Shown: positions 1 through 64,000, counted from the first letter of the stretch. The stretch is 64,000 nt of DNA from Epithemia pelagica (GCA_946965045.2 OX337238.1:620001-684000); one strand, 5' to 3'. The notes: a model not told the origin generated them from the sequence alone. Translations and numbers: made by a program.

Positions 1-1996
1 TGGCATGCATTTTGAGAGTCTCGTCCAACTGTTTTTGGATTTGCTCATGTTCAGCAGCCACGTTTCGGGCGCTCGCCAAGGCGCATTCCAGTTGCAACTT
101 CCATGTGGCCTTATCGTTGGCATGCTGTAATTCTGCATGACGCAATCGTGCCTGTAACTCCTTCCGCTGTTCCAATGTTTCGCGATACACAGCTTCTACA
201 TCTGCAATTGGTTCATCCAAGGCTCTCAACTCTTCTTGATACATCTTCCTCATTTCTTTGGCCCCCTTCCTCTTGGCCTCCTTAACCTTGGCACGCGATG
301 ATTCGAGTTCACGTTGAAGATGACTATATTCTCCCTGCAATTCATTCAAAAGGGAGAGCGCCTCGTCGCGTTCCTTCCTGGTCTGGTCAAGTCTACCTTT
401 TAGTTTGTTCGAACCGTCGTGTCCGCCATCCTGATTATCTTTCTCCATGAGGAGCTGGTCTCGTTCCTCCGTTAACCGTCGAGAGTCATCCTTTAGCGCT
501 GCGAGTTGTCTTTGCCAGGACTGTAAATCCGCCGAATAGCGACTTTCAATAACATCCAGCCGACGCAGCCACTCTCGCTTCTCTTGCGAGAATTCGTGCT
601 GTGTTTGTTCCAAACGCTGCTGAAGTATAGAGGCTTGGATTGGATTGGACTGGTTCGCCTCATTCGTTGATTCCGCATAATACGTAGGCAGGTCGTTGGG
701 GGCAGAAGAGGACGAGCCATTGTCTGTCGACGCATGGGTCGTTACGGTAATACTTTCTCCTCCCGTGGTTGTTCCACCTCCACCACTCATGTTGTTGTAC
801 GAGTCACGTTGGTTCTGCGAATGAGAATGTCGTTGTTCCACCGATGCGCGTTGTTCCAGAAGCTGTAATCGCTCGGACAGATTTTCACGAAGCTCTGCTT
901 TATAATGCTGTGATTTAGCCTTTGCCTTTTGAAGGTCTCGCTTCAACTGTGATGTTTCCTGTTCTCGCCGGTGCTCAATGTCTTCCATCATAGACAACCA
1001 ACGCTTGCTCTCCTCCGGATTCGTGCAGTGCATTCCATTGGTGGCACATGGTATAGTGGAGGGTGATTGAAGCAAATATTCATAGGCTTTGGAATTGCTA
1101 TCCATGGCTGCTCGTAACATGAGGAGCGATGCGCTCAAACACGCTTCATTTTCTTCTCGTGCAGGAGAAAAAACAGGAACAGACAAGCCTGGAGGTTGTT
1201 GCTTCGATTGGTCGGGTGTTTCAGAGCGCTCTCGTTCAGAAGAGGCTGAAGTGGTGGATGTCTGTGTACGAACCAACTGAGGAACTTGGTCATCAATCGT
1301 ACCATATGTTTCCATGGCTGCTCTCGACGGTGATTCTCCCAAATGGTTCATGTTTCCTGGAGGAGGTGGCGGTGGTGGTGGAGGTGGTGATTGTTCGTGC
1401 AATTTCTTGGAAGATGAAATCGATGACATGTGCACAGCAGATTGGCGAAGTTGCTCCATCATTGGACTAGAACGTGAAGTTGTTGTTGGCGTGTTGTTGA
1501 TACTGTGGTTATTGTTCCCCTGACCGGACCTCATCTTCATCTTGGATGAGGAAGAAGAAGGAGAGGCACGTTGTCGTCGTCTCTGGTCTTTGCTCGCCCA
1601 AGCGGACGTCGTTCCGGGGGATGTGCGCCATGGTTTGGACGAGGACCGTGCTTTGGCAGAAGACGAAGAGGACGAGGAAGATGAGGGAGACCGCTTTTTG
1701 CTGGAACTTGTTCGATTGGAAGCAGCCGGAGTCTTTGGTAAAGTGGAAGGACCGCTATTGGAAGCACGGTGCGATGTTTCGCCGCTGCCAAAGGATCTTG
1801 ACGCCCGTTCTCTTCGTTTGGCCATGGCGGTGGATGAAACACCGGGTGGCGATTGTCGTTGTTGTTGAAAGCCTGAGGAATCCTCTGCACTCTGCCGTCG
1901 ATCACCCAAAGCCCCTGCTGGTGAAGGAGACTGGCGTTGCATTCCCAAATTTTTGGTGGGAGGAGATGGAGTACCAAAGGCAGTGATGTTGGCCAT
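1..1996 (-). CDS. Partial (3'-truncated by window edge) coiled-coil protein with Ser/Pro-rich N-terminus and a decaproline run, >=665 aa
   Basis: Hand translation from ATG at 1996 (MANITAFGTPSPP...) stays open to base 2 with no stop, which is why the ORF track omits it. Poly-P at ~1360-1390; heptad-rich E/K/Q/L region from ~990 to the edge. Confidence 0.8.
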   Translation of the reverse strand, partial: MANITAFGTPSPPTKNLGMQRQSPSPAGALGDRRQSAEDSSGFQQQRQSPPGVSSTAMAKRRERASRSFGSGETSHRASNSGPSTLPKTPAASNRTSSSKKRSPSSSSSSSSSAKARSSSKPWRTSPGTTSAWASKDQRRRQRASPSSSSSKMKMRSGQGNNNHSINNTPTTTSRSSPMMEQLRQSAVHMSSISSSKKLHEQSPPPPPPPPPPGNMNHLGESPSRAAMETYGTIDDQVPQLVRTQTSTTSASSERERSETPDQSKQQPPGLSVPVFSPAREENEACLSASLLMLRAAMDSNSKAYEYLLQSPSTIPCATNGMHCTNPEESKRWLSMMEDIEHRREQETSQLKRDLQKAKAKSQHYKAELRENLSERLQLLEQRASVEQRHSHSQNQRDSYNNMSGGGGTTTGGESITVTTHASTDNGSSSSAPNDLPTYYAESTNEANQSNPIQASILQQRLEQTQHEFSQEKREWLRRLDVIESRYSADLQSWQRQLAALKDDSRRLTEERDQLLMEKDNQDGGHDGSNKLKGRLDQTRKERDEALSLLNELQGEYSHLQRELESSRAKVKEAKRKGAKEMRKMYQEELRALDEPIADVEAVYRETLEQRKELQARLRHAELQHANDKATWKLQLECALASARNVAAEHEQIQKQLDETLKMHA

Positions 1997-2562
1997 GGTT
2001 GTTGTTGGTTATGTTTCTCTACCCTCACAAATGTTGGAGGATCTGTTTTTTCGCGGCAGAATTCTTGGAGCGCGCCACAAACATAGGAGAGGAGTTTTGA
2101 TAAAAATCAAAACCCATCGGAAATTTCCACCTCTGTGGTGCGTTTCACTTCCGATTTCCAAAATTTTTCAGATCCACAGGCCACTCTGATTCGTAGATCG
2201 CATGTCTCTCTACCTGTCGTCCACAGCATCTGACAATACTCATCAATGCCACGTACACTATCACAAAGTGTACTACTCTTTGATTGACACTAATAAATCA
2301 GCGATGGTGTGAGAGCGCGCGATGTCACCCTTTCACAACGGAAAGATAACGGAGATTTGTCGCGCCGACTGAACTTTGGTTTGTCACATCCTTACGATTG
2401 TCACGTTGCGGAACGCACGCCGTTCCTAAAGCGTTATACCCGCAGTTATACTGCCTTGCGGCCCATGTTATTGAAGTCCAACAACAACTGCCCAACAGAC
2501 ACCCATGCAACAAAAGCAAGGACAAAAGGTATCTAGAGAGAAAGAAGCAAGAGCAGCAGAAG

Positions 2563-4269
2563 ATGTCAGAAGAAGGAGGATCATGGAAGTCCCTTTCGTT
2601 GCTAAGCAACGACGATAACGGAAGCTCAGACCATGAAAGAGAGGATACAGATGGAGGAGGCAGATTGCAGGTGATGCATCGGGCTCACTCGGACCCACTT
2701 CCATCCTTGCACCTCAATGGCGGAAAACTGGAAAGAACACAAGGCCACGGTGGTTCGTCCGTGCTTTTTCAAACTGCCAATTGCGCCATTCTGGACGAAC
2801 TCAACTTTTGGAGAGATGCTCAAGACAATGATCAATGGTCCGACTTGGAGGAGGACAATGACGAGAAATCTCAACCACAGGAGCATCCAGACGACGACGA
2901 AGAAGAAGATGCCAAAGAGGAGGATGAAGCGAGTTTTGGTATGGATTGGTCTCCGCAAGCGAGACATCCCGACGAACTTTCCATAGCCAGGAAACAGATT
3001 GAGATTGCTAGCAGCAACTCATACACCGACGAGACCTGCTCATCCAATGACGAGATGCCGTTGGACGAAAATAGTCCCTGTCAAAGTCGTGAAGCGTCTA
3101 ATTTCACCCTCCATCACATTATCGAGAAAGTTCCCTCCTCCCCCTTCATGTCAACCGAAGACAAGGCATTGAAGAAGGATCCCGAGTCAAGACATGGGAA
3201 ACAAGATTGTATAGCGTTTTCCTTGAGTGTTTTGTTGTTGATTGCACTTTCGTTGACATGGCAAACGTTGTGCATGGTCTATTCACCCTCTTCGCTCACG
3301 CAAGATTCAACAGCATCTCGTCAAGATTCCTTGGATATGAACCTATCGAACCAACCCATACCCTGCAATAACACTACAGATTCATCAGATAAAGAATCGA
3401 CCTCGGCTTTGCCAACAATACTGAATGAGGGGAGCAACACAGAATCCTTTCAAACCCATGTGTTCACCAGCGTTCTCCCTGACATATTCCATTCTGAATC
3501 AAGAAGACCCCGATTGCAGCTTACAACGGAAAAGACTCAGGATACCTCAACGTTATGGAACAGCTCATCACCACTGTTGCAGCGGTTGAGGACACCCGCA
3601 AGAACTCATCAATACTGGGACAAAAGCATCGCACAAAACAAAAGTACTCCAAAACGAAACGTCAAGTCCGCTTTCGTAGACCCTGGGAACTCTCCTGTGC
3701 CTGAGTTGGATGGTACAGAACCGGACTCGAATTCTTATTCCAGTCTCTTTTTGTCCTCCAGCCGAAACAGTATTGCAAACAGTTCCATCGGTCTTGCGAC
3801 TCGACTTGCGTTTGTGACCTTATCCATGAAACCACAGAGAGAGTCTCGTGCCTTTTCATTGGCGGATGAATGGTTGGGCCAGTGTGGCCATGGCGATCGA
3901 ATGGGAGGTACGTATGGACGCTCGTTTGGAGTTCGACCAGTCACCTCCTGTACAAGGATGGTAAGCATTCGAGAGCAAGAGAAACCGAATCTCCCGACGG
4001 TTACAGAATGGTCTCGAATGTCTAAGGATGTGGACGCATCCCTGCAACTCGTCAATCAGTTTTGGAATCGGGAGGCACTGGAAAGTGGTAGCTGGAATTT
4101 CGACGAAGAGGGAGAAGAGTTGCGTCCGAAGGACAATATTGTCAAAACATTTCGTCGAATGGACGCGAAGAAATGGTCTCGTGTCAGCCTCTTTATGAGA
4201 CATGACAAGAGAGTCCACAACACGCTAGGGACCACAACGGATTCCATTTTACAATTGATGGACGAATGA
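2563..4269 (+). CDS. Hypothetical protein, acidic/disordered, with one predicted TM segment (568 aa)
   Basis: Long ORF (track 2398-4269); most plausible ATG is 2563 (MSEEGGSW). Hydrophobic stretch IAFSLSVLLLIALSLTWQTLCMVY. Divergent from the 1996(-) gene. Confidence 0.65.
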   Translation: MSEEGGSWKSLSLLSNDDNGSSDHEREDTDGGGRLQVMHRAHSDPLPSLHLNGGKLERTQGHGGSSVLFQTANCAILDELNFWRDAQDNDQWSDLEEDNDEKSQPQEHPDDDEEEDAKEEDEASFGMDWSPQARHPDELSIARKQIEIASSNSYTDETCSSNDEMPLDENSPCQSREASNFTLHHIIEKVPSSPFMSTEDKALKKDPESRHGKQDCIAFSLSVLLLIALSLTWQTLCMVYSPSSLTQDSTASRQDSLDMNLSNQPIPCNNTTDSSDKESTSALPTILNEGSNTESFQTHVFTSVLPDIFHSESRRPRLQLTTEKTQDTSTLWNSSSPLLQRLRTPARTHQYWDKSIAQNKSTPKRNVKSAFVDPGNSPVPELDGTEPDSNSYSSLFLSSSRNSIANSSIGLATRLAFVTLSMKPQRESRAFSLADEWLGQCGHGDRMGGTYGRSFGVRPVTSCTRMVSIREQEKPNLPTVTEWSRMSKDVDASLQLVNQFWNREALESGSWNFDEEGEELRPKDNIVKTFRRMDAKKWSRVSLFMRHDKRVHNTLGTTTDSILQLMDE

Positions 4270-4549
4270 TTGACTTGCTTCAAATCTCTTTGCACTGACG
4301 GTACATGAAGGAAACCAGGATACTGTGGAACTTTGAGACACTTTTGAGGGGAATGGTTGTTTAAAAGGAAACATACTCCTTGTTATACCTGATAGAAGTA
4401 ACTCTATAGACAAGGCTCTGTTATCGATTCATTATACATCGTCGATTAGGGCAACCCTACAATTCAAGACTTTCCCCAAACTTAGTTGGGTATGTATCTG
4501 GTAGCAAACATGTACAGCTTCTAATAAGCTTAAGAGGTTATTCATCTAT

Positions 4550-5660
4550 TTATACAAATGCGAGACCGATCCATACGGTTCCAATGACCATGGCGAGTAC
4601 GGACGAGCAAAGACTAAACTTTTGTGGAATATCAGGGCGTTGAAAGAATTGACCCGCCTTTCGGGTGCCTTCACCCACCAAAGTAGTGACAATGGCCATG
4701 GCTGCAATGGTTCCAGCGGCATAGGCCGACAAAAAGGCCAAATTCCCACTCCACGTGGCCACGGCCAAGGAAGGAGCCAGCGATGGCGCTCCGTCCCAGG
4801 AGAATCCATGCAACAAGCCGTTAAAGATCACGGCTCCTTTGGTACCACTCTTGGCACCGACATCGGTCGCCGCCGCCGACAAGGATTGTGGCATGACCCC
4901 ACTAATTTCCTCCTCCCATTCACGGGCTTCCCGAATTCCCAAGATGCCAATCACAATGAGCGACAATCCCAAGGCAATTTCTGTGACATGCGACGCACCC
5001 GACAACATGGTTCGCAAAATGGCACTGTTCGGGTTGTTGCTCTGAAAAGTGGACTTGAGTGCAAAGGCACTCGCTCCTAGAATCGTGGCGGCAATACCAT
5101 GTCCCATTCCCCACAGGGCACCCACTGGACCCGCACGATACCATCGTTGACCACTACATCGAGGCAAGAGAGCGGCCAAATGGTCAGGACCTGTGTAGTG
5201 TCGTTGTCAAGACAACAGTTTTGTGTGAATTTTAGCAAGTTCCCCCAAGTCCCCAACAAGGACAACCGAGACACAAACGCAATCGCCACATTCGTGAGAG
5301 ACATGTTCCATCGAGAGCGAGCTAACCTGTAGACCAGACAACGAACTTACCTGCAATCGCATGAAGACCACCTGCAAAGAAGCCACCCGAAATTGCACCC
5401 GCCAAGGTTGCCATGGCTGGGGTTGAGAGATTCAAGCGTGTGGATGGTGTGGACCGTGTTCTTGGCGATGCGGTCGTGCGTCTCCGTCTAAACAAGGATC
5501 CATCACGTTGTGTATCTTGACGACCAACCGATACCAGTCTCGAGCGCTCACTGTATAGGTTGTTATTGCTGTGTCTCGTCTGGACGGAGGGAGCAAACGC
5601 CATGATTTCCAGCGATGCCATTGAAAGAAGGAACAGGACAGCCAATAGTTGCATCTTCAT
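4550..5660 (-). CDS. Plastid-targeted UreH/NiCoT-like (plant CGF-like) putative Ni/Co transporter, 2 exons join(5660..5351,5190..4550), 316 aa
   Basis: Donor gtaagt at 5350 and acceptor cacag at 5191 join HAIAG to PDHLAALLP, giving an HX5DH motif. GxGHG and GLLHG motifs and about 6 TM segments present. Signal peptide followed by MAFAP fits the diatom plastid bipartite leader. Confidence 0.8.
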
Positions 5661-6605
5661 TTTTCCAGATTCGAATAGTTCAACTTTTGCTTTTGTTTCG
5701 CCCCGAAGAATGGATATGAAATCGGCGTGGGTGTGCTTGGTGGTGGTCCTCCTTTTTTGTTCGGTGGCAGGGTTTTCGTGGTGGAGCGAGTCTGTTGTGG
5801 TGGTGGTTGGTGGTGGTGAAAGGTTCGTTCATCGAAAAAGAGATTCGCGTTGTGCAAGTTGCAACGAAAACGACAACACGTTGCACCCGCAACCGTCACC
5901 CATCGCTTTCGCAGTCGTCCGTCAGCCGTATCGTCGCTGCTTGAACCACATCTGGCCCGGGAGATGTTTTTGTGTGAAGGTTCCACCGACCAACCAACGT
6001 CAGCGAGCGTGCGTCTCCTGTGCGATTCAAAAACGACTTCTCCTACGACAAAATGAGCTATGGTGGCTACCACATGCGATGCGAATGCGAAGTTTTATGT
6101 GAAGATGGGGGAGCATGGCACATGGAGCATACTCCTACTAGATGATTGATGGTCGAAAATACGAAGTCGAAAGTCGAAGCAAGTTGTCTCAACAGCAAGA
6201 TAAAATCAGAATGATGACCAAACCGGTGGTGCTCTCTTCTGAACGCGACAGTCTCTAGAGAATGGGCAAGTTCATTTGGGCAAAAGTTTCTAGTAGAAGT
6301 TTAACGTTTCATTCATGCAGCTAGTCATTTCTATCATTTGGACAATTCACAATCGTTTTTCTCGTTTCATATAGTTGTTTGACAGAACAAGCCAATTTTC
6401 ATGCTCCTCACACGTGACTGCAGCAGCCCAGAACGACAGGTATCTTGGGAAGGCAACCAACTCACGGAAGCACGAGTTTGACGGGGGAATAGGAACAATG
6501 TAATTCAGAAAAGTTGTCATTTTGTCTTGTCAAAACCCGAACGAATCTAACGACACAAACAGATATCGAGTATTGACAGGACATGGACCGGTACACGAGA
6601 AAAAG

Positions 6606-7223
6606 CTAGCCCGATGGCTCTTTCTCTTCCTCGCCCGTTCCGTCTGTATCCGGTACACTCTTGTTTTCGGCCCTCTCGGCCTTCTCCACCGCTTTTGACA
6701 AGGCAAGCAGTTCTACTGACTCTTCCTCATTCAGCATTGATCTCCTTGGACTTTCCAAGAAACGAATCAACAAAATCAGTGTCAATGATTTTCCAGTGGC
6801 ATTATGCCATTGCCATACATAAACATCCATGGTAAAATCCTTGCGTTCCGCTCGAAGAATCTGATTCATAGCTTTGATCCACCCCTTCTTGAGCTTGGAT
6901 TGCATATCTTTAATTGTTTGGTCGTCGTCGGGTAACAACCCACAGCAAAAGGTGGCTTTGGGCACATTTTCACAGGCTTCAATGAATCCCTCCCGCCATT
7001 TGCGCTCGTTCCAAAATTCCAGCGCTTGATCAAATAGTTCTTCCTTGCCCTGGACATGACGAGGAGTGTATTCTCCTCGCAGCTCCAAATCAGGCTCGGA
7101 CGGAATTTCCAATGCACCCACGACACCCTTATCTTGCCATTTGTAGTCGCTATTTTCTCGGGTACTGATCATGTACTTCTTTCCAGCGGGAACGTCTTCC
7201 GATTCACCCAGTAACTTTCCCAT
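6606..7223 (-). CDS. Hypothetical protein (205 aa); possible 5' intron just upstream of the ATG
   Basis: Clean ORF with globular composition and a CC pair. ttacag acceptor 6 nt upstream of the ATG. Confidence 0.65.
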   Translation of the reverse strand: MGKLLGESEDVPAGKKYMISTRENSDYKWQDKGVVGALEIPSEPDLELRGEYTPRHVQGKEELFDQALEFWNERKWREGFIEACENVPKATFCCGLLPDDDQTIKDMQSKLKKGWIKAMNQILRAERKDFTMDVYVWQWHNATGKSLTLILLIRFLESPRRSMLNEEESVELLALSKAVEKAERAENKSVPDTDGTGEEEKEPSG

Positions 7224-7861
7224 GTTTCCTGTAAGTTGCTAGACGCAGCAGCAAAATGCAAACAGCAAACCTCCTTCTTGTCTGCTCAAACGGATGATTT
7301 GTCGTTTGGTCGGTTGCGTCGAAGATATCTGAACGGTGGAAGTGTGGAGAAAGCCCGGCTCCTCGATTTCTCGATGTCTTTTGATCAAACGACGAACAAC
7401 CGGAAACCGAACAGAAAAAAGGTCCACACGAAAAGTTAACAGTTGTAGTGCAGCAGGCCAGACGGCCGGCGCATGACTCGCAAGCGGTACAAAAAAGAAG
7501 TCTACGACATCGAAATAGAGCACTATGATTGGATGAGAAGTATACATTTATGTCGGGATTCTGTTTCAGAAAAGACTGTACAGCTTCTTGTTGATGTATA
7601 AAAACACTGTAGGCAATAATAATAGTAAAAACCGGGAATGACAAGGACAAGCCCCATCGCCCATCACGGTGTATCAGGGACACTTGTCTTCTGTCTTCTG
7701 GTGATTAACAGCTAATAATGTCGATGGAGATAGGAAGTAGGTAATCCTGACATGGGCCCATCCTTCCCGTTCTGACGACAAGTATCGAGGCTTATCAAAT
7801 GACAGGGTCGGTCGCACATCACACGTTGAATTGTGAGTCATTAATCGTGCGCCGTGTACTC

Positions 7862-8528
7862 ATTGAAAGGGCATAAGGAAAAAATAAGAAGCCGTCTGCT
7901 CCACATCAGTCACGCATGGCATGCAGTCACGGCTACTGACCGAGGATCGACGAATGTCTCGCCATGACCATGATGGTTGTGTTGTGTACAACGGGAATGG
8001 CATATTGACACAGAGGGTACAAGGTCTCCCAGAAACCAGAACTGACGCGTCGAGGTTCTCTTTGACAGAGATTAAGGGCTACATTTTTGTCTTATTCGAT
8101 GTTGAGGGAAAAAGCATTTTGCAAGGCCTCCTGTGCACTTGGGCGCGACGATGGATCGTCTTGGGTTAGTGTCACCTTGTGGGTGGTACCCCCTGCTCCT
8201 CATGCTGCTGCTGCTCCTCCTCCTCCTGTTCGTCGCGATATAACTTTGCCAAAGAATCCTTCGTCGCTCAAAATCAAAGTTGTTAAACTCTTCCTCTAGA
8301 GCTGGGAATCTCACTAGCCATGATCGGTAGTCCTCATCAATCGTTATTGCCAATTTGTTGTTGCTGCACAGAAAACCGGATTTTTCTGTATTCATTGAAT
8401 TGAAAGGGCATAAAAGTAAAAAATACGAAGCCGTCTTTTCTTCGGCCTTTTCCTCCACATCAGTCACGCACGGCTGACACCAACTGCAGTCGCAGTTCGT
8501 GAGCTCGTGACAATGATCGACGACAATG
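7862..8528. repeat. Diverged direct duplication, copies 7862-7956 and 8399-8528
   Basis: Shared blocks TGAAAGGGCATAA, GAAGCCGTC, CTCCACATCAGTCACGCA (7899-7916 = 8453-8470) and GATCGACGA occur in the same order, ~550 bp apart. Confidence 0.75.
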
Positions 8529-8729
8529 ATGAATCAGTCTCGCAATGGTTCGTGTTTGTGTGATGTCTTTTGCTGACTGATTTTCACAACAGGAAACAGG
8601 AGACACAAGGTCTCACGGAATCCATAACTATTGACGCAGTCGAGGACCGCGGTTCTCTTTCTTGTAACAACATCGACAGTGACATTGGAATTGACTTTGC
8701 GGAAACTCGTGCCGCTCTTTTCGACCATC

Positions 8730-9917
8730 ATGCCTATCGTTTCCACCAATCGTTGGATATACCTGTTGGTACTGTTGGGAGTATTCCATTCATTGACGAA
8801 TGTTACAGCATTTTCATGCATTGAGCATCCAACACCAACAAGAAGAACGAACCGCCTCTTTTCTACTTCCAATGAGCAAATGGGAGAAGCCGAGCGATTA
8901 TTGGAACGTGCCCGGGCCATGAGAGCCGAAATTGCGACACTCGAAGGCAAAACGGTGGATCAAGTCGAAGCAGAGGCACAGGAAAAACGCCAACAACGAC
9001 AAGATGCCGCTGCGGCAGCAGTCATCCAAAAGGAAGAACAGAAGAAACAGCAAGAAGAATGGAAAGTTGCCAATCGAAGCAATGGCAGCTTTTTGACCGT
9101 CCCCGAAACCTTTCAAGACCAAGTAACACAAGCCAAAGCTGCCGTGGAACGTGCGTATCAGGATGGCCAAACAACACAGACAATCCGATTTGCCTTGTTG
9201 CCAGAAGGAGAAATGCTAAATGAAGATCGACAATGGCCAGGAGGCGCCCAGCAAATGTATCGGTCGGCAGCTGGGCCGTTGACAAGAGAATTGCTTCGGC
9301 AACTTCGACCTAACAAAACCAACTTGGACGACATTCGACAAGCACCCACAGTCACATCCAAAGACATTTGGGATTTTGACGGATCGGCTATGATCACATC
9401 GGAGGGAAATGGTCAGAATGTGCAAGCCATGGTTCTTCCCAACACGGATGTCAAGTATGTCAAGGACATTGGCGACCTCCGCCGCAAACAGGAACAGCAG
9501 TCGTCATTGGTAGATCAAGAGGGAGAATCGAATGGCTCAGGTCTGTTCGTATTGGTAAATCCCTTTTGGCGCAATGTCGATTCGTGGGGCTTCAACTTGT
9601 TGGCACCGAATGCCAAAAACCTGGCACAACAAGAAATCTTTGACGACGGCTTGTTCCCTGAAACCTACGTCTTGCTGCAGAAAAGCGTGCGAGGAGAGGA
9701 TTGCATTGCCCTCAAGGCCTATCCCTACGATTGGCAACTCTATGCCTATGCCGATAACTATGAATACTATGGTGGAGGATCGTATGTGGTACGGTTAGGA
9801 TCCACCAAAGACGAACCCACCGCGTCAGACTTTGCCAAACTGTTGGACCAACGTGACGAATTCAAACTCAGCAAAAACATGAGACAGATGCAACGAATGC
9901 TAAACCGAGACCAATAG
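8730..9917 (+). CDS. Plastid-targeted DUF1995-like protein (395 aa)
   Basis: ATG 8730; signal peptide ending VTA-F; QAKAAVERAYQDG...IRFAL, WPGG and LVNPFW motifs recalled from DUF1995/LPA3-like proteins. Confidence 0.7.
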   Translation: MPIVSTNRWIYLLVLLGVFHSLTNVTAFSCIEHPTPTRRTNRLFSTSNEQMGEAERLLERARAMRAEIATLEGKTVDQVEAEAQEKRQQRQDAAAAAVIQKEEQKKQQEEWKVANRSNGSFLTVPETFQDQVTQAKAAVERAYQDGQTTQTIRFALLPEGEMLNEDRQWPGGAQQMYRSAAGPLTRELLRQLRPNKTNLDDIRQAPTVTSKDIWDFDGSAMITSEGNGQNVQAMVLPNTDVKYVKDIGDLRRKQEQQSSLVDQEGESNGSGLFVLVNPFWRNVDSWGFNLLAPNAKNLAQQEIFDDGLFPETYVLLQKSVRGEDCIALKAYPYDWQLYAYADNYEYYGGGSYVVRLGSTKDEPTASDFAKLLDQRDEFKLSKNMRQMQRMLNRDQ

Positions 9918-10025
9918 ATCGTGTACTTACGAAATACTGCTAGATAGCCGGATACAATAATCCATGTCTAAAGAAATCCAATGCTTACAAGATTAATGTA
10001 TCTCAGCTGTAGCGTTTTCATCTAT

Positions 10026-12186
10026 TTATGAAGAACCTTTGGCAGGTACCGGAAAATTGCGTTCGCACCCCGTTTGTTCAGATCCCTTTCGCTCTTTACC
10101 CTGGTACCCATACTGTGCCACATGAAAGAGCCAATCCAACGTGACAATGTGCAATTTCCATTCGACGGCTTTCTCGTACTTTGCGGAAGCAGCAAAAGGA
10201 TGATTTCCACCCGTGAAGCACACAATCAAATGAGTCGTATGATCCCGCACAATCGATTCGTCATATGTGGCATCCATGTCTCGTATCAAGTGTGTCACAG
10301 CCGTTCGCAGCGATCCGGCCTGCAAACCTGTCATGGCAATTCGAACAACGAGATTTCCTTTTCCCTGCTTCCCCTGGAAACGTTGAAGTGGCCACGGTTG
10401 CGGTTGGAATAGGACCGGTGGATACGACTTTTGATTCGTCCCCGACATGGATACCAGTTTCGATTCGGTCACGCAGGTGGACAACCATGTGGGTGTGACA
10501 AAGGTCCAATCACACAAGTGTTTCACTTGTCCTAGGTTGGAATGCATGGCCCAATTGGATTCGACATTGCCACCCCAACAAACCACATAGGCTTTTCGTT
10601 TCTTGGTCTTGTGTTTTATCTTTTTCTGTTTGGTCAGCATGCTGTGATGGCTGCTCCGTTGTGAAGCGGCAGCCTCGTCCACTAGTAAAGCCTCGGCAAT
10701 TTCCGCTGTCAAGAGTTGTCCACCATTCGATAGGATCAACCCTTCCAAATCCTTGGTGTTGTAGTCAATGGCCGATGGCGGTGGTGCCACACGTAGCAGC
10801 GTAAAGAGACAGTGACAAAAGAGTGAGCTGTTGGATTGGGGTGGTCGTTTCCGTTTCTTGGCAGCTCCACCTGACGGATCAACCTGCTGTTTGGCCTTGA
10901 CAGGAGGAATTGGTACATCCGATACATATCGCGGTTCGTATCCTGTCGTGTCTACCAGTTCATTGGCCTGCCAACATTCCAAAATCCAACGAGGAGAGAT
11001 GATGGTAGGCGCATTCGGGTGTTCACCTTGCATCAGCTTTGCGGCATCGCTGCAGAGGCAAAGAAAAAACATGCACAATGAGAAAAAAGAGTATACTCGT
11101 CACCAACAGCTGCTGTGATGAGGTAACACATACCGAACACTTTCATTGCAACAACCATCCGGTATTACAACGTGTGTGATATGGTAGTTGAAGGTCCATG
11201 CTATTCTTCCCATTCCACCCCGAATGAGCTGACACAGCAGCTGACCATTCTTCCAGAGAACTTGGTCGTCCGTGATCTCGCCATCATGGTCAAACGACAA
11301 CAAGATAAAGTGACAAGGCAAGAACAACGTATGTCGCTCAATATCGACTGGGTGTGATTGAAATACACGTTCAAGTTGTTCCTCCAGTCTAGGTAAAGAC
11401 TGATGGGCCATGTCAGTCGCTCCAGTTTCATCAGCAACGCAGCCTCTCCCAGGGATATCCTCGGATTCGAGATTGTTTCCATCCTTTGGACCATCAGAAA
11501 ACAAATGGTCTTGGGGTCGTACAGGAATCCACTCTTTACATTGGTAGCACTCGTCGAGCCATGCCGGTCGTACAACCTGAATTCCTCCCTCACCTGCGTC
11601 GGCTTTGGCAGCTTCGTACTTGGGACCTTCGGCTTTTTTGGCGACTAAATGAGTATTTTTGGCCGTGTCGAGATTGCGAGTGTACCTGCAAACCAAAGGG
11701 CAACAAAACCCACACACACCCAGAATCGCCCAAGGAATCCAAGGAAAATGACACAAACAACAAATTCATGAGGAAGGATCATGGACTTTAATACTACTGT
11801 AGATACCAAAAGACGTACACTCCTCCTAACTGATCAATCCAGGCATGGAGGACATCCTTTTCCTCCTTGGGAAATCCAGTCAAACAAATGACGGGGCGTC
11901 GTTGTTGGTCGTTGCTCGGACCATCTTGTCGAATTTTCCGACTGCCGTTGCTTGAAGCTGCATGCAAGGCAGATTTCATCACAAAAATAGGTTCTGGAGT
12001 TCTTGGTGGTCTGCCTTGTTTGGGTTGGAAAGTGACGGCTATCGTATTCGTAACCTGAGCGTAATGGAGGACTTCATGGTCGTACGTCCTTTCCATTGCG
12101 GAGGAAGAGTTCGTTCCAATGCTGATCGCTCCTAAGTCGCCGTTTCCAAAAATGTTCACTTTTTGTCCAAGATTTTGTTTCGACAT
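10026..12186 (-). CDS. Multi-BRCT DNA replication/checkpoint protein (TopBP1/Rad4/Dpb11-like), join(12186..11819,11685..11134,11049..10026), ~647 aa; true start may lie further upstream
   Basis: Phase-compatible introns 11818-11686 (gtacgt..tgcag) and 11133-11050 (gtatgt..tgcag). Several BRCT signatures: ICLTGF..WIDQLGG, THLVA..KYEAA..VVRPAWLDEC, IISPRWILECW, FVTPTWLSTC, TTHLIV..KYEKAVEWKLHIVTLDWL. Confidence 0.8.
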
Positions 12187-13642
12187 CTGTCAAAAGTCAA
12201 AAATCCATGACGACGTCTCTCATTCAACACAGCAGATCGACTGGGCTCTTGTGCATCGGGTATGCATCGGTACGAACGATGAAGAGACGAATCTAAAACA
12301 AACTTCTGATCATGCAGACTACGTGACGGGTTGGATCAACAGCCAGAGTTGTGGTGCTGTCGCGATACGATACGTTCTTGATTCTCTCCTCTCACATCCA
12401 CCATGACAGGAGGGGGTGAGACCAACGTTAGAGGGAACAGAACAAAACGATCTCAACTTGTGGAGAGAATGTCGTTGAAATGATTCTGTTGTCTCAAACA
12501 GGTCATGATATTACGTAGTGTCTATTGATTCGGAGAAGTGTTCGAGGATGGAGTGACTCGTGTGATGGAACAACCCAATCCTGCCCTAAACGAAGGCTGT
12601 CGTACACGGACGGTTGTTGAACTGTGGAAAACGCGGTGTTTTCCTCAACTATATCGGAGATTCTGGCTGAACCTGGTCTACACGTGAGGAATGAAAGGGC
12701 TTGGTGAATTCTTTTCTGTCGATAAAACAATGGTTTGCTTGCCTGACACATGCGGCGAAACCGAGCGAAGGATTGCCACGCATGGCCATGCGACCAAAGG
12801 AAGAGGTTCCCGTCCATGACTTGGACATGTTGAGTTTGATTAGAAACGGAACGTACCTCTCAAGTCCTGACATTTCCCAGTGCTAGGTGCATGGCGACTC
12901 TTCATCGTCGATAGACTCAAGCTTGTTGAATTGGGGTTGTTGCAAGTTTCCAGTGTACTGCCGCAACCGATTCTTATGGATCGCACGAAGCCGTTCATGA
13001 ATCATATTTGCTTGCCTCGACAGACAGTAATCAGCCCCATGTCTTGGTACAGTCTGCTTTGAAATTGATGACATTTCTTGAAAGTGTTGTCTAATTTGCC
13101 GTGCTGTCGACTTTGTTGAACTTGATAGGACGAGTGCATTCACGAAGCTGATGGCCGAAACCGGGTGCTTGACGAAGAAATCCGTGTCCGCAGTAATGAA
13201 AACGAGAAAAGTACACAAATAAATGCCGCAACAACGAGAGGCCAGGAAGACTTCATCACTGCAATATCGCAGCTTGTTCATCTCGTGCATGGTCGAAATT
13301 TGAAGATTATCCAATGTTCTATTAAGATCACGACAGAACTATCGAACTAACCAATGCTGTGGAATGCTGACCAGTGTTCATAACACTATGCCATATGCAT
13401 GGACTAGCGTTTGGCAGATATAACGAAATTAATGCACGCTACAAAGTGGAACGACAAGGCCGAATCATAGCTTGTTCTTACCTTATTTCTGGAAGGTCCG
13501 ACTTTCACGTCCGTACGTCGTTGATTGATGCTTCCCTTTGGTTATGAACGTCCGTACGCCGTTGATGCTATTGAAGCCCCAAGATCTTATGCTCAGGTTT
13601 TGGTGTGAAAGGTCAATCCGTGTTCCATTTTGTTTCAGTACA

Positions 13643-16487
13643 ATGACGCTGCGAGACAAGGCACTTCAGTCCGGGCTTGTGTTTGTCGACGATGAAAACG
13701 ATCTGGTATCGCAATGGAATATGGACGACTGGCCGCCCTTGTTGGGTGGGTGGCGTGCATTCCTTGCGACGGTTGTGCTGGATCATCCCGAAAAGGACAA
13801 TGCACAAACTGTTGTAGTCGTGGGAGGACAGAAAGGCAAGAGGAGAGGCGACAGCACCAATTCAGCTCTTGTATTGAACTTGGACGACGAGAACAAACAG
13901 TGGCAGGAAGGACCCCCTTTGAATCAAAGTCGACAGGAACATGCAGCTGTTGTTTGCAACGGAGGAGTTTATGTCATTGGAGGAAGGGCGAGTGGAGATT
14001 CATGGTCGCACAGTATTGAACGAATTGATGTTGGAGATTTGCTGCAATCACCCTCAACCAACAATACTCCAAGGCATTGGGCGCAATTGAACTCTCGATT
14101 GTCCACGGCAGTCGGTGGACGTTCATGTTCGGCTGTTTCTGTTTGTGATCGATATATTGTAGTCATGGCAGGAATCTCCGTTCAAATTATTGATACGGCT
14201 CTGCAAAGCAACCACGCTGTCATTGCGGGGCCATCTCTGACAGATGATCGACAATACTGTGCAAGTGCTGTCGTTGGAACTCGGATCTTTGATGTTGGAG
14301 AATCGATCGCATATTTCGATGTCCAGAAGCCTTCAGACACGGACACGAACGAGACTGCTTGTACAGTCTTTCCTTCGTCATCTGCTTGGACTCTTCACAG
14401 AAGTCTTGTTCTTTCCATTAGACGAAGTCAACACGAAGCAGTGTCGGTTGGATCTTGCATCCTTGTTGCAGGAGGTTGTAGCGGGTCGGCGATTGTGGAG
14501 GTATTGGACACTGAACGCAACATTGTGTGGACCCTTCCACACTTGAGCACAGGGCGGAATGGCTGTAGTATTGTTGTTGTCTCTGATGGAATTGCTGTGA
14601 TTGGTGGATTCGGTGTCGATTCTTGCGCTACACTCCCTCTAATCGACAGGAAAGAACAACTCATGGTACGTTTCATGCAGTTTATGCAGTATGCTTGCGT
14701 ATGGCATTTGTGGAATCACTGACTTTTTTTATGTATCTCATGCTTCAAAATATGCATAGAACACGTTTTCTTGTCGTTCGGAACTTGACGTGCATATAGA
14801 GAAAGCTCATACAACAATTGAACGCGCCAAGGTGGAGTACAGGGACGAAGAGGTTTTGGGTCAGGGTGCTAAGGCGCAATTGTTGCTGCCCATTTTGGAA
14901 TCTCTTTACGACAATGAGAAGTTCTACTCGGTCCAAGAACTACGAGAGAAGATTGAAGAGCTAACTGATAGGATGGAAAACATGGATGCCATTCAAGATA
15001 GGATTCCGCTCGTCCAAAAAGTAAAGAAACTCACATCGCTTCTTGAACAAAATGGAGTGGCAGCTGAGGACAAAAAAATTCCAGGTAGCAAGCAAGGATC
15101 GCATGGAGGATCAGAACAATGTGTTCCATGTGCTGACACCTTTTATAAGAAAGTTGTTGATCCCGAGGACATAAACTTACAACTACATGAGTTATCTTTG
15201 CTGGTTTCAAACCTGAATCAAGTGAAAGTATTCTATACTTACCTAAATCATATGCGTCGGTGCAAGAATCTTTCTGCCGAAGATTGGCAACGGTACTCCA
15301 TGAATGCGTTGCAGCAAGCTTGCCTGAACACGCCCACGAACTACTCTGCTGCTACCGACTTCGAACGAATTGTTAGCAAATTTCGGAAGGACGGTATGTT
15401 TGTTAACGAAAATATTATGCGTAGCATTGGCATCAATCCGATGTCCTCAGCCCCGATACTCATGCCGAACCAAGAGACCCAGTCGGAACCGTCAGAATTC
15501 CGAGTTGGGCAAATCCTCCCCTTGAATGCACTGAAAGCTGAGGAGACTGCAGAAGGCTTTCCTGTTCTCATGCACGTTCAAGCGTTGGGCAGGTCTCTTA
15601 AAGAGCTTTGTTCCGCAGTTGAGGCACGAGATGATAATCATGTGGCTGTTGCAGTTATCTGCTCCATTTTGAATGCCTTGTCTTTTGGTCGTTCTACGCG
15701 GTCTCACAACGATTCGAAACAGCCTTACGTGAATACAGTGCTTGATCAGATTGTGGATTATTGCGACGTTGACCATATTTGTTCTGTTTTGGATCAAAGT
15801 GGAAATGAAACTTTGCATAAGGTATACCAGGAGGGTGTTGCCTATGTAGACAGGGCGAGGACTACAGCAAAGAATGATGACAAGAGTATGGAGGAGAATG
15901 ATGGAACCCAGCTTTTGGTCGCTGTCATGGGTGGTTTGGCCAATGGAATAACAAAACTTGCGGGTACAACTACAAGATATGAAGGTGACATGGATGTGGA
16001 AAACCTTGAATCAGTTACGTTTTTAGCGTTAATTGTCACAGCCAAAATGGTCCAATTGGTGGAACCAGCTGTGCAGCTGGAAGTTTCCAATGTTAGCAAC
16101 GTGGATAATCCTGAAACCGATGTGAGCAACACAGGTGGCAGACGTCAAACAAATGGCCCATCCGCTGAATTGAGTCCTTCTGGTGTCGTCTCAGCAAATT
16201 CTGCGGGCTCTATCGGTATGGGTGAATCTGAAAAGGATGTGAAGAAAGCATTTGGCCAAAGTCCACCAACGACAAACGTCTCACCCTCTGAATGCGGGCC
16301 TTCCACTGTAATTGCCGTTTCTCGTTCTTCTGGGCGGTCCCTAGGAGACCACGCGATGACGCTACAAGAACGTATGTCAGCTCTGGAAGAGTCCGTTGCA
16401 ACAATCGTGGAGGAAATCAAGATATCGAACAGACACCATGCCAAGTTGGTTGAGATGTTGGAGAAATTCGACAATCACCAGAGCTAA
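13643..16487 (+). CDS. Kelch-repeat protein fused to a long uncharacterised helical C-terminal region, join(13643..14665,14760..16487), 916 aa
   Basis: Kelch GG motifs (VVVVGG, VYVIGG, ILVAGG, IAVIGG). Phase-0 intron gtacgt (14666) to catag (14759) joins the two long ORFs in frame. Confidence 0.8.
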
Positions 16488-17179
16488 ATGGAGGAACTTC
16501 TTGGATACAATTGATGAATGAGCAGTTCTGAAGTAACACACCTTGCTGAGACATGTTTAAGCTTGGTAGATGAAAAGGTTACACACTTTATAGATGTCTC
16601 GTTAATAAACTGTTGTACAATTCCATGACTTCCCATGCTCATGCAACGCACAGACTAAGACTCGCTGTACATAATGGCTCAGCAAATGCACTGTTCTGAA
16701 TCAACATTAAGGGATTCCATTCGTCGCGGGCAGCATTCTTCGTCGTTGCGAATCGTTCCTTTGCACCTCGAAGTGCTGAAATCGGAACGGCTTAACAGAC
16801 TATTTTACTCGTGCTTCTAGCCCTGGACTCTGGAATCATGTTTCCTCCAGTGAAACAGAAGAAAGTTCTCGGTGAAAAGTACCTCCTCAAAAGAATCTTC
16901 TGCTGGTATACTTTCCGACATCGCAACTTGAAAAGTTGTACGCTCGAGCCCATTCGAACATGGGAGTCGCTGGGACCAACAGAGAAGGAAACTCACTTCT
17001 GGGTCCAATGTCCTATGCCACTTTCGTCCGCCATTGTGACGAAGAGACAAAAGTACTCGGGTACCAGAACGTCACCTAGGGGAGATAGGAAAACAGATTC
17101 ATTTCATAGTTTGGCTCTGTTTCATGCCACTTCCATCCACTGTTTTTACAAGGAAACAAAGCTTGAATCGTTGCTGCTT

Positions 17180-18797
17180 CTAAAGGAGCAATGCGCCCGA
17201 ATTCTGCCGATCGGTGTCCACCAGACGATCTCCTTTGGCAATCAAAAGACGAGTTTCTTTCAAAATACGACGCACGTTCTCCAGTGAATTACCCAATGCA
17301 CCGTATCGAATCATGTGGATCTGCTTCAATTGTTCCGTCCAAAATCTTACCTTGGACAAATTTTTGGACGGATCGGATGCCGCTGCGTGCATTTGACTAG
17401 CTGTTTCATAGCACCAATGCAAAATCTGGAAAAAGAGAAAGAGACAGACAGCAATTTCCATTTCCATAAGAAAAGAGAGCTCGTACACCCGCTTTTCCGT
17501 CAAGCTATCAACTTACAGAAATGTGTTCTGTACTGGCGTGATGGGCCGTGCAACAACTCAAATGCATGTGCATAGCAAGAATAAGGAGAGCTGGTTTGGT
17601 TCTCAAGTCCTGTTCCTGGTTTAACCGCTTTATATACATTGGAAGGTAGGACATCCTCACGAACGATTTGACCGTGTTGGAGAGGAATTTTAGAGGCATC
17701 AACTTTTGTTCCACAACGTTGATGCACTGGGAGGGATTGGGGTTTGAAGGACTTAGCAGCGCTTCGTTTTCATTCAAAATGTCCGCCACGTACGTAGAAT
17801 CATACAACTCCTTTTGTTCCGTCTCGCACCGTTTGCAATAGCATGTAAACTTGTACAGTTGTTGCAATGCAAGCTGTCGCTGAGGAAGTGGTTGGGTTGG
17901 GGGAATGTAGCTCCAAACAATTTCCTCACCCTTTGCAATGGCCGAGGACGAATGCACAATCATGACACTATTATCAAGGCCACCAAACACGCGCACCGCG
18001 TTAGCTAAACACGAATGATTGATCATGGCTGCCAGAGGGTAGAGTCCCAATAAACGTGGTGGTAATTTGGATGGGCTTTTCTTGTCTTTCTCCAATCGGA
18101 GTGCTTGCTCCATGTTTTGATACGAACAAAGGCCGTCTGGACCAAAAGCGTTCTGACGAATGATTTGTAACAAATCGTTTTCAGTCATTGGTGGAAGGTC
18201 AGTGCCGGAATATTTTTCCTCATCATCTGCATCACCTTCAATCGCGTTCAGTCGATTCATGGAAGGAATGATGTCATCCTGAGATAACGTCGAACCCGTC
18301 AGACAAGTAAAACTGGCAGCAACCAACCTTCTATTGTCATTCGAGGGTGCCATTTTGAGATATTCGTGCATAGATTCAATCAATACTTTTTCACTGCATT
18401 CTTCCAACAAACTTCTTCCCGTTCTTGTTTCATTTTGGTCGTTTTGTTGTTTGTTTTGCCAAAGCGACGTGACAACCCTGGTGGAAGCTTGAAGAGTGGG
18501 AGGAGTGGCAAACAAGAGCTCTCCTACAGCAATATCTCGCGTAGCAATGAGGCCACGACGCCCTCGTGGAGTGCCTCCTTCCTCAGTTTTTGTCGTTGAA
18601 GTGCGAGCCACCTTTACTGGGCCCACAAAGGATGGCTCGTCGCCGATGCTTTTATCACCGTCATTCTTGATCCCGATAGATGCCTCTGCGAAGAAGAGAT
18701 TCGACACGTCGACGGGGTCTTCCACCAAGAGTTGGCGGCGACAACCACTAGAAGATCGACCTTTGCCGCCGGCAAACGAAGCTGACAACTCCGCCAT
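17180..18797 (-). CDS. SET-domain (SMYD-like) lysine methyltransferase, join(18797..17517,17425..17180), ~508 aa
   Basis: RGLIATRDIAVGELL, AMINHSC, GEEIVWSY and post-SET FTCYCKRC. Phase-0 intron gtaagt (17516) to tccag (17426). Start Met uncertain. Confidence 0.85.
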
Positions 18798-19175
18798 TGT
18801 TCTAACTTCTTGCGTCAGAAAAAAATGGGATGCAATGTTATGCCGGCGGGAATGGGGCATGGAGTCAGGCGACAACGAAGCGTCTGAAAATCTTTTTATT
18901 TGGGGAATCAAACTATATAAGAAAACATAACCGTTGAGGTGTACAAAAATGCGTGACTCTAGAAAGTTTGACGTATCCTCTCTACAATACATATTACGTC
19001 TTCTGCTACCCACTAGCCACTCTTATGAAGGAGTAGAAGGATGGATCTTTCCTCCGACAACTTAGTGAATACTTGAGACGGACGGGGATACGGATACTGA
19101 TAAAATGACACTCGACGATGCTGCAATCGAATGTCGCTATAGCCTAGTAAAGTACTCTAATTTTCTCAAAAGAGC

Positions 19176-21581
19176 TCAGTTTCTTCTGCGCCCGGTTTTT
19201 CGAGAAGGCCCACCACTCGATACAGCTGCCATGTGTGCTGTACTTCGTTCTCCATCCGCACTGTTGTTGTGATCATTGTTGCGAGCTGCTTGTCGCGCAG
19301 CCACATCCAACTTGGCGGCATCCTTTTCCGAAACACCACCTTGCGCACCCTTGTGTTGTTGCTGATTCTGGCGATTGCGACGACGTCGATTATACGACCG
19401 CTCGTACTTGGGTAACCATCGTTCTGGATCAGGCTGCTGCGTTCGAAATGGACTCTTGGTTTCTTCCAATTTCGCCAAATACTCTTCTCGTTTCCTAGCA
19501 CGTCGTCGCAAGACGGCTTCGTGGCTCTTTTTGTTGGTCTTGACTCCACTAGACGTTTCTGTCAAACCCACAGATCCACCCGATCTTGGTTTGCTGGATT
19601 TTAATCTTGGCAATTCCTTCAGTTCCAACTCGGCCCCATTTGCAAACTCCGTTTCGTCTTGCGTATCAAGCTCTGGTTCCAAACTCGTCCATTCCTTGTA
19701 CGCCTGCTCGGGGTTCACATAGGACAATGCCTGGACGTACCTAGCCCGTGATACGACATCCGTACGCCCTTGACAGATATCGGCGACTTCCTCGTATTTG
19801 CCTTGCGTCAAGAGGAAATCACTCAAGGCTTCTTCGTTGCCCGATTCCTTCAAAATCTGGTGTGCCTTTTCTTCTTGGCCGAGCTTGTGATGCAAAGACG
19901 CCAAAGTTGCAATGACTGCCTTCTCACCTTGGATGGATTCGGGAAGTGACTGCAACATGCGAATGCTCATCTCGGAACTCACACCGTCGGGGTTTTCTAT
20001 GAGGAGGCAATGTGTATTGACATAAAGGAGCAAGTGCCCAATGACATCATCTTCCATGGTGTCGTCCTGCGACGGTTTCATCGACGCAGCTTGTGCGGTC
20101 AGAGTCTCAATCTGCGATTGAAGACGTCGGACGGCCCCATCCCGTTGTCCCTTTTTGACCAGGCACAGACTCTCCAAGAGGGCCAGACGACAACCCCAAA
20201 ACAAGGATTCCATGTGCGACATGGAAATTTTGATCTTATTGGTCGCTCCGTTGGAACTTGCTTGGTCCGAAGACTCTTGTGGCGTATTCTTATTGGCCTT
20301 CTTTTTACTTTTGTTGGCGTTGACCACTTGCATGCACTGAGACCATTCGTCGCACGTTTTTTGACATTCCTCTATTTGATCCGCTCGATAGAGTAAAACG
20401 GCGCGATTGTACCAAAGCAAATTGTTTTGCAAGGGTACAAACAGCTTGTCTGATGGTTTGGGCAAGAGTCGAACGGCATCCCCTGCCTTTTGTGGTTGCA
20501 AGGTTGCCGTATTCAAAGCTTGATTGCCCAATGCTACCATACGTGTGGCCATGGAAGCCTGTTTCGTTGATGACAACGACGAGGAAGCCATGCTTCCTCC
20601 TTGCCACAACAAACGGCTCCATTCTAAATTCCATTCCATGGGAGCCAATTGTTTGGAAATCTCTTCGGTAGTCCATTCTTCGGCTGCTCCCAGTTCCTGC
20701 GTCTTTTCCATGGCCGATTGCATCCAACCCCTTCCTTCCTGGACGACCCGGCCATCGTGACCCGCCGTACACAAATCGTAAGTTGCCATGTTATACGCCA
20801 AATCAGCGGCATAGTCGAGACCTTGCGTATTGCTCGTGTCGCCCGTTTTCTTCTTTTTCAAGTTGTCTTGTTCCTCCAAGACATTGGCCAGTTGCGTTCG
20901 ATGGGTCGCCAAGGCATCGACCGATCGCAAAAAGGGTATCATGTGAGAACACGAGAGAGCCACCACATTGTTCAAGAGTTGCAAGGTTTCTGTCATGGAA
21001 GAAGTAGCATCATGTGAAGGCCGATCCTCTTGTTGCTCTAGTAGATTGCAATATACGCCATAGGCTCCAGTGTAGTCTTGCATATGATACATGGCTTGCG
21101 CTTCAATATGCTGAAATAGCCATGAATCCATGGAATTCTCCTCTGCTTGTGGTGAGGAAGAAGAAGATGTCTTTTTGACCGCACCGGCAGCAGCTTGTTT
21201 GGCTGCCTCATAACGTTCCAAGCGATACATGCCATAGACACGCGCTGGTTCCAATTGATTGGCTACATAGAGTGGAGCCACGGCATTTTTCGCTGTCTGT
21301 CCTTGCTTTCGATTGGCTTGTTGTTTCGTAAAGGCTTGCGAGAGAAGCTGGACGACTCGATCAAACTCTCCTTCAATCAAAAGTGATTTGACATAGATAT
21401 CGTACACTGCCATGACAATTGCTTGATCTGATTCTCGATTGGGGTCCAGTCGATCTTCAAACAAGAGAGAGGGACCAATGGTTTGTACAATTTTGCCATG
21501 GTCTTCTTCGGCTGCCGCTTGTCGCAACTCTTTTAACAGATCCAGTGTCTGTTCTGTCACTGGAGGTATATCGGTTGTCAT
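19176..21581 (-). CDS. SRP72: Signal recognition particle subunit SRP72 (801 aa)
   Basis: TPR-like helical body, basic cluster and the diagnostic SRP RNA-binding motif QPDPERWLPKYERS near the C-terminus. Confidence 0.9.
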   Translation of the reverse strand: MTTDIPPVTEQTLDLLKELRQAAAEEDHGKIVQTIGPSLLFEDRLDPNRESDQAIVMAVYDIYVKSLLIEGEFDRVVQLLSQAFTKQQANRKQGQTAKNAVAPLYVANQLEPARVYGMYRLERYEAAKQAAAGAVKKTSSSSSPQAEENSMDSWLFQHIEAQAMYHMQDYTGAYGVYCNLLEQQEDRPSHDATSSMTETLQLLNNVVALSCSHMIPFLRSVDALATHRTQLANVLEEQDNLKKKKTGDTSNTQGLDYAADLAYNMATYDLCTAGHDGRVVQEGRGWMQSAMEKTQELGAAEEWTTEEISKQLAPMEWNLEWSRLLWQGGSMASSSLSSTKQASMATRMVALGNQALNTATLQPQKAGDAVRLLPKPSDKLFVPLQNNLLWYNRAVLLYRADQIEECQKTCDEWSQCMQVVNANKSKKKANKNTPQESSDQASSNGATNKIKISMSHMESLFWGCRLALLESLCLVKKGQRDGAVRRLQSQIETLTAQAASMKPSQDDTMEDDVIGHLLLYVNTHCLLIENPDGVSSEMSIRMLQSLPESIQGEKAVIATLASLHHKLGQEEKAHQILKESGNEEALSDFLLTQGKYEEVADICQGRTDVVSRARYVQALSYVNPEQAYKEWTSLEPELDTQDETEFANGAELELKELPRLKSSKPRSGGSVGLTETSSGVKTNKKSHEAVLRRRARKREEYLAKLEETKSPFRTQQPDPERWLPKYERSYNRRRRNRQNQQQHKGAQGGVSEKDAAKLDVAARQAARNNDHNNSADGERSTAHMAAVSSGGPSRKTGRRRN

Positions 21582-21948
21582 GGCGTTCTTTGTCAAGGGG
21601 AAAATCGAAGCCCTTCTCAATGGTTGTTTGTCGTGGTCGCAATTGTGAGATCATCGACTGCCGTGAAAATGACGGGCATGTCGTTCTCGCCACAACCACT
21701 CCATTTCTTTCCTCCGGGTCTTTTAAATGGCCTCAGCTGACAGAATGTCGGTTTACGATGTCAGTTTAAGTTTCGTCCGTCATATCCAGTCGCACTTACT
21801 GCGCGTTCGTGTTTTGCTGGCTGTGCGCTGTGCACGGTTTGTCGCGGTGCCACCATCATCGTCGCTGCGGTTGCGTTGTCGATCCCAACTTGCGAGAGAT
21901 TGAAAGACCAACAAAACGACAACTCAAACTCCCAGTATTATCATCATC
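21582..21948. promoter_or_regulatory. Probable bidirectional promoter (367 bp) between SRP72 and the 4-exon microgene
   Basis: Two head-to-head ATGs (21581 minus, 21949 plus) flank a short non-coding spacer. Confidence 0.5.
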
Positions 21949-22786
21949 ATGGCTGACAAAGTTCCCAATATTCCTGAAAACTGCCGTGTAAGTAAGAGAG
22001 AGGGTGTGCTACAAAGGATTACCGACATGAAAATATCGTTGGTGGTCGGCTCATCGGCAGCTAGTCTTCAACAAGGCTTTGAAATGGCAGTTTTAGAGCA
22101 AGGAGAATGGCTTAGAATGGACCAATCACACAGGATGTCACTTTAGATTTTCTTGGGGATGGAATCTTTGTCATAACGTGCTTCATCCTTGCGTTATGGT
22201 GGTGTTGTTGGTTGAATTTTATTTCTCTTTCATTGCACTCATTGCTGATTTTGTTGCCCACCCCTTGTTTATGCTTCTTATTTTCTAATCGTTTGGTTAC
22301 GGTAGCCTATGCTGAAGGAAGCATGGGCCCAGTTGCCCGAACAGTGGGCATCTCTGGAAAGTAAGTACATTTGGTGCCTTTGAATGTTTGGAGGTGGAGT
22401 GCGTCTTTTTTCTCACTGGATTTTCTTGGCCTGTTATCGAAAAGAAATGAAATACGATCAGAGCATGCGTGGAGAGGCAGGATACAAGGAGCGCGTAGCA
22501 CTCCGTGCATCGACTCACAAGACGTGGCGTCAAATGAAAGGAATGGAACGGGTCATGAACGAGGTACGAATAAAAACTGACTTGAACGTCTCACGGTTTC
22601 GGGAACGAATCTCACGTTGTCTTCTGTTTCTTGCAGATAAAACAACCTGGTGTCTACCCCTTTGTGATGGGCTTCGCCATTACCAGCGCTGCCTTTTACT
22701 ACCTTCATTTCAATTACGCCTTTACGGATGAAAACAAGGCCAATTCCAACTTCTGGCAACGCTTTCACGCCAAGAACGACAAATGA
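21949..22786 (+). CDS. Cryptic 4-exon small membrane protein (108 aa), candidate mitochondrial ATP synthase subunit i/j (plant '6 kDa' subunit-like), join(21949..21987,22306..22360,22481..22563,22637..22786)
   Basis: Three GT-AG introns (gtaagt 21988, gtaagt 22361, gtacga 22564) with matching phases 0/1/0. The C-terminal part GVYPFVMGFAITSAAFYYL..FTDENKANSNFWQRFH resembles the recalled plant 6-kDa subunit pattern WPFLTGFAVTG..LTEEDAKNSKFVQQH. Confidence 0.7.
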
Positions 22787-23039
22787 TTCCCTTACTTTCG
22801 TTGACCACCCACAACGCACAAGGTTACCATTCGTATAGTGGCTAATTCATGTTCTTGAACCAAATCCAAGAGTCTAATCAATCATCTTCTCCTAGGAATA
22901 ATTATTTGATTTGTTGATTACACTCGTGATTAACTGATATGTTGATAAAGATCTATCTAGATGTGGTATGGTCCCTTCGTTTTGTAACTGATCACGCACG
23001 TCTCCTGGAGTATTCCTGGCTTTGCTTTATAAACAGACT

Positions 23040-26000
23040 CTAGGCAACGAACATGGGTGGTTTGTAGGCGCTTGAAGCGGAATCCTCTCGGGAAATGATC
23101 GGTGCCAATTCAATCTGGTTATCCTTCTTTGCGGCATTATTCTCCTCCATATTGAGAAAGGGGGCTTGGTACCGCATCTCGAGGCCCAGCACGACCCAGG
23201 CAAAACTGCACACTGGAATGAGACTGGATCCCAGACCCCATTCGCAGGTCGACTCTCGGCACGTCTGGCCCACGTAAAAGAGCAAGGTGAGAGCCTGACA
23301 GATGGCAGCGAAAAACGCAATCCAGGATGCCACAGCCCAGGTCGTGGGCGATAAAATCCCGGTAAACAAAAAGTACCACAACACGCCCAAGCTAAAGGAA
23401 CCCGCCACAAACGCCGAAACATGGAAAATTCGGGCGACAATGGGGGAGTTTTCTTCGTGAAGGTCTTCGTATCGGGCGCAGTACGAATACCCGGCCAGAA
23501 TAGAGTCGGGAGGACTGTATTTCCACAAGCCAACGTGCATATCAAACTCTGCATTGTTTTGTCCCAGCTCCACCGTAATAGAGGCGAGGAAACACGATTC
23601 TCCAATCAGTACGTTGACAACCCATCCCACGATAGTGATGAGACACGCAATAATAACAAGTTGAATCATTCGTTGGCGTCGACTTTGCATGAGACTGCTC
23701 TTTAGTTTCATTGGCTTCTCCTTCTTGGCGAGATCTTCCCGGTCTGCCACTTGTTTCGAAAAAACTGAACGACACGAGTCAGATGACCAGAAGATAACAC
23801 AAGGCAAGAAAAGGGGATACGACCGCACTTACTTTGAGCATCTGTTGTTTTGCTTTTAGAGTGAGACTTTTTCTTGTGATCATGTTTCTTGGATGACTGG
23901 CGAGTACTAAGTTGTTCCTCATCCAAAAATACCTCGGACATATCTTCCGATTTGGGAGGCGCAACGTCACATGCATCAGGTGTCGGAGCCCTCAACTTTT
24001 CAAATTTGGAAGCACCGGGAGTGGTGGAGGACATCTCACAGGACAATGAAGTCTCATCGGAAGGAGTTGAATCCGGTTCATCATATATTTCCTCGGGCGT
24101 TGTATCAGACGGAGTTGTCCTAGCATTTGCTTCGATTGCTCGAACCATCGCCGCAACCCCATGTGGTGTGGAGTCCGTAGACGGAGCTGCTAGTCCCCAC
24201 ATTCGACCACCTTCGTCGTCCAAGTCTGTGTATTCCATGGGAGAATAGTCCGTTGAGTTTGCCAGGGCCTTATCAAAGGCATTGGTTCCAGTATTCGTAG
24301 AACGGGTTGCGTCGCACGAATCCTCGCATGGTTGACTGGCTTGAACCGAAACAGCCGGTACAGTTTGAGCGACCATGGGGAGAGGTTCCGGTTCTGTGCT
24401 CGTGGCGGCAAGCTCCCACATTGGACCACCATCCTCATCCTTGATAGAATCTTGCACAGTCTGAATGTCGGCCATGGACATTGCAGTATCAAAGGCGTTG
24501 GTTCCCGTCAGGGTGGAAGCCGTTCCGTCGCACGATTCTGTGTCTCGAACCCAAGCTGGTCGAGACCTTTCATCTTTCCTGGAATGAGATATCCTTGCAA
24601 CCATTGGAACTGGGGGAGGCTTGCTACTGGAGACAGCCTTCTTCCAGACCCTGCCACCCTCAACGCCATCCATATTGTCGGATGGATTAAAATCGGCGGA
24701 ACGGGTGACAGCTACATCAAATGCATTGGGGTGAGTGGATGCAGTTGCGACACTTCCGCCTTGTTTCTCGTCTCCCCCAACTTGCGGGCTGCTCTTTTTG
24801 TCCTTGGCACTGGACATTTTGGCAACTTCTGGAACTGGAGTGGGCTTTGTGCTGGTCACGGCCGATTCCCACACAGGTCCTCCCGCCACATCGTCCTTGT
24901 TCTCCGACGAGGACTGGAAATCGGTAGATCTTGAAAGAGCAATATCAAATGCGTTCGGCTTCGTCGAGACGGTAGACATGGATGCGACACTGCTGTCTGT
25001 CGGCTTTGACGGGGTTTGAACTTTCGAGGACATCTTGGCGACTTCGGGAACGGGAGTTGGTTTTGCGCTCGTGACGGCCGATTCCCATACGGGTCCTCCA
25101 GTTTCTTCTTCATTGTTCGCTGCTTCATGAGCCTCTTCTGAACGAGACAGAGCAACGTCAAAGGCGTTTGGTTTGGTAGACACCGTCGACATGGTCGCAA
25201 CACTGACATCGGTGGGCTGGAATCGGGAGGCAATCTTGGCCACTTCCGGGACAGGAGCTGGTTTGCTGCTGGAAACGGCCGATTCCCATACCGGCCCTCC
25301 CGCAGCCGCGTCCTCCGTCTCTGTTGGAGGCTGGTAGTCGGCCGAACGAGAAAAGGCAATATCAAAGGCGTTTGTCTTGGTCGAGGCGGTCGAAACCGTG
25401 GCAACACTAATATCCGTGGTTTGGTGGGCCACGCGGCCTTGGGCGGACCTCCTAGCTACTTCCGGAACTGGAGTGGGAATGGTACTCGTGACGGCCGATT
25501 CCCATACGGGTCCTCCCGTTGCCTCCTCTGTGGTATCATCCGTCCCCTGCACGTCTCCCGAACGAGCCAGGGCCACATCAAAGGCATTGGGCTTGGTGGA
25601 GACGGTTGACATGGTGGCGACACTGGCATCCGTTGGAGGTACAACGGGAGTGGTCCTTGTCGCAACGGCGGGTACCGGAGTTGGTTGGCTATCCGCGACG
25701 GCCGATTCCCATACCGGACCTCCCAATGCCTCTTCCAGGGTGGCCGAGGGTTGGAAATCCTCCGAACGTCCAAGGGCAATATCAAAGGCATTGGGTTTGG
25801 TGGAGGCTGTCGACATGGTGACGACACTGGCATCTCCAGGGTGAGGATTGGCGGGTGCTGCCTCGGACTCGTCCATGGGAGTTTCATCCATGGACTCCAA
25901 CCGAGCTCGCTCCGTCTCATCCATATCCATGGGTGCGTCCGGTGCTGGTTTGTCCGCCAATGTGCTGTCCGTTGGGTAAGTCGGTCCAACCGACGGGGAG

Positions 26001-26260
26001 GTTTCATGGGCCAATGTATGAGGAGAAGGAAGCGACGAGGCGTCGCCCCGACTGTTGGTCCCTCGGTGACGATGAAACCTCTCAATGCTTTTCTTGTCCG
26101 TGTTCATTCGAGATCGAATCGTAGTGGCTCGATGAGGACTGGACGACGACTGAGGGGAAGCATCACTGTCGGTTCCCGAGGTTTGTGTATTCATTGTTTC
26201 ACCCTGGTCACCGTCTCCACTACTGGACAAGTGTTTCTCTTCCCATTGAGAGGACGACAT
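23040..26260 (-). CDS. Repeat-containing claudin/PMP22-like tetraspan membrane protein, join(26260..23833,23764..23040), 1050 aa
   Basis: 68-nt phase-1 intron (gtaagt at 23832, ctgac branch, ttcag at 23765) fuses the 850-aa repeat ORF in frame to the 4-TM ORF. The C-terminal domain has GLW in loop 1 and conserved Cys. Confidence 0.8.
24140..25834 (-). repeat. Eight tandem coding repeats of ~68-78 aa (~205-235 bp)
   Basis: Consensus D.SVATMST.STKPNAFD.ALSRS.D.(7-10).GGPVWESAV.S.KP.PVPEVA. Copies 1-5 are near-consensus; 6-8 are diverged but keep NAFD and GG.(V/M)W. Confidence 0.92.
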
Positions 26261-27873
26261 GAGGATGAACTATGGGCTCTGGTCGGCTCCACTACGGTTC
26301 GTTGTATTGTGTCTGTTTGTAAGAACAACCCCGCTGCAACCCAACGGTTCGGTCGATCAATCGATGCAGTCGGAGACGGGCAAAGGGGTTCAATTGGAGT
26401 GAAAATTGAAGTTGTGCAACGATTCACGAGGTTTCAAAGTCCTCGAAAAATGGAGCAATACAGAACAACTATGCGAAAAGAGGGAACGCACACACAAAAT
26501 TGATGTGGATCCAACAAGCGTTGACTCCGTCTACACACAGGTGCGATAGCGCAATCGGGAAGTGTTTGTCGGGATTTGTGATGAATGAGCCGCGTGAACC
26601 CGTGAGTTTGTGGACGCAACCGTTGGGGGGAAAATGTGTACACTAAATCATGCGAGTAGCACGCAGTCCGCGCACATCAACGGACAGGCATCCCTATCTA
26701 ATGCTCGCGCACTTGGTTTTGGTCCCAGTCTTGTTTGCCGCAAGCTACACGACACATACGTCGTGATTAAATGGATCGAAAACACGCGCGTGGGGACCTG
26801 CTCGTTCCTCATACGGCAACAATTCTCAGAGAGCGTGGTTTGGTCCATCGTGCACTAAGCAAGATACCATGGCGCACCGTAACTGAACAAAGGGAACGAA
26901 AACTGTCTGTACTACACTACTCCTATCCTTCGGATGGTCTTGCATCGATGTTTTCTTGTCGCAAAATCTTGGTCCGTTGGTCAGCGCAGCTCAACGGAAA
27001 GAGGCCACATGACATACTTAGGAAGTTGAAGGTTTTTATCAAACCTCTTCAGCACCACGCAATGAAAAATGGAATCAAAATGCGGAAGTATGTCTTTGTA
27101 GACAGGACCCATAGATCGTATATCTGTGGCTCGGTCAGAAGCACCTCTTTTGAAAACACGAGCAAGCGGCGAAAGAGACATCCATTGATACAACAAAGCT
27201 GACGCGAAAGCTTTCGCACACAGACGACTTCCCATCGATCTTTCACAACGAAGGAAAGAAAACACTTTGTGACAAACTTCTTAGATATCACCAACATTGA
27301 ATGCATCCTCATGTTCTTCGCTCAAGCAATCCCATACAAAGTGTCAGAGTGATCTTCGGAACGCATCCGGTTTAGGGGAGCAAGCCTCGGGCCCATGGTA
27401 TTCGTCACTCATAATGAGACCTACCAGCTTGCGAATCATGAGCTTCAATGTCATAGGCATTGGAGAACAACTTCCGGTCATTTCCGGAATCAATAATTAT
27501 TGCCAATTCACGCTGGTCGTGCATCATCGAGACCGATCATGTCACATCATTGTGTCTCTCTATCCTCATTGGCTGGATAATGTCTGAAGAATTCCTTGCC
27601 ATATGTGAGGATCGATGGACATTTTTGCAGAGAATCGAGTCATAGTTCCTTCGAGGTCATTAGTGGAAATCAGCCAATGAAAGCCTCCATCAAAGTCTTT
27701 CGCTTCGCTATTTTCTGACTATATCCGGGTATTGTTCTGAGGTCATTCTTTGATAACATCTGTCAAGCCAATCGGAAAGACCTCAAAAAAATCTTTGTAG
27801 TCGTCAAAGATCTTGGGGGTTGTCACTTCTCATCCCATTGTTTGTAATTCCTCATCTGCTTTCTATCATCATC

Positions 27874-28488
27874 ATGAGTATCACCAAGGATAGTGTAATT
27901 GTTTGGGACGGCATCATGTCGGCCACCCCGGCAGTGGGATCCAGCGGACACTTTACCGTGGCATGGGAGGGAACCGTGTTTGTGAATTTGGCCGCTCCCG
28001 ATCCAGCCCAAGTCGAAGAACCGGTACGTCGTGGAGCTGTCTACAGCTGTTCTTCCGACAAGAGTTTCAGCGTGACGGGAGTCGCTCGTCCGGCCGATGG
28101 CACTGGCGACGGTGACCTCTTCAAGACGTACATTGTGGACTTTGCCCATGGAGGACAAGGATGGGAACTCGAAGCTGGGGGAAAGAAGCACAAGGACTCC
28201 AAGCATGATGTTTTGACCAGTCTTCAGTGGCGAGGAAGCCCGGATAAGAGCGATAGCCTCTGCTACGCACAAGGAAGCGACGAGTACGGCCATTTCATTA
28301 GCACTGGTTATATGAAACCTGGCAACCGCATCACCTTGGCTCGTCGTTATCTTGACTCTGGCGATGACCGTGCCAAATGGACTGCCGAACAGGTCCATCA
28401 AGAAATCATGAAGGCTATCTACGACAACGAAGAGGAAGATGTGACCGTCATGCCCCCTTGGAAGTGTGATGTTCTCAAGGCTCACTAG
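27874..28488 (+). CDS. Hypothetical protein (204 aa), predicted beta-rich globular
   Basis: Clean ORF from atcATG at 27874 with coding-like codon usage and Trp/Gly-rich blocks (WEGT, WRGS, GSDEYGHFISTG, TLARRYL). The antisense 220-aa ORF is a shadow. Confidence 0.75.
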   Translation: MSITKDSVIVWDGIMSATPAVGSSGHFTVAWEGTVFVNLAAPDPAQVEEPVRRGAVYSCSSDKSFSVTGVARPADGTGDGDLFKTYIVDFAHGGQGWELEAGGKKHKDSKHDVLTSLQWRGSPDKSDSLCYAQGSDEYGHFISTGYMKPGNRITLARRYLDSGDDRAKWTAEQVHQEIMKAIYDNEEEDVTVMPPWKCDVLKAH

Positions 28489-29455
28489 ATCCTCAAGTTG
28501 CAGATCTCACTGGTTTGGAGAAAGCAAGCTACAGAAACAAGCAAGTGATTACGAGGAAGACGAATCAGCAGTTCCTACCATACCAGGTCTCAAAACGAGG
28601 AACTGGATGATGCGAAACGATTTTAGTGTAGAGCAGGGAGAAGAAGACGAAGATATCGCCATTTTATTGAGTAGAATGCCTCCCCGAAAGTGATACCCTG
28701 CGTTCTCGAGCTCAACATAATCGACAAGAAGAGGAAACGAGATCCATATATCCCTTTAGTAAGATCCAATCAGAGTCATAGCATTAATTAGTTAGCCTTA
28801 CTGTGTAGCATGAGCTTGGAATCCAATCATAGGACAGAGGACATGTTTGTCAAGCATATTTTCGTGGCGACCGAATCCACTTCGACATTCTGCCATCAGA
28901 AGCCAGAATGTCCTTGGCTGAAAGAGATGTTGTTTTCCAAAAAGTGTCCCTGCAGTATCCTCGAGGAGTATTATTATTTTTGTTTCTTTGGGTGGGTCAT
29001 TGACCCGATGGTTGATTGTTCGGTTGTCCGACTCCTCGTACCGCAATAGGCCATTCGTCATATCCCACCCAAAAACCCAATTGCCCTGTACTTCAAGTCT
29101 CCTCCCAAGTGACCCTCGTAGAGAAGGAGTTGTTGATGTCTTGGTAGTCTACTGCATCTGCATCTATTGCTTGGTACAAAAGATATCCCAAAACACAGAG
29201 CGACAATAGAGCGACCGTTGGTCGATTGTTGATCGCTGGGAGCGAACAACATTCTCCCCAGCGGCTATTTTGTGTTGACGCTCGGGACTATTAAACAATA
29301 GAACTGCAAGACTGACGAGCGAACGATTACGGAGAAACTATGAACGCTTAGGAGTATCTACTATAGAAGAGAGATGCTGAATGAAACAACAGGAGATGAC
29401 AAGAAGTGGACCGGTCCATCACTCCTTTTCCCCGCTGCTCTCTCAGAAGTAAGAG

Positions 29456-32400
29456 ATGGAGGAGTCTGATCCTATTCAGAATGCGAGAACGGGGGCCTCG
29501 AATCCTGAGGTATCGACTGCAACAACAACAAAAACACCGCCTCGCACAATGCAAGACATTGTCCGCGTGATAAGGAGTGATCCGAAGGACTCAAGTATGT
29601 CGTTGTCGGATCGGGACGTTGGAGGTGATTCTTCAGAACCGCCGCCGGATATGGCTGTACTCCTATCCTGGATTTCTTCCACCTACGATGGAAAGAAGGA
29701 ATCATCGTTGTCATCCAGTGTCGATCAAGGTTTCAGTCGAGGACAAGCATCCTTGGCCATTCTAAATGCTGTGCGCGATGCCTGTCGAATATTTCTAGAT
29801 GATGAAGAGGAGAATCCAAGCAACCACACCACAAAATCTGGACAAGGACGAGGGGGGAACGTACCGTCCTCCTCCAAATTCCATGAAGGAAGCGTATCTC
29901 CTCAACAAAAGCAGAATGAGCAATATGAAGATGCCTTTCCTTCTCTCGCTTCCAAGAAACCGCAAAAAGGACAGAGCAACAATCCCAACAATCGTGGCAA
30001 CCGGAATCGTAATTCAAAACCCCATTGGCACGGAAACTCGCAACAGAAACAGCCAAACTCCAAAAACAAGAGACGCATACGACCTGCCACAATCCAACCA
30101 CCGTCTTCGGACATGTCGTCGAACCAAGCACAAAATTCGTGGGCCCCAAATCCCGCTTTTGCATCGCCGTCCGACTCACTGCATTCGCTCAATGCAGACA
30201 AGCACGATCGTCCACCACCAAAGGCCTCGCATTTATTGGAAGAACGCTTTGAACAACGGGAAATCACAACTGCAGGGCGTCCAACCCCGGCCCAGGAGAG
30301 ATCGACTTCGAACATAGTGAAGACGGACGTAGATCATGATGGCAATCGTTCAACCTCGGCTGGTCAAGATCTGTCGGAGCGACAGCACCCTCCCATTTCG
30401 ACCGAAGAAGTGGCCAAGTCTTTGCCAGTGTTGGAGAATTTAGTCACTTTGTACAATGCACTGATTGATGCATCCCTGGTGCCTTCTACAACGTTGGAGC
30501 TGCATCTCATGCTACGTTTGCTCTCAATATCGTCTCGATCGAGTCGTGAAGGTGATGAAGACAAGTCGATCCTTCTAGCTCCGCTGTTTTCCAATTCGAG
30601 TCGGTGCATATTATTTGCCAGTAATGTGCTGGTGTGTCAAGCACGTTTGCTGTGGGGCTTGGGATTAGCCCAATCACTCATTGCCTGTCCACCCGTCAAA
30701 CTTCATTGTACGAGTCTTGTTGCCAAATTGATGGAACTGGAAGAAGAACGGCGATCAGTTCAGGCGGGCCATGGAACCGGTAAAACCCTGGGTGTTCATG
30801 TTCTTGGTTCCACCGATGGAACTGCTCTCGCCTCTCCGACCAGTGAGACGGCTCTCTTTACATTACCGTTTGACCCCGCCCGTGATTCTAGGCATCGGTT
30901 TCGATCGGTCCAAGAACAAGCCTTGTATAAGAACCGCGAGAGCACACGAGACGCCTTCTTGCATCAGCTACGCCACTATTATCGACAAAACTCCAAAATT
31001 GGGACAAATCACAACAACAACAAACATCCACAAGCCAAGTCAAACACACCTTCTTCGTTTTCGTTGTTCCACGATCAGCGTCATATGGTGCGAATGGTGA
31101 TGGATGCAGTGATTATTGACAACATACCGTGGTTTGCCGATTTCTTCAAAGATTTGTTGTTGCAGCTTGGACCTGTCCCCGTGGTGCAAGAAACCGACAA
31201 GGAAGTACTACAAATGACAGATTCGGAAACATTACAAAAATTGCACAAACGACTGTTTGCTCCAACATCCAGTTCCGGGGCCCAGAAGCCGTCTCGTAGG
31301 AGTAGTCAATCCCTGATGGATTCCCCCTCTACGGCCTCCAAAACGGCATTTCCGGTTCAGGGAACAACAAACAATCGCGGCCCGAATGACAACAAGGGCG
31401 CTGGTGCGAACCAACCAAAACAAAATGAGAAGACTTCGATCAATCTTCAGGACGATCTGGTGCGGTACTTTCCTGGATATGGAGAATTCTTTCTCATTTT
31501 TGTCGTTACAGCCGACTCGTATCAGTTCAATCAACGTTTGTTTACATCACTGACCAAGAGTCTCAAGAGCACGATCGAGCAGGCATTCTCCATGACTCGT
31601 CAGAATGCTCATGAAGCTGGTAGATGTCTGAAACGTTTGTGTCTCCTGTCAAAGTTTATTGGGGTTCTTCTCTTTTCTCCATTCTGGGCCTCTTCACCTA
31701 GCGCAGCCCTCCCATCGCAAGACAAACCTTCGGATATCCTAACATGGCTGTCATTATCAGGGATTTTGTTGCATGATGTCGTGGAAAAGGCTCAAAAAGA
31801 ACATGCACTGATTTTGATGCTTCCTTGGATCGCAGATTTGGTCAAAATGGGTCAATGGGCTCCATGTGTTTTGGAGGATCGATCGTATCAACAGCTCTTG
31901 CACCAGCTAAGAACAATCCAAGTTTCCTTCTGCTCAGATGAGAATCTCAATGGATTGATTCCTCTCACCAACATGGCCTTTCTTCGATCGTGTATGGAAA
32001 CAATGTTCCGTGAGACCGCTGGTTTGGTACGAACTGTTGCCCTCGATGACGATGGAAAGGTCAACACAGTCCGGTATGAAACCAATGTGGAAGGTCTCGA
32101 TCAAGTGGGTGGAATAGTATCGAAAGGGGACTTGCATGCATCGGATAGTTTTATTGAAGAACTGTTTGACCTGACTCTTTTCATGTCACGTCCAACACAA
32201 AAACGAACGACAGGCACTTCGCGAAAACTCCGTCCCTTGCAGCTGACCTCTGAAGATACATATGCGTCTTCGGGACGGACGAGAATATTGGATAGCCCAG
32301 CTGCCTGTCCAGCAAACTCCCGTGAAAGTCAGTCTGCCATCGAAAAGAATCTCGTCGACACATTCTTCCATCGACATCGACGGGTCAAAGAAATATGCGA

Positions 32401-33367
32401 CTTCACGGTGAACCAAGTGATGAATGATATATCTCTGCTTTTGGAGAGAGATTGCATCAAACCATTCACCCAGCAAAAACTCGAGGACCAAGAGGAAACG
32501 AAGGATACACGAGCGTTAGAAACTAGTCTCCACGCTCAGTGCGAGATGTTTGTCCGTTCTCTTTTCTTAAAACGGCTAACGGATACCCTAACGTTGCTTG
32601 CTCCACCCAATGCCAAGCCAGAAGTCATAAAAATGGCATGCGAACTTGCTTCGAATCGAGGATACGAAAGAGCGACCCCGGTGATTCGAGCTTCGGTAAT
32701 GGATGGATTGAAATCCATGCAACAGTTGACTGCGAAGAAGAAGAAGCAAGATGATACAAATACAAAACAAGAGAACATTCTGGATACTGGATTTGAATCT
32801 CTGAGCAAAATGGCGAGTCATATTGAATCGCTCGTAGGTGAGCATGCAAATGAAGAGACTTCAGTAGTCAGAGGCACATTGGCCATGCTTGAACACGCAT
32901 CTTCGGAGCTTGACAAATTCATCGAATCGGAAACTTCGCAGATTCCACCCCAGAGTTTACTTCGTTCCGTCTACGAATCAATCGCTAAGCTTGACTCCTA
33001 CATAGAACCAAAGCTTCAGCTCTGGATCCACAACACGGACGAGAAATGTTGGGAACTATTTGTGATCTGTTTCTCGTTTGCTTGCAAGCTGACCCAAATA
33101 TCGCGATATGGTCTCCCGTCCTTGGTCCAATTTGTATTGAATCCAGTCCACGTTTCCGACCTACTCAAGTTGGGATCGACGTCTGGCTTTGCGGAAGTAG
33201 TGGTGAATTTGATCCGTTCCCGCCTTTTACGATTCTCCACGGTCGTCGAGAGCTTGCCATTGTCGGAGCTTCTGGAACGAGTTGTTGCAATCGGAAAGGA
33301 GCGGGCCCCAGAGGTTCCTTGGGACGATTGTATGGCTCGTCTTGTCACGAATCCGCCTTCGTCATGA
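29456..33367 (+). CDS. CDAN1: Codanin-1-like protein (1303 aa)
   Basis: LFTLPFDPARDSRHRF..KNRESTRDAFL block; Codanin-1 C-terminal-like LDQ..RKLRP..LVDTFFHRH..VKEICDF; B-domain-like KRRIRP at 30068-30085. All matched from memory. Confidence 0.7.
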   Translation: MEESDPIQNARTGASNPEVSTATTTKTPPRTMQDIVRVIRSDPKDSSMSLSDRDVGGDSSEPPPDMAVLLSWISSTYDGKKESSLSSSVDQGFSRGQASLAILNAVRDACRIFLDDEEENPSNHTTKSGQGRGGNVPSSSKFHEGSVSPQQKQNEQYEDAFPSLASKKPQKGQSNNPNNRGNRNRNSKPHWHGNSQQKQPNSKNKRRIRPATIQPPSSDMSSNQAQNSWAPNPAFASPSDSLHSLNADKHDRPPPKASHLLEERFEQREITTAGRPTPAQERSTSNIVKTDVDHDGNRSTSAGQDLSERQHPPISTEEVAKSLPVLENLVTLYNALIDASLVPSTTLELHLMLRLLSISSRSSREGDEDKSILLAPLFSNSSRCILFASNVLVCQARLLWGLGLAQSLIACPPVKLHCTSLVAKLMELEEERRSVQAGHGTGKTLGVHVLGSTDGTALASPTSETALFTLPFDPARDSRHRFRSVQEQALYKNRESTRDAFLHQLRHYYRQNSKIGTNHNNNKHPQAKSNTPSSFSLFHDQRHMVRMVMDAVIIDNIPWFADFFKDLLLQLGPVPVVQETDKEVLQMTDSETLQKLHKRLFAPTSSSGAQKPSRRSSQSLMDSPSTASKTAFPVQGTTNNRGPNDNKGAGANQPKQNEKTSINLQDDLVRYFPGYGEFFLIFVVTADSYQFNQRLFTSLTKSLKSTIEQAFSMTRQNAHEAGRCLKRLCLLSKFIGVLLFSPFWASSPSAALPSQDKPSDILTWLSLSGILLHDVVEKAQKEHALILMLPWIADLVKMGQWAPCVLEDRSYQQLLHQLRTIQVSFCSDENLNGLIPLTNMAFLRSCMETMFRETAGLVRTVALDDDGKVNTVRYETNVEGLDQVGGIVSKGDLHASDSFIEELFDLTLFMSRPTQKRTTGTSRKLRPLQLTSEDTYASSGRTRILDSPAACPANSRESQSAIEKNLVDTFFHRHRRVKEICDFTVNQVMNDISLLLERDCIKPFTQQKLEDQEETKDTRALETSLHAQCEMFVRSLFLKRLTDTLTLLAPPNAKPEVIKMACELASNRGYERATPVIRASVMDGLKSMQQLTAKKKKQDDTNTKQENILDTGFESLSKMASHIESLVGEHANEETSVVRGTLAMLEHASSELDKFIESETSQIPPQSLLRSVYESIAKLDSYIEPKLQLWIHNTDEKCWELFVICFSFACKLTQISRYGLPSLVQFVLNPVHVSDLLKLGSTSGFAEVVVNLIRSRLLRFSTVVESLPLSELLERVVAIGKERAPEVPWDDCMARLVTNPPSS

Positions 33368-33890
33368 TCCATCGTTCATCGCCATGGAGAAAACATCAAC
33401 TCTCCATGACTTGGACACAACACTGTCATTGACGGACATAGTTCGCTTCTTCTCTTCTAAACTCTGACCTAGGTAGCAGTACTCAATTAGGCCAGTTATC
33501 CTACTAATCGATTCTGCTTTTTCCTGGAAACCCTAAAACACTGTCCGTGATGAGCGATGTATCTATTGGCATGATGTGTGATGGGAACTGGGTATTGGAG
33601 TCTAGCATTCCAAGTACGAAATCCTCCTGTTGTCGCCCAAGGTACCCCAAGTGAGCATGTCGTAATCTCAACAGTGGATCCTATTATAAGCTTCCCACAA
33701 TCTTTGTACATTACAGCCGTGAGTTGTCCCTCACACATACTCATCATTGTACGGAGAAGAAGAAGAAGACTGGACTCGTTTCCCCCGTTTGCACAGTGTT
33801 CCCCGCTTTTGTTGTTGATTATGTGGATGCCACAACATTTGTCATTCCTTCTTTTTCCCAATACTCGTCTTCTTGTTGTTTGCAAGATTC

Positions 33891-36800
33891 TTAGGTCCCC
33901 AACAAATCGTTCAACGCCTGTTCCACATTGTTGTCATACTTGCTCAAGGCGGCCACAACCAATTCTGGATCAAAGTCCATGGCCACCAAACTCGCCACCT
34001 TTTCATCATCCACTCCCTGTGGTTGTTGTTGTTGTCGCGGTGACATGGACCGTGCGACAGCACCCGCCGCATGATTCGTTGGATTCCCAAAGGAGGAGGA
34101 GGAAGATGACGACAAGTGTCGGGGAGAGGGCGATTCCATGCCGCGCGGTTCGGGCAAGGAGGAATGGGATTGTTGCGGCATTGACGCTTGTTCGGTCGTC
34201 CATTCCGTACGACCATTCGGGGTGGTGGGAGCAAACCGTACCGAGGAGGGTCGACGACGAGGTTCAATCGTCAAGCTACTACTACTTCCCATCATGGGAG
34301 AAGAAGAAGAAAAGGAGCTCGGCGACGCCATGCCATGTGTTAATGGCGGTTGATGGGAGGACTTTCGAAGGATGCTGGTTCTGTGGTGAGAATGGTTCTC
34401 TTGCTGCTGTGTAGGATCATGCATCATGGGACTGTTGCTCGTTCTCAGAATACTAGTCCCTCGACAACTGGTTTCAGGCGAGGAGCGTGGACTTTGTTCG
34501 TAAGGTGGCACGGTTCCAACCAATGGCACGGATGAGCCTGTTACAGATGCGGCAATGGTGGAGTCATGGCTGAGGTCGTGACTGTCCGAGTGGTCTTGGG
34601 ATGGTGCTTGTCGTCCGTGTTGTGGAAGAAGAGTTGCATCCGTGCCAGTGGCAGTGTGGTCATGGTCGTCGTCGTGGCTCGAAGTATCATTCGTAGTAGT
34701 AGTATTGTTGTTGGTTTGCTGTTCTTGATCGGCTTGGGCCAATTGGGCCGCCATTTCGGCATCCTTGGCTTCCTGGTCGCGAATGGCCACTTGATCGTCG
34801 TATTCGTATCGTTCAATGGCAAACCGTGTCGATACTTCCGACACTTGTTGCAAGAGTTTTTGCAATTTGGGTATCACGCCTTGATAAAAGGCTTCTCCCT
34901 GTTGCCAATGCGTTGTGAATTGTTCCATTTCTTCCAAGGCTTCTTCCACCATGATCAAGGCGCGTTCGGCCGCCGCGGCCGACGAGGAGGACGAAGAGGA
35001 TGCGGACGAGGACGAGGATGATGCGGTTCGTGCCGCGGAAGAATGATAGCGATGATAGTACGGATTTCCTTGGGCTTGTGTGGCGGCCGCCATGGCATTT
35101 TCAACCACTTGATCATGTTCTTGTTGTGGTTCATTCTCATTGTCGTCATCCGTCACGGCTGCCGCAGCAGCGGCGGCGACTGCGACTCGAGGCGATTCCT
35201 CCTCGTCGTCGTCATCATCCTGGTTGGCTTGGTGGTCCTCCAAGGGTGCTCGTTTGCTACTGCTGGGTTTGCCCGACTCGGCGGCCACCAATTGGGTAAA
35301 GACTGTGTTTTCCTCCAAAATGGCGTGCATCAAGGTGGTTTGTTCTTGCACATTGGTCGCAATCTCGTGCAAGACGGATTGAATTTGGGGTTGCGTGTCC
35401 TGCATCAACCTTTGCCACTCGTGTTCATAGTTTGTGTCGTCCTCCTCCGAGTTATTCTTCCACGTCCACAAGTGTTGCGTCACGTGCGCCAAGGCTTGTT
35501 TCATCGAAAGTGGCAATTGGTCTTGGACCAACTCGTGTCGCTGTTGCAACAAGGTGGACAAGTCCACCAATTTGGTATGCAATCGTTCCATACACGTTTG
35601 CAATTCCAACGACAACACTACGGGTGCTTGGTCGGCTTCCCCATGAGTATTCCAGGAGGGTACCAACGTTTTGGTGGTGGTTGTGGTTGTGGATCGAGAA
35701 TTCTTTTTTCCACCATGATGACCATGACCATTGCTGCGGTTGTTCCTGCTCCGATTCCGCTTCTTGGACGAGACGACGAGTCGTTCCAATTGTCCCCATG
35801 TCAATTGGGACAGCAATTGAATTTTGGGATTGGTGGGTGAAAAAAAGTCGAGCCCGGATCCAAACAAGACTTGATCGCCGCCTTGGGCGGCCGAATCCAA
35901 GAGGGCTTGATATTGTTGGACGGAATGCCAATACCTTTCTTGCAAGGCTTCAATTTCGGCTTGACGACTGTGGTAATGGGGTTGGCGTTCGTGCGCAAAG
36001 GACCGTTCCAACTCGACGGTTTGGTCCAATTGCGTTTGCACGTCCTGAATCAAGCCATGGGCTTGTTGGGCAAAATCGCGCAATTCCCACAAGCCCTGTT
36101 GCAATTCACTCAATCCCACCAAGCCATTGTTGTGATTGTTAGGATTGTTGTTGTGGTGTGGCACGACGGAGGAGGACGACGACGAGGCTTGCGGTCCACA
36201 TTGAATGCGTTGGACACGATGCCACAGCTGGAGGGCATAGTCGTGTTCCGAATTGGTATTGTTGGAATGGGTATTGGTGCTCCAACTGGAGGAACCCGTG
36301 GAGGAGGAATACTGCGTGGCGGCGGCGACGGACGTGGTGGTGGTGGCGGTCGACCAGGAGGCTTCGTCCCACACTTGCTGCTGCTGCGATTGTTGTTGTT
36401 GTTGCTGCGATTTTTGGTGCTGGTGTTGCAAGGCCGTCAAGGCGTGGGGCAAGTGCACATCGGCCAATTGCTGTCGCGCTTGTTCGGTGGACCGTTCCGT
36501 TGAATGCACCGTCTGTTGCCACAAGGCGTGCAATTCTGTTTCCCATTCGGTCCGTCGTTGCTGTGCCAGTCGAGACAGGACGGGAAATAACGGTCGTTGT
36601 GGTGGTTGGTCTTGTGGTTGCGTCGTTGTGCTGGACGACGACGTCGACAACAGTCGTTGGAGGACGGGACCGGGTTGGACTTGGACCAAGGTTTGGGGCG
36701 AAATTTCCGTCACGTGGGGTGGTGGTGTAGTGAGATTGGTGGACGACACGCCACTCGCATCCACTCCTGCCACGTCCCCCAATACTGTCAACAAACGTTG

Positions 36801-38747
36801 TTCCAACTCGTGCATGGCTTGCCGGTGGGGTTCCATCCACTCGTGCCATTCGCGGGCATACCAGAGGGCCAACCGTGTCGCATGCGTAGTTTGACTTGGA
36901 GGATTGTCCTTGTGGCGGTTGGTGGAATGACCCATTTCGTTCCACTCGTTGCATGTTTGTTGGTGGACCAAGGGCAAGGCGCGATGTTGCAAGCGCCAGA
37001 GGGCGGCTTGGACATGGGGATTGTTGCTGTTGGTAGTGTTGGTGGTAGAATCTGTTGTTGCCGTCGTAGTGGTATTGGTATTGGCCAAGGCCTTGGTGGA
37101 TTGGACCGTGGCTTGATGGTATTCGGCCAAGGCGGTCAAGGAGTGTTGCCAGGCGCGACACCACTGGGCATTGGGATTTGGATGGTTGTGGTGATTGGTT
37201 TGGGCCAGTGCGGCGGCTTGTCGATAGAGGGGCACGGCGCCGGCGGCCAATTTGGCCATCATGAGGGGAGAGGGTCGCGGAGCCAAGACGACAAATTGGT
37301 AGGCCGCTCGTTGGGCTTCGGCCATCATCCAGGCTTCGTAAAAGGCGAGATTGTCAAAGGCATTCGGATTGTGGTTCTGATTGTCGTTGTCACGAGAATC
37401 CGGTGTTTCTTGCTGTGGTTGCTGCTCTTGTGGTTGTTGCTGCAAGGTTGTCCTTGTGGTGCTGGTTCGCACGGATTGCAGATAGGACGCGGCCGTTTGC
37501 CAATGCGTACCGGCTTCCTTGTAATGGCGGCGGGGAACCGTACGACTCGAATCCTTTGTAGTATTGGAAGAGGCATCCTTGTCCGTTCCATTTCCATGAT
37601 GCAACAAGAGGCGGGCTTGTTCGAGTTCCCACACGGCCAAATTCCAATAGACATGACTCTGTTCCCAGTGCAGGACCGATTGCCACTGCTTCCAGGCCGT
37701 ACTGTGGTTTGGAGTGTGGGGTCGTGTCCACACGACTGCATCGTTCGTGTCCTTTGCATTGTTGTTGTCGTTGGTCCAGGGCAAGGACAAGAGAGGAATG
37801 ATTTTGGTGGTGGAAGTTTTTGTTGGTGTTTCTGGCGGCTCCTCCTCCTGTTCCTCGGCCAAGAGTGCCTGCAATTCCTCGTGGCAGGCATGGAGTAACT
37901 GGGCATAGTCCTTCAACGCCTCGTGGACCTGCTTCAACATCAACATGTTGTTGTCGTTGTTGTCGTTGTTGTCGTTGTGGTGGTGGTTGTCGGGAGCTGC
38001 AGCAGGAGGATTTTGGTCGGCGGCGGGCGTTGGACGGTTCTGGTTCTTCCTCCAGGCTTGAATGGTGTGACCCACGTGGTGTCGACCGTCTTGCAATTGC
38101 TGCCACGCCTGTTGCGTCTGTACCAGCACACTTGTCGTCGTGGTCATTGTCGTTTGGTCCCACCAGGCGGGTCCGTCCGACCGCCAAGTACCGTCGCCGC
38201 CACCACCCGTTGGATCCTGGTCCCGCTGTTGTTTCTTGTGGTTCTTGTCAGGATTCGTAGCTGTAGGAGTGATGGTGGTAGTGGGCACATGCCACGACGG
38301 GAATTCCAACAAGCAGCACCCGTCATTACCATTCTCCTCCTCCTCCTCCTCTGTTGTCGTGGTTGTGGTGATTGTGGGTTGATGTGGCGGTGGTGGTGCT
38401 GTTGTCCTGGCAAGATCCCGTTCGAGTGGTGGTTCACGCATGAATGGATGATTCGAAACAGGAGTGTGTTTCAACACTGAAGAAGAACAAGAAGAAGAAG
38501 AAGATGATGATGACTTGTGGTGGTGGTGGTGGTCGTTGTGTGGGAGATCGGCTTGTGGTACTGGTGATTGTGGTGGGGGATTGGAGTGTGGCAGGACCTC
38601 CTCCTCTTGAGCCGTAAGTGTTGTCGTCGTTGTGTATGTTGTGGCTGTTGCAGAAGGGTTGGCCGTCGCAGTCGAACTCATTGGAGATGACGACGATGAG
38701 TCCATGACTGTGGGAATCCTTCGGGTGGTCGTCGTTGTGGTTGCCAT
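33891..38747 (-). CDS. ALIX/Bro1-family ESCRT adaptor (BRO1 + V domain + C-terminal UBA) with many low-complexity insertions (1618 aa)
   Basis: WEQSHVYWNLA (cf. BRO1 FEKASVLFN), LPHALTAL, V-domain end QQGEAFYQGVIPKLQKL, and C-terminal VDDEKVASLVAMDFDPELVVAALSKYDNNVEQALNDLL (UBA). Confidence 0.72.
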   Translation of the reverse strand: MATTTTTTRRIPTVMDSSSSSPMSSTATANPSATATTYTTTTTLTAQEEEVLPHSNPPPQSPVPQADLPHNDHHHHHKSSSSSSSSCSSSVLKHTPVSNHPFMREPPLERDLARTTAPPPPHQPTITTTTTTEEEEEENGNDGCCLLEFPSWHVPTTTITPTATNPDKNHKKQQRDQDPTGGGGDGTWRSDGPAWWDQTTMTTTTSVLVQTQQAWQQLQDGRHHVGHTIQAWRKNQNRPTPAADQNPPAAAPDNHHHNDNNDNNDNNMLMLKQVHEALKDYAQLLHACHEELQALLAEEQEEEPPETPTKTSTTKIIPLLSLPWTNDNNNAKDTNDAVVWTRPHTPNHSTAWKQWQSVLHWEQSHVYWNLAVWELEQARLLLHHGNGTDKDASSNTTKDSSRTVPRRHYKEAGTHWQTAASYLQSVRTSTTRTTLQQQPQEQQPQQETPDSRDNDNQNHNPNAFDNLAFYEAWMMAEAQRAAYQFVVLAPRPSPLMMAKLAAGAVPLYRQAAALAQTNHHNHPNPNAQWCRAWQHSLTALAEYHQATVQSTKALANTNTTTTATTDSTTNTTNSNNPHVQAALWRLQHRALPLVHQQTCNEWNEMGHSTNRHKDNPPSQTTHATRLALWYAREWHEWMEPHRQAMHELEQRLLTVLGDVAGVDASGVSSTNLTTPPPHVTEISPQTLVQVQPGPVLQRLLSTSSSSTTTQPQDQPPQRPLFPVLSRLAQQRRTEWETELHALWQQTVHSTERSTEQARQQLADVHLPHALTALQHQHQKSQQQQQQSQQQQVWDEASWSTATTTTSVAAATQYSSSTGSSSWSTNTHSNNTNSEHDYALQLWHRVQRIQCGPQASSSSSSVVPHHNNNPNNHNNGLVGLSELQQGLWELRDFAQQAHGLIQDVQTQLDQTVELERSFAHERQPHYHSRQAEIEALQERYWHSVQQYQALLDSAAQGGDQVLFGSGLDFFSPTNPKIQLLSQLTWGQLERLVVSSKKRNRSRNNRSNGHGHHGGKKNSRSTTTTTTKTLVPSWNTHGEADQAPVVLSLELQTCMERLHTKLVDLSTLLQQRHELVQDQLPLSMKQALAHVTQHLWTWKNNSEEDDTNYEHEWQRLMQDTQPQIQSVLHEIATNVQEQTTLMHAILEENTVFTQLVAAESGKPSSSKRAPLEDHQANQDDDDDEEESPRVAVAAAAAAAVTDDDNENEPQQEHDQVVENAMAAATQAQGNPYYHRYHSSAARTASSSSSSASSSSSSSAAAAERALIMVEEALEEMEQFTTHWQQGEAFYQGVIPKLQKLLQQVSEVSTRFAIERYEYDDQVAIRDQEAKDAEMAAQLAQADQEQQTNNNTTTTNDTSSHDDDHDHTATGTDATLLPQHGRQAPSQDHSDSHDLSHDSTIAASVTGSSVPLVGTVPPYEQSPRSSPETSCRGTSILRTSNSPMMHDPTQQQENHSHHRTSILRKSSHQPPLTHGMASPSSFSSSSPMMGSSSSLTIEPRRRPSSVRFAPTTPNGRTEWTTEQASMPQQSHSSLPEPRGMESPSPRHLSSSSSSSFGNPTNHAAGAVARSMSPRQQQQPQGVDDEKVASLVAMDFDPELVVAALSKYDNNVEQALNDLLGT

Positions 38748-39319
38748 GATGATGAGAGCCGAATTCAGCTGTTGTGGATCAAGAGTCTTTCTCCTTGTGT
38801 GTGTTTTGCTCTTGTTCTGCTGAGAGAGAGAAGGAACGAGGATGGAGTAGAGGTCTGGAGAATGACTCTAGTACGTTGTATATAGGATGGAGGAAGAGAC
38901 GGAACAGGAGGCGGTGTAGTGGGTATCCTCCATCTCTCTCCGCTTCGTCGCTCGCTATCTCGGTGTGTGGGTGGGTTGTTGTTGTGCCTGCAGATAAGAG
39001 TCGCTATATTTCTATCCATGCACAGTCTCACTTTTTCTCTCTTGTGTATGTGTGGCCGGCCGTTCGGAAGCGTCCGCGAAAGAGTACGAGTCGGGTTGGG
39101 TCGTGCTGGGAATCCGCCGGGGAGTTCCAAGAAAGAGCAAGTGTGACTGGGAGCGTATTGGTGAGTTTGACGGACAGTTTTGAACCGACAGTACCGACAT
39201 GGACGTACGTCACATCCATCATTCGCCGGAATGACAGCCATCCATCAGCGCAGAGCAAAGAACAAATCCAAAGATCCTTTCTCGTAAGGAAGCAAGCAAC
39301 ATTTATATACACAACGACC

Positions 39320-40931
39320 ATGACGGAACCAACGACCGGTACGTGCGATTGTGAGACCAAAAATGACCAGGCCTCTTTTGCTTTGTGGGAGGAACAAAAA
39401 TCTCCGTCGTTATTGAATCTTCTAAGGCTCACCACCTCCTCTGCCTCGTGTTGCATGGTGAATGGTGCTGCATCGTGTCCCGTCTTGAGCAGCAGCTTCC
39501 AAGACAACCACGACGGCCGCCGGCGCTCGCGGTGGCTTGTTTGGAGCCGGCGGTCGCTTTCAAGGCGGAACCGATCCCATTATGGAACAATTCAATCAAT
39601 CCTTATCCTTTGATCAACGCATGTGGGCGCAAGATTTGCGCGGCAGTCAAGCCTATGCCAAGGGATTATTGGACATTCGCATTATCACGCAACACGAACA
39701 CGATGAATTGCAACGTGGCTTGCAACTCGTGTACGACGAATGGCAAGCTGGCACCTTTGTGACGCAACCGGGCGACGAGGACATTCATACGGCCAATGAA
39801 CGGCGCTTGACCGAACTGATTGGCAAGGACATTGGTGGCAAGTTGCATACGGGACGATCCCGCAACGATCAAGTCGCGACCGATACCCGCTTGTGGACCG
39901 TTCAGGCGCAGCGTACCATTGTGCAGCAATTGCACGAATTGTTGCTCGTGGGATGTCGTCATGCCGAACAATACGTCGAGTTGCTCATGGCGGGATATAC
40001 CCATTTGCAACCAGCCCAACCCATTCGATACAGTCATTGGATGTGCAGTCACTTGACACCCCTCGTTCGCGATGCCCAACGATTGCAAGAAATCATGCCG
40101 CGGACCAATGTGTGTCCCCTGGGAACCGGGGCCTTGGCCGGACATGCCTTTGGTATCAATCGACACTTGTTGCAAGACGAATTGGGCTTTGAATCATTGA
40201 CCTTGAATTCGTTGGATTCCGTCTGCGATCGGGATTTTGTCGTGGAATTCTTGTTTTGGAGTACCTTGCTCTTGACCCATTTGAGTCAATGGGCCGAAGA
40301 TTTGATTATTACCAACTTGCAACGCGGCGTGGTCATTGACGATGCCTATGCGACGGGTTCCTCCTTGATGCCGCAAAAGAAAAATCCCGATGCCCTGGAA
40401 TTGTTACGGGGCAAGGTGGGCATGGCCCTGGGTCGGACCGTGGCCTTGATTACCACCCTCAAGGGCTTGCCCCGGGCCTACAATAAAGATTTGCAAGAAG
40501 ATAAAGTGCCCCTCTTTGAAATGGTGGATACCGTTCAAGATTGTTTGGCCATTGCCACGGGCGTCTTGGCCACGTTAAAACCCCAAGGTCCCGCCTTGGA
40601 ACAAGCCCTGTGTCCGGAAATGTTGGCGACGGACGTGGCCGATTATTTGGTCCGCAAGGGTGTGCCCTTTCGAGAAACGCATCATATTAGTGGTGCTTGT
40701 GTTCGAATGGCCGAAGAACAAGGAATTGCTCTCAATGCCTTGACCTTGGAGCAGTTGCAACAAATTGATGCGCGATTCGAGGCCGATATTGCGCACGTGT
40801 GGAATTATCAAGCCAGTGTCGAACGCAAAACCTCCAAGGGCGGAACCGCCAAGGCGGCCGTCCTCGAGCAAATTCAAACGATTCGAGACTTTTGTCAAGG
40901 CTTGAAAACGACCGACACTCAAGAAGAATAA
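39320..40931 (+). CDS. ASL: Argininosuccinate lyase, join(39320..39338,39493..40931), ~485 aa, no targeting peptide (cytosolic)
   Basis: HTGRSRNDQVATD, AGYTHLQPAQP and GSSLMPQKKNPD signatures. The upstream frame is closed at tga 39486, so a 19-nt first exon (gtacgt donor at 39339) is required. Confidence 0.95.
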
Positions 40932-41493
40932 CAACAACAAGAAGCCTCGTGTTGTAGTTTGGAAACGAGTGTCGGGACTCGCTCTCTCTCTCGCTCTCTC
41001 TGGGAAACACAAGGAAACAAACGACTCTGGAACACAACCATATGTTATACTAGGTAAATCACCAAAGGGTCTCGAAGAATGTTTTCTATTGGACTCTATG
41101 GTCTATGGTCTTTTAAACTACCTTACTCGTCTGCGTTTGTAGAGAGTCTCACGGACATTGCCAAACCTACCTAACTACCTACCTTCCTACCAAAGACATT
41201 GCCCTAGATTTTGGTCGCCATCGCTCAATAGACGCGACCGAACAGCGGCAAAAAACATCATCAAAACCTCCGGATCCGGGGGAGGAAGTTTTGTCTTGTG
41301 GCCGGAACGATGGACTTTCGCCCACACACACAAGAGTTAAAAGTTGTCTAGCAAAGAGGGGACGCATGGTAGGCCATAGGAGTACATGCGTCGGAGGGTA
41401 AGGCCATGCGCACGATTATGACAACGTACCACCTGTCTTACACTGCAATTTGCAATACTTGCCAGAGCTCTATGACCCTTCCACGGCGGGAGA

Positions 41494-42208
41494 AGTTAAG
41501 ACATAGCTATTCTACAACGTCTGTATCCGATCAACTAGTCCAGCTAGCACACCTAGTTTATCGTCCAGGTTTGAGACATCTGTTACAAACCGCTGCATGC
41601 GACACAAACCTTGACGTGTATCTAAGATTCATTACGTGTACTTAAATAGAAGTAGGCCGTTGAACGGACAGACGGACCCGCAACAGGAATTTGTGGATAA
41701 GCATAACTATGCCCTCTACTATCCGGAAGAGATGTACGCTGGACGAGCTACACTCGGAAGTAAGGGCTACATAAATCGAGGATCCAGAAAAGAACGTGAT
41801 CCTCGAGAATAGAACTTGATCTTCATCAACAGGAGATCCAACCCAAGATGGAACACATTCCTCTATGGAGTAGAACAAGTTCTATTAGTCCCTAATCGTA
41901 GCTCCATAGTACTTGTCCACTGAAGTAAGGAATACGCTCCTCATGTACGACTAGATTTTGGGGGATGATGACCGAACGATCCGAGAGGAGCCAAACCATC
42001 TCAAGATGAAAAACACAATCTTTAGTTTAATCTCACTTCTTTATAAACATCCAGTTTGATAACCGAACTTGTTTTGTAACGGAGGAGTCGACCTATTACG
42101 CTGATAGAAGGTGAGGGCCCCATCGTCTATTGTGCATATAGGTTGACCTAGAGAAACTACTGTATCTAACTCTATCGTCTAGAGTTAGCTTTTCACCCAC
42201 CTTTAACT
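41494..42208 (+). repeat. 5' LTR (715 bp), termini AGTTAA...TTAACT
   Basis: Matches 51131-51845 with no difference seen by eye. The ORF track gives the identical 78-aa antisense ORF in both copies at offset 9637. Confidence 0.96.
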
Positions 42209-42222
42209 GGTTATTGAGCCCA
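42209..42222 (+). promoter_or_regulatory. Primer-binding site GGTTATTGAGCCCA, half-tRNA(iMet)-type
   Basis: Abuts the 5' LTR. Equals the complement of the tRNAiMet anticodon arm (GGTTATGAGCCC) plus one extra T. Confidence 0.7.
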
Positions 42223-42603
42223 AACAGAGGCTGACGAACCCTACGCTTTTATCTGTCGATCGATCCCAAGGACAAGACATCGAGCTTGTCCCTTCTACTA
42301 GCTCTGGTGGATTATTGCGTCTACCCGACCGCTTTGCGCGCTGAAGCTATTTAGCTTCTCCCTGATTCCAGCTCCAACACGGCTGACGACCAAGACTCCC
42401 CAACCTCCTCCAGTGGAGTGGGAAGTTTCGACTTACTATCCTCCTTTGATTCCGACGAACAACCCCAGCAAGAAACCACTGTCACTGATACAGGAGTTAC
42501 AGGGGCGCGGATTGAAAACAACGAGGAGGACACCAACAACGACCAACAAACCGGTAGATTGCAAAACTCCGACGGGTTGATTGGTGAGTCAAGACAAACA
42601 AGC

Positions 42604-45600
42604 ATGACCGAGGAGGAGGACGCTCCACCCACTGTGTTTAAGCCGACCAAGCCTAAGATCGGCGGCATCTTCCAGAGCAAACGAGATGAGTTTGTCATCT
42701 GGACTGGCGGGAAACCCAAAGCAGATTGGAAAGGGTTAGACCCAACCGCAAGACAAGAATACCTGCGTGCACTTCAAGTACGTACCTTCAACGACAAGCG
42801 GTTCAAGGACCGAGTGACAGGACCTGAAGACAAGTTTGACAAAAAGAAAGGAGACTTTAGTCGATTGAAGGACGACATTGAGCAACACCTTGTCATGCAT
42901 GGCATGGACTCGATCGCGTACTTACGTAATCCCCTTGATCCTACCGAAATGCTCTTCATTGTGACTGAACATCCCAAATACACTCCCAGCAAGGTCAAGG
43001 AGTTGATGGACGTGCAGATGACTCAGTACGATCAGTATGATCGCAACAATGATGTGAGCGCACGAGATTTCCTGTTCGACTGTCTTGAAAAGGGATTCAG
43101 AAGGGAAGTGCAGGATCAAGCACGGGACGTCAAATCGTTCCCCGAGCTTTTCATGGTGCTCGTAAAAATAGTAACCCATGACTCACCGCAGCACTGGGAA
43201 CAGGTGAAGAAAGATATGAGAGGATTACTCCCTCAAAAATATCCGGGCCAAGACATAATGGCACTCACCAAAGACTTCTCGCAGAAGGCGCGACCGCTGA
43301 TCGCCGCTGGGTTGTATGATCACACCCTGACCGCTAGCTTGATGACCAATATACTACGTGCCGAGTGGCCAGACACTCCCAAGTTTGAGCTCATGTACTT
43401 GGCCAAGAATCTAAACGACACCATCATTGAAGTTCGCTTCCAGGATCGCACCACTGCTGATCTGAAAATGCGAAAAGAAAAGCTGTGGTATACCGATATC
43501 ATTGAAACAGCAAACACAAAATATTTGGTTAGTGTCAAGGATGGCGAGTGGCGCCCCAAGCAGCATGCCACTGACTCCAAAGCGCCACCTACCTCGTTTG
43601 GAGCAAACAAAGCAATCGCGAAAACTACTCCGTCCCCTCGACAGAATCGCAGTAGTGGTCATAAGGGTGCCATGACCCAGGCAAGCTTGAATGCCCTCAT
43701 CAATTCGCTGAAACACCCGCCTGGCCATAACCCCACCCCTTCTCCATCCACTGGACCACGCAATCCCTCGACCGGTCACCGCGACAAGGGGGGAAAGAAG
43801 AAACCCCAACACAAAAAGAATATGACTCGAGTTGACCGTTCAAAGGTGCATCCGTGGCGGCTTGTGCCTCCGGCCTCTCATGAACCTGAATCCATGATCG
43901 TAGACGGGGTTATGTATTATTGGTGTGCCATCTGTAAACGATGGAATGACACCCATGGGACCGCCAAGCATATTGTTGGATACAAGAAAAACAAGCACGG
44001 TACCAAGGAATCCCGAGCCCACAAGCTCGAGTTTGATGTGTCCGCTTGGAAAACGGAGTTTGATTGTTGTGTGCTTTGTCATGACCAAGACTGTAATGCC
44101 AACGACTGGAAAGATCTTCCAGATTGCATGTCTCTTGAAGAAGACGACAAAGGATATACCAATACACAGGACTTCGACTTGTGCGCCTTTGTCATGCAAT
44201 GCGACTTCATGGAAGTACACGGAACCAACATGATTCAGCACCCAGTCAACAATCCCAACTTTGATCACCACTCGGCAGACACATCCTCCCTGGAATGGTC
44301 CTCCCATTCAAATAAGGATCCTCCACAGAACCAAGAAGAAACAAATTGTTGTGTGGACCACATCACCGAAGAACGGAAAACAGAGGGAGGAACTCCTCTG
44401 GGGTTGATTGTTGGGTCTGGAGAGTCAATTGTTGCATCCGATGAGTCCTTCCCTTCTCTACCACCTCTCGTACGTTGTCACTGCTGTGAAAAGAGATGTG
44501 GTAGTGAGACAGAAGCCGAAGCAAATACATTGTATTTCGACGAATGGGAGGATATCAACTCCTGGTATGACACATCAAGCAAGAACCAAAACATGGACAC
44601 GGATCTAAGCATGGCCATCCAAACTGTTGAAGCAAACACAGCTGCACACGAAGCGAGCTTTGACAGCTCTCAACTCAACCTTGGTAGTGACGACACACAT
44701 ATGCGTTCCCACAACACAACAATGAGCTCGATCCTCGATACGACACAGGACAGCTCGGTTTTGAGCGATGACAATATCTCAATGACCCCTCTCAAGAACT
44801 TGCAGAGAGGAGAGATTGCAAGTGGTGAGGAACAGGAGGATAGGAAACCTGCAGCAATGCAACCAGATATCTCACCTATCCAGATGGACCACACTTCACC
44901 TCCTCGACTCATTCTCCAACCTCGTCCTTCTGTGAGAACTTTAGAAGAATGGGCAAGAAGCTTTCAACCAGGACTACGTCCTCCTGCAACAGATCCACGG
45001 ATCTCCATAGAAGAAGAAGCAGCAAAAGCAAGACGAGACGGAATGCGTTATGAGAGAGCGCAGTACACCGTTTACGCTCTGCAACATCAAGAGCCAAAAC
45101 TTACCATCTCACAGGCCTACCAAAGAGTAAAGAACGAAGAATGGTACCTTGGATGGTATTTGGATGGTACGAGGATTCCACACCACCCAAATCCAGCTCC
45201 TGTCTGGCCTGGACTCGAGATTCAATCCGATCCACCACCTTGCCTTCTTCGGGCTCGCATTATGGAACATCGACCAATTGAACGAGGATACCATGCACAA
45301 TTTGTTGCCCTTCTCAATCAAAGCAACGCCACGCCGTCACCAGTCAATATCTCAGATCCGCCCTCTGTAAATCTCAGTTCAAGAAGCAAGGCATGTGAGA
45401 CTTTGGAACAGCAAGCAGAGGACATGGCTGACACAGCTGATGGAGAACGATCTTTCTCCTCGACGTCGTTCGTCGACACAAGCAATCTTGGAGAACAATA
45501 CGTTCCCACTGACGCTTCTCACACAACAAACGAAACAGATATCACTTACCCACGCATCAATCCCTTTGCGCAATACTATGCCAAGATGGCACTCATTGAG

Positions 45601-48600
45601 ATTGCTGACTCGGACTCGAGCTCCGACGACGAAGAGATGACTGATGCAAACGAAAATTTGGAAAGTGAAGATGAGATCGACGAGAACAACGAGTCCCCTT
45701 TTGTCTCACTCTGTGACAGTATCATCCAATACCTCACGTGTGTCCCCCACAGTATTACTGTGATCCATAATGTACTGGGGAAGCACGGGTTTGACCAAGA
45801 TCCAGACAAAATGGACGTCCTCTTAACCAACGCGACTGAGGAATTAGTGACAACACGCCTTGCATTCAACCGTGAGTCTGATCCAGCTACACGTGGAGAG
45901 CTGGAAATCAAGCTACACAACCAAGGCGAGCTTGTTAAAGAACTATGCATTTACACACATGCACGTGAACAGGTTGAAGGATCACCCTATTCCAATCGGA
46001 GTCTACCTTTGACTCTCATTCACGAATTTGCTTGGGACTTAGCGGCCGGCGACCTTGCTCCTGACATCCCGACGCCGGTGTGCCCTGATCGTGTTCGTTC
46101 TGATGGATCTAGCAGTACAGTCTATCCATCACAATCACAGACGCCTCGTGACAGTCCTAGCAAAGACTTTCCGGATTTCGATCAGTTCGAAATGAACTAT
46201 GCACCTTATAGTACTTTCTCGGACACCACGCCCGGAGATACACGTGGCCCTACACGTGTAAGCAACCACACTGCGCCTGTCGGGTCGGGACAAACGCAGG
46301 GCGAGACAACCACAATTTCTCCTTTCCCTTGGCCCATGTTTGCGGCTAGCTTCACGACCCTTCTTGTGGTCCTATCCAGTATCCTTTGGATCCTACCTGC
46401 TCCTCACCCTCTGGAACATGCCAACAATGCAACTATTTCAGGTTTTAAGTCTATTTGGTCGGGAATGACCCATCTGTACTTGGGAATCCGAGACTTGACC
46501 TACGGCGGATCTGCCCTTGTTTGGAGTGTTCTTATTCACCCATCGTGCCAACCGGCTTTCTTCACCTGGTTGTGCTGTTGGTTGGCTGCCTTCATGGTTG
46601 CACCCTGGGAATCGCCTAGCGTGGCACATACTGCCCCTATCCGTTCTTTATTCTCACCCCAGCCACAGCGCCCATCCGCTGTGAACCATTTCCGAGTCAA
46701 TCTCCACCCACGTCGCCAAGCTCCACCACCTTTGTTCGGGAACACGCTTCTCTCCCACACCTTCTGGTGCAAGATTGTTGGATCCATCCTTAATGGCCGC
46801 GTCCTTTCCCACTGCCTCCGTTTGATTGTTGTGTCTGTTGGTAAATTGTTGCTTTCTGGCAGGGCAAATCGCTCGAAAGAGGGAGAACACCAACCTTTGT
46901 CCCCTCGACGAGCCGGTCCCAAACGCAAACGCAAATCCGTTTTCCGACCAATTCACCCTGCTCCAGTCACCAAGAGAGCACGAATGCGGACTCGACTGAC
47001 ACGGGTTAACCGTCCATCCTTGCAACAACGACTTCGTCAACAACGAATCCATTCCAAGAAGCGACGCAACCCACAAGAAGCATACTGTACCACACCCATA
47101 GACCGCTATCAGAACCCCCATCGCGCCAACCATCCATCGAACCCGATGAACCATCATCGGAATAGGAACTCTAATAACCGCCCGTCGACAAATCCTGTCG
47201 ACATCTTCAGGAACACACGATCTGCAAAGGAACGAGAAATGTTCGCTCTTGCAGCGTGCCTTGAGGGACCCACACTCTGCGATGTCTTCAGGACCTTGGG
47301 GAGCACACCACACCACCAATGGGAACAAATTACACAAGCTGGACTCCAAGCTTGCCTTCAGGATCCTCTCGCTTTACGAAGCGCCATGCCACACAATGCA
47401 TCCTATCCAATTATTTGGGACAGCGGAGCAAGCATCTCGATCACAAACCAGACTCAAGACTTCATCGGAACAATCCAGCCCTTGCCAAACTTCAATGTAA
47501 AAGGAATCGCCAACAGGATGAAGGCAACAGGCCGAGGTTTTGTCTTATGGTCTGTGCTCGACACCGAAGGGAAGCTCAGACAGCTCAAACTTCCTGCCTT
47601 TCTTGTGCCAAAGACCAACGCAAGACTCCTGTCAACACAAAGTCTGCTCCAAACATACGACGGTGAGAAAATCATCCAAGATGGAAAGACAATGGTGCTT
47701 ACAGGAATGCCCGGTGACAAGAAACGAACGCAAATCACAATTCTCATTAATCCGTCCAACAACCTGCCCATGTCGTATGGCTACGACCACAAAGAAGTAA
47801 AGAAAAGCGCACACGCTCTCAGCTCCATCATTACAGAAACGTCACAGCACAACATGAATTTAAGTGAAGCGCAACAAGAATTGGTACGTTGGCACAATCG
47901 CTTCGGCCACCTGTCGTTTCGAAAAGTTCAATTTGTTATGAGAACCGGAGTGCTTGCAACCAGTGAACACAAGCGTCGACTCCACATCAAAGCATCCACT
48001 CTCACGAACTTACCTCTTTGTGCAGCCTGCCAATATGGCAAACAAAAGCGAAGACCGTCACCTGGAACCACAAGTTCCATTGTGAAGGATCGCAAGGGGA
48101 TAACAAAAGCAGAAAATTTATATCCTGGACAATGTGTCAGTGTCGATCATTTCGTATGCTCTACTAAGGGAAGAAGATTCAATACTCAGGGTTCATCCGC
48201 GTCTAAGGATATGTATATGGGTGGAGCAATATTCGTAGACCACGCTTCGGGTTACACCTGGATTGGCTTTCAGAGCCACTTAAATACTCATGAAACTCTA
48301 CACGTTAAAAATTCCTTCGAGTTATTTTGTAGAGACGTTGGAGTTATGCCCTCTCAGTATCTCACCGATAATGGATCGGCATTCACCTCTGCCAAATATA
48401 CAGAGTCCCTACAAACTTTTGCTCAAACGTACCGCTTTGCTGGAGTAGGGGCTCATCATCACGCCGGTATAGCCGAACGGGCCATACAAACAATTATGTC
48501 TATAGCGCGCACCATGATGCTACACGCCGCTATACATTGGCCAGAAATGGCTGATCCCTCACTATGGCCCATGGCTGTGTCCCATGCTACCTTCCTATGT

Positions 48601-51057
48601 AACCATGTCCCCAACACCGCCACCGGAATAAGCCCACATGATTTATTCACTCGCACTAGATGGGAGCAGCGAAAGTTCCACGACTTACACGTGTGGGGCT
48701 GCCCTGTCTACGTACTGGACAAATCTATGTCAGATGGAAAGAAGCTACCTAGGTGGAAGCCACGTTCCACACGGTGTATACTAATGGGCTTGAGTAATCG
48801 ACACGCAACAACTGTACCTTTAGTTTTAAACCCTTCTACAGGATATATCACACCGCAATTCCATGTGGTATTCGATGATTGGTTTTCTACAATAGCCACT
48901 TCCGTTGAGGATGTTCCAGATTTCACTAGTACTAAATGGGACCAATTATTCGGAGAATCTCGATATCAATATACTGAAGATGAAACAGAAGAAAATATGG
49001 AATCGCCTACTGCAACTGATGAGGTCCATCGATCCAAATATGAAAATCGATTGGATCATATCCATCAATCCATGGATCGGCATATTCCCGACAATCCTTT
49101 ACCCATTCCCACTCCTCCCACTTTGCCTCCTGTTTCTTCTCACTCTGCTCCCGTAGCGGAACCGACACTGCCCTCAGAGGGAGTTCCACACACCCCTGTT
49201 GCAGCGCCCCTTCCTCAGAGGGAGAACACCGTCTTAACGCCAATCGCAGAGCAGGATCCTCCTTCACCCCCTGTTATGACCCCCTTAAAATCTGCCACTC
49301 CTAAGAGGGAACAACCTCCTCCGGAACCGACTCCACCAAGTTCTTTCAGAACTAGTAGACGCTCCGGACGAACTATCCGTCCACCGCAACGTTATGTACA
49401 GGATGCTAACCTAGCCTCTCTAGCTCCGTCCTATCAGCCTAACGATCTGCTTTCAATGATGAAAGCGTCGATTTCCGACCCGGACACATTGAGCTATGAC
49501 GAAGCAATGCGAGATAACGACATAGATAGGTGGAAAGAAGCGGCCGAAAATGAGATTAGGGAACTAGAAGAAAAAGGAACATGGACGGAAGTGCCGAAAT
49601 CCGAGGCAACTACAAGAATCCTACCAGGAACATGGGTCTTTAAAAGAAAGCGCTCTCCAGATGGAGAGATACGAAAATACAAAGCTAGGTACTGTGTACG
49701 AGGAGACCTTCAGGAAACCGAAGAAGAAAATTACTCTCCTGTTGTCAATTGGAGCACAATTCGAATAGTGCTGGTCCTTAGTCTAGTTCTAGGATGGGAG
49801 CTTGCTTGCATCGATTTCAACAATGCATTCGTGCAAGCAACACTTCATGAACCTGTCTGGATTCACCTTCCAAGAGGTTTCAGATCATCATCACCCGGAA
49901 CTATGTGCCTCAGGCTTCTTAAGAGTCTATACGGACTCTCATCCGCACCAAGACTTTGGTACGATCACCTAGTAAAGGCCCTATTGGAAGATGGTTTCCA
50001 AATGAGTAAGCATGATAAATGTCTACTGTACAAGAAAGACATAATTATCTTTCTCTGGGTAGATGACTGTGGTGTATGTGCCCCTACAATGAAACTTGTA
50101 GACGACCTTATTGAACGGCTAAAAGAGAAAGGACTATCTTTGCAAAAAGAAGGAAACTTCACTGATTACCTAGGGATCAATTTTGTACATGACGAAAAGA
50201 CCAAGTCAATTACAATGACCCAAAAGGGCCTGATCAACAAAATAATCGAAGCTACAGGACTACAAGACTGTAAGCCCAACTGGACACCAGCCACACAACT
50301 GGCACTCGGAAGCGATCCAGATGGTGAACCTATGCAAGAAAAATGGCAATACAGGTCCATTGTCGGCATGCTACTGTACCTGGCCACTAACACGCGACCC
50401 GACATAGCCTTTGCAGTTAGTCAAGTAGCAAGATTTAGTACAGCTCCGAAGAAGTCTCACGCAGCAGCAATCAAAACTATAGTCCGCTACCTAGTGCGTA
50501 CTAAAGACAAGGGAACGATTTTCACCCCTACCAAAGACTTTAAGTTGGATTGTTATGTAGATGCCGATTTCGCCGGTCTACACGGACGAGAACCACAAGA
50601 TAACCCTGTAAGCGCCAAGTCCCGTACAGGATATATTCTAAGTCTTTCTGGGTGCCCTTTAATTTGGCGTTCCCAACTTCAGTCGTCAGTAGCCCTAAGT
50701 ACTCTCCAAGCCGAGTACCATGCCCTCTCACAAGCCATGCGTAGTGTCATAGCTACCCGACGTGTAGTAGAGGAACTATTGACTAATCTGGACCTTCCAT
50801 TCGAAAAGCCTACAATCTACTCAGAGGTATTCGAAGATAATTCTGGTGCCTTCTATCTTGCAACAAAGCAAAGGTTGACGCCTAGAACAAAGCATTTTAA
50901 CACCTACCTTCATTTCTTTTGGGAACATGTTGGCGATCACCCAGGAGGAACTAAGGTCAGCATGGTGAGCACAGAAGAACAACGAGCTGATTACTTTACA
51001 AAGTGTCAAGCACGTGACCTCTTCGAACGATGCCGAAAACTTAATCAAGGATGGTAA
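42604..51057 (+). CDS. Gag-Pol polyprotein (~2817 aa from first ATG; frame open from at least 42418)
   Basis: Gag WTGGKP and Zn knuckle CAICKRWNDTHGTAKH (43924); protease IIWDSGAS (47419); IN HHCC (WHNRFGH..CAAC) and D-D-E (VDH, TDNG, GIAER); RT PGTWVFKRK..YKAR and WVDD (50056); RNase H CYVDADFAG, AEY, EDN. Confidence 0.95.
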   Translation: MTEEEDAPPTVFKPTKPKIGGIFQSKRDEFVIWTGGKPKADWKGLDPTARQEYLRALQVRTFNDKRFKDRVTGPEDKFDKKKGDFSRLKDDIEQHLVMHGMDSIAYLRNPLDPTEMLFIVTEHPKYTPSKVKELMDVQMTQYDQYDRNNDVSARDFLFDCLEKGFRREVQDQARDVKSFPELFMVLVKIVTHDSPQHWEQVKKDMRGLLPQKYPGQDIMALTKDFSQKARPLIAAGLYDHTLTASLMTNILRAEWPDTPKFELMYLAKNLNDTIIEVRFQDRTTADLKMRKEKLWYTDIIETANTKYLVSVKDGEWRPKQHATDSKAPPTSFGANKAIAKTTPSPRQNRSSGHKGAMTQASLNALINSLKHPPGHNPTPSPSTGPRNPSTGHRDKGGKKKPQHKKNMTRVDRSKVHPWRLVPPASHEPESMIVDGVMYYWCAICKRWNDTHGTAKHIVGYKKNKHGTKESRAHKLEFDVSAWKTEFDCCVLCHDQDCNANDWKDLPDCMSLEEDDKGYTNTQDFDLCAFVMQCDFMEVHGTNMIQHPVNNPNFDHHSADTSSLEWSSHSNKDPPQNQEETNCCVDHITEERKTEGGTPLGLIVGSGESIVASDESFPSLPPLVRCHCCEKRCGSETEAEANTLYFDEWEDINSWYDTSSKNQNMDTDLSMAIQTVEANTAAHEASFDSSQLNLGSDDTHMRSHNTTMSSILDTTQDSSVLSDDNISMTPLKNLQRGEIASGEEQEDRKPAAMQPDISPIQMDHTSPPRLILQPRPSVRTLEEWARSFQPGLRPPATDPRISIEEEAAKARRDGMRYERAQYTVYALQHQEPKLTISQAYQRVKNEEWYLGWYLDGTRIPHHPNPAPVWPGLEIQSDPPPCLLRARIMEHRPIERGYHAQFVALLNQSNATPSPVNISDPPSVNLSSRSKACETLEQQAEDMADTADGERSFSSTSFVDTSNLGEQYVPTDASHTTNETDITYPRINPFAQYYAKMALIEIADSDSSSDDEEMTDANENLESEDEIDENNESPFVSLCDSIIQYLTCVPHSITVIHNVLGKHGFDQDPDKMDVLLTNATEELVTTRLAFNRESDPATRGELEIKLHNQGELVKELCIYTHAREQVEGSPYSNRSLPLTLIHEFAWDLAAGDLAPDIPTPVCPDRVRSDGSSSTVYPSQSQTPRDSPSKDFPDFDQFEMNYAPYSTFSDTTPGDTRGPTRVSNHTAPVGSGQTQGETTTISPFPWPMFAASFTTLLVVLSSILWILPAPHPLEHANNATISGFKSIWSGMTHLYLGIRDLTYGGSALVWSVLIHPSCQPAFFTWLCCWLAAFMVAPWESPSVAHTAPIRSLFSPQPQRPSAVNHFRVNLHPRRQAPPPLFGNTLLSHTFWCKIVGSILNGRVLSHCLRLIVVSVGKLLLSGRANRSKEGEHQPLSPRRAGPKRKRKSVFRPIHPAPVTKRARMRTRLTRVNRPSLQQRLRQQRIHSKKRRNPQEAYCTTPIDRYQNPHRANHPSNPMNHHRNRNSNNRPSTNPVDIFRNTRSAKEREMFALAACLEGPTLCDVFRTLGSTPHHQWEQITQAGLQACLQDPLALRSAMPHNASYPIIWDSGASISITNQTQDFIGTIQPLPNFNVKGIANRMKATGRGFVLWSVLDTEGKLRQLKLPAFLVPKTNARLLSTQSLLQTYDGEKIIQDGKTMVLTGMPGDKKRTQITILINPSNNLPMSYGYDHKEVKKSAHALSSIITETSQHNMNLSEAQQELVRWHNRFGHLSFRKVQFVMRTGVLATSEHKRRLHIKASTLTNLPLCAACQYGKQKRRPSPGTTSSIVKDRKGITKAENLYPGQCVSVDHFVCSTKGRRFNTQGSSASKDMYMGGAIFVDHASGYTWIGFQSHLNTHETLHVKNSFELFCRDVGVMPSQYLTDNGSAFTSAKYTESLQTFAQTYRFAGVGAHHHAGIAERAIQTIMSIARTMMLHAAIHWPEMADPSLWPMAVSHATFLCNHVPNTATGISPHDLFTRTRWEQRKFHDLHVWGCPVYVLDKSMSDGKKLPRWKPRSTRCILMGLSNRHATTVPLVLNPSTGYITPQFHVVFDDWFSTIATSVEDVPDFTSTKWDQLFGESRYQYTEDETEENMESPTATDEVHRSKYENRLDHIHQSMDRHIPDNPLPIPTPPTLPPVSSHSAPVAEPTLPSEGVPHTPVAAPLPQRENTVLTPIAEQDPPSPPVMTPLKSATPKREQPPPEPTPPSSFRTSRRSGRTIRPPQRYVQDANLASLAPSYQPNDLLSMMKASISDPDTLSYDEAMRDNDIDRWKEAAENEIRELEEKGTWTEVPKSEATTRILPGTWVFKRKRSPDGEIRKYKARYCVRGDLQETEEENYSPVVNWSTIRIVLVLSLVLGWELACIDFNNAFVQATLHEPVWIHLPRGFRSSSPGTMCLRLLKSLYGLSSAPRLWYDHLVKALLEDGFQMSKHDKCLLYKKDIIIFLWVDDCGVCAPTMKLVDDLIERLKEKGLSLQKEGNFTDYLGINFVHDEKTKSITMTQKGLINKIIEATGLQDCKPNWTPATQLALGSDPDGEPMQEKWQYRSIVGMLLYLATNTRPDIAFAVSQVARFSTAPKKSHAAAIKTIVRYLVRTKDKGTIFTPTKDFKLDCYVDADFAGLHGREPQDNPVSAKSRTGYILSLSGCPLIWRSQLQSSVALSTLQAEYHALSQAMRSVIATRRVVEELLTNLDLPFEKPTIYSEVFEDNSGAFYLATKQRLTPRTKHFNTYLHFFWEHVGDHPGGTKVSMVSTEEQRADYFTKCQARDLFERCRKLNQGW

Positions 51058-51121
51058 CTCCTCTCTCTCTTTCTGCCCTCCGACATCTCGGGGCATATCG
51101 CAATTTGAGAAATCACTCCAT

Positions 51122-51130
51122 GAGAGGGAG
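51122..51130 (+). promoter_or_regulatory. Polypurine tract GAGAGGGAG
   Basis: Purine-only run immediately 5' of the 3' LTR. Confidence 0.85.
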
Positions 51131-51845
51131 AGTTAAGACATAGCTATTCTACAACGTCTGTATCCGATCAACTAGTCCAGCTAGCACACCTAGTTTATCG
51201 TCCAGGTTTGAGACATCTGTTACAAACCGCTGCATGCGACACAAACCTTGACGTGTATCTAAGATTCATTACGTGTACTTAAATAGAAGTAGGCCGTTGA
51301 ACGGACAGACGGACCCGCAACAGGAATTTGTGGATAAGCATAACTATGCCCTCTACTATCCGGAAGAGATGTACGCTGGACGAGCTACACTCGGAAGTAA
51401 GGGCTACATAAATCGAGGATCCAGAAAAGAACGTGATCCTCGAGAATAGAACTTGATCTTCATCAACAGGAGATCCAACCCAAGATGGAACACATTCCTC
51501 TATGGAGTAGAACAAGTTCTATTAGTCCCTAATCGTAGCTCCATAGTACTTGTCCACTGAAGTAAGGAATACGCTCCTCATGTACGACTAGATTTTGGGG
51601 GATGATGACCGAACGATCCGAGAGGAGCCAAACCATCTCAAGATGAAAAACACAATCTTTAGTTTAATCTCACTTCTTTATAAACATCCAGTTTGATAAC
51701 CGAACTTGTTTTGTAACGGAGGAGTCGACCTATTACGCTGATAGAAGGTGAGGGCCCCATCGTCTATTGTGCATATAGGTTGACCTAGAGAAACTACTGT
51801 ATCTAACTCTATCGTCTAGAGTTAGCTTTTCACCCACCTTTAACT
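51131..51845 (+). repeat. 3' LTR (715 bp)
   Basis: Direct repeat of 41494-42208, followed by TSD GGAGA. Confidence 0.96.
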
Positions 51846-52507
51846 GGAGAGAAACGAGGCAGGATGTCACCAGAATTTTTGGGGACTCAATCATCCGTTG
51901 CCGAGCAGTCAGACGCACGACGATCTATCTCCGCTCTAGCTTTTCCACTGTTACCACAAAATTATCGGTCACAGTCAGTGTCATCCATTCAATGGTTGCC
52001 ACGATCGAGGACACGCATCCAGCGCGAATAAAGTGTCGCTATGGTACTCTGCAAAAACATGATCACCAGTCGTATCGGAGACATTCATGACACCAAAACA
52101 TTTTTGGTTTGGTTCGCCGGACATCTCCGAGTCTTTCAGTGTACCCAAACTCCAAACGGAACCATGCGCGACACAGAGAAACTATACAATTTGCTAGATT
52201 GGATGAAAGACATGGAAACTTTCTCTCTCCAATTTGGGGACATTATCAGCCGGAAGGACACATTACAATGATGAACGCACAACGGCAACGGACATTGAAA
52301 ATTTGATAGCAAAGAAGAATAACCGGCAAGCCTCAATAAAGGCACGAGACCTGGACAGCGTCAATCGCACTGTGGGCACCGTGCTAGCAGAGGACGATCT
52401 CATAAAATGCATTTGGAGATGAGAACAAAGCAACGGCACAAGCCAACTCACCACAACCTTTTTTGAAACCAAGAAGTCCACGTTTCCCGTCTCCTACATT
52501 GATCAAG

Positions 52508-52921
52508 ATGGCCATTTTTCGCTTCCCTTCCTTTTCTGCCGTGTTGGTTTCTCTTTTGTTGTGGTTGTCTTCGACCAGCAATGTATTGGTCCTGGCTTCT
52601 GACAGTGGCAAGGCTGGCATGATGGGTGGTGACAGTGGCAAGGCTGGCATGATGGGCGGTGACAGCGGCAAAGCTGGCATGATGGGCGGTGACAGTGGCA
52701 AGGCTGGCATGATGGGCGGTGACAGCAGTGGCAAGGCTGGTGGCAAGGGCATGACCAAGGCTCCCAAGGCAGATAGTGGCAAGGCTGGTGGCAAGGGCAT
52801 GACCAAGGCTCCCAAGGCAGATAGTGGCTAGGCTGGTGGCAAGGGCATGACCAAGGCTCCCAAGGCAGATAGTGGCAAGGCTGGTGGCAAGGGTGATAGC
52901 CGTCGCCGTCACAGGAACTAA
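52508..52921 (+). pseudogene. Secreted silaffin-like Gly/Lys/Met-rich repeat protein interrupted by one premature TAG (52829-52831); 107 aa truncated, 137 aa if read through
   Basis: Signal peptide MAIFRFPSFSAVLVSLLLWLSSTSNVLVLA, then (DSGKAGMMGG)x4, (SGKAGGKGMTKAPKAD)x3 and a basic tail DSRRRHRN*. The TAG sits where sister repeats have AAG. Confidence 0.75.
52601..52894 (+). repeat. Compound coding minisatellite: 4 x 30 bp (52601-52720) plus 3.5 x 48 bp (52727-52894)
   Basis: Units read directly from the sequence; the 48-bp units are identical except for the A>T in unit 3. Confidence 0.95.
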
Positions 52922-54473
52922 ATTTTGATGATACCCATGTGACTTGAAGAAAGATTGGTGGTCACGCAATTCATGCGTCTACGGCAGCAGGTGTCGGTGA
53001 CCGCGCTACCATTGTCCTGTTAATATATGTTCATAATACCGCCGTTTCTTCTATTGGCTTCTTGTTCTAGACCTACTGTACATGAGGTTGGATCTTGCCC
53101 ATCCATCGCAGACATTCGTGGTATACCTGGCGGACAGTTTTATCCCGCCAAGGCAGGGATTCCACCAGCATTTCATTCCTGTCGTCCACACATGCTTCTG
53201 ATTCCGCAATGAAGCCGTGTTCACTTCTGTAGTGTTCAAGTGTCCCCCACCATCTCCCAAAGAGAAGAACGCAACCGTGTCTCCGACGTTGAGAAAACAG
53301 AATGGCATGCATCGGACCCCCTGGAGATATCAATCTCTGGATGTCATCTGACACGAAGCACCAACGCACATCTCTCCAGCCTCGTCTTCACCGCAACGCA
53401 AGTATGGGACAGCCGCTTTTGCCTTGTGCCGGGAAAGGATGGTAATTGATTGCATAGTTACAACCTTTCATCGTGCGATAAGAGTAGGTAGTCCCTCTTC
53501 AACGACAAAACTAGCTAGAGGCAGATCGGGTGGCACATAGCCCAAAGTACCCATAGTCTATAGTCTATTGTGTATGTCCGATCCGGCGGGTGTATAACTT
53601 CTGTCATCCATCCGACATTTTTCTTTTTTCATTTTAGTTTTTACTTGAAATTATAACTCAGTTTTTTTCTCTAAAAGCAGTAATTATAACGTCCATAGCA
53701 ACTGTCATGACTGGCTTCGCGCGCTTCGCCCTGGCTTTGGCTTGATACGGAGCACGACGCGAAGAAATCCCACACAAGGATGAACAGTGAACGCACACGT
53801 GAAACAGAAAAAAACATGCACAAACACAAGACAAGTGACAATGGCCCACAACAAGGAAAGCTCTTAGTACATTGACTGCAACTAAAATACAAGCATAGTC
53901 AACTCTATATGTATCTAGGTACTCCTCCTATTTGTTTAGGCTTCCTGGCCCTATCCATTGTATTGTGTCCTTCCTTAGACTCTGATGTCATCCACACACT
54001 GGTTGATTGTCATCTTGTCATTTTTCATCCTTCTTCTCATTCGGTTGATTGCCGCGTTTACTGATGATCCAGGGGGTAGATCTTGACAGTAGTTTTCATG
54101 CTATGGTCATTCATTTTGCTGGATTGTTCGATTTTGTTGCAGCCCCATTGTCATTTCTTGTGGTTCGTCGAAAAGTGAGAAGTGAGACGATTCATGGCAC
54201 AAAATACGAGGCGAGGCCGGCGTTCAGATTTCAACGATCGAAGGCAGGCTGACGATTTGACATGGCAGGCGCTTTGGAAAAAAAACAAGAGGCCAAAGTT
54301 GGGCAACGCACGAAGGACAGAAAATATACACCTCTTGAATCGTTCCCATAGTGCGCGTTGTCACCAAAAAATTCAACGGCGCACAACCATGGCGGTTTTC
54401 TCTTTCTGTATTTCTACAGGAACCGTTTTGGGAAGCAATCCCAACAGTGCCTTTTCTTGCAGCATTGCTAGCC

Positions 54474-56543
54474 ATGCCTCCCCAGCCCCAGCAGCAACAA
54501 GCCTCTGGGGAAAAGAGAGCTCCATTGCTCATATCGGATGCCGATGACGACGATGTGTTTTGGGCCGAGGAGAAACCTTGGAACAACAGCCAACCTCCGT
54601 CTCGTTGGACCAAGGTGACGTGGGCATCTCTTGCTGTCTCGGCCTTGTTGCTGGTTGGAATCCTTGTCATTTTTGCCCAACCCCTCTACCATTTTGGCAA
54701 TCGTCACAAATACCAACTGGGCCTGGGCCCCAAACCTTGGTTCACGGTCCAGCGTGAGTCGTTGCCTCGCTCGCCCTTGTCTCACGGAGCCGTCGGCGAT
54801 GTCATTTTCGAATCCACTCTGCAACGGCAGGCGGCCCGCTATGGAACCTATGCCGAATCATGGAGTGCCGTCGTCGATTACCTGCAAGCGACGGATATCA
54901 CGTACGCCAATCACGAAGGCGTCGCTTCGTATGCCATGGCGGTCCCCGTTTATTCTTATGACGACAATGGCACGGCCGACTATTCCATGCAAGATATTGA
55001 CTACGGCGAGCAAGACTTGGTGTACGGCGAGTCGGAACCGGCCGTCTTTTACTCGGGCGGAAAGTTTTTGCAATTCAATTACCATCCCATGCTGGCGGAC
55101 GATTTGGCCGCCTCCGGCATTGATGTCGTATCGACCGCCAACAATCACTGCCTCGATCGGGGTTCCATTGGGATCAACAGTACCATACAATCCCTCCAAA
55201 ACGCTGGCGTTGCCCATGCCGGGACGCGTCAGTCCACGGACGACCCCTGGCACGGCATGGTCAATGTGACAACCCGTCAGGGATCGGAATGGAAGATTGC
55301 CTACGTGGCTTGTACAGACAGTACCAATGAAAACCACAATCACCGCGACCGTCAAAAAGACATTGTCTTGAATTGCTATTCAAAACGATATTTGGATTTG
55401 ATCCGAGAACTGGCGGCTCATCCAGAGGTCCACGCCGTGGTGGCTGTCATTCACTGGGGTGGCCCCAACGTGAAAGACGACGAGGGCGATGATGCTCGTG
55501 CGCAAGGGTACCGCCAGAAGTTTTTGGGGTGGGGAGCCCGCGGTATCGTCTATCAACGTGAACCAGATTGTGCCATGCGCAGCTTGGCGCATCAAGTGGC
55601 CGAAGCAGGCGCCGTGGCCTTGTTGGGCGCCCATCCACACGTCTTGCATGGCTGGGAACGCCTCACCACGTCGTACGGTCGCAGTGTCTTGATTGTTTAC
55701 TCGCTTGGCAATTTTGTCGGACACGGTGGCTACGCCGCCACCAAACCGCCCCCGAATTTCTTGGGACGAGGGTACGATTCCGATGTGGGCTTTTTGTTTC
55801 GACGCACGTCCGTTCTGTTGCAGTTTGGTTTGGAATGGAATGACGGACAGAATTGGGCTCAAGTCTCGTGCATGTCCTATGTACCAATTTATCGTTCCCT
55901 GACCGATGTGGGATACGTGGAAGAAGCCTTGACGGAACAAGGCAAAATAACCTATGAGATTCATGTGGAAACGGCTCCCGCCGATTCCGAGGAACGTGAC
56001 TTTATTGCCAGCCGCTTTGGTCCCTTGCGCCGATACAGCCAAGGTGGCGGCGTCTCGAATGGACAAGAGTGGGAAGCACCACTTTTGGATACGGATACAG
56101 GAACCTACGAAATGTCCGTGTGTTATCCCTTTGACCAGGCCCCGGAAACCAAAGTGGATCACAAGCTCCACGAGGGCGTCGTACACACGAACGATGTGGA
56201 CGATCACACCTTTCGGGTTTCGGCGGGTCTTTGTAACAAGTGCGAACAGGCATACGATGATCCGCAGGGGTGTCGTTGGTGTTTGTATCGGAGCAACAGT
56301 TATTGTCAAGGCAACAATGAGACGGTCAAGATGGAATTGGGAACGGGTCTCGCCTGGGATGACTGTTTGGAGTTGGTGGCGGCGGCCGCCTCGGATTGTT
56401 CCAATGTCGCCCATGCTGGAGGTGGCAAGGGCGTGTGCACCTGCGTTCGGGCCGGACAACGATGCCAACTTGCCAAGAGTCAAACCTCCTTGTCCGTCTA
56501 TGAACGAGACTGCGGGGCATGGCCCCGCAAAACATCCTTGTAA
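54474..56543 (+). CDS. Type II membrane CapA/PGA_cap-family metallophosphoesterase-fold protein with Cys-rich C-terminal module (689 aa)
   Basis: AVGDVIF, YANHEG, VSTANNHCLDRG, HAGT, IHWG, GAHPHVL and YSLGNF motifs; one N-terminal TM; 10 Cys in the last ~105 aa. Confidence 0.85.
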   Translation: MPPQPQQQQASGEKRAPLLISDADDDDVFWAEEKPWNNSQPPSRWTKVTWASLAVSALLLVGILVIFAQPLYHFGNRHKYQLGLGPKPWFTVQRESLPRSPLSHGAVGDVIFESTLQRQAARYGTYAESWSAVVDYLQATDITYANHEGVASYAMAVPVYSYDDNGTADYSMQDIDYGEQDLVYGESEPAVFYSGGKFLQFNYHPMLADDLAASGIDVVSTANNHCLDRGSIGINSTIQSLQNAGVAHAGTRQSTDDPWHGMVNVTTRQGSEWKIAYVACTDSTNENHNHRDRQKDIVLNCYSKRYLDLIRELAAHPEVHAVVAVIHWGGPNVKDDEGDDARAQGYRQKFLGWGARGIVYQREPDCAMRSLAHQVAEAGAVALLGAHPHVLHGWERLTTSYGRSVLIVYSLGNFVGHGGYAATKPPPNFLGRGYDSDVGFLFRRTSVLLQFGLEWNDGQNWAQVSCMSYVPIYRSLTDVGYVEEALTEQGKITYEIHVETAPADSEERDFIASRFGPLRRYSQGGGVSNGQEWEAPLLDTDTGTYEMSVCYPFDQAPETKVDHKLHEGVVHTNDVDDHTFRVSAGLCNKCEQAYDDPQGCRWCLYRSNSYCQGNNETVKMELGTGLAWDDCLELVAAAASDCSNVAHAGGGKGVCTCVRAGQRCQLAKSQTSLSVYERDCGAWPRKTSL

Positions 56544-57288
56544 CACAATGACAACCACGACCGAGTGTGAATGGATGCGCATGGCAGTGTTCGCTCTATA
56601 CACTATACTGTGAGATGTACATGGAACTACCTACCTAGAGAGAGTTTTGGAGAGTCTCGAGTCCGGCAAGCGTGGACGAACACAGCCATCAGGCAACGGC
56701 TAGTTCGGGACGCTCTGCAGTTTGCAGTGTTTCAGTTTTTCAGCAGCACGGCATGGAGCAACTGGAGTGGTGCCTCGTTTGGATGGATAGTAGAACGAAT
56801 CTTTGCTTCACGTATACGTTGGATTCGACGCGGCCGCTTCGGATAGGTTCGCCGCCATCTTGCGCGTCAGTGTGTGCTCCCAGGAAAGCCGACTTCTATG
56901 TGTGCAGTATTCTAGTTTTCGTTAAGCTAGACCGACTGTTGTGTTGTCGTTGTGGAGAGAAACCACCAAGCCCCAGAGAGTTCTGTTGCATCCTGTCATC
57001 TTTTGGACACTCTCTCATTCCACATCCTCTATATAGTATAGTTTTAGACCGTAGGCATAAGATAGTACACCTATTATTACTCTCCCTGAACCCTGAACGG
57101 TCCGTCCGCTCTCCGTTGGAGTTTCAAAACAGCGCGTCTGTATCGCGAAATCGCGAATCGCGATCGATCCAAGCCGCAATCTCCAATATCCGTTTGGCAA
57201 CAAGTTTTTGGAATGTCTCCCACCGTATAGACGAAGAGATCCAACCATACCACGCGGAAGAACGCAGTAGTAGTTCGCAAGAAAAGTC

Positions 57289-60200
57289 ATGGCGTGGTTT
57301 TGGGGCAGTCGCAAAGCCAAGGACGAAGAAGAAGAAGAGTCCGAGGAGGAAGAAGATGAGGAAGAGTATACCGATGACGACGACGATGACTATGACTCGG
57401 AAGAGGACGACGACGACTATGAGGAGGAGGACGACGACGAAGAGTCGGACGAGTACGAGGATGACGAGAATGAGCATGAGGACGATGAAAACGCAGAGCA
57501 CGCAACACCTGTCGACGATGATGATGATGATTTGGAAGAAATTGACATTACCAAGGAGCATCCTACTGCTGTACCTGTTCGAACAAGCAAGAGTCCCGCA
57601 CTAACGGTCGACGACAATGCAGAGCCAACCCAACCAGCTGAAACAGCAGAAGCACCAGTCCAAGATCCACTACGAGTAGCCGAACCACCCGCACCCCCTT
57701 CCAATCCACCACACGAACGAGCAACCACTTCCAGCGAGTCGGTCCACAATGAAGAAGACGAAAAAGAGGAGGAGCAAGTGGTGGACCATTCGGCAACGCA
57801 AGAGGAGGTGGACCCATGTCCCGTCAATCCTCAAGACGATGAACCACCACTACCACCATCCACAACTACCCAGGAGCAGAATGACGATCATCAGGACGAG
57901 GCAGACCAGGACAAGGATGATGATGATGATGACGACGACGATGACGACGATCCAAACATTCCTCATCAAGTCCTACACAACAATAACAATAACCACGGTG
58001 GACCGGCACGAGATCGAGTACACAGTACAGTCACATTGGAAGACGATCTCTTGGATGACGACGACGAAGAAGAAGACGAGGAGGCCGTTTCACAGGACGA
58101 CGACGAGGAAGAAGAAGATGATGAGGATGACGAGGATGAGGCCGCCACATCGCTCCAGGACAATCAATCCTTGTTTTTAATGGCTGCCGAACATGACCGG
58201 ACCGACATTCTCAACAAGGTCTTGGCGCAATGCACCGACGAAACGGACCACGACACTACCAATACCACTGGAGGAGTAGCAATGACCAAGAATGCCTTGT
58301 TGCACGAGGGGGGATTGCCAGCCTTGCATGTCGCGGTCTGGTATGGATCGGTCCATGCCGTCCAATGTTTGTTGCGAGTCGGAGCCAATCCCAGTCTCCG
58401 GCCCGACACGACGACAGCGAATGGGGATGCATCCACCACCACCACAACAACGAGACCCGAATTGCCTCCCTCCATTCCTCTTCAAACGGCTCGAGCCATG
58501 CATCATCAAACGGCCTGGGACTTGTTGGTCCAGCAACACTCGGCCAACCACAACAACAAAACCGAAAAATACAAGGCCTTGGAACAAGCCTTTTGTACCG
58601 AAGCCTTGCGATGCATGGGATCCAATGACGACGTGCAACGATTGCAAGAATTGCTGTCGGCCGGTATGCCACCCACGTTGGAATTGGGACCCAAACCCTT
58701 GACGGCCTGGGCCTTGGATTTGCACGCACCGCAGTGTCATGCCGCCTTGACGAATAATAATCCTACCAGCAGCCATTCCGAAACGACAACGAATGCATCC
58801 AGTGAGTCTACCAAGTCGGAGGACGAAATCCATACAAACAACAACAACGACAAACAGATCGATCCCAAACCAAGTACGGCTGTCTTGGATCGTCCTGGAA
58901 CAGACGGTTCCTTGTTGGAGTCGTCTGGCAACAATACTCATTTGGTACAGTTGCGCAATCGGTTGGAAGAAGTCCATTCCTTGGCCCGGGCCTTGACAAC
59001 GTGTTTGGACAATTTGGCCGAAGAAGTGGCCGTTGGTCATGGCTTGTTGAGTCATTCCGGTGGTGCTTCGGCGGCCTTGGCCAGTCATGTCAAGGGTCTC
59101 AAAACACAACGACAAGAGAAACAAGGCAAGGTGCAACAATTGGAATTGCAACTTCAAGAACAAGAAGAGGAATTGCAAGAATGGATCCAACAACACTTTG
59201 AAAGTTACGACCATCCGACCGTACAAGAAATTTGGAACAATACTACGACACTAACAGACAACAGCAACAACCATCAGCAATCCAAACAACAACACACCAA
59301 ACCACATGCCCCTACCACCAGCACAATCATCACCACGTCGGTCGACCATGGCCCAGATCATTCGGCTCCTTCCCCATCCACGGCACCCCTGGAGGACCAT
59401 CCCGAAGCGACACAAGAACAACAAGAATACGAAACCTTGCAAGCTCAACTGCAAGCTAGTCAAATCAAGGTTCGTAAATTGCGCGTGGCCATTACCGACT
59501 TGTCGGAAGAACATGGACGAAACATGACTGAAGTCGAACGTCGGGGATTGACGGGAGGCATTCAATTGGTACGAACCCTGCGCGAAGAATTGCGAACCTT
59601 GGAGTTTGACTACGACCGATTGCAACAAGCCCAGCAACAATGTCAACGTCGTCTCGAACAAGTCCAAGACGCGGTGGCGGTGCAACAACAAGAACAAGAA
59701 CAGCAACCCGAGCGAGAACCAGCCAAGGAACCACAACCACAACAATCCGAACCGAAACAAAACGAACAGCAACAACAACCACGACCAGAACGTCAGCCAC
59801 CGCCCGCTTCATTGCCACCACCAGAGCAGCCGCCCAACGACACAGAAGAACAAACAAAAGGCAAGGGACCGTCCGTTCCAGTCGAGGAAACCAGCTCTTT
59901 GGAAGCAGCGAGTACCAGTTCCGCAGCAAATAGTTTGACAACGACGGACGCAAATGAAGAACCCTTGCCACAACCAGCTCAAACCGCATCAGAATCTTCC
60001 GAAACGAGCAATACGAAACAACAAAGACCCACTTCCACCAGTCACAACAACAACAAGAAGGAATTTGACAGAGTGGAACGACCCAAAACTTCAAATGGAA
60101 CACAAGAGTCACTGCCACAAACAACAAACACGCCCTCCGAACCTACCATCACAGACAGGGAGGCGGTCCCCCTTTTATCCATGGATCGTGCGGCATCCAT

Positions 60201-60459
60201 TAGTATCCTGACAGAATCGGAACGCATTGCCACTGGTCAATCGACCGCCATTGCATTGCGACCCAAGGGAGGAACAGGGTACTTTCCCGTGGGGTTGTGG
60301 CAAATTTTGATGCGCATCATGGGAATTCCACCGTTGGCGCGACAAAGTGGCGGCACGGCTCCCCAACAACCACAACAACAGCCGAGTCGCAGCAATAGTA
60401 CCAACAGCAGCAGCAGTGCACGAACGACACCCAAGGGACCACCGGCAATCATTATCTAG
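57289..60459 (+). CDS. Ankyrin-repeat / coiled-coil protein with a highly acidic N-terminus (1056 aa)
   Basis: GLPALHVAVWYGSVHAVQCLLRVGANP ankyrin repeat, long D/E tracts, and heptad segments at ~58940-59700. Confidence 0.75.
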   Translation: MAWFWGSRKAKDEEEEESEEEEDEEEYTDDDDDDYDSEEDDDDYEEEDDDEESDEYEDDENEHEDDENAEHATPVDDDDDDLEEIDITKEHPTAVPVRTSKSPALTVDDNAEPTQPAETAEAPVQDPLRVAEPPAPPSNPPHERATTSSESVHNEEDEKEEEQVVDHSATQEEVDPCPVNPQDDEPPLPPSTTTQEQNDDHQDEADQDKDDDDDDDDDDDDPNIPHQVLHNNNNNHGGPARDRVHSTVTLEDDLLDDDDEEEDEEAVSQDDDEEEEDDEDDEDEAATSLQDNQSLFLMAAEHDRTDILNKVLAQCTDETDHDTTNTTGGVAMTKNALLHEGGLPALHVAVWYGSVHAVQCLLRVGANPSLRPDTTTANGDASTTTTTTRPELPPSIPLQTARAMHHQTAWDLLVQQHSANHNNKTEKYKALEQAFCTEALRCMGSNDDVQRLQELLSAGMPPTLELGPKPLTAWALDLHAPQCHAALTNNNPTSSHSETTTNASSESTKSEDEIHTNNNNDKQIDPKPSTAVLDRPGTDGSLLESSGNNTHLVQLRNRLEEVHSLARALTTCLDNLAEEVAVGHGLLSHSGGASAALASHVKGLKTQRQEKQGKVQQLELQLQEQEEELQEWIQQHFESYDHPTVQEIWNNTTTLTDNSNNHQQSKQQHTKPHAPTTSTIITTSVDHGPDHSAPSPSTAPLEDHPEATQEQQEYETLQAQLQASQIKVRKLRVAITDLSEEHGRNMTEVERRGLTGGIQLVRTLREELRTLEFDYDRLQQAQQQCQRRLEQVQDAVAVQQQEQEQQPEREPAKEPQPQQSEPKQNEQQQQPRPERQPPPASLPPPEQPPNDTEEQTKGKGPSVPVEETSSLEAASTSSAANSLTTTDANEEPLPQPAQTASESSETSNTKQQRPTSTSHNNNKKEFDRVERPKTSNGTQESLPQTTNTPSEPTITDREAVPLLSMDRAASISILTESERIATGQSTAIALRPKGGTGYFPVGLWQILMRIMGIPPLARQSGGTAPQQPQQQPSRSNSTNSSSSARTTPKGPPAIII

Positions 60460-60654
60460 TAACACGCACATGCACACACACGTTTGTAGATTCCATTCCT
60501 ACGAGCATCACTTCGAGACATCCATTCCCACACAGTTTGTATCGAGTCTCCCCCAACCCTTTGTTCGTCTCGATCGCCCAGGGTTGAAATGACACTAAAC
60601 ACAAAAGGTCTTGACAAGGTTTTGTTTCGTGGCGTACAACGTTTCTAGGTAGTA

Positions 60655-63600
60655 TTAAGGATCACTGTGGGCGTACACCTGCCGTGGTTGGTCCTTTTCG
60701 GCTGTGGTGCTTGCGTCCTCCGATTCGGTAGTACTGGAGGACGACATGACTGTCCGGACACTCCAGGGGTTGTCATCACGCAGAGTATTCTCCTCCTCCT
60801 CGTTTCGATTGTCACCATAGATCCTCTCCTCCTCGCCGTCGTCGCCGTCGTCCGCAATGGCCTGGTGAGTCGTCTTGTTATTGGTGTTGTTGTTGGGTTT
60901 GTTCTTTTTGGGTGGTTTGATATGAATGCGATTGGTGGTGACCATACTGGACACAAAAATGCCTCCATGACTGAATTGCAAATTGGGTTTCACCTCGCGC
61001 AATCCCGCTCGTTTGAGCGTATGTTCATTGTCGGTCAAAATGGCCAGCTTGTACAAAAATCCCCCGTCATTCAAGGCATCCAATCGTGTCTTGAGGGTTT
61101 GAAACAAGGGCAAGATGCGTTCCATGCGACGCTGTCCAAAATTTCGTTTGTCCTTGTCGTCGCGTTGTTTGTGGGAGGGACTTTGGATGCGTCGTCCAAA
61201 GGGAGGATTGGTAACAATGAGCAATCCCTGTTGGTGCGCTTGTTGTTCCGTAGGGGTGTCGCCGGATGCCCGAATTTTGGAGAGAATATTGGTAGGCTCC
61301 AGTATGGTATTCAAGGGTGGAAGGCTTGTTGGGTCGGCGTTGTCAAGACTGTCGTCCTGGAAAGGTTGGGTGTCGTCCATGGCATAGGCTTCTGATTCAT
61401 GTGTATCCTCCTCTTCCGCCTCCTCATCTTCGTCATCTTCACCATCATTGTCGTCCTCCTGTTCCGTACCGTCACTGTGTGCGAGATTTGTAGTAGTAGT
61501 AGTCGTCGTCGTCGTCGTCGTCGAGCAATCCACCTTGTCGTTGTCCATGGTCCATTCCTCCTTGTCGTGTTGGTCCTGTTCCTTTTGAATGGTGTCGTCG
61601 TCCAACCGCACTGGATCCTCCCAAATCGTATCCTCCTCCATGGTCGCACTTTCACTGACGTTTGTGGTCTTGTTTTGTTTCTTTTGTTTTTTGGATTTGA
61701 CGGGTCGGGGCAACCATTCATGGGCCGACAGGGGACAGGATTGCACATGGATCAAGTCTTGAACACCGGCCCGTTGGGCATTGGCCTGAACAATGGCCAA
61801 GGCTCCCGGATTGCGATCCGAACAGGCAATCATGGTCGTAGTGTTGTTGGTGGATGGAGTGGACGAGGCGGCGTGGGTCAAGGTTTTCCATCGATGCGGT
61901 TCGTACCAAATGGTCCCCGCCAAGGGTGCCGGACGCAATCGTCCCGGTGCCAATCCATGACGCATGGCGGCCACCTCAATGGCCAAGGTCCCCGATCCAC
62001 AAAAGGGATCCAAAAAGGCTTGCCATGTAGTATTCGTCGTATTGGTCGACGTTGTTGTAGGAGTCGACGCCTCCTCCTCCTCCTCTTGTGGTTGTTCTTG
62101 AGTCGTACTGGTACTACTGGTCGATGCGGCAGCCTCCCAGGGATTATCACTGGGATCCACCACGGCCGTCGTCTTGTTGGTATTGGTTGTTGTTGGTGGA
62201 ATCCATCCGGCATTGTACAACATGGCATGGGCCAAATCTTCCCGCAACGGTGCCTTGGCTGTGGACAAGCGATAGCCTCGTTGATGCAAGGGCGTCGACG
62301 AGGTATCCCACCACACTTGCAATTGATCGTGCACCAAATTCACCACCAAACACAAGAGATTGGAGGGTGGTTTGTGCGAGTTCGGTTGTGGCTTTTTGGC
62401 TTTTGCGGTGGTCGTTTGGTGAGAAGAAGACGAAAAGCGAGTTTCCCAATCGTCGTTGTCCTCGTTGTCGTCCTTCCACTCGTGGTGGGCGGCTCGTGCC
62501 TCGTCCTTGTCGTCCTTGTCATTCTTGTCATTGTCGTCGGTGGGCGGCAGATACAATTGCACGGGTTCGGGTCGCGGATCAACGTCCGGACCTCCATGGC
62601 CCAAGGCTTGATTCATGCCCCGAACGACATGGTCGCGAATGACCCGAATGGACGTGAGTCGACTCCCCTGCGTCGACAAGACGCGAATTCGACAATACAG
62701 AGTCTTGTGTAGTTTCGGATGATGGGTCGTCGGTGTTGTTGATGATGATTGCTCCATGTCCATGGGTCGTCGCCACGGCGTGGCGGCCGGACCTTCGAGA
62801 CGACTCGTCCCCGGCAAGGGAGACAAGCGGACCGAGGGTGTGACAAAGCCAGCCCACGGAATCAAAATGGCAATTTTGCGGGTCAATTCGCCCAAGGCAC
62901 GACAGGTTTCGTGTGGGGGCAACAAACCAATCCAGACATGACTGGCCGATCCCAAGTGCAAATGACACGACAAGATTGTCTTGAGCGTTGTGGGCCAGCC
63001 CTTGAGGGGCACGACACCGGACCGATGCAGCAAGGATGGCGGTCGACCACCCTGCCACGACTGTCGTTGGGAGGAGGACCATGCCTGGGACCGAGGATGC
63101 ACTGGTTTTCCCAAGCGTTCGAGTTGTTGGTGGTGCGCATGGCCAAAGCCCATCGAGGCTTGCATCAAGGCATGGGCCCGAGTCGTATTCGATCGTGGTC
63201 GTCGTCGTTGATGTGGTGGTTGTGGAGAGGTTGCTGTCCCCATGCTGGAGGGTGGTGCCACGTGCGGAATGTCGAGTCGTTTCAATTCTTGACTCACGAC
63301 ACCTTCCAATCCAGGATGACACACCACCACGACTTGTCCTGGACCGGGTGGAAATTTAATCGGCAACACTTGCACGGCATCTTTGGGGGAAAAGTCTTTT
63401 TTGGTAGTATTGTTGTTGGTGGTGGATGGAGAGTGTCGATTTTTTGGTTTGCCGTGTGATGTGGCGAATGGTTTGTTGTGGTTCTTGTGGTTGTGGTTCT
63501 TGTTGTGGTTGTAGGCCTTGGAGGGTGTGGTTCGGACGGAACGAATCGTCATGGTAGAAGTCGCCAGAGGAAGCACGGCAGCACAACGATTCGTCCCTCC

Positions 63601-63714
63601 CGTCGTCCAAATCGTACCAGAAGCGATCCATTGGGGATGCGGACCGCAGGACACAATCTGTCGTATTATTCGTGTCGGAGGCGTCCTTGGAAGCATCATG
63701 CGCATCATTCTCAT
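60655..63714 (-). CDS. RlmL/Trm14-like (THUMP, UPF0020) RNA m2G methyltransferase with probable organellar leader (~1019 aa)
   Basis: HPGLEGVVSQEL, LHQRGYR..APLREDLAHAML, FLDPFCGSGTLAIE and IVTNPPFG motifs; Arg/Met-rich N-terminus lacking acidic residues. Confidence 0.85.
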   Translation of the reverse strand: MRMMRMMLPRTPPTRIIRQIVSCGPHPQWIASGTIWTTGGTNRCAAVLPLATSTMTIRSVRTTPSKAYNHNKNHNHKNHNKPFATSHGKPKNRHSPSTTNNNTTKKDFSPKDAVQVLPIKFPPGPGQVVVVCHPGLEGVVSQELKRLDIPHVAPPSSMGTATSPQPPHQRRRPRSNTTRAHALMQASMGFGHAHHQQLERLGKPVHPRSQAWSSSQRQSWQGGRPPSLLHRSGVVPLKGWPTTLKTILSCHLHLGSASHVWIGLLPPHETCRALGELTRKIAILIPWAGFVTPSVRLSPLPGTSRLEGPAATPWRRPMDMEQSSSTTPTTHHPKLHKTLYCRIRVLSTQGSRLTSIRVIRDHVVRGMNQALGHGGPDVDPRPEPVQLYLPPTDDNDKNDKDDKDEARAAHHEWKDDNEDNDDWETRFSSSSHQTTTAKAKKPQPNSHKPPSNLLCLVVNLVHDQLQVWWDTSSTPLHQRGYRLSTAKAPLREDLAHAMLYNAGWIPPTTTNTNKTTAVVDPSDNPWEAAASTSSTSTTQEQPQEEEEEASTPTTTSTNTTNTTWQAFLDPFCGSGTLAIEVAAMRHGLAPGRLRPAPLAGTIWYEPHRWKTLTHAASSTPSTNNTTTMIACSDRNPGALAIVQANAQRAGVQDLIHVQSCPLSAHEWLPRPVKSKKQKKQNKTTNVSESATMEEDTIWEDPVRLDDDTIQKEQDQHDKEEWTMDNDKVDCSTTTTTTTTTTTNLAHSDGTEQEDDNDGEDDEDEEAEEEDTHESEAYAMDDTQPFQDDSLDNADPTSLPPLNTILEPTNILSKIRASGDTPTEQQAHQQGLLIVTNPPFGRRIQSPSHKQRDDKDKRNFGQRRMERILPLFQTLKTRLDALNDGGFLYKLAILTDNEHTLKRAGLREVKPNLQFSHGGIFVSSMVTTNRIHIKPPKKNKPNNNTNNKTTHQAIADDGDDGEEERIYGDNRNEEEENTLRDDNPWSVRTVMSSSSTTESEDASTTAEKDQPRQVYAHSDP

Positions 63715-64000
63715 TCGGTCCAGTGTGAGTTTGCAGTTTAGAGGAGGCAGACGGCTTGTCGCCGATTCCGAACGGCTTGCCACAACAACGAAATCTGAAT
63801 CGAAAATCCCGAAAGTCCAACCAAAGATACTTTTTCATGAATCGCTTTTCAAGCGCTTTTCAATCGCTTTTCTGAAACTGCATTATGGTCGACGGCCAGA
63901 CGGTGGTGTTTAGGTTTTGACGTGAAGCAACATCCGGGCATGCGCGCCGGCAGATCGTGACGGTCAAGATACCACCACCAAGCGAATCCACAGACCAAAG

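Follow-up and report, generated by a model that had tools for sequence, protein, structure and literature searches.

A claudin-fold tetraspan with a predicted cytoplasmic arm of eight conserved tryptophan-motif units in the diatom Epithemia pelagica

The minus strand of a 64,000-nucleotide stretch of the Epithemia pelagica genome (GCA_946965045.2 OX337238.1:620001-684000; the window, from whose first letter all positions below are counted) encodes, in what is very probably one two-exon gene, a protein of about 1,050 aa that couples a C-terminal membrane domain of the claudin/PMP22/TARP fold to a cytoplasmic arm bearing eight copies of a conserved unit. The gene model derives from comparison with relatives and from the splice consensus, the junction itself being predicted, and the fold from a structural model; we hold both with high confidence. 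The array is old and is kept by purifying selection in every copy, rather than being the product of recent duplication or homogenisation. The family to which the protein belongs is new: a known fold, without a match to a curated family, is joined in it to a new cytoplasmic motif array. We propose that this array acts as a docking platform. That function, together with the partner and the membrane that it would entail, is put forward tentatively as quite possible, while the explanation taken as a whole appears to us, on balance, probable.

Two open frames follow each other on the minus strand: an ORF of 850 aa at 23708-26260 and, directly downstream, an open frame of 262 aa at 23040-23828. The first-pass annotation had joined the two called ORFs into one gene by a 68-nt intron, and this proposal is borne out by relatives in which a single uninterrupted frame covers both parts (see below). 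The resulting gene model is as follows:

23833..26260, minus strand: exon 1, with the start codon at 26260, comprising 809 codons plus one base and encoding the predicted disordered cytoplasmic arm, which is rich in S/T/P/A/D/E
23765..23832, minus strand: predicted intron of 68 nt, phase 1, GTAAGT...GTTCAG
23040..23764, minus strand: exon 2, encoding a basic juxtamembrane linker, the four-helix claudin-fold domain and the C-terminal tail, with the stop codon at 23040-23042

The start codon is preceded by an in-frame stop three codons upstream. The donor reads ...CAA A/GTAAGT at 23833/23832 and the acceptor ...GTTCAG ends at 23765, restoring the downstream frame. Alternative acceptors at 23750 or 23744 could be used, with no more than seven linker residues altered as a result, and translation from the internal Met at 23711 might additionally yield a short tetraspan isoform. 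The locus is a single-copy gene in the genome, for which a 60-Mbp chromosome-level assembly and polyA RNA-seq exist (PMC12377750).

Exon 1 contains eight repeat units at a spacing of 68-76 aa, each showing the motif N-A-F-D-x-A and then, 23-24 aa on, G-G-x-[V/M]-W-x-x-A; the positions of the NAFD motifs are aa 157, 225, 297, 365, 436, 512, 588 and 660. Units 1-7 are delimited by the motifs, by an alignment of the eight 60-61-aa units (alignment A2) and by a genome-wide profile search, and unit 8 by the motifs, the same alignment and alignment to relatives:

25655..25834, minus strand: repeat unit 1 (aa 143-202)
25448..25630, minus strand: repeat unit 2 (aa 211-271)
25232..25414, minus strand: repeat unit 3 (aa 283-343)
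25031..25210, minus strand: repeat unit 4 (aa 351-410)
24815..24997, minus strand: repeat unit 5 (aa 422-482)
24590..24769, minus strand: repeat unit 6 (aa 498-557), sharing GGR with the relatives
24362..24541, minus strand: repeat unit 7 (aa 574-633)
24143..24325, minus strand: repeat unit 8 (aa 646-706), whose GGRMW corresponds in position to the one GGRxW motif of distant relatives
23960..24004, minus strand: degenerate ninth half-unit F-E-K-L-R-A-P-T-P-D-A-C-D-V-A, collinear with F-E-K-L-R-A-D-T-P-D-A-F-D-K-A of the relative P0009

In the alignment the N, A, F, D and A of the first motif and the G, G, W and A of the second are invariant, with the residue before the W being V in six of the eight units and M in the remaining two. 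Hence, of the earlier claim that eight repeats share two invariant motifs, the eight units and the invariance of NAFD.A stand, but GG.VW is not strictly conserved. At the DNA level a repeat search recovered the array with a period of 201-228 nt. Tandem Repeats Finder reported no tandem repeat in the array because the copies are too diverged, and it was the repeat search and the protein motifs that brought it to light. A profile of the unit run against the whole 60.5-Mb genome matched only these eight sites (E 5e-32 to 8e-27).

Comparison of the units among themselves speaks to the age of the array. Copies 1-5 had been taken in the first-pass annotation to be homogenised, implying ongoing expansion; this is not supported by pairwise codon comparison, in which units 1-5 share only 67-75% nucleotide identity, with a proportion of synonymous differences of 0.48-0.71 (dS about 0.8-2.1) and a dN/dS of 0.08-0.27. 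In units 6-8 the synonymous sites are saturated with respect to the remaining units. A second allele or assembly of the gene (P0007), which is 96% identical, has eight units too, with indels found only in the N-terminus ahead of the array. The combination of near-saturated synonymous sites with low dN/dS therefore indicates that the similarity among units 1-5 is held by selection at the protein level.

The residues S, T, P, A, D, E and G make up 65% of the arm, with Ser and Thr together accounting for 25%. Exon 1 matched no Pfam family at E <= 1, and a comparable search with P0009 returned no relevant repeat family. A pair of adjacent units, modelled with AlphaFold2 on an alignment of the seven overlapping pairs, reaches a pLDDT of 55 and a pTM of 0.15 and is devoid of tertiary contacts; a helix of 10-12 residues is predicted only at each A-F-D-x-A-L-S-R-S segment. 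Modelled in this way, the arm bears the signature of a disordered chain bearing short recognition elements, rather than of a folded repeat. The N-terminus is hydrophilic and lacks a signal peptide, and nine basic residues lie ahead of the first transmembrane helix; together with the N-in orientation of the claudin fold, these features agree with the cytoplasmic placement of the N-terminus that had been suggested at the outset. Scans of the arm with regular expressions recovered no clathrin box, DPF/W, FxDxF, NPF, WxxF, acidic dileucine or PPxY motif, and the unit motif matched none of the catalogued linear motifs scanned.

To place the gene among its relatives, exon 1 and exon 2 were searched separately, not as a joined protein. 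A word search with exon 1 recovered the gene's own product only. When the repeat profile was run against 1.84 billion representative proteins, one true relative was detected besides the gene's own product, namely P0009 (E 4e-10, in three stretches); two weaker matches were rejected as unrelated low-complexity repeats. This near-absence of relatives, along with the absence of a Pfam match, upholds the earlier view that the repeat fits no known family. In P0009 (839 aa), three AFD motifs and two GGxLW motifs are found together with the same tetraspan on one polypeptide: aa 582-803 of exon 1 are collinear with its residues 361-592, including the segment F-E-K-L-R-A-x-T-P-D-A, and aa 14-236 of exon 2 align with its residues 617-836 at 37% identity. 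Exon 2 further retrieved the closest relatives, P0003/P0006 (51% identical), as well as P0004 and P0005, each of them annotated as a protein in its own right of 232-246 aa, and a scan of metagenome contigs with alignment A1 yielded 14 loci. Another relative, P0012 (686 aa), has one unit and the tetraspan in a single frame.

These proteins (P0009, P0012, P0003/P0006, P0004, P0005 and the loci L004-L017) resemble the window gene in having a GGxxW upstream of the first transmembrane helix, a C-terminal Y-x-P-P and a long disordered arm; several of them also share the phase-1 intron before the transmembrane exon. Across the family the membrane domain is 29-51% identical, whereas the arm varies greatly in both sequence and length, from about 220 to 800 aa. 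The number of GGxxW copies differs: one in the relatives, two (with the three AFD motifs) in P0009 and eight full units in the window gene. In a single hhalign comparison, the part of the window units that spans the acidic stretch and GGxxW aligned with the single GGRxW region of the distant relatives (E 3.7e-4). As GGxxW is kept family-wide, the array can be understood as an amplified version of an element that was ancestrally located just upstream of the membrane domain. The distant relatives also possess the segments R-T-R-S-R-A-D-P-D-A-L-L, L-I-N-L-D and D-L-D-D-I-L-G-P, which are absent from the window gene. We considered a derivation of P-N-A-F-D from the juxtamembrane R-T-R-S-R-A-D-P-D-A-L, for which P0009 offers a bridge by eye; a motif HMM run on exon 1 and P0012 performed no better than on shuffled sequence, and the hhalign match was confined to the GGxxW part, so the idea is not supported.

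The C-terminal 200 aa show the following organization, with residues numbered from the start of exon 2 and assigned from hydropathy, the family alignment and an AlphaFold2 model:

23598..23672, minus strand: TM1 (aa 31-55), from hydropathy and the modelled helix 18-55
23442..23597, minus strand: outer loop 1, which contains beta strands and, as invariant features, G-L-W-K-Y-S-P, Cys57 and Cys95, from the family alignment and the model
23361..23441, minus strand: TM2 (aa 108-134), from hydropathy and the model
23259..23348, minus strand: TM3 (aa 139-168), from hydropathy and the model
23169..23234, minus strand: TM4 (aa 177-198), after a short outer loop 2 with the conserved Cys168 and Cys173, from hydropathy, alignment and the model
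23043..23168, minus strand: predicted C-terminal tail on the cytoplasmic side, of low pLDDT, in which the family alignment shows an acidic (I/L)-E-(L/M) patch to be conserved and places Y-x-P-P 4-10 residues short of the C-terminus

The model, which is a predicted and not a solved structure and was built on an alignment (A3) of only 14 sequences, has a mean pLDDT of 78 and a pTM of 0.69, with the helices scoring above 90. It comprises helices at 18-55, 108-134, 139-168 and 177-198 and strands at 60-66, 71-77 and 173-175, the last of which joins from loop 2. A Foldseek search against the PDB returned TARP gamma-2, -5 and -8 and claudin-3 with a probability of 1.0 and a TM of about 0.7. In a VIA search, which is independent of Foldseek, the best 11 chains all belong to the claudin superfamily (Z 13.3-15.7 over 133-175 residues, rmsd 2.5-4.4 A), comprising LHFPL4/GARLH4, TARP gamma-3, -7 and -8, claudin-15, -19 and -4, MP20, a designed claudin fold and Cav gamma; generic four-helix bundles reached a Z of 11.3 at most. 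The Atlas model of P0012 likewise resembles the claudin-4-like, LHFPL and GSG1 clusters. The concurrence of the model with both structure searches substantiates the proposal of a C-terminal four-TM domain of the claudin/PMP22 kind, and points to a claudin/PMP22/TARP fold whose two termini face the cytoplasm.

This relationship is apparent at the level of the fold and not at that of the sequence. Neither exon matched any Pfam model, and no family of the Pfam claudin clan (PF00822 and PF13903 included) was recovered at E <= 1 with exon 2, P0003, P0004, P0005, P0009, L012, L014 or L017, and a sequence profile search of the PDB with the membrane part came back empty. The domain, as modelled, has the claudin fold without belonging by sequence to a curated claudin family. 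None of the protein sources searched holds a name for any member of this family, and a literature search found no paper on claudin-fold proteins of diatoms.

We suggest the following mechanism. The tetraspan would fix the protein in one membrane, leaving an arm of about 840 aa in the cytoplasm, and each unit presents a helix-prone N-A-F-D-x-A-hydrophobic segment, about 15 mostly acidic residues and then G-G-(P/R)-(V/M)-W-x-x-A. The unit was amplified long ago in this lineage from the ancestral element of the family, and the array might provide multivalent docking, by which a number of molecules of one cytosolic partner would be kept at the membrane. The silica deposition vesicle, raphe and cell-junction membranes named in the first-pass annotation are conjectural sites for it. 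The succession of helix, acidic stretch and W may resemble the Arp2/3-binding CA regions or the W-acidic motifs bound by kinesin light chain, a likeness on which no claim is based here. In a broader and more doubtful form, the proposal would be that these proteins constitute an undescribed, probably diatom-wide family in which the arm recruits a cytosolic machine, such as a coat, a motor or a cytoskeletal factor, by means of the acidic stretch and tryptophan motif, and that the valency of eight in this lineage, possibly in Epithemia, makes for tethering of high avidity at a single specialised membrane.

Alternatively, the arm might be a regulatory or spacer tail, for instance a heavily phosphorylated one, that tunes a tetraspan whose own role is to assist a channel or transporter as its auxiliary subunit, like TARP, Cav-gamma or LHFPL, or to organise membrane domains, like the fungal Sur7. 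The best structural matches of the membrane domain are indeed channel auxiliary subunits (LHFPL4/GARLH4, TARP gamma and Cav gamma), the Ser+Thr content of the arm is compatible with such a role, and the arm varies widely in length across relatives in which the membrane domain is conserved. However, a common fold is no proof of common function, and the retention of eight copies of both motifs at a dN/dS of about 0.1-0.3, with synonymous sites saturating, argues for sequence-specific recognition by each unit. We consider a regulatory or spacer tail less likely than docking.

Both readings presuppose a single gene. Had the automatic gene callers been right, the window would contain a soluble repeat protein of 850 aa with its stop at 23708 and an independent tetraspan of 223 aa with its ATG at 23711: both ORFs are open, and the callers gave just these models (P0001 and P0002). 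Moreover, the stand-alone listing of the homologues P0003, P0004 and P0005 would seem to corroborate a separate tetraspan, and enumeration of the stretch around the exon junction gave 52 frame-compatible GT..AG pairs, such that a joinable pair is expected by chance and joinability alone is therefore not significant. Among the pairs enumerated, the GTAAGT at 23832 is the sole consensus-like donor. What decides the matter is the structure of the relatives. In L012, L013, L014 and L017, the last of which is a 15-kb genomic contig, the tetraspan lies at the C-terminal end of a single uninterrupted ORF of 1024-1087 aa, whose first roughly 800 aa are S/T-rich and lack a signal peptide; P0009 and P0012 likewise have both parts in one frame. 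In L006/L008, L007 and L009, the last being the contig of P0004, there is an upstream exon that is acidic and S/T-rich and carries G-G-R-L-W, and in L006, L007 and L009 it is followed by a phase-1 intron, 71-98 nt in length (GTACGT or GTGCGT ... CAG), which is separated from the TM1 anchor by 22-24 aa, as against 32 aa in the window gene. The presence of this exon and intron in the contigs implies that the stand-alone gene calls, that of P0004 included, are artefacts. In the window itself, the similarity to P0003 reaches upstream of the internal Met, and the read-through frame terminates at a stop codon that shares bases with the short ORF's ATG (ATGA), so that there is nothing intergenic between the two and no room for a second promoter. 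Two separate genes are accordingly highly improbable, and ORF-style gene calling has broken this family up, in public protein collections, into 'stand-alone' tetraspans of 223-246 aa. An extracellular or lumenal array, in the manner of a mucin-like or silica-associated glycoprotein, or a folded repeat domain is scarcely credible, for although diatom wall proteins are often rich in S, T and P, neither this protein nor any relative has a signal peptide, the basic residues before TM1 and the claudin fold place the N-terminus in the cytoplasm, and the model of the paired units shows no fold.

Returning to the docking reading, the protein can be set against two kinds of known systems. In animals, tetraspans of the claudin fold have been studied extensively, both as formers of junctions and as auxiliary subunits of channels. 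With the claudin superfamily the present domain shares the four helices and the beta-sheet of loop 1, and possibly also the invariant G-L-W of that loop and the conserved cysteines of the outer loops. Classical claudins form tight-junction strands, show a W-GLW-C-C signature in which both cysteines follow the GLW, and end in a PDZ-binding Y-V. In the alignment of this family, G78-L79-W80 is invariant or nearly so and is flanked by the cysteine pair, with C57 preceding and C95 following it; a second pair is found in loop 2, and the tails end shortly after Y-x-P-P, some of them in V. Claudins and TARPs have an N-terminus of only a few residues, whereas that of the present protein is predicted to extend for about 840 aa in the cytoplasm, and the host is a unicellular alga without epithelial junctions. 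The gene and its relatives pair a claudin fold with a very long, predicted disordered cytoplasmic arm bearing a conserved tryptophan motif, and the eight-copy version furnishes a clean experimental handle toward the partner, the membrane and the machinery of the family.

The second kind comprises the DPF/NPF arrays of Eps15 and epsin, the Rubisco-binding motif arrays of the algal EPYC1 and PYCO1, and the membrane-anchored RBMPs of algae, in all of which, as probably here, many short aromatic-centred motifs are strung along a disordered chain. The analogy is drawn from general knowledge alone: the sequence of the motif differs from those of the known arrays, and the window protein has no plastid-targeting signal. 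As in the RBMPs, the array is tied to a membrane anchor, and the number of copies varies from one lineage to another.

Automatic gene calling presents the window locus as two abutting 'genes', P0001 (850 aa) and P0002 (223 aa). At window positions 23708-23713 on the reverse strand, the tetraspan ORF has its first in-frame ATG where the read-through frame of exon 1 ends, the stop codon and this ATG overlapping as ATGA, and it is on account of this overlap that ORF-based callers split the locus. Members of the family are found in the public protein collection as truncated 'stand-alone' tetraspans (P0003, P0004 and P0005), with P0005 starting inside TM1: these truncated entries result from the upstream exon having been missed.

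Two loci from the metagenome-contig scan, L010 and L011, encode the same protein as a 'continuous' ORF of 724 aa. Within this ORF, exactly at the phase-1 intron site of the other relatives, lies an F/Y-rich, hydrophobic stretch of about 70 extra aa (in L010:1400-1660). This insert is probably an unspliced intron that by chance lacks stop codons.

L002:1435-2139 (G000:C5:2180233-2180937) encodes a distantly related paralogue, a stand-alone tetraspan. This protein is 235 aa long, rich in Cys and short at its N-terminus; it matches the 14-sequence alignment of the membrane domain with E 4.6e-5 and a probability of 68% (hhalign). P0007 and P0008, the versions from a second assembly or haplotype, show protein sequence differences of about 3-4% from the window protein, along with in-frame insertions of 11 aa and 3 aa and a deletion of 1 aa, all N-terminal and upstream of the array. 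The repeat array has a GC content of 0.56 (window 24001-26000) against 0.46-0.48 in the flanks.

The N-terminal arms of the distant relatives with continuous ORFs (L012, L013, L014 and L017) display further conserved short motifs that are missing from the window protein:

Short motifs of the L012/L013/L014/L017 group
F-S-P-T or P-P-P-S-F-D-D: runs in the arms
D-L-D-D-I-L-G-P: three copies in the arms
L-I-(N/R)-L-D: in the arms; fits the clathrin-box pattern
A-D-P-D-A-L-L: immediately N-terminal to the membrane domain; fits the acidic dileucine pattern
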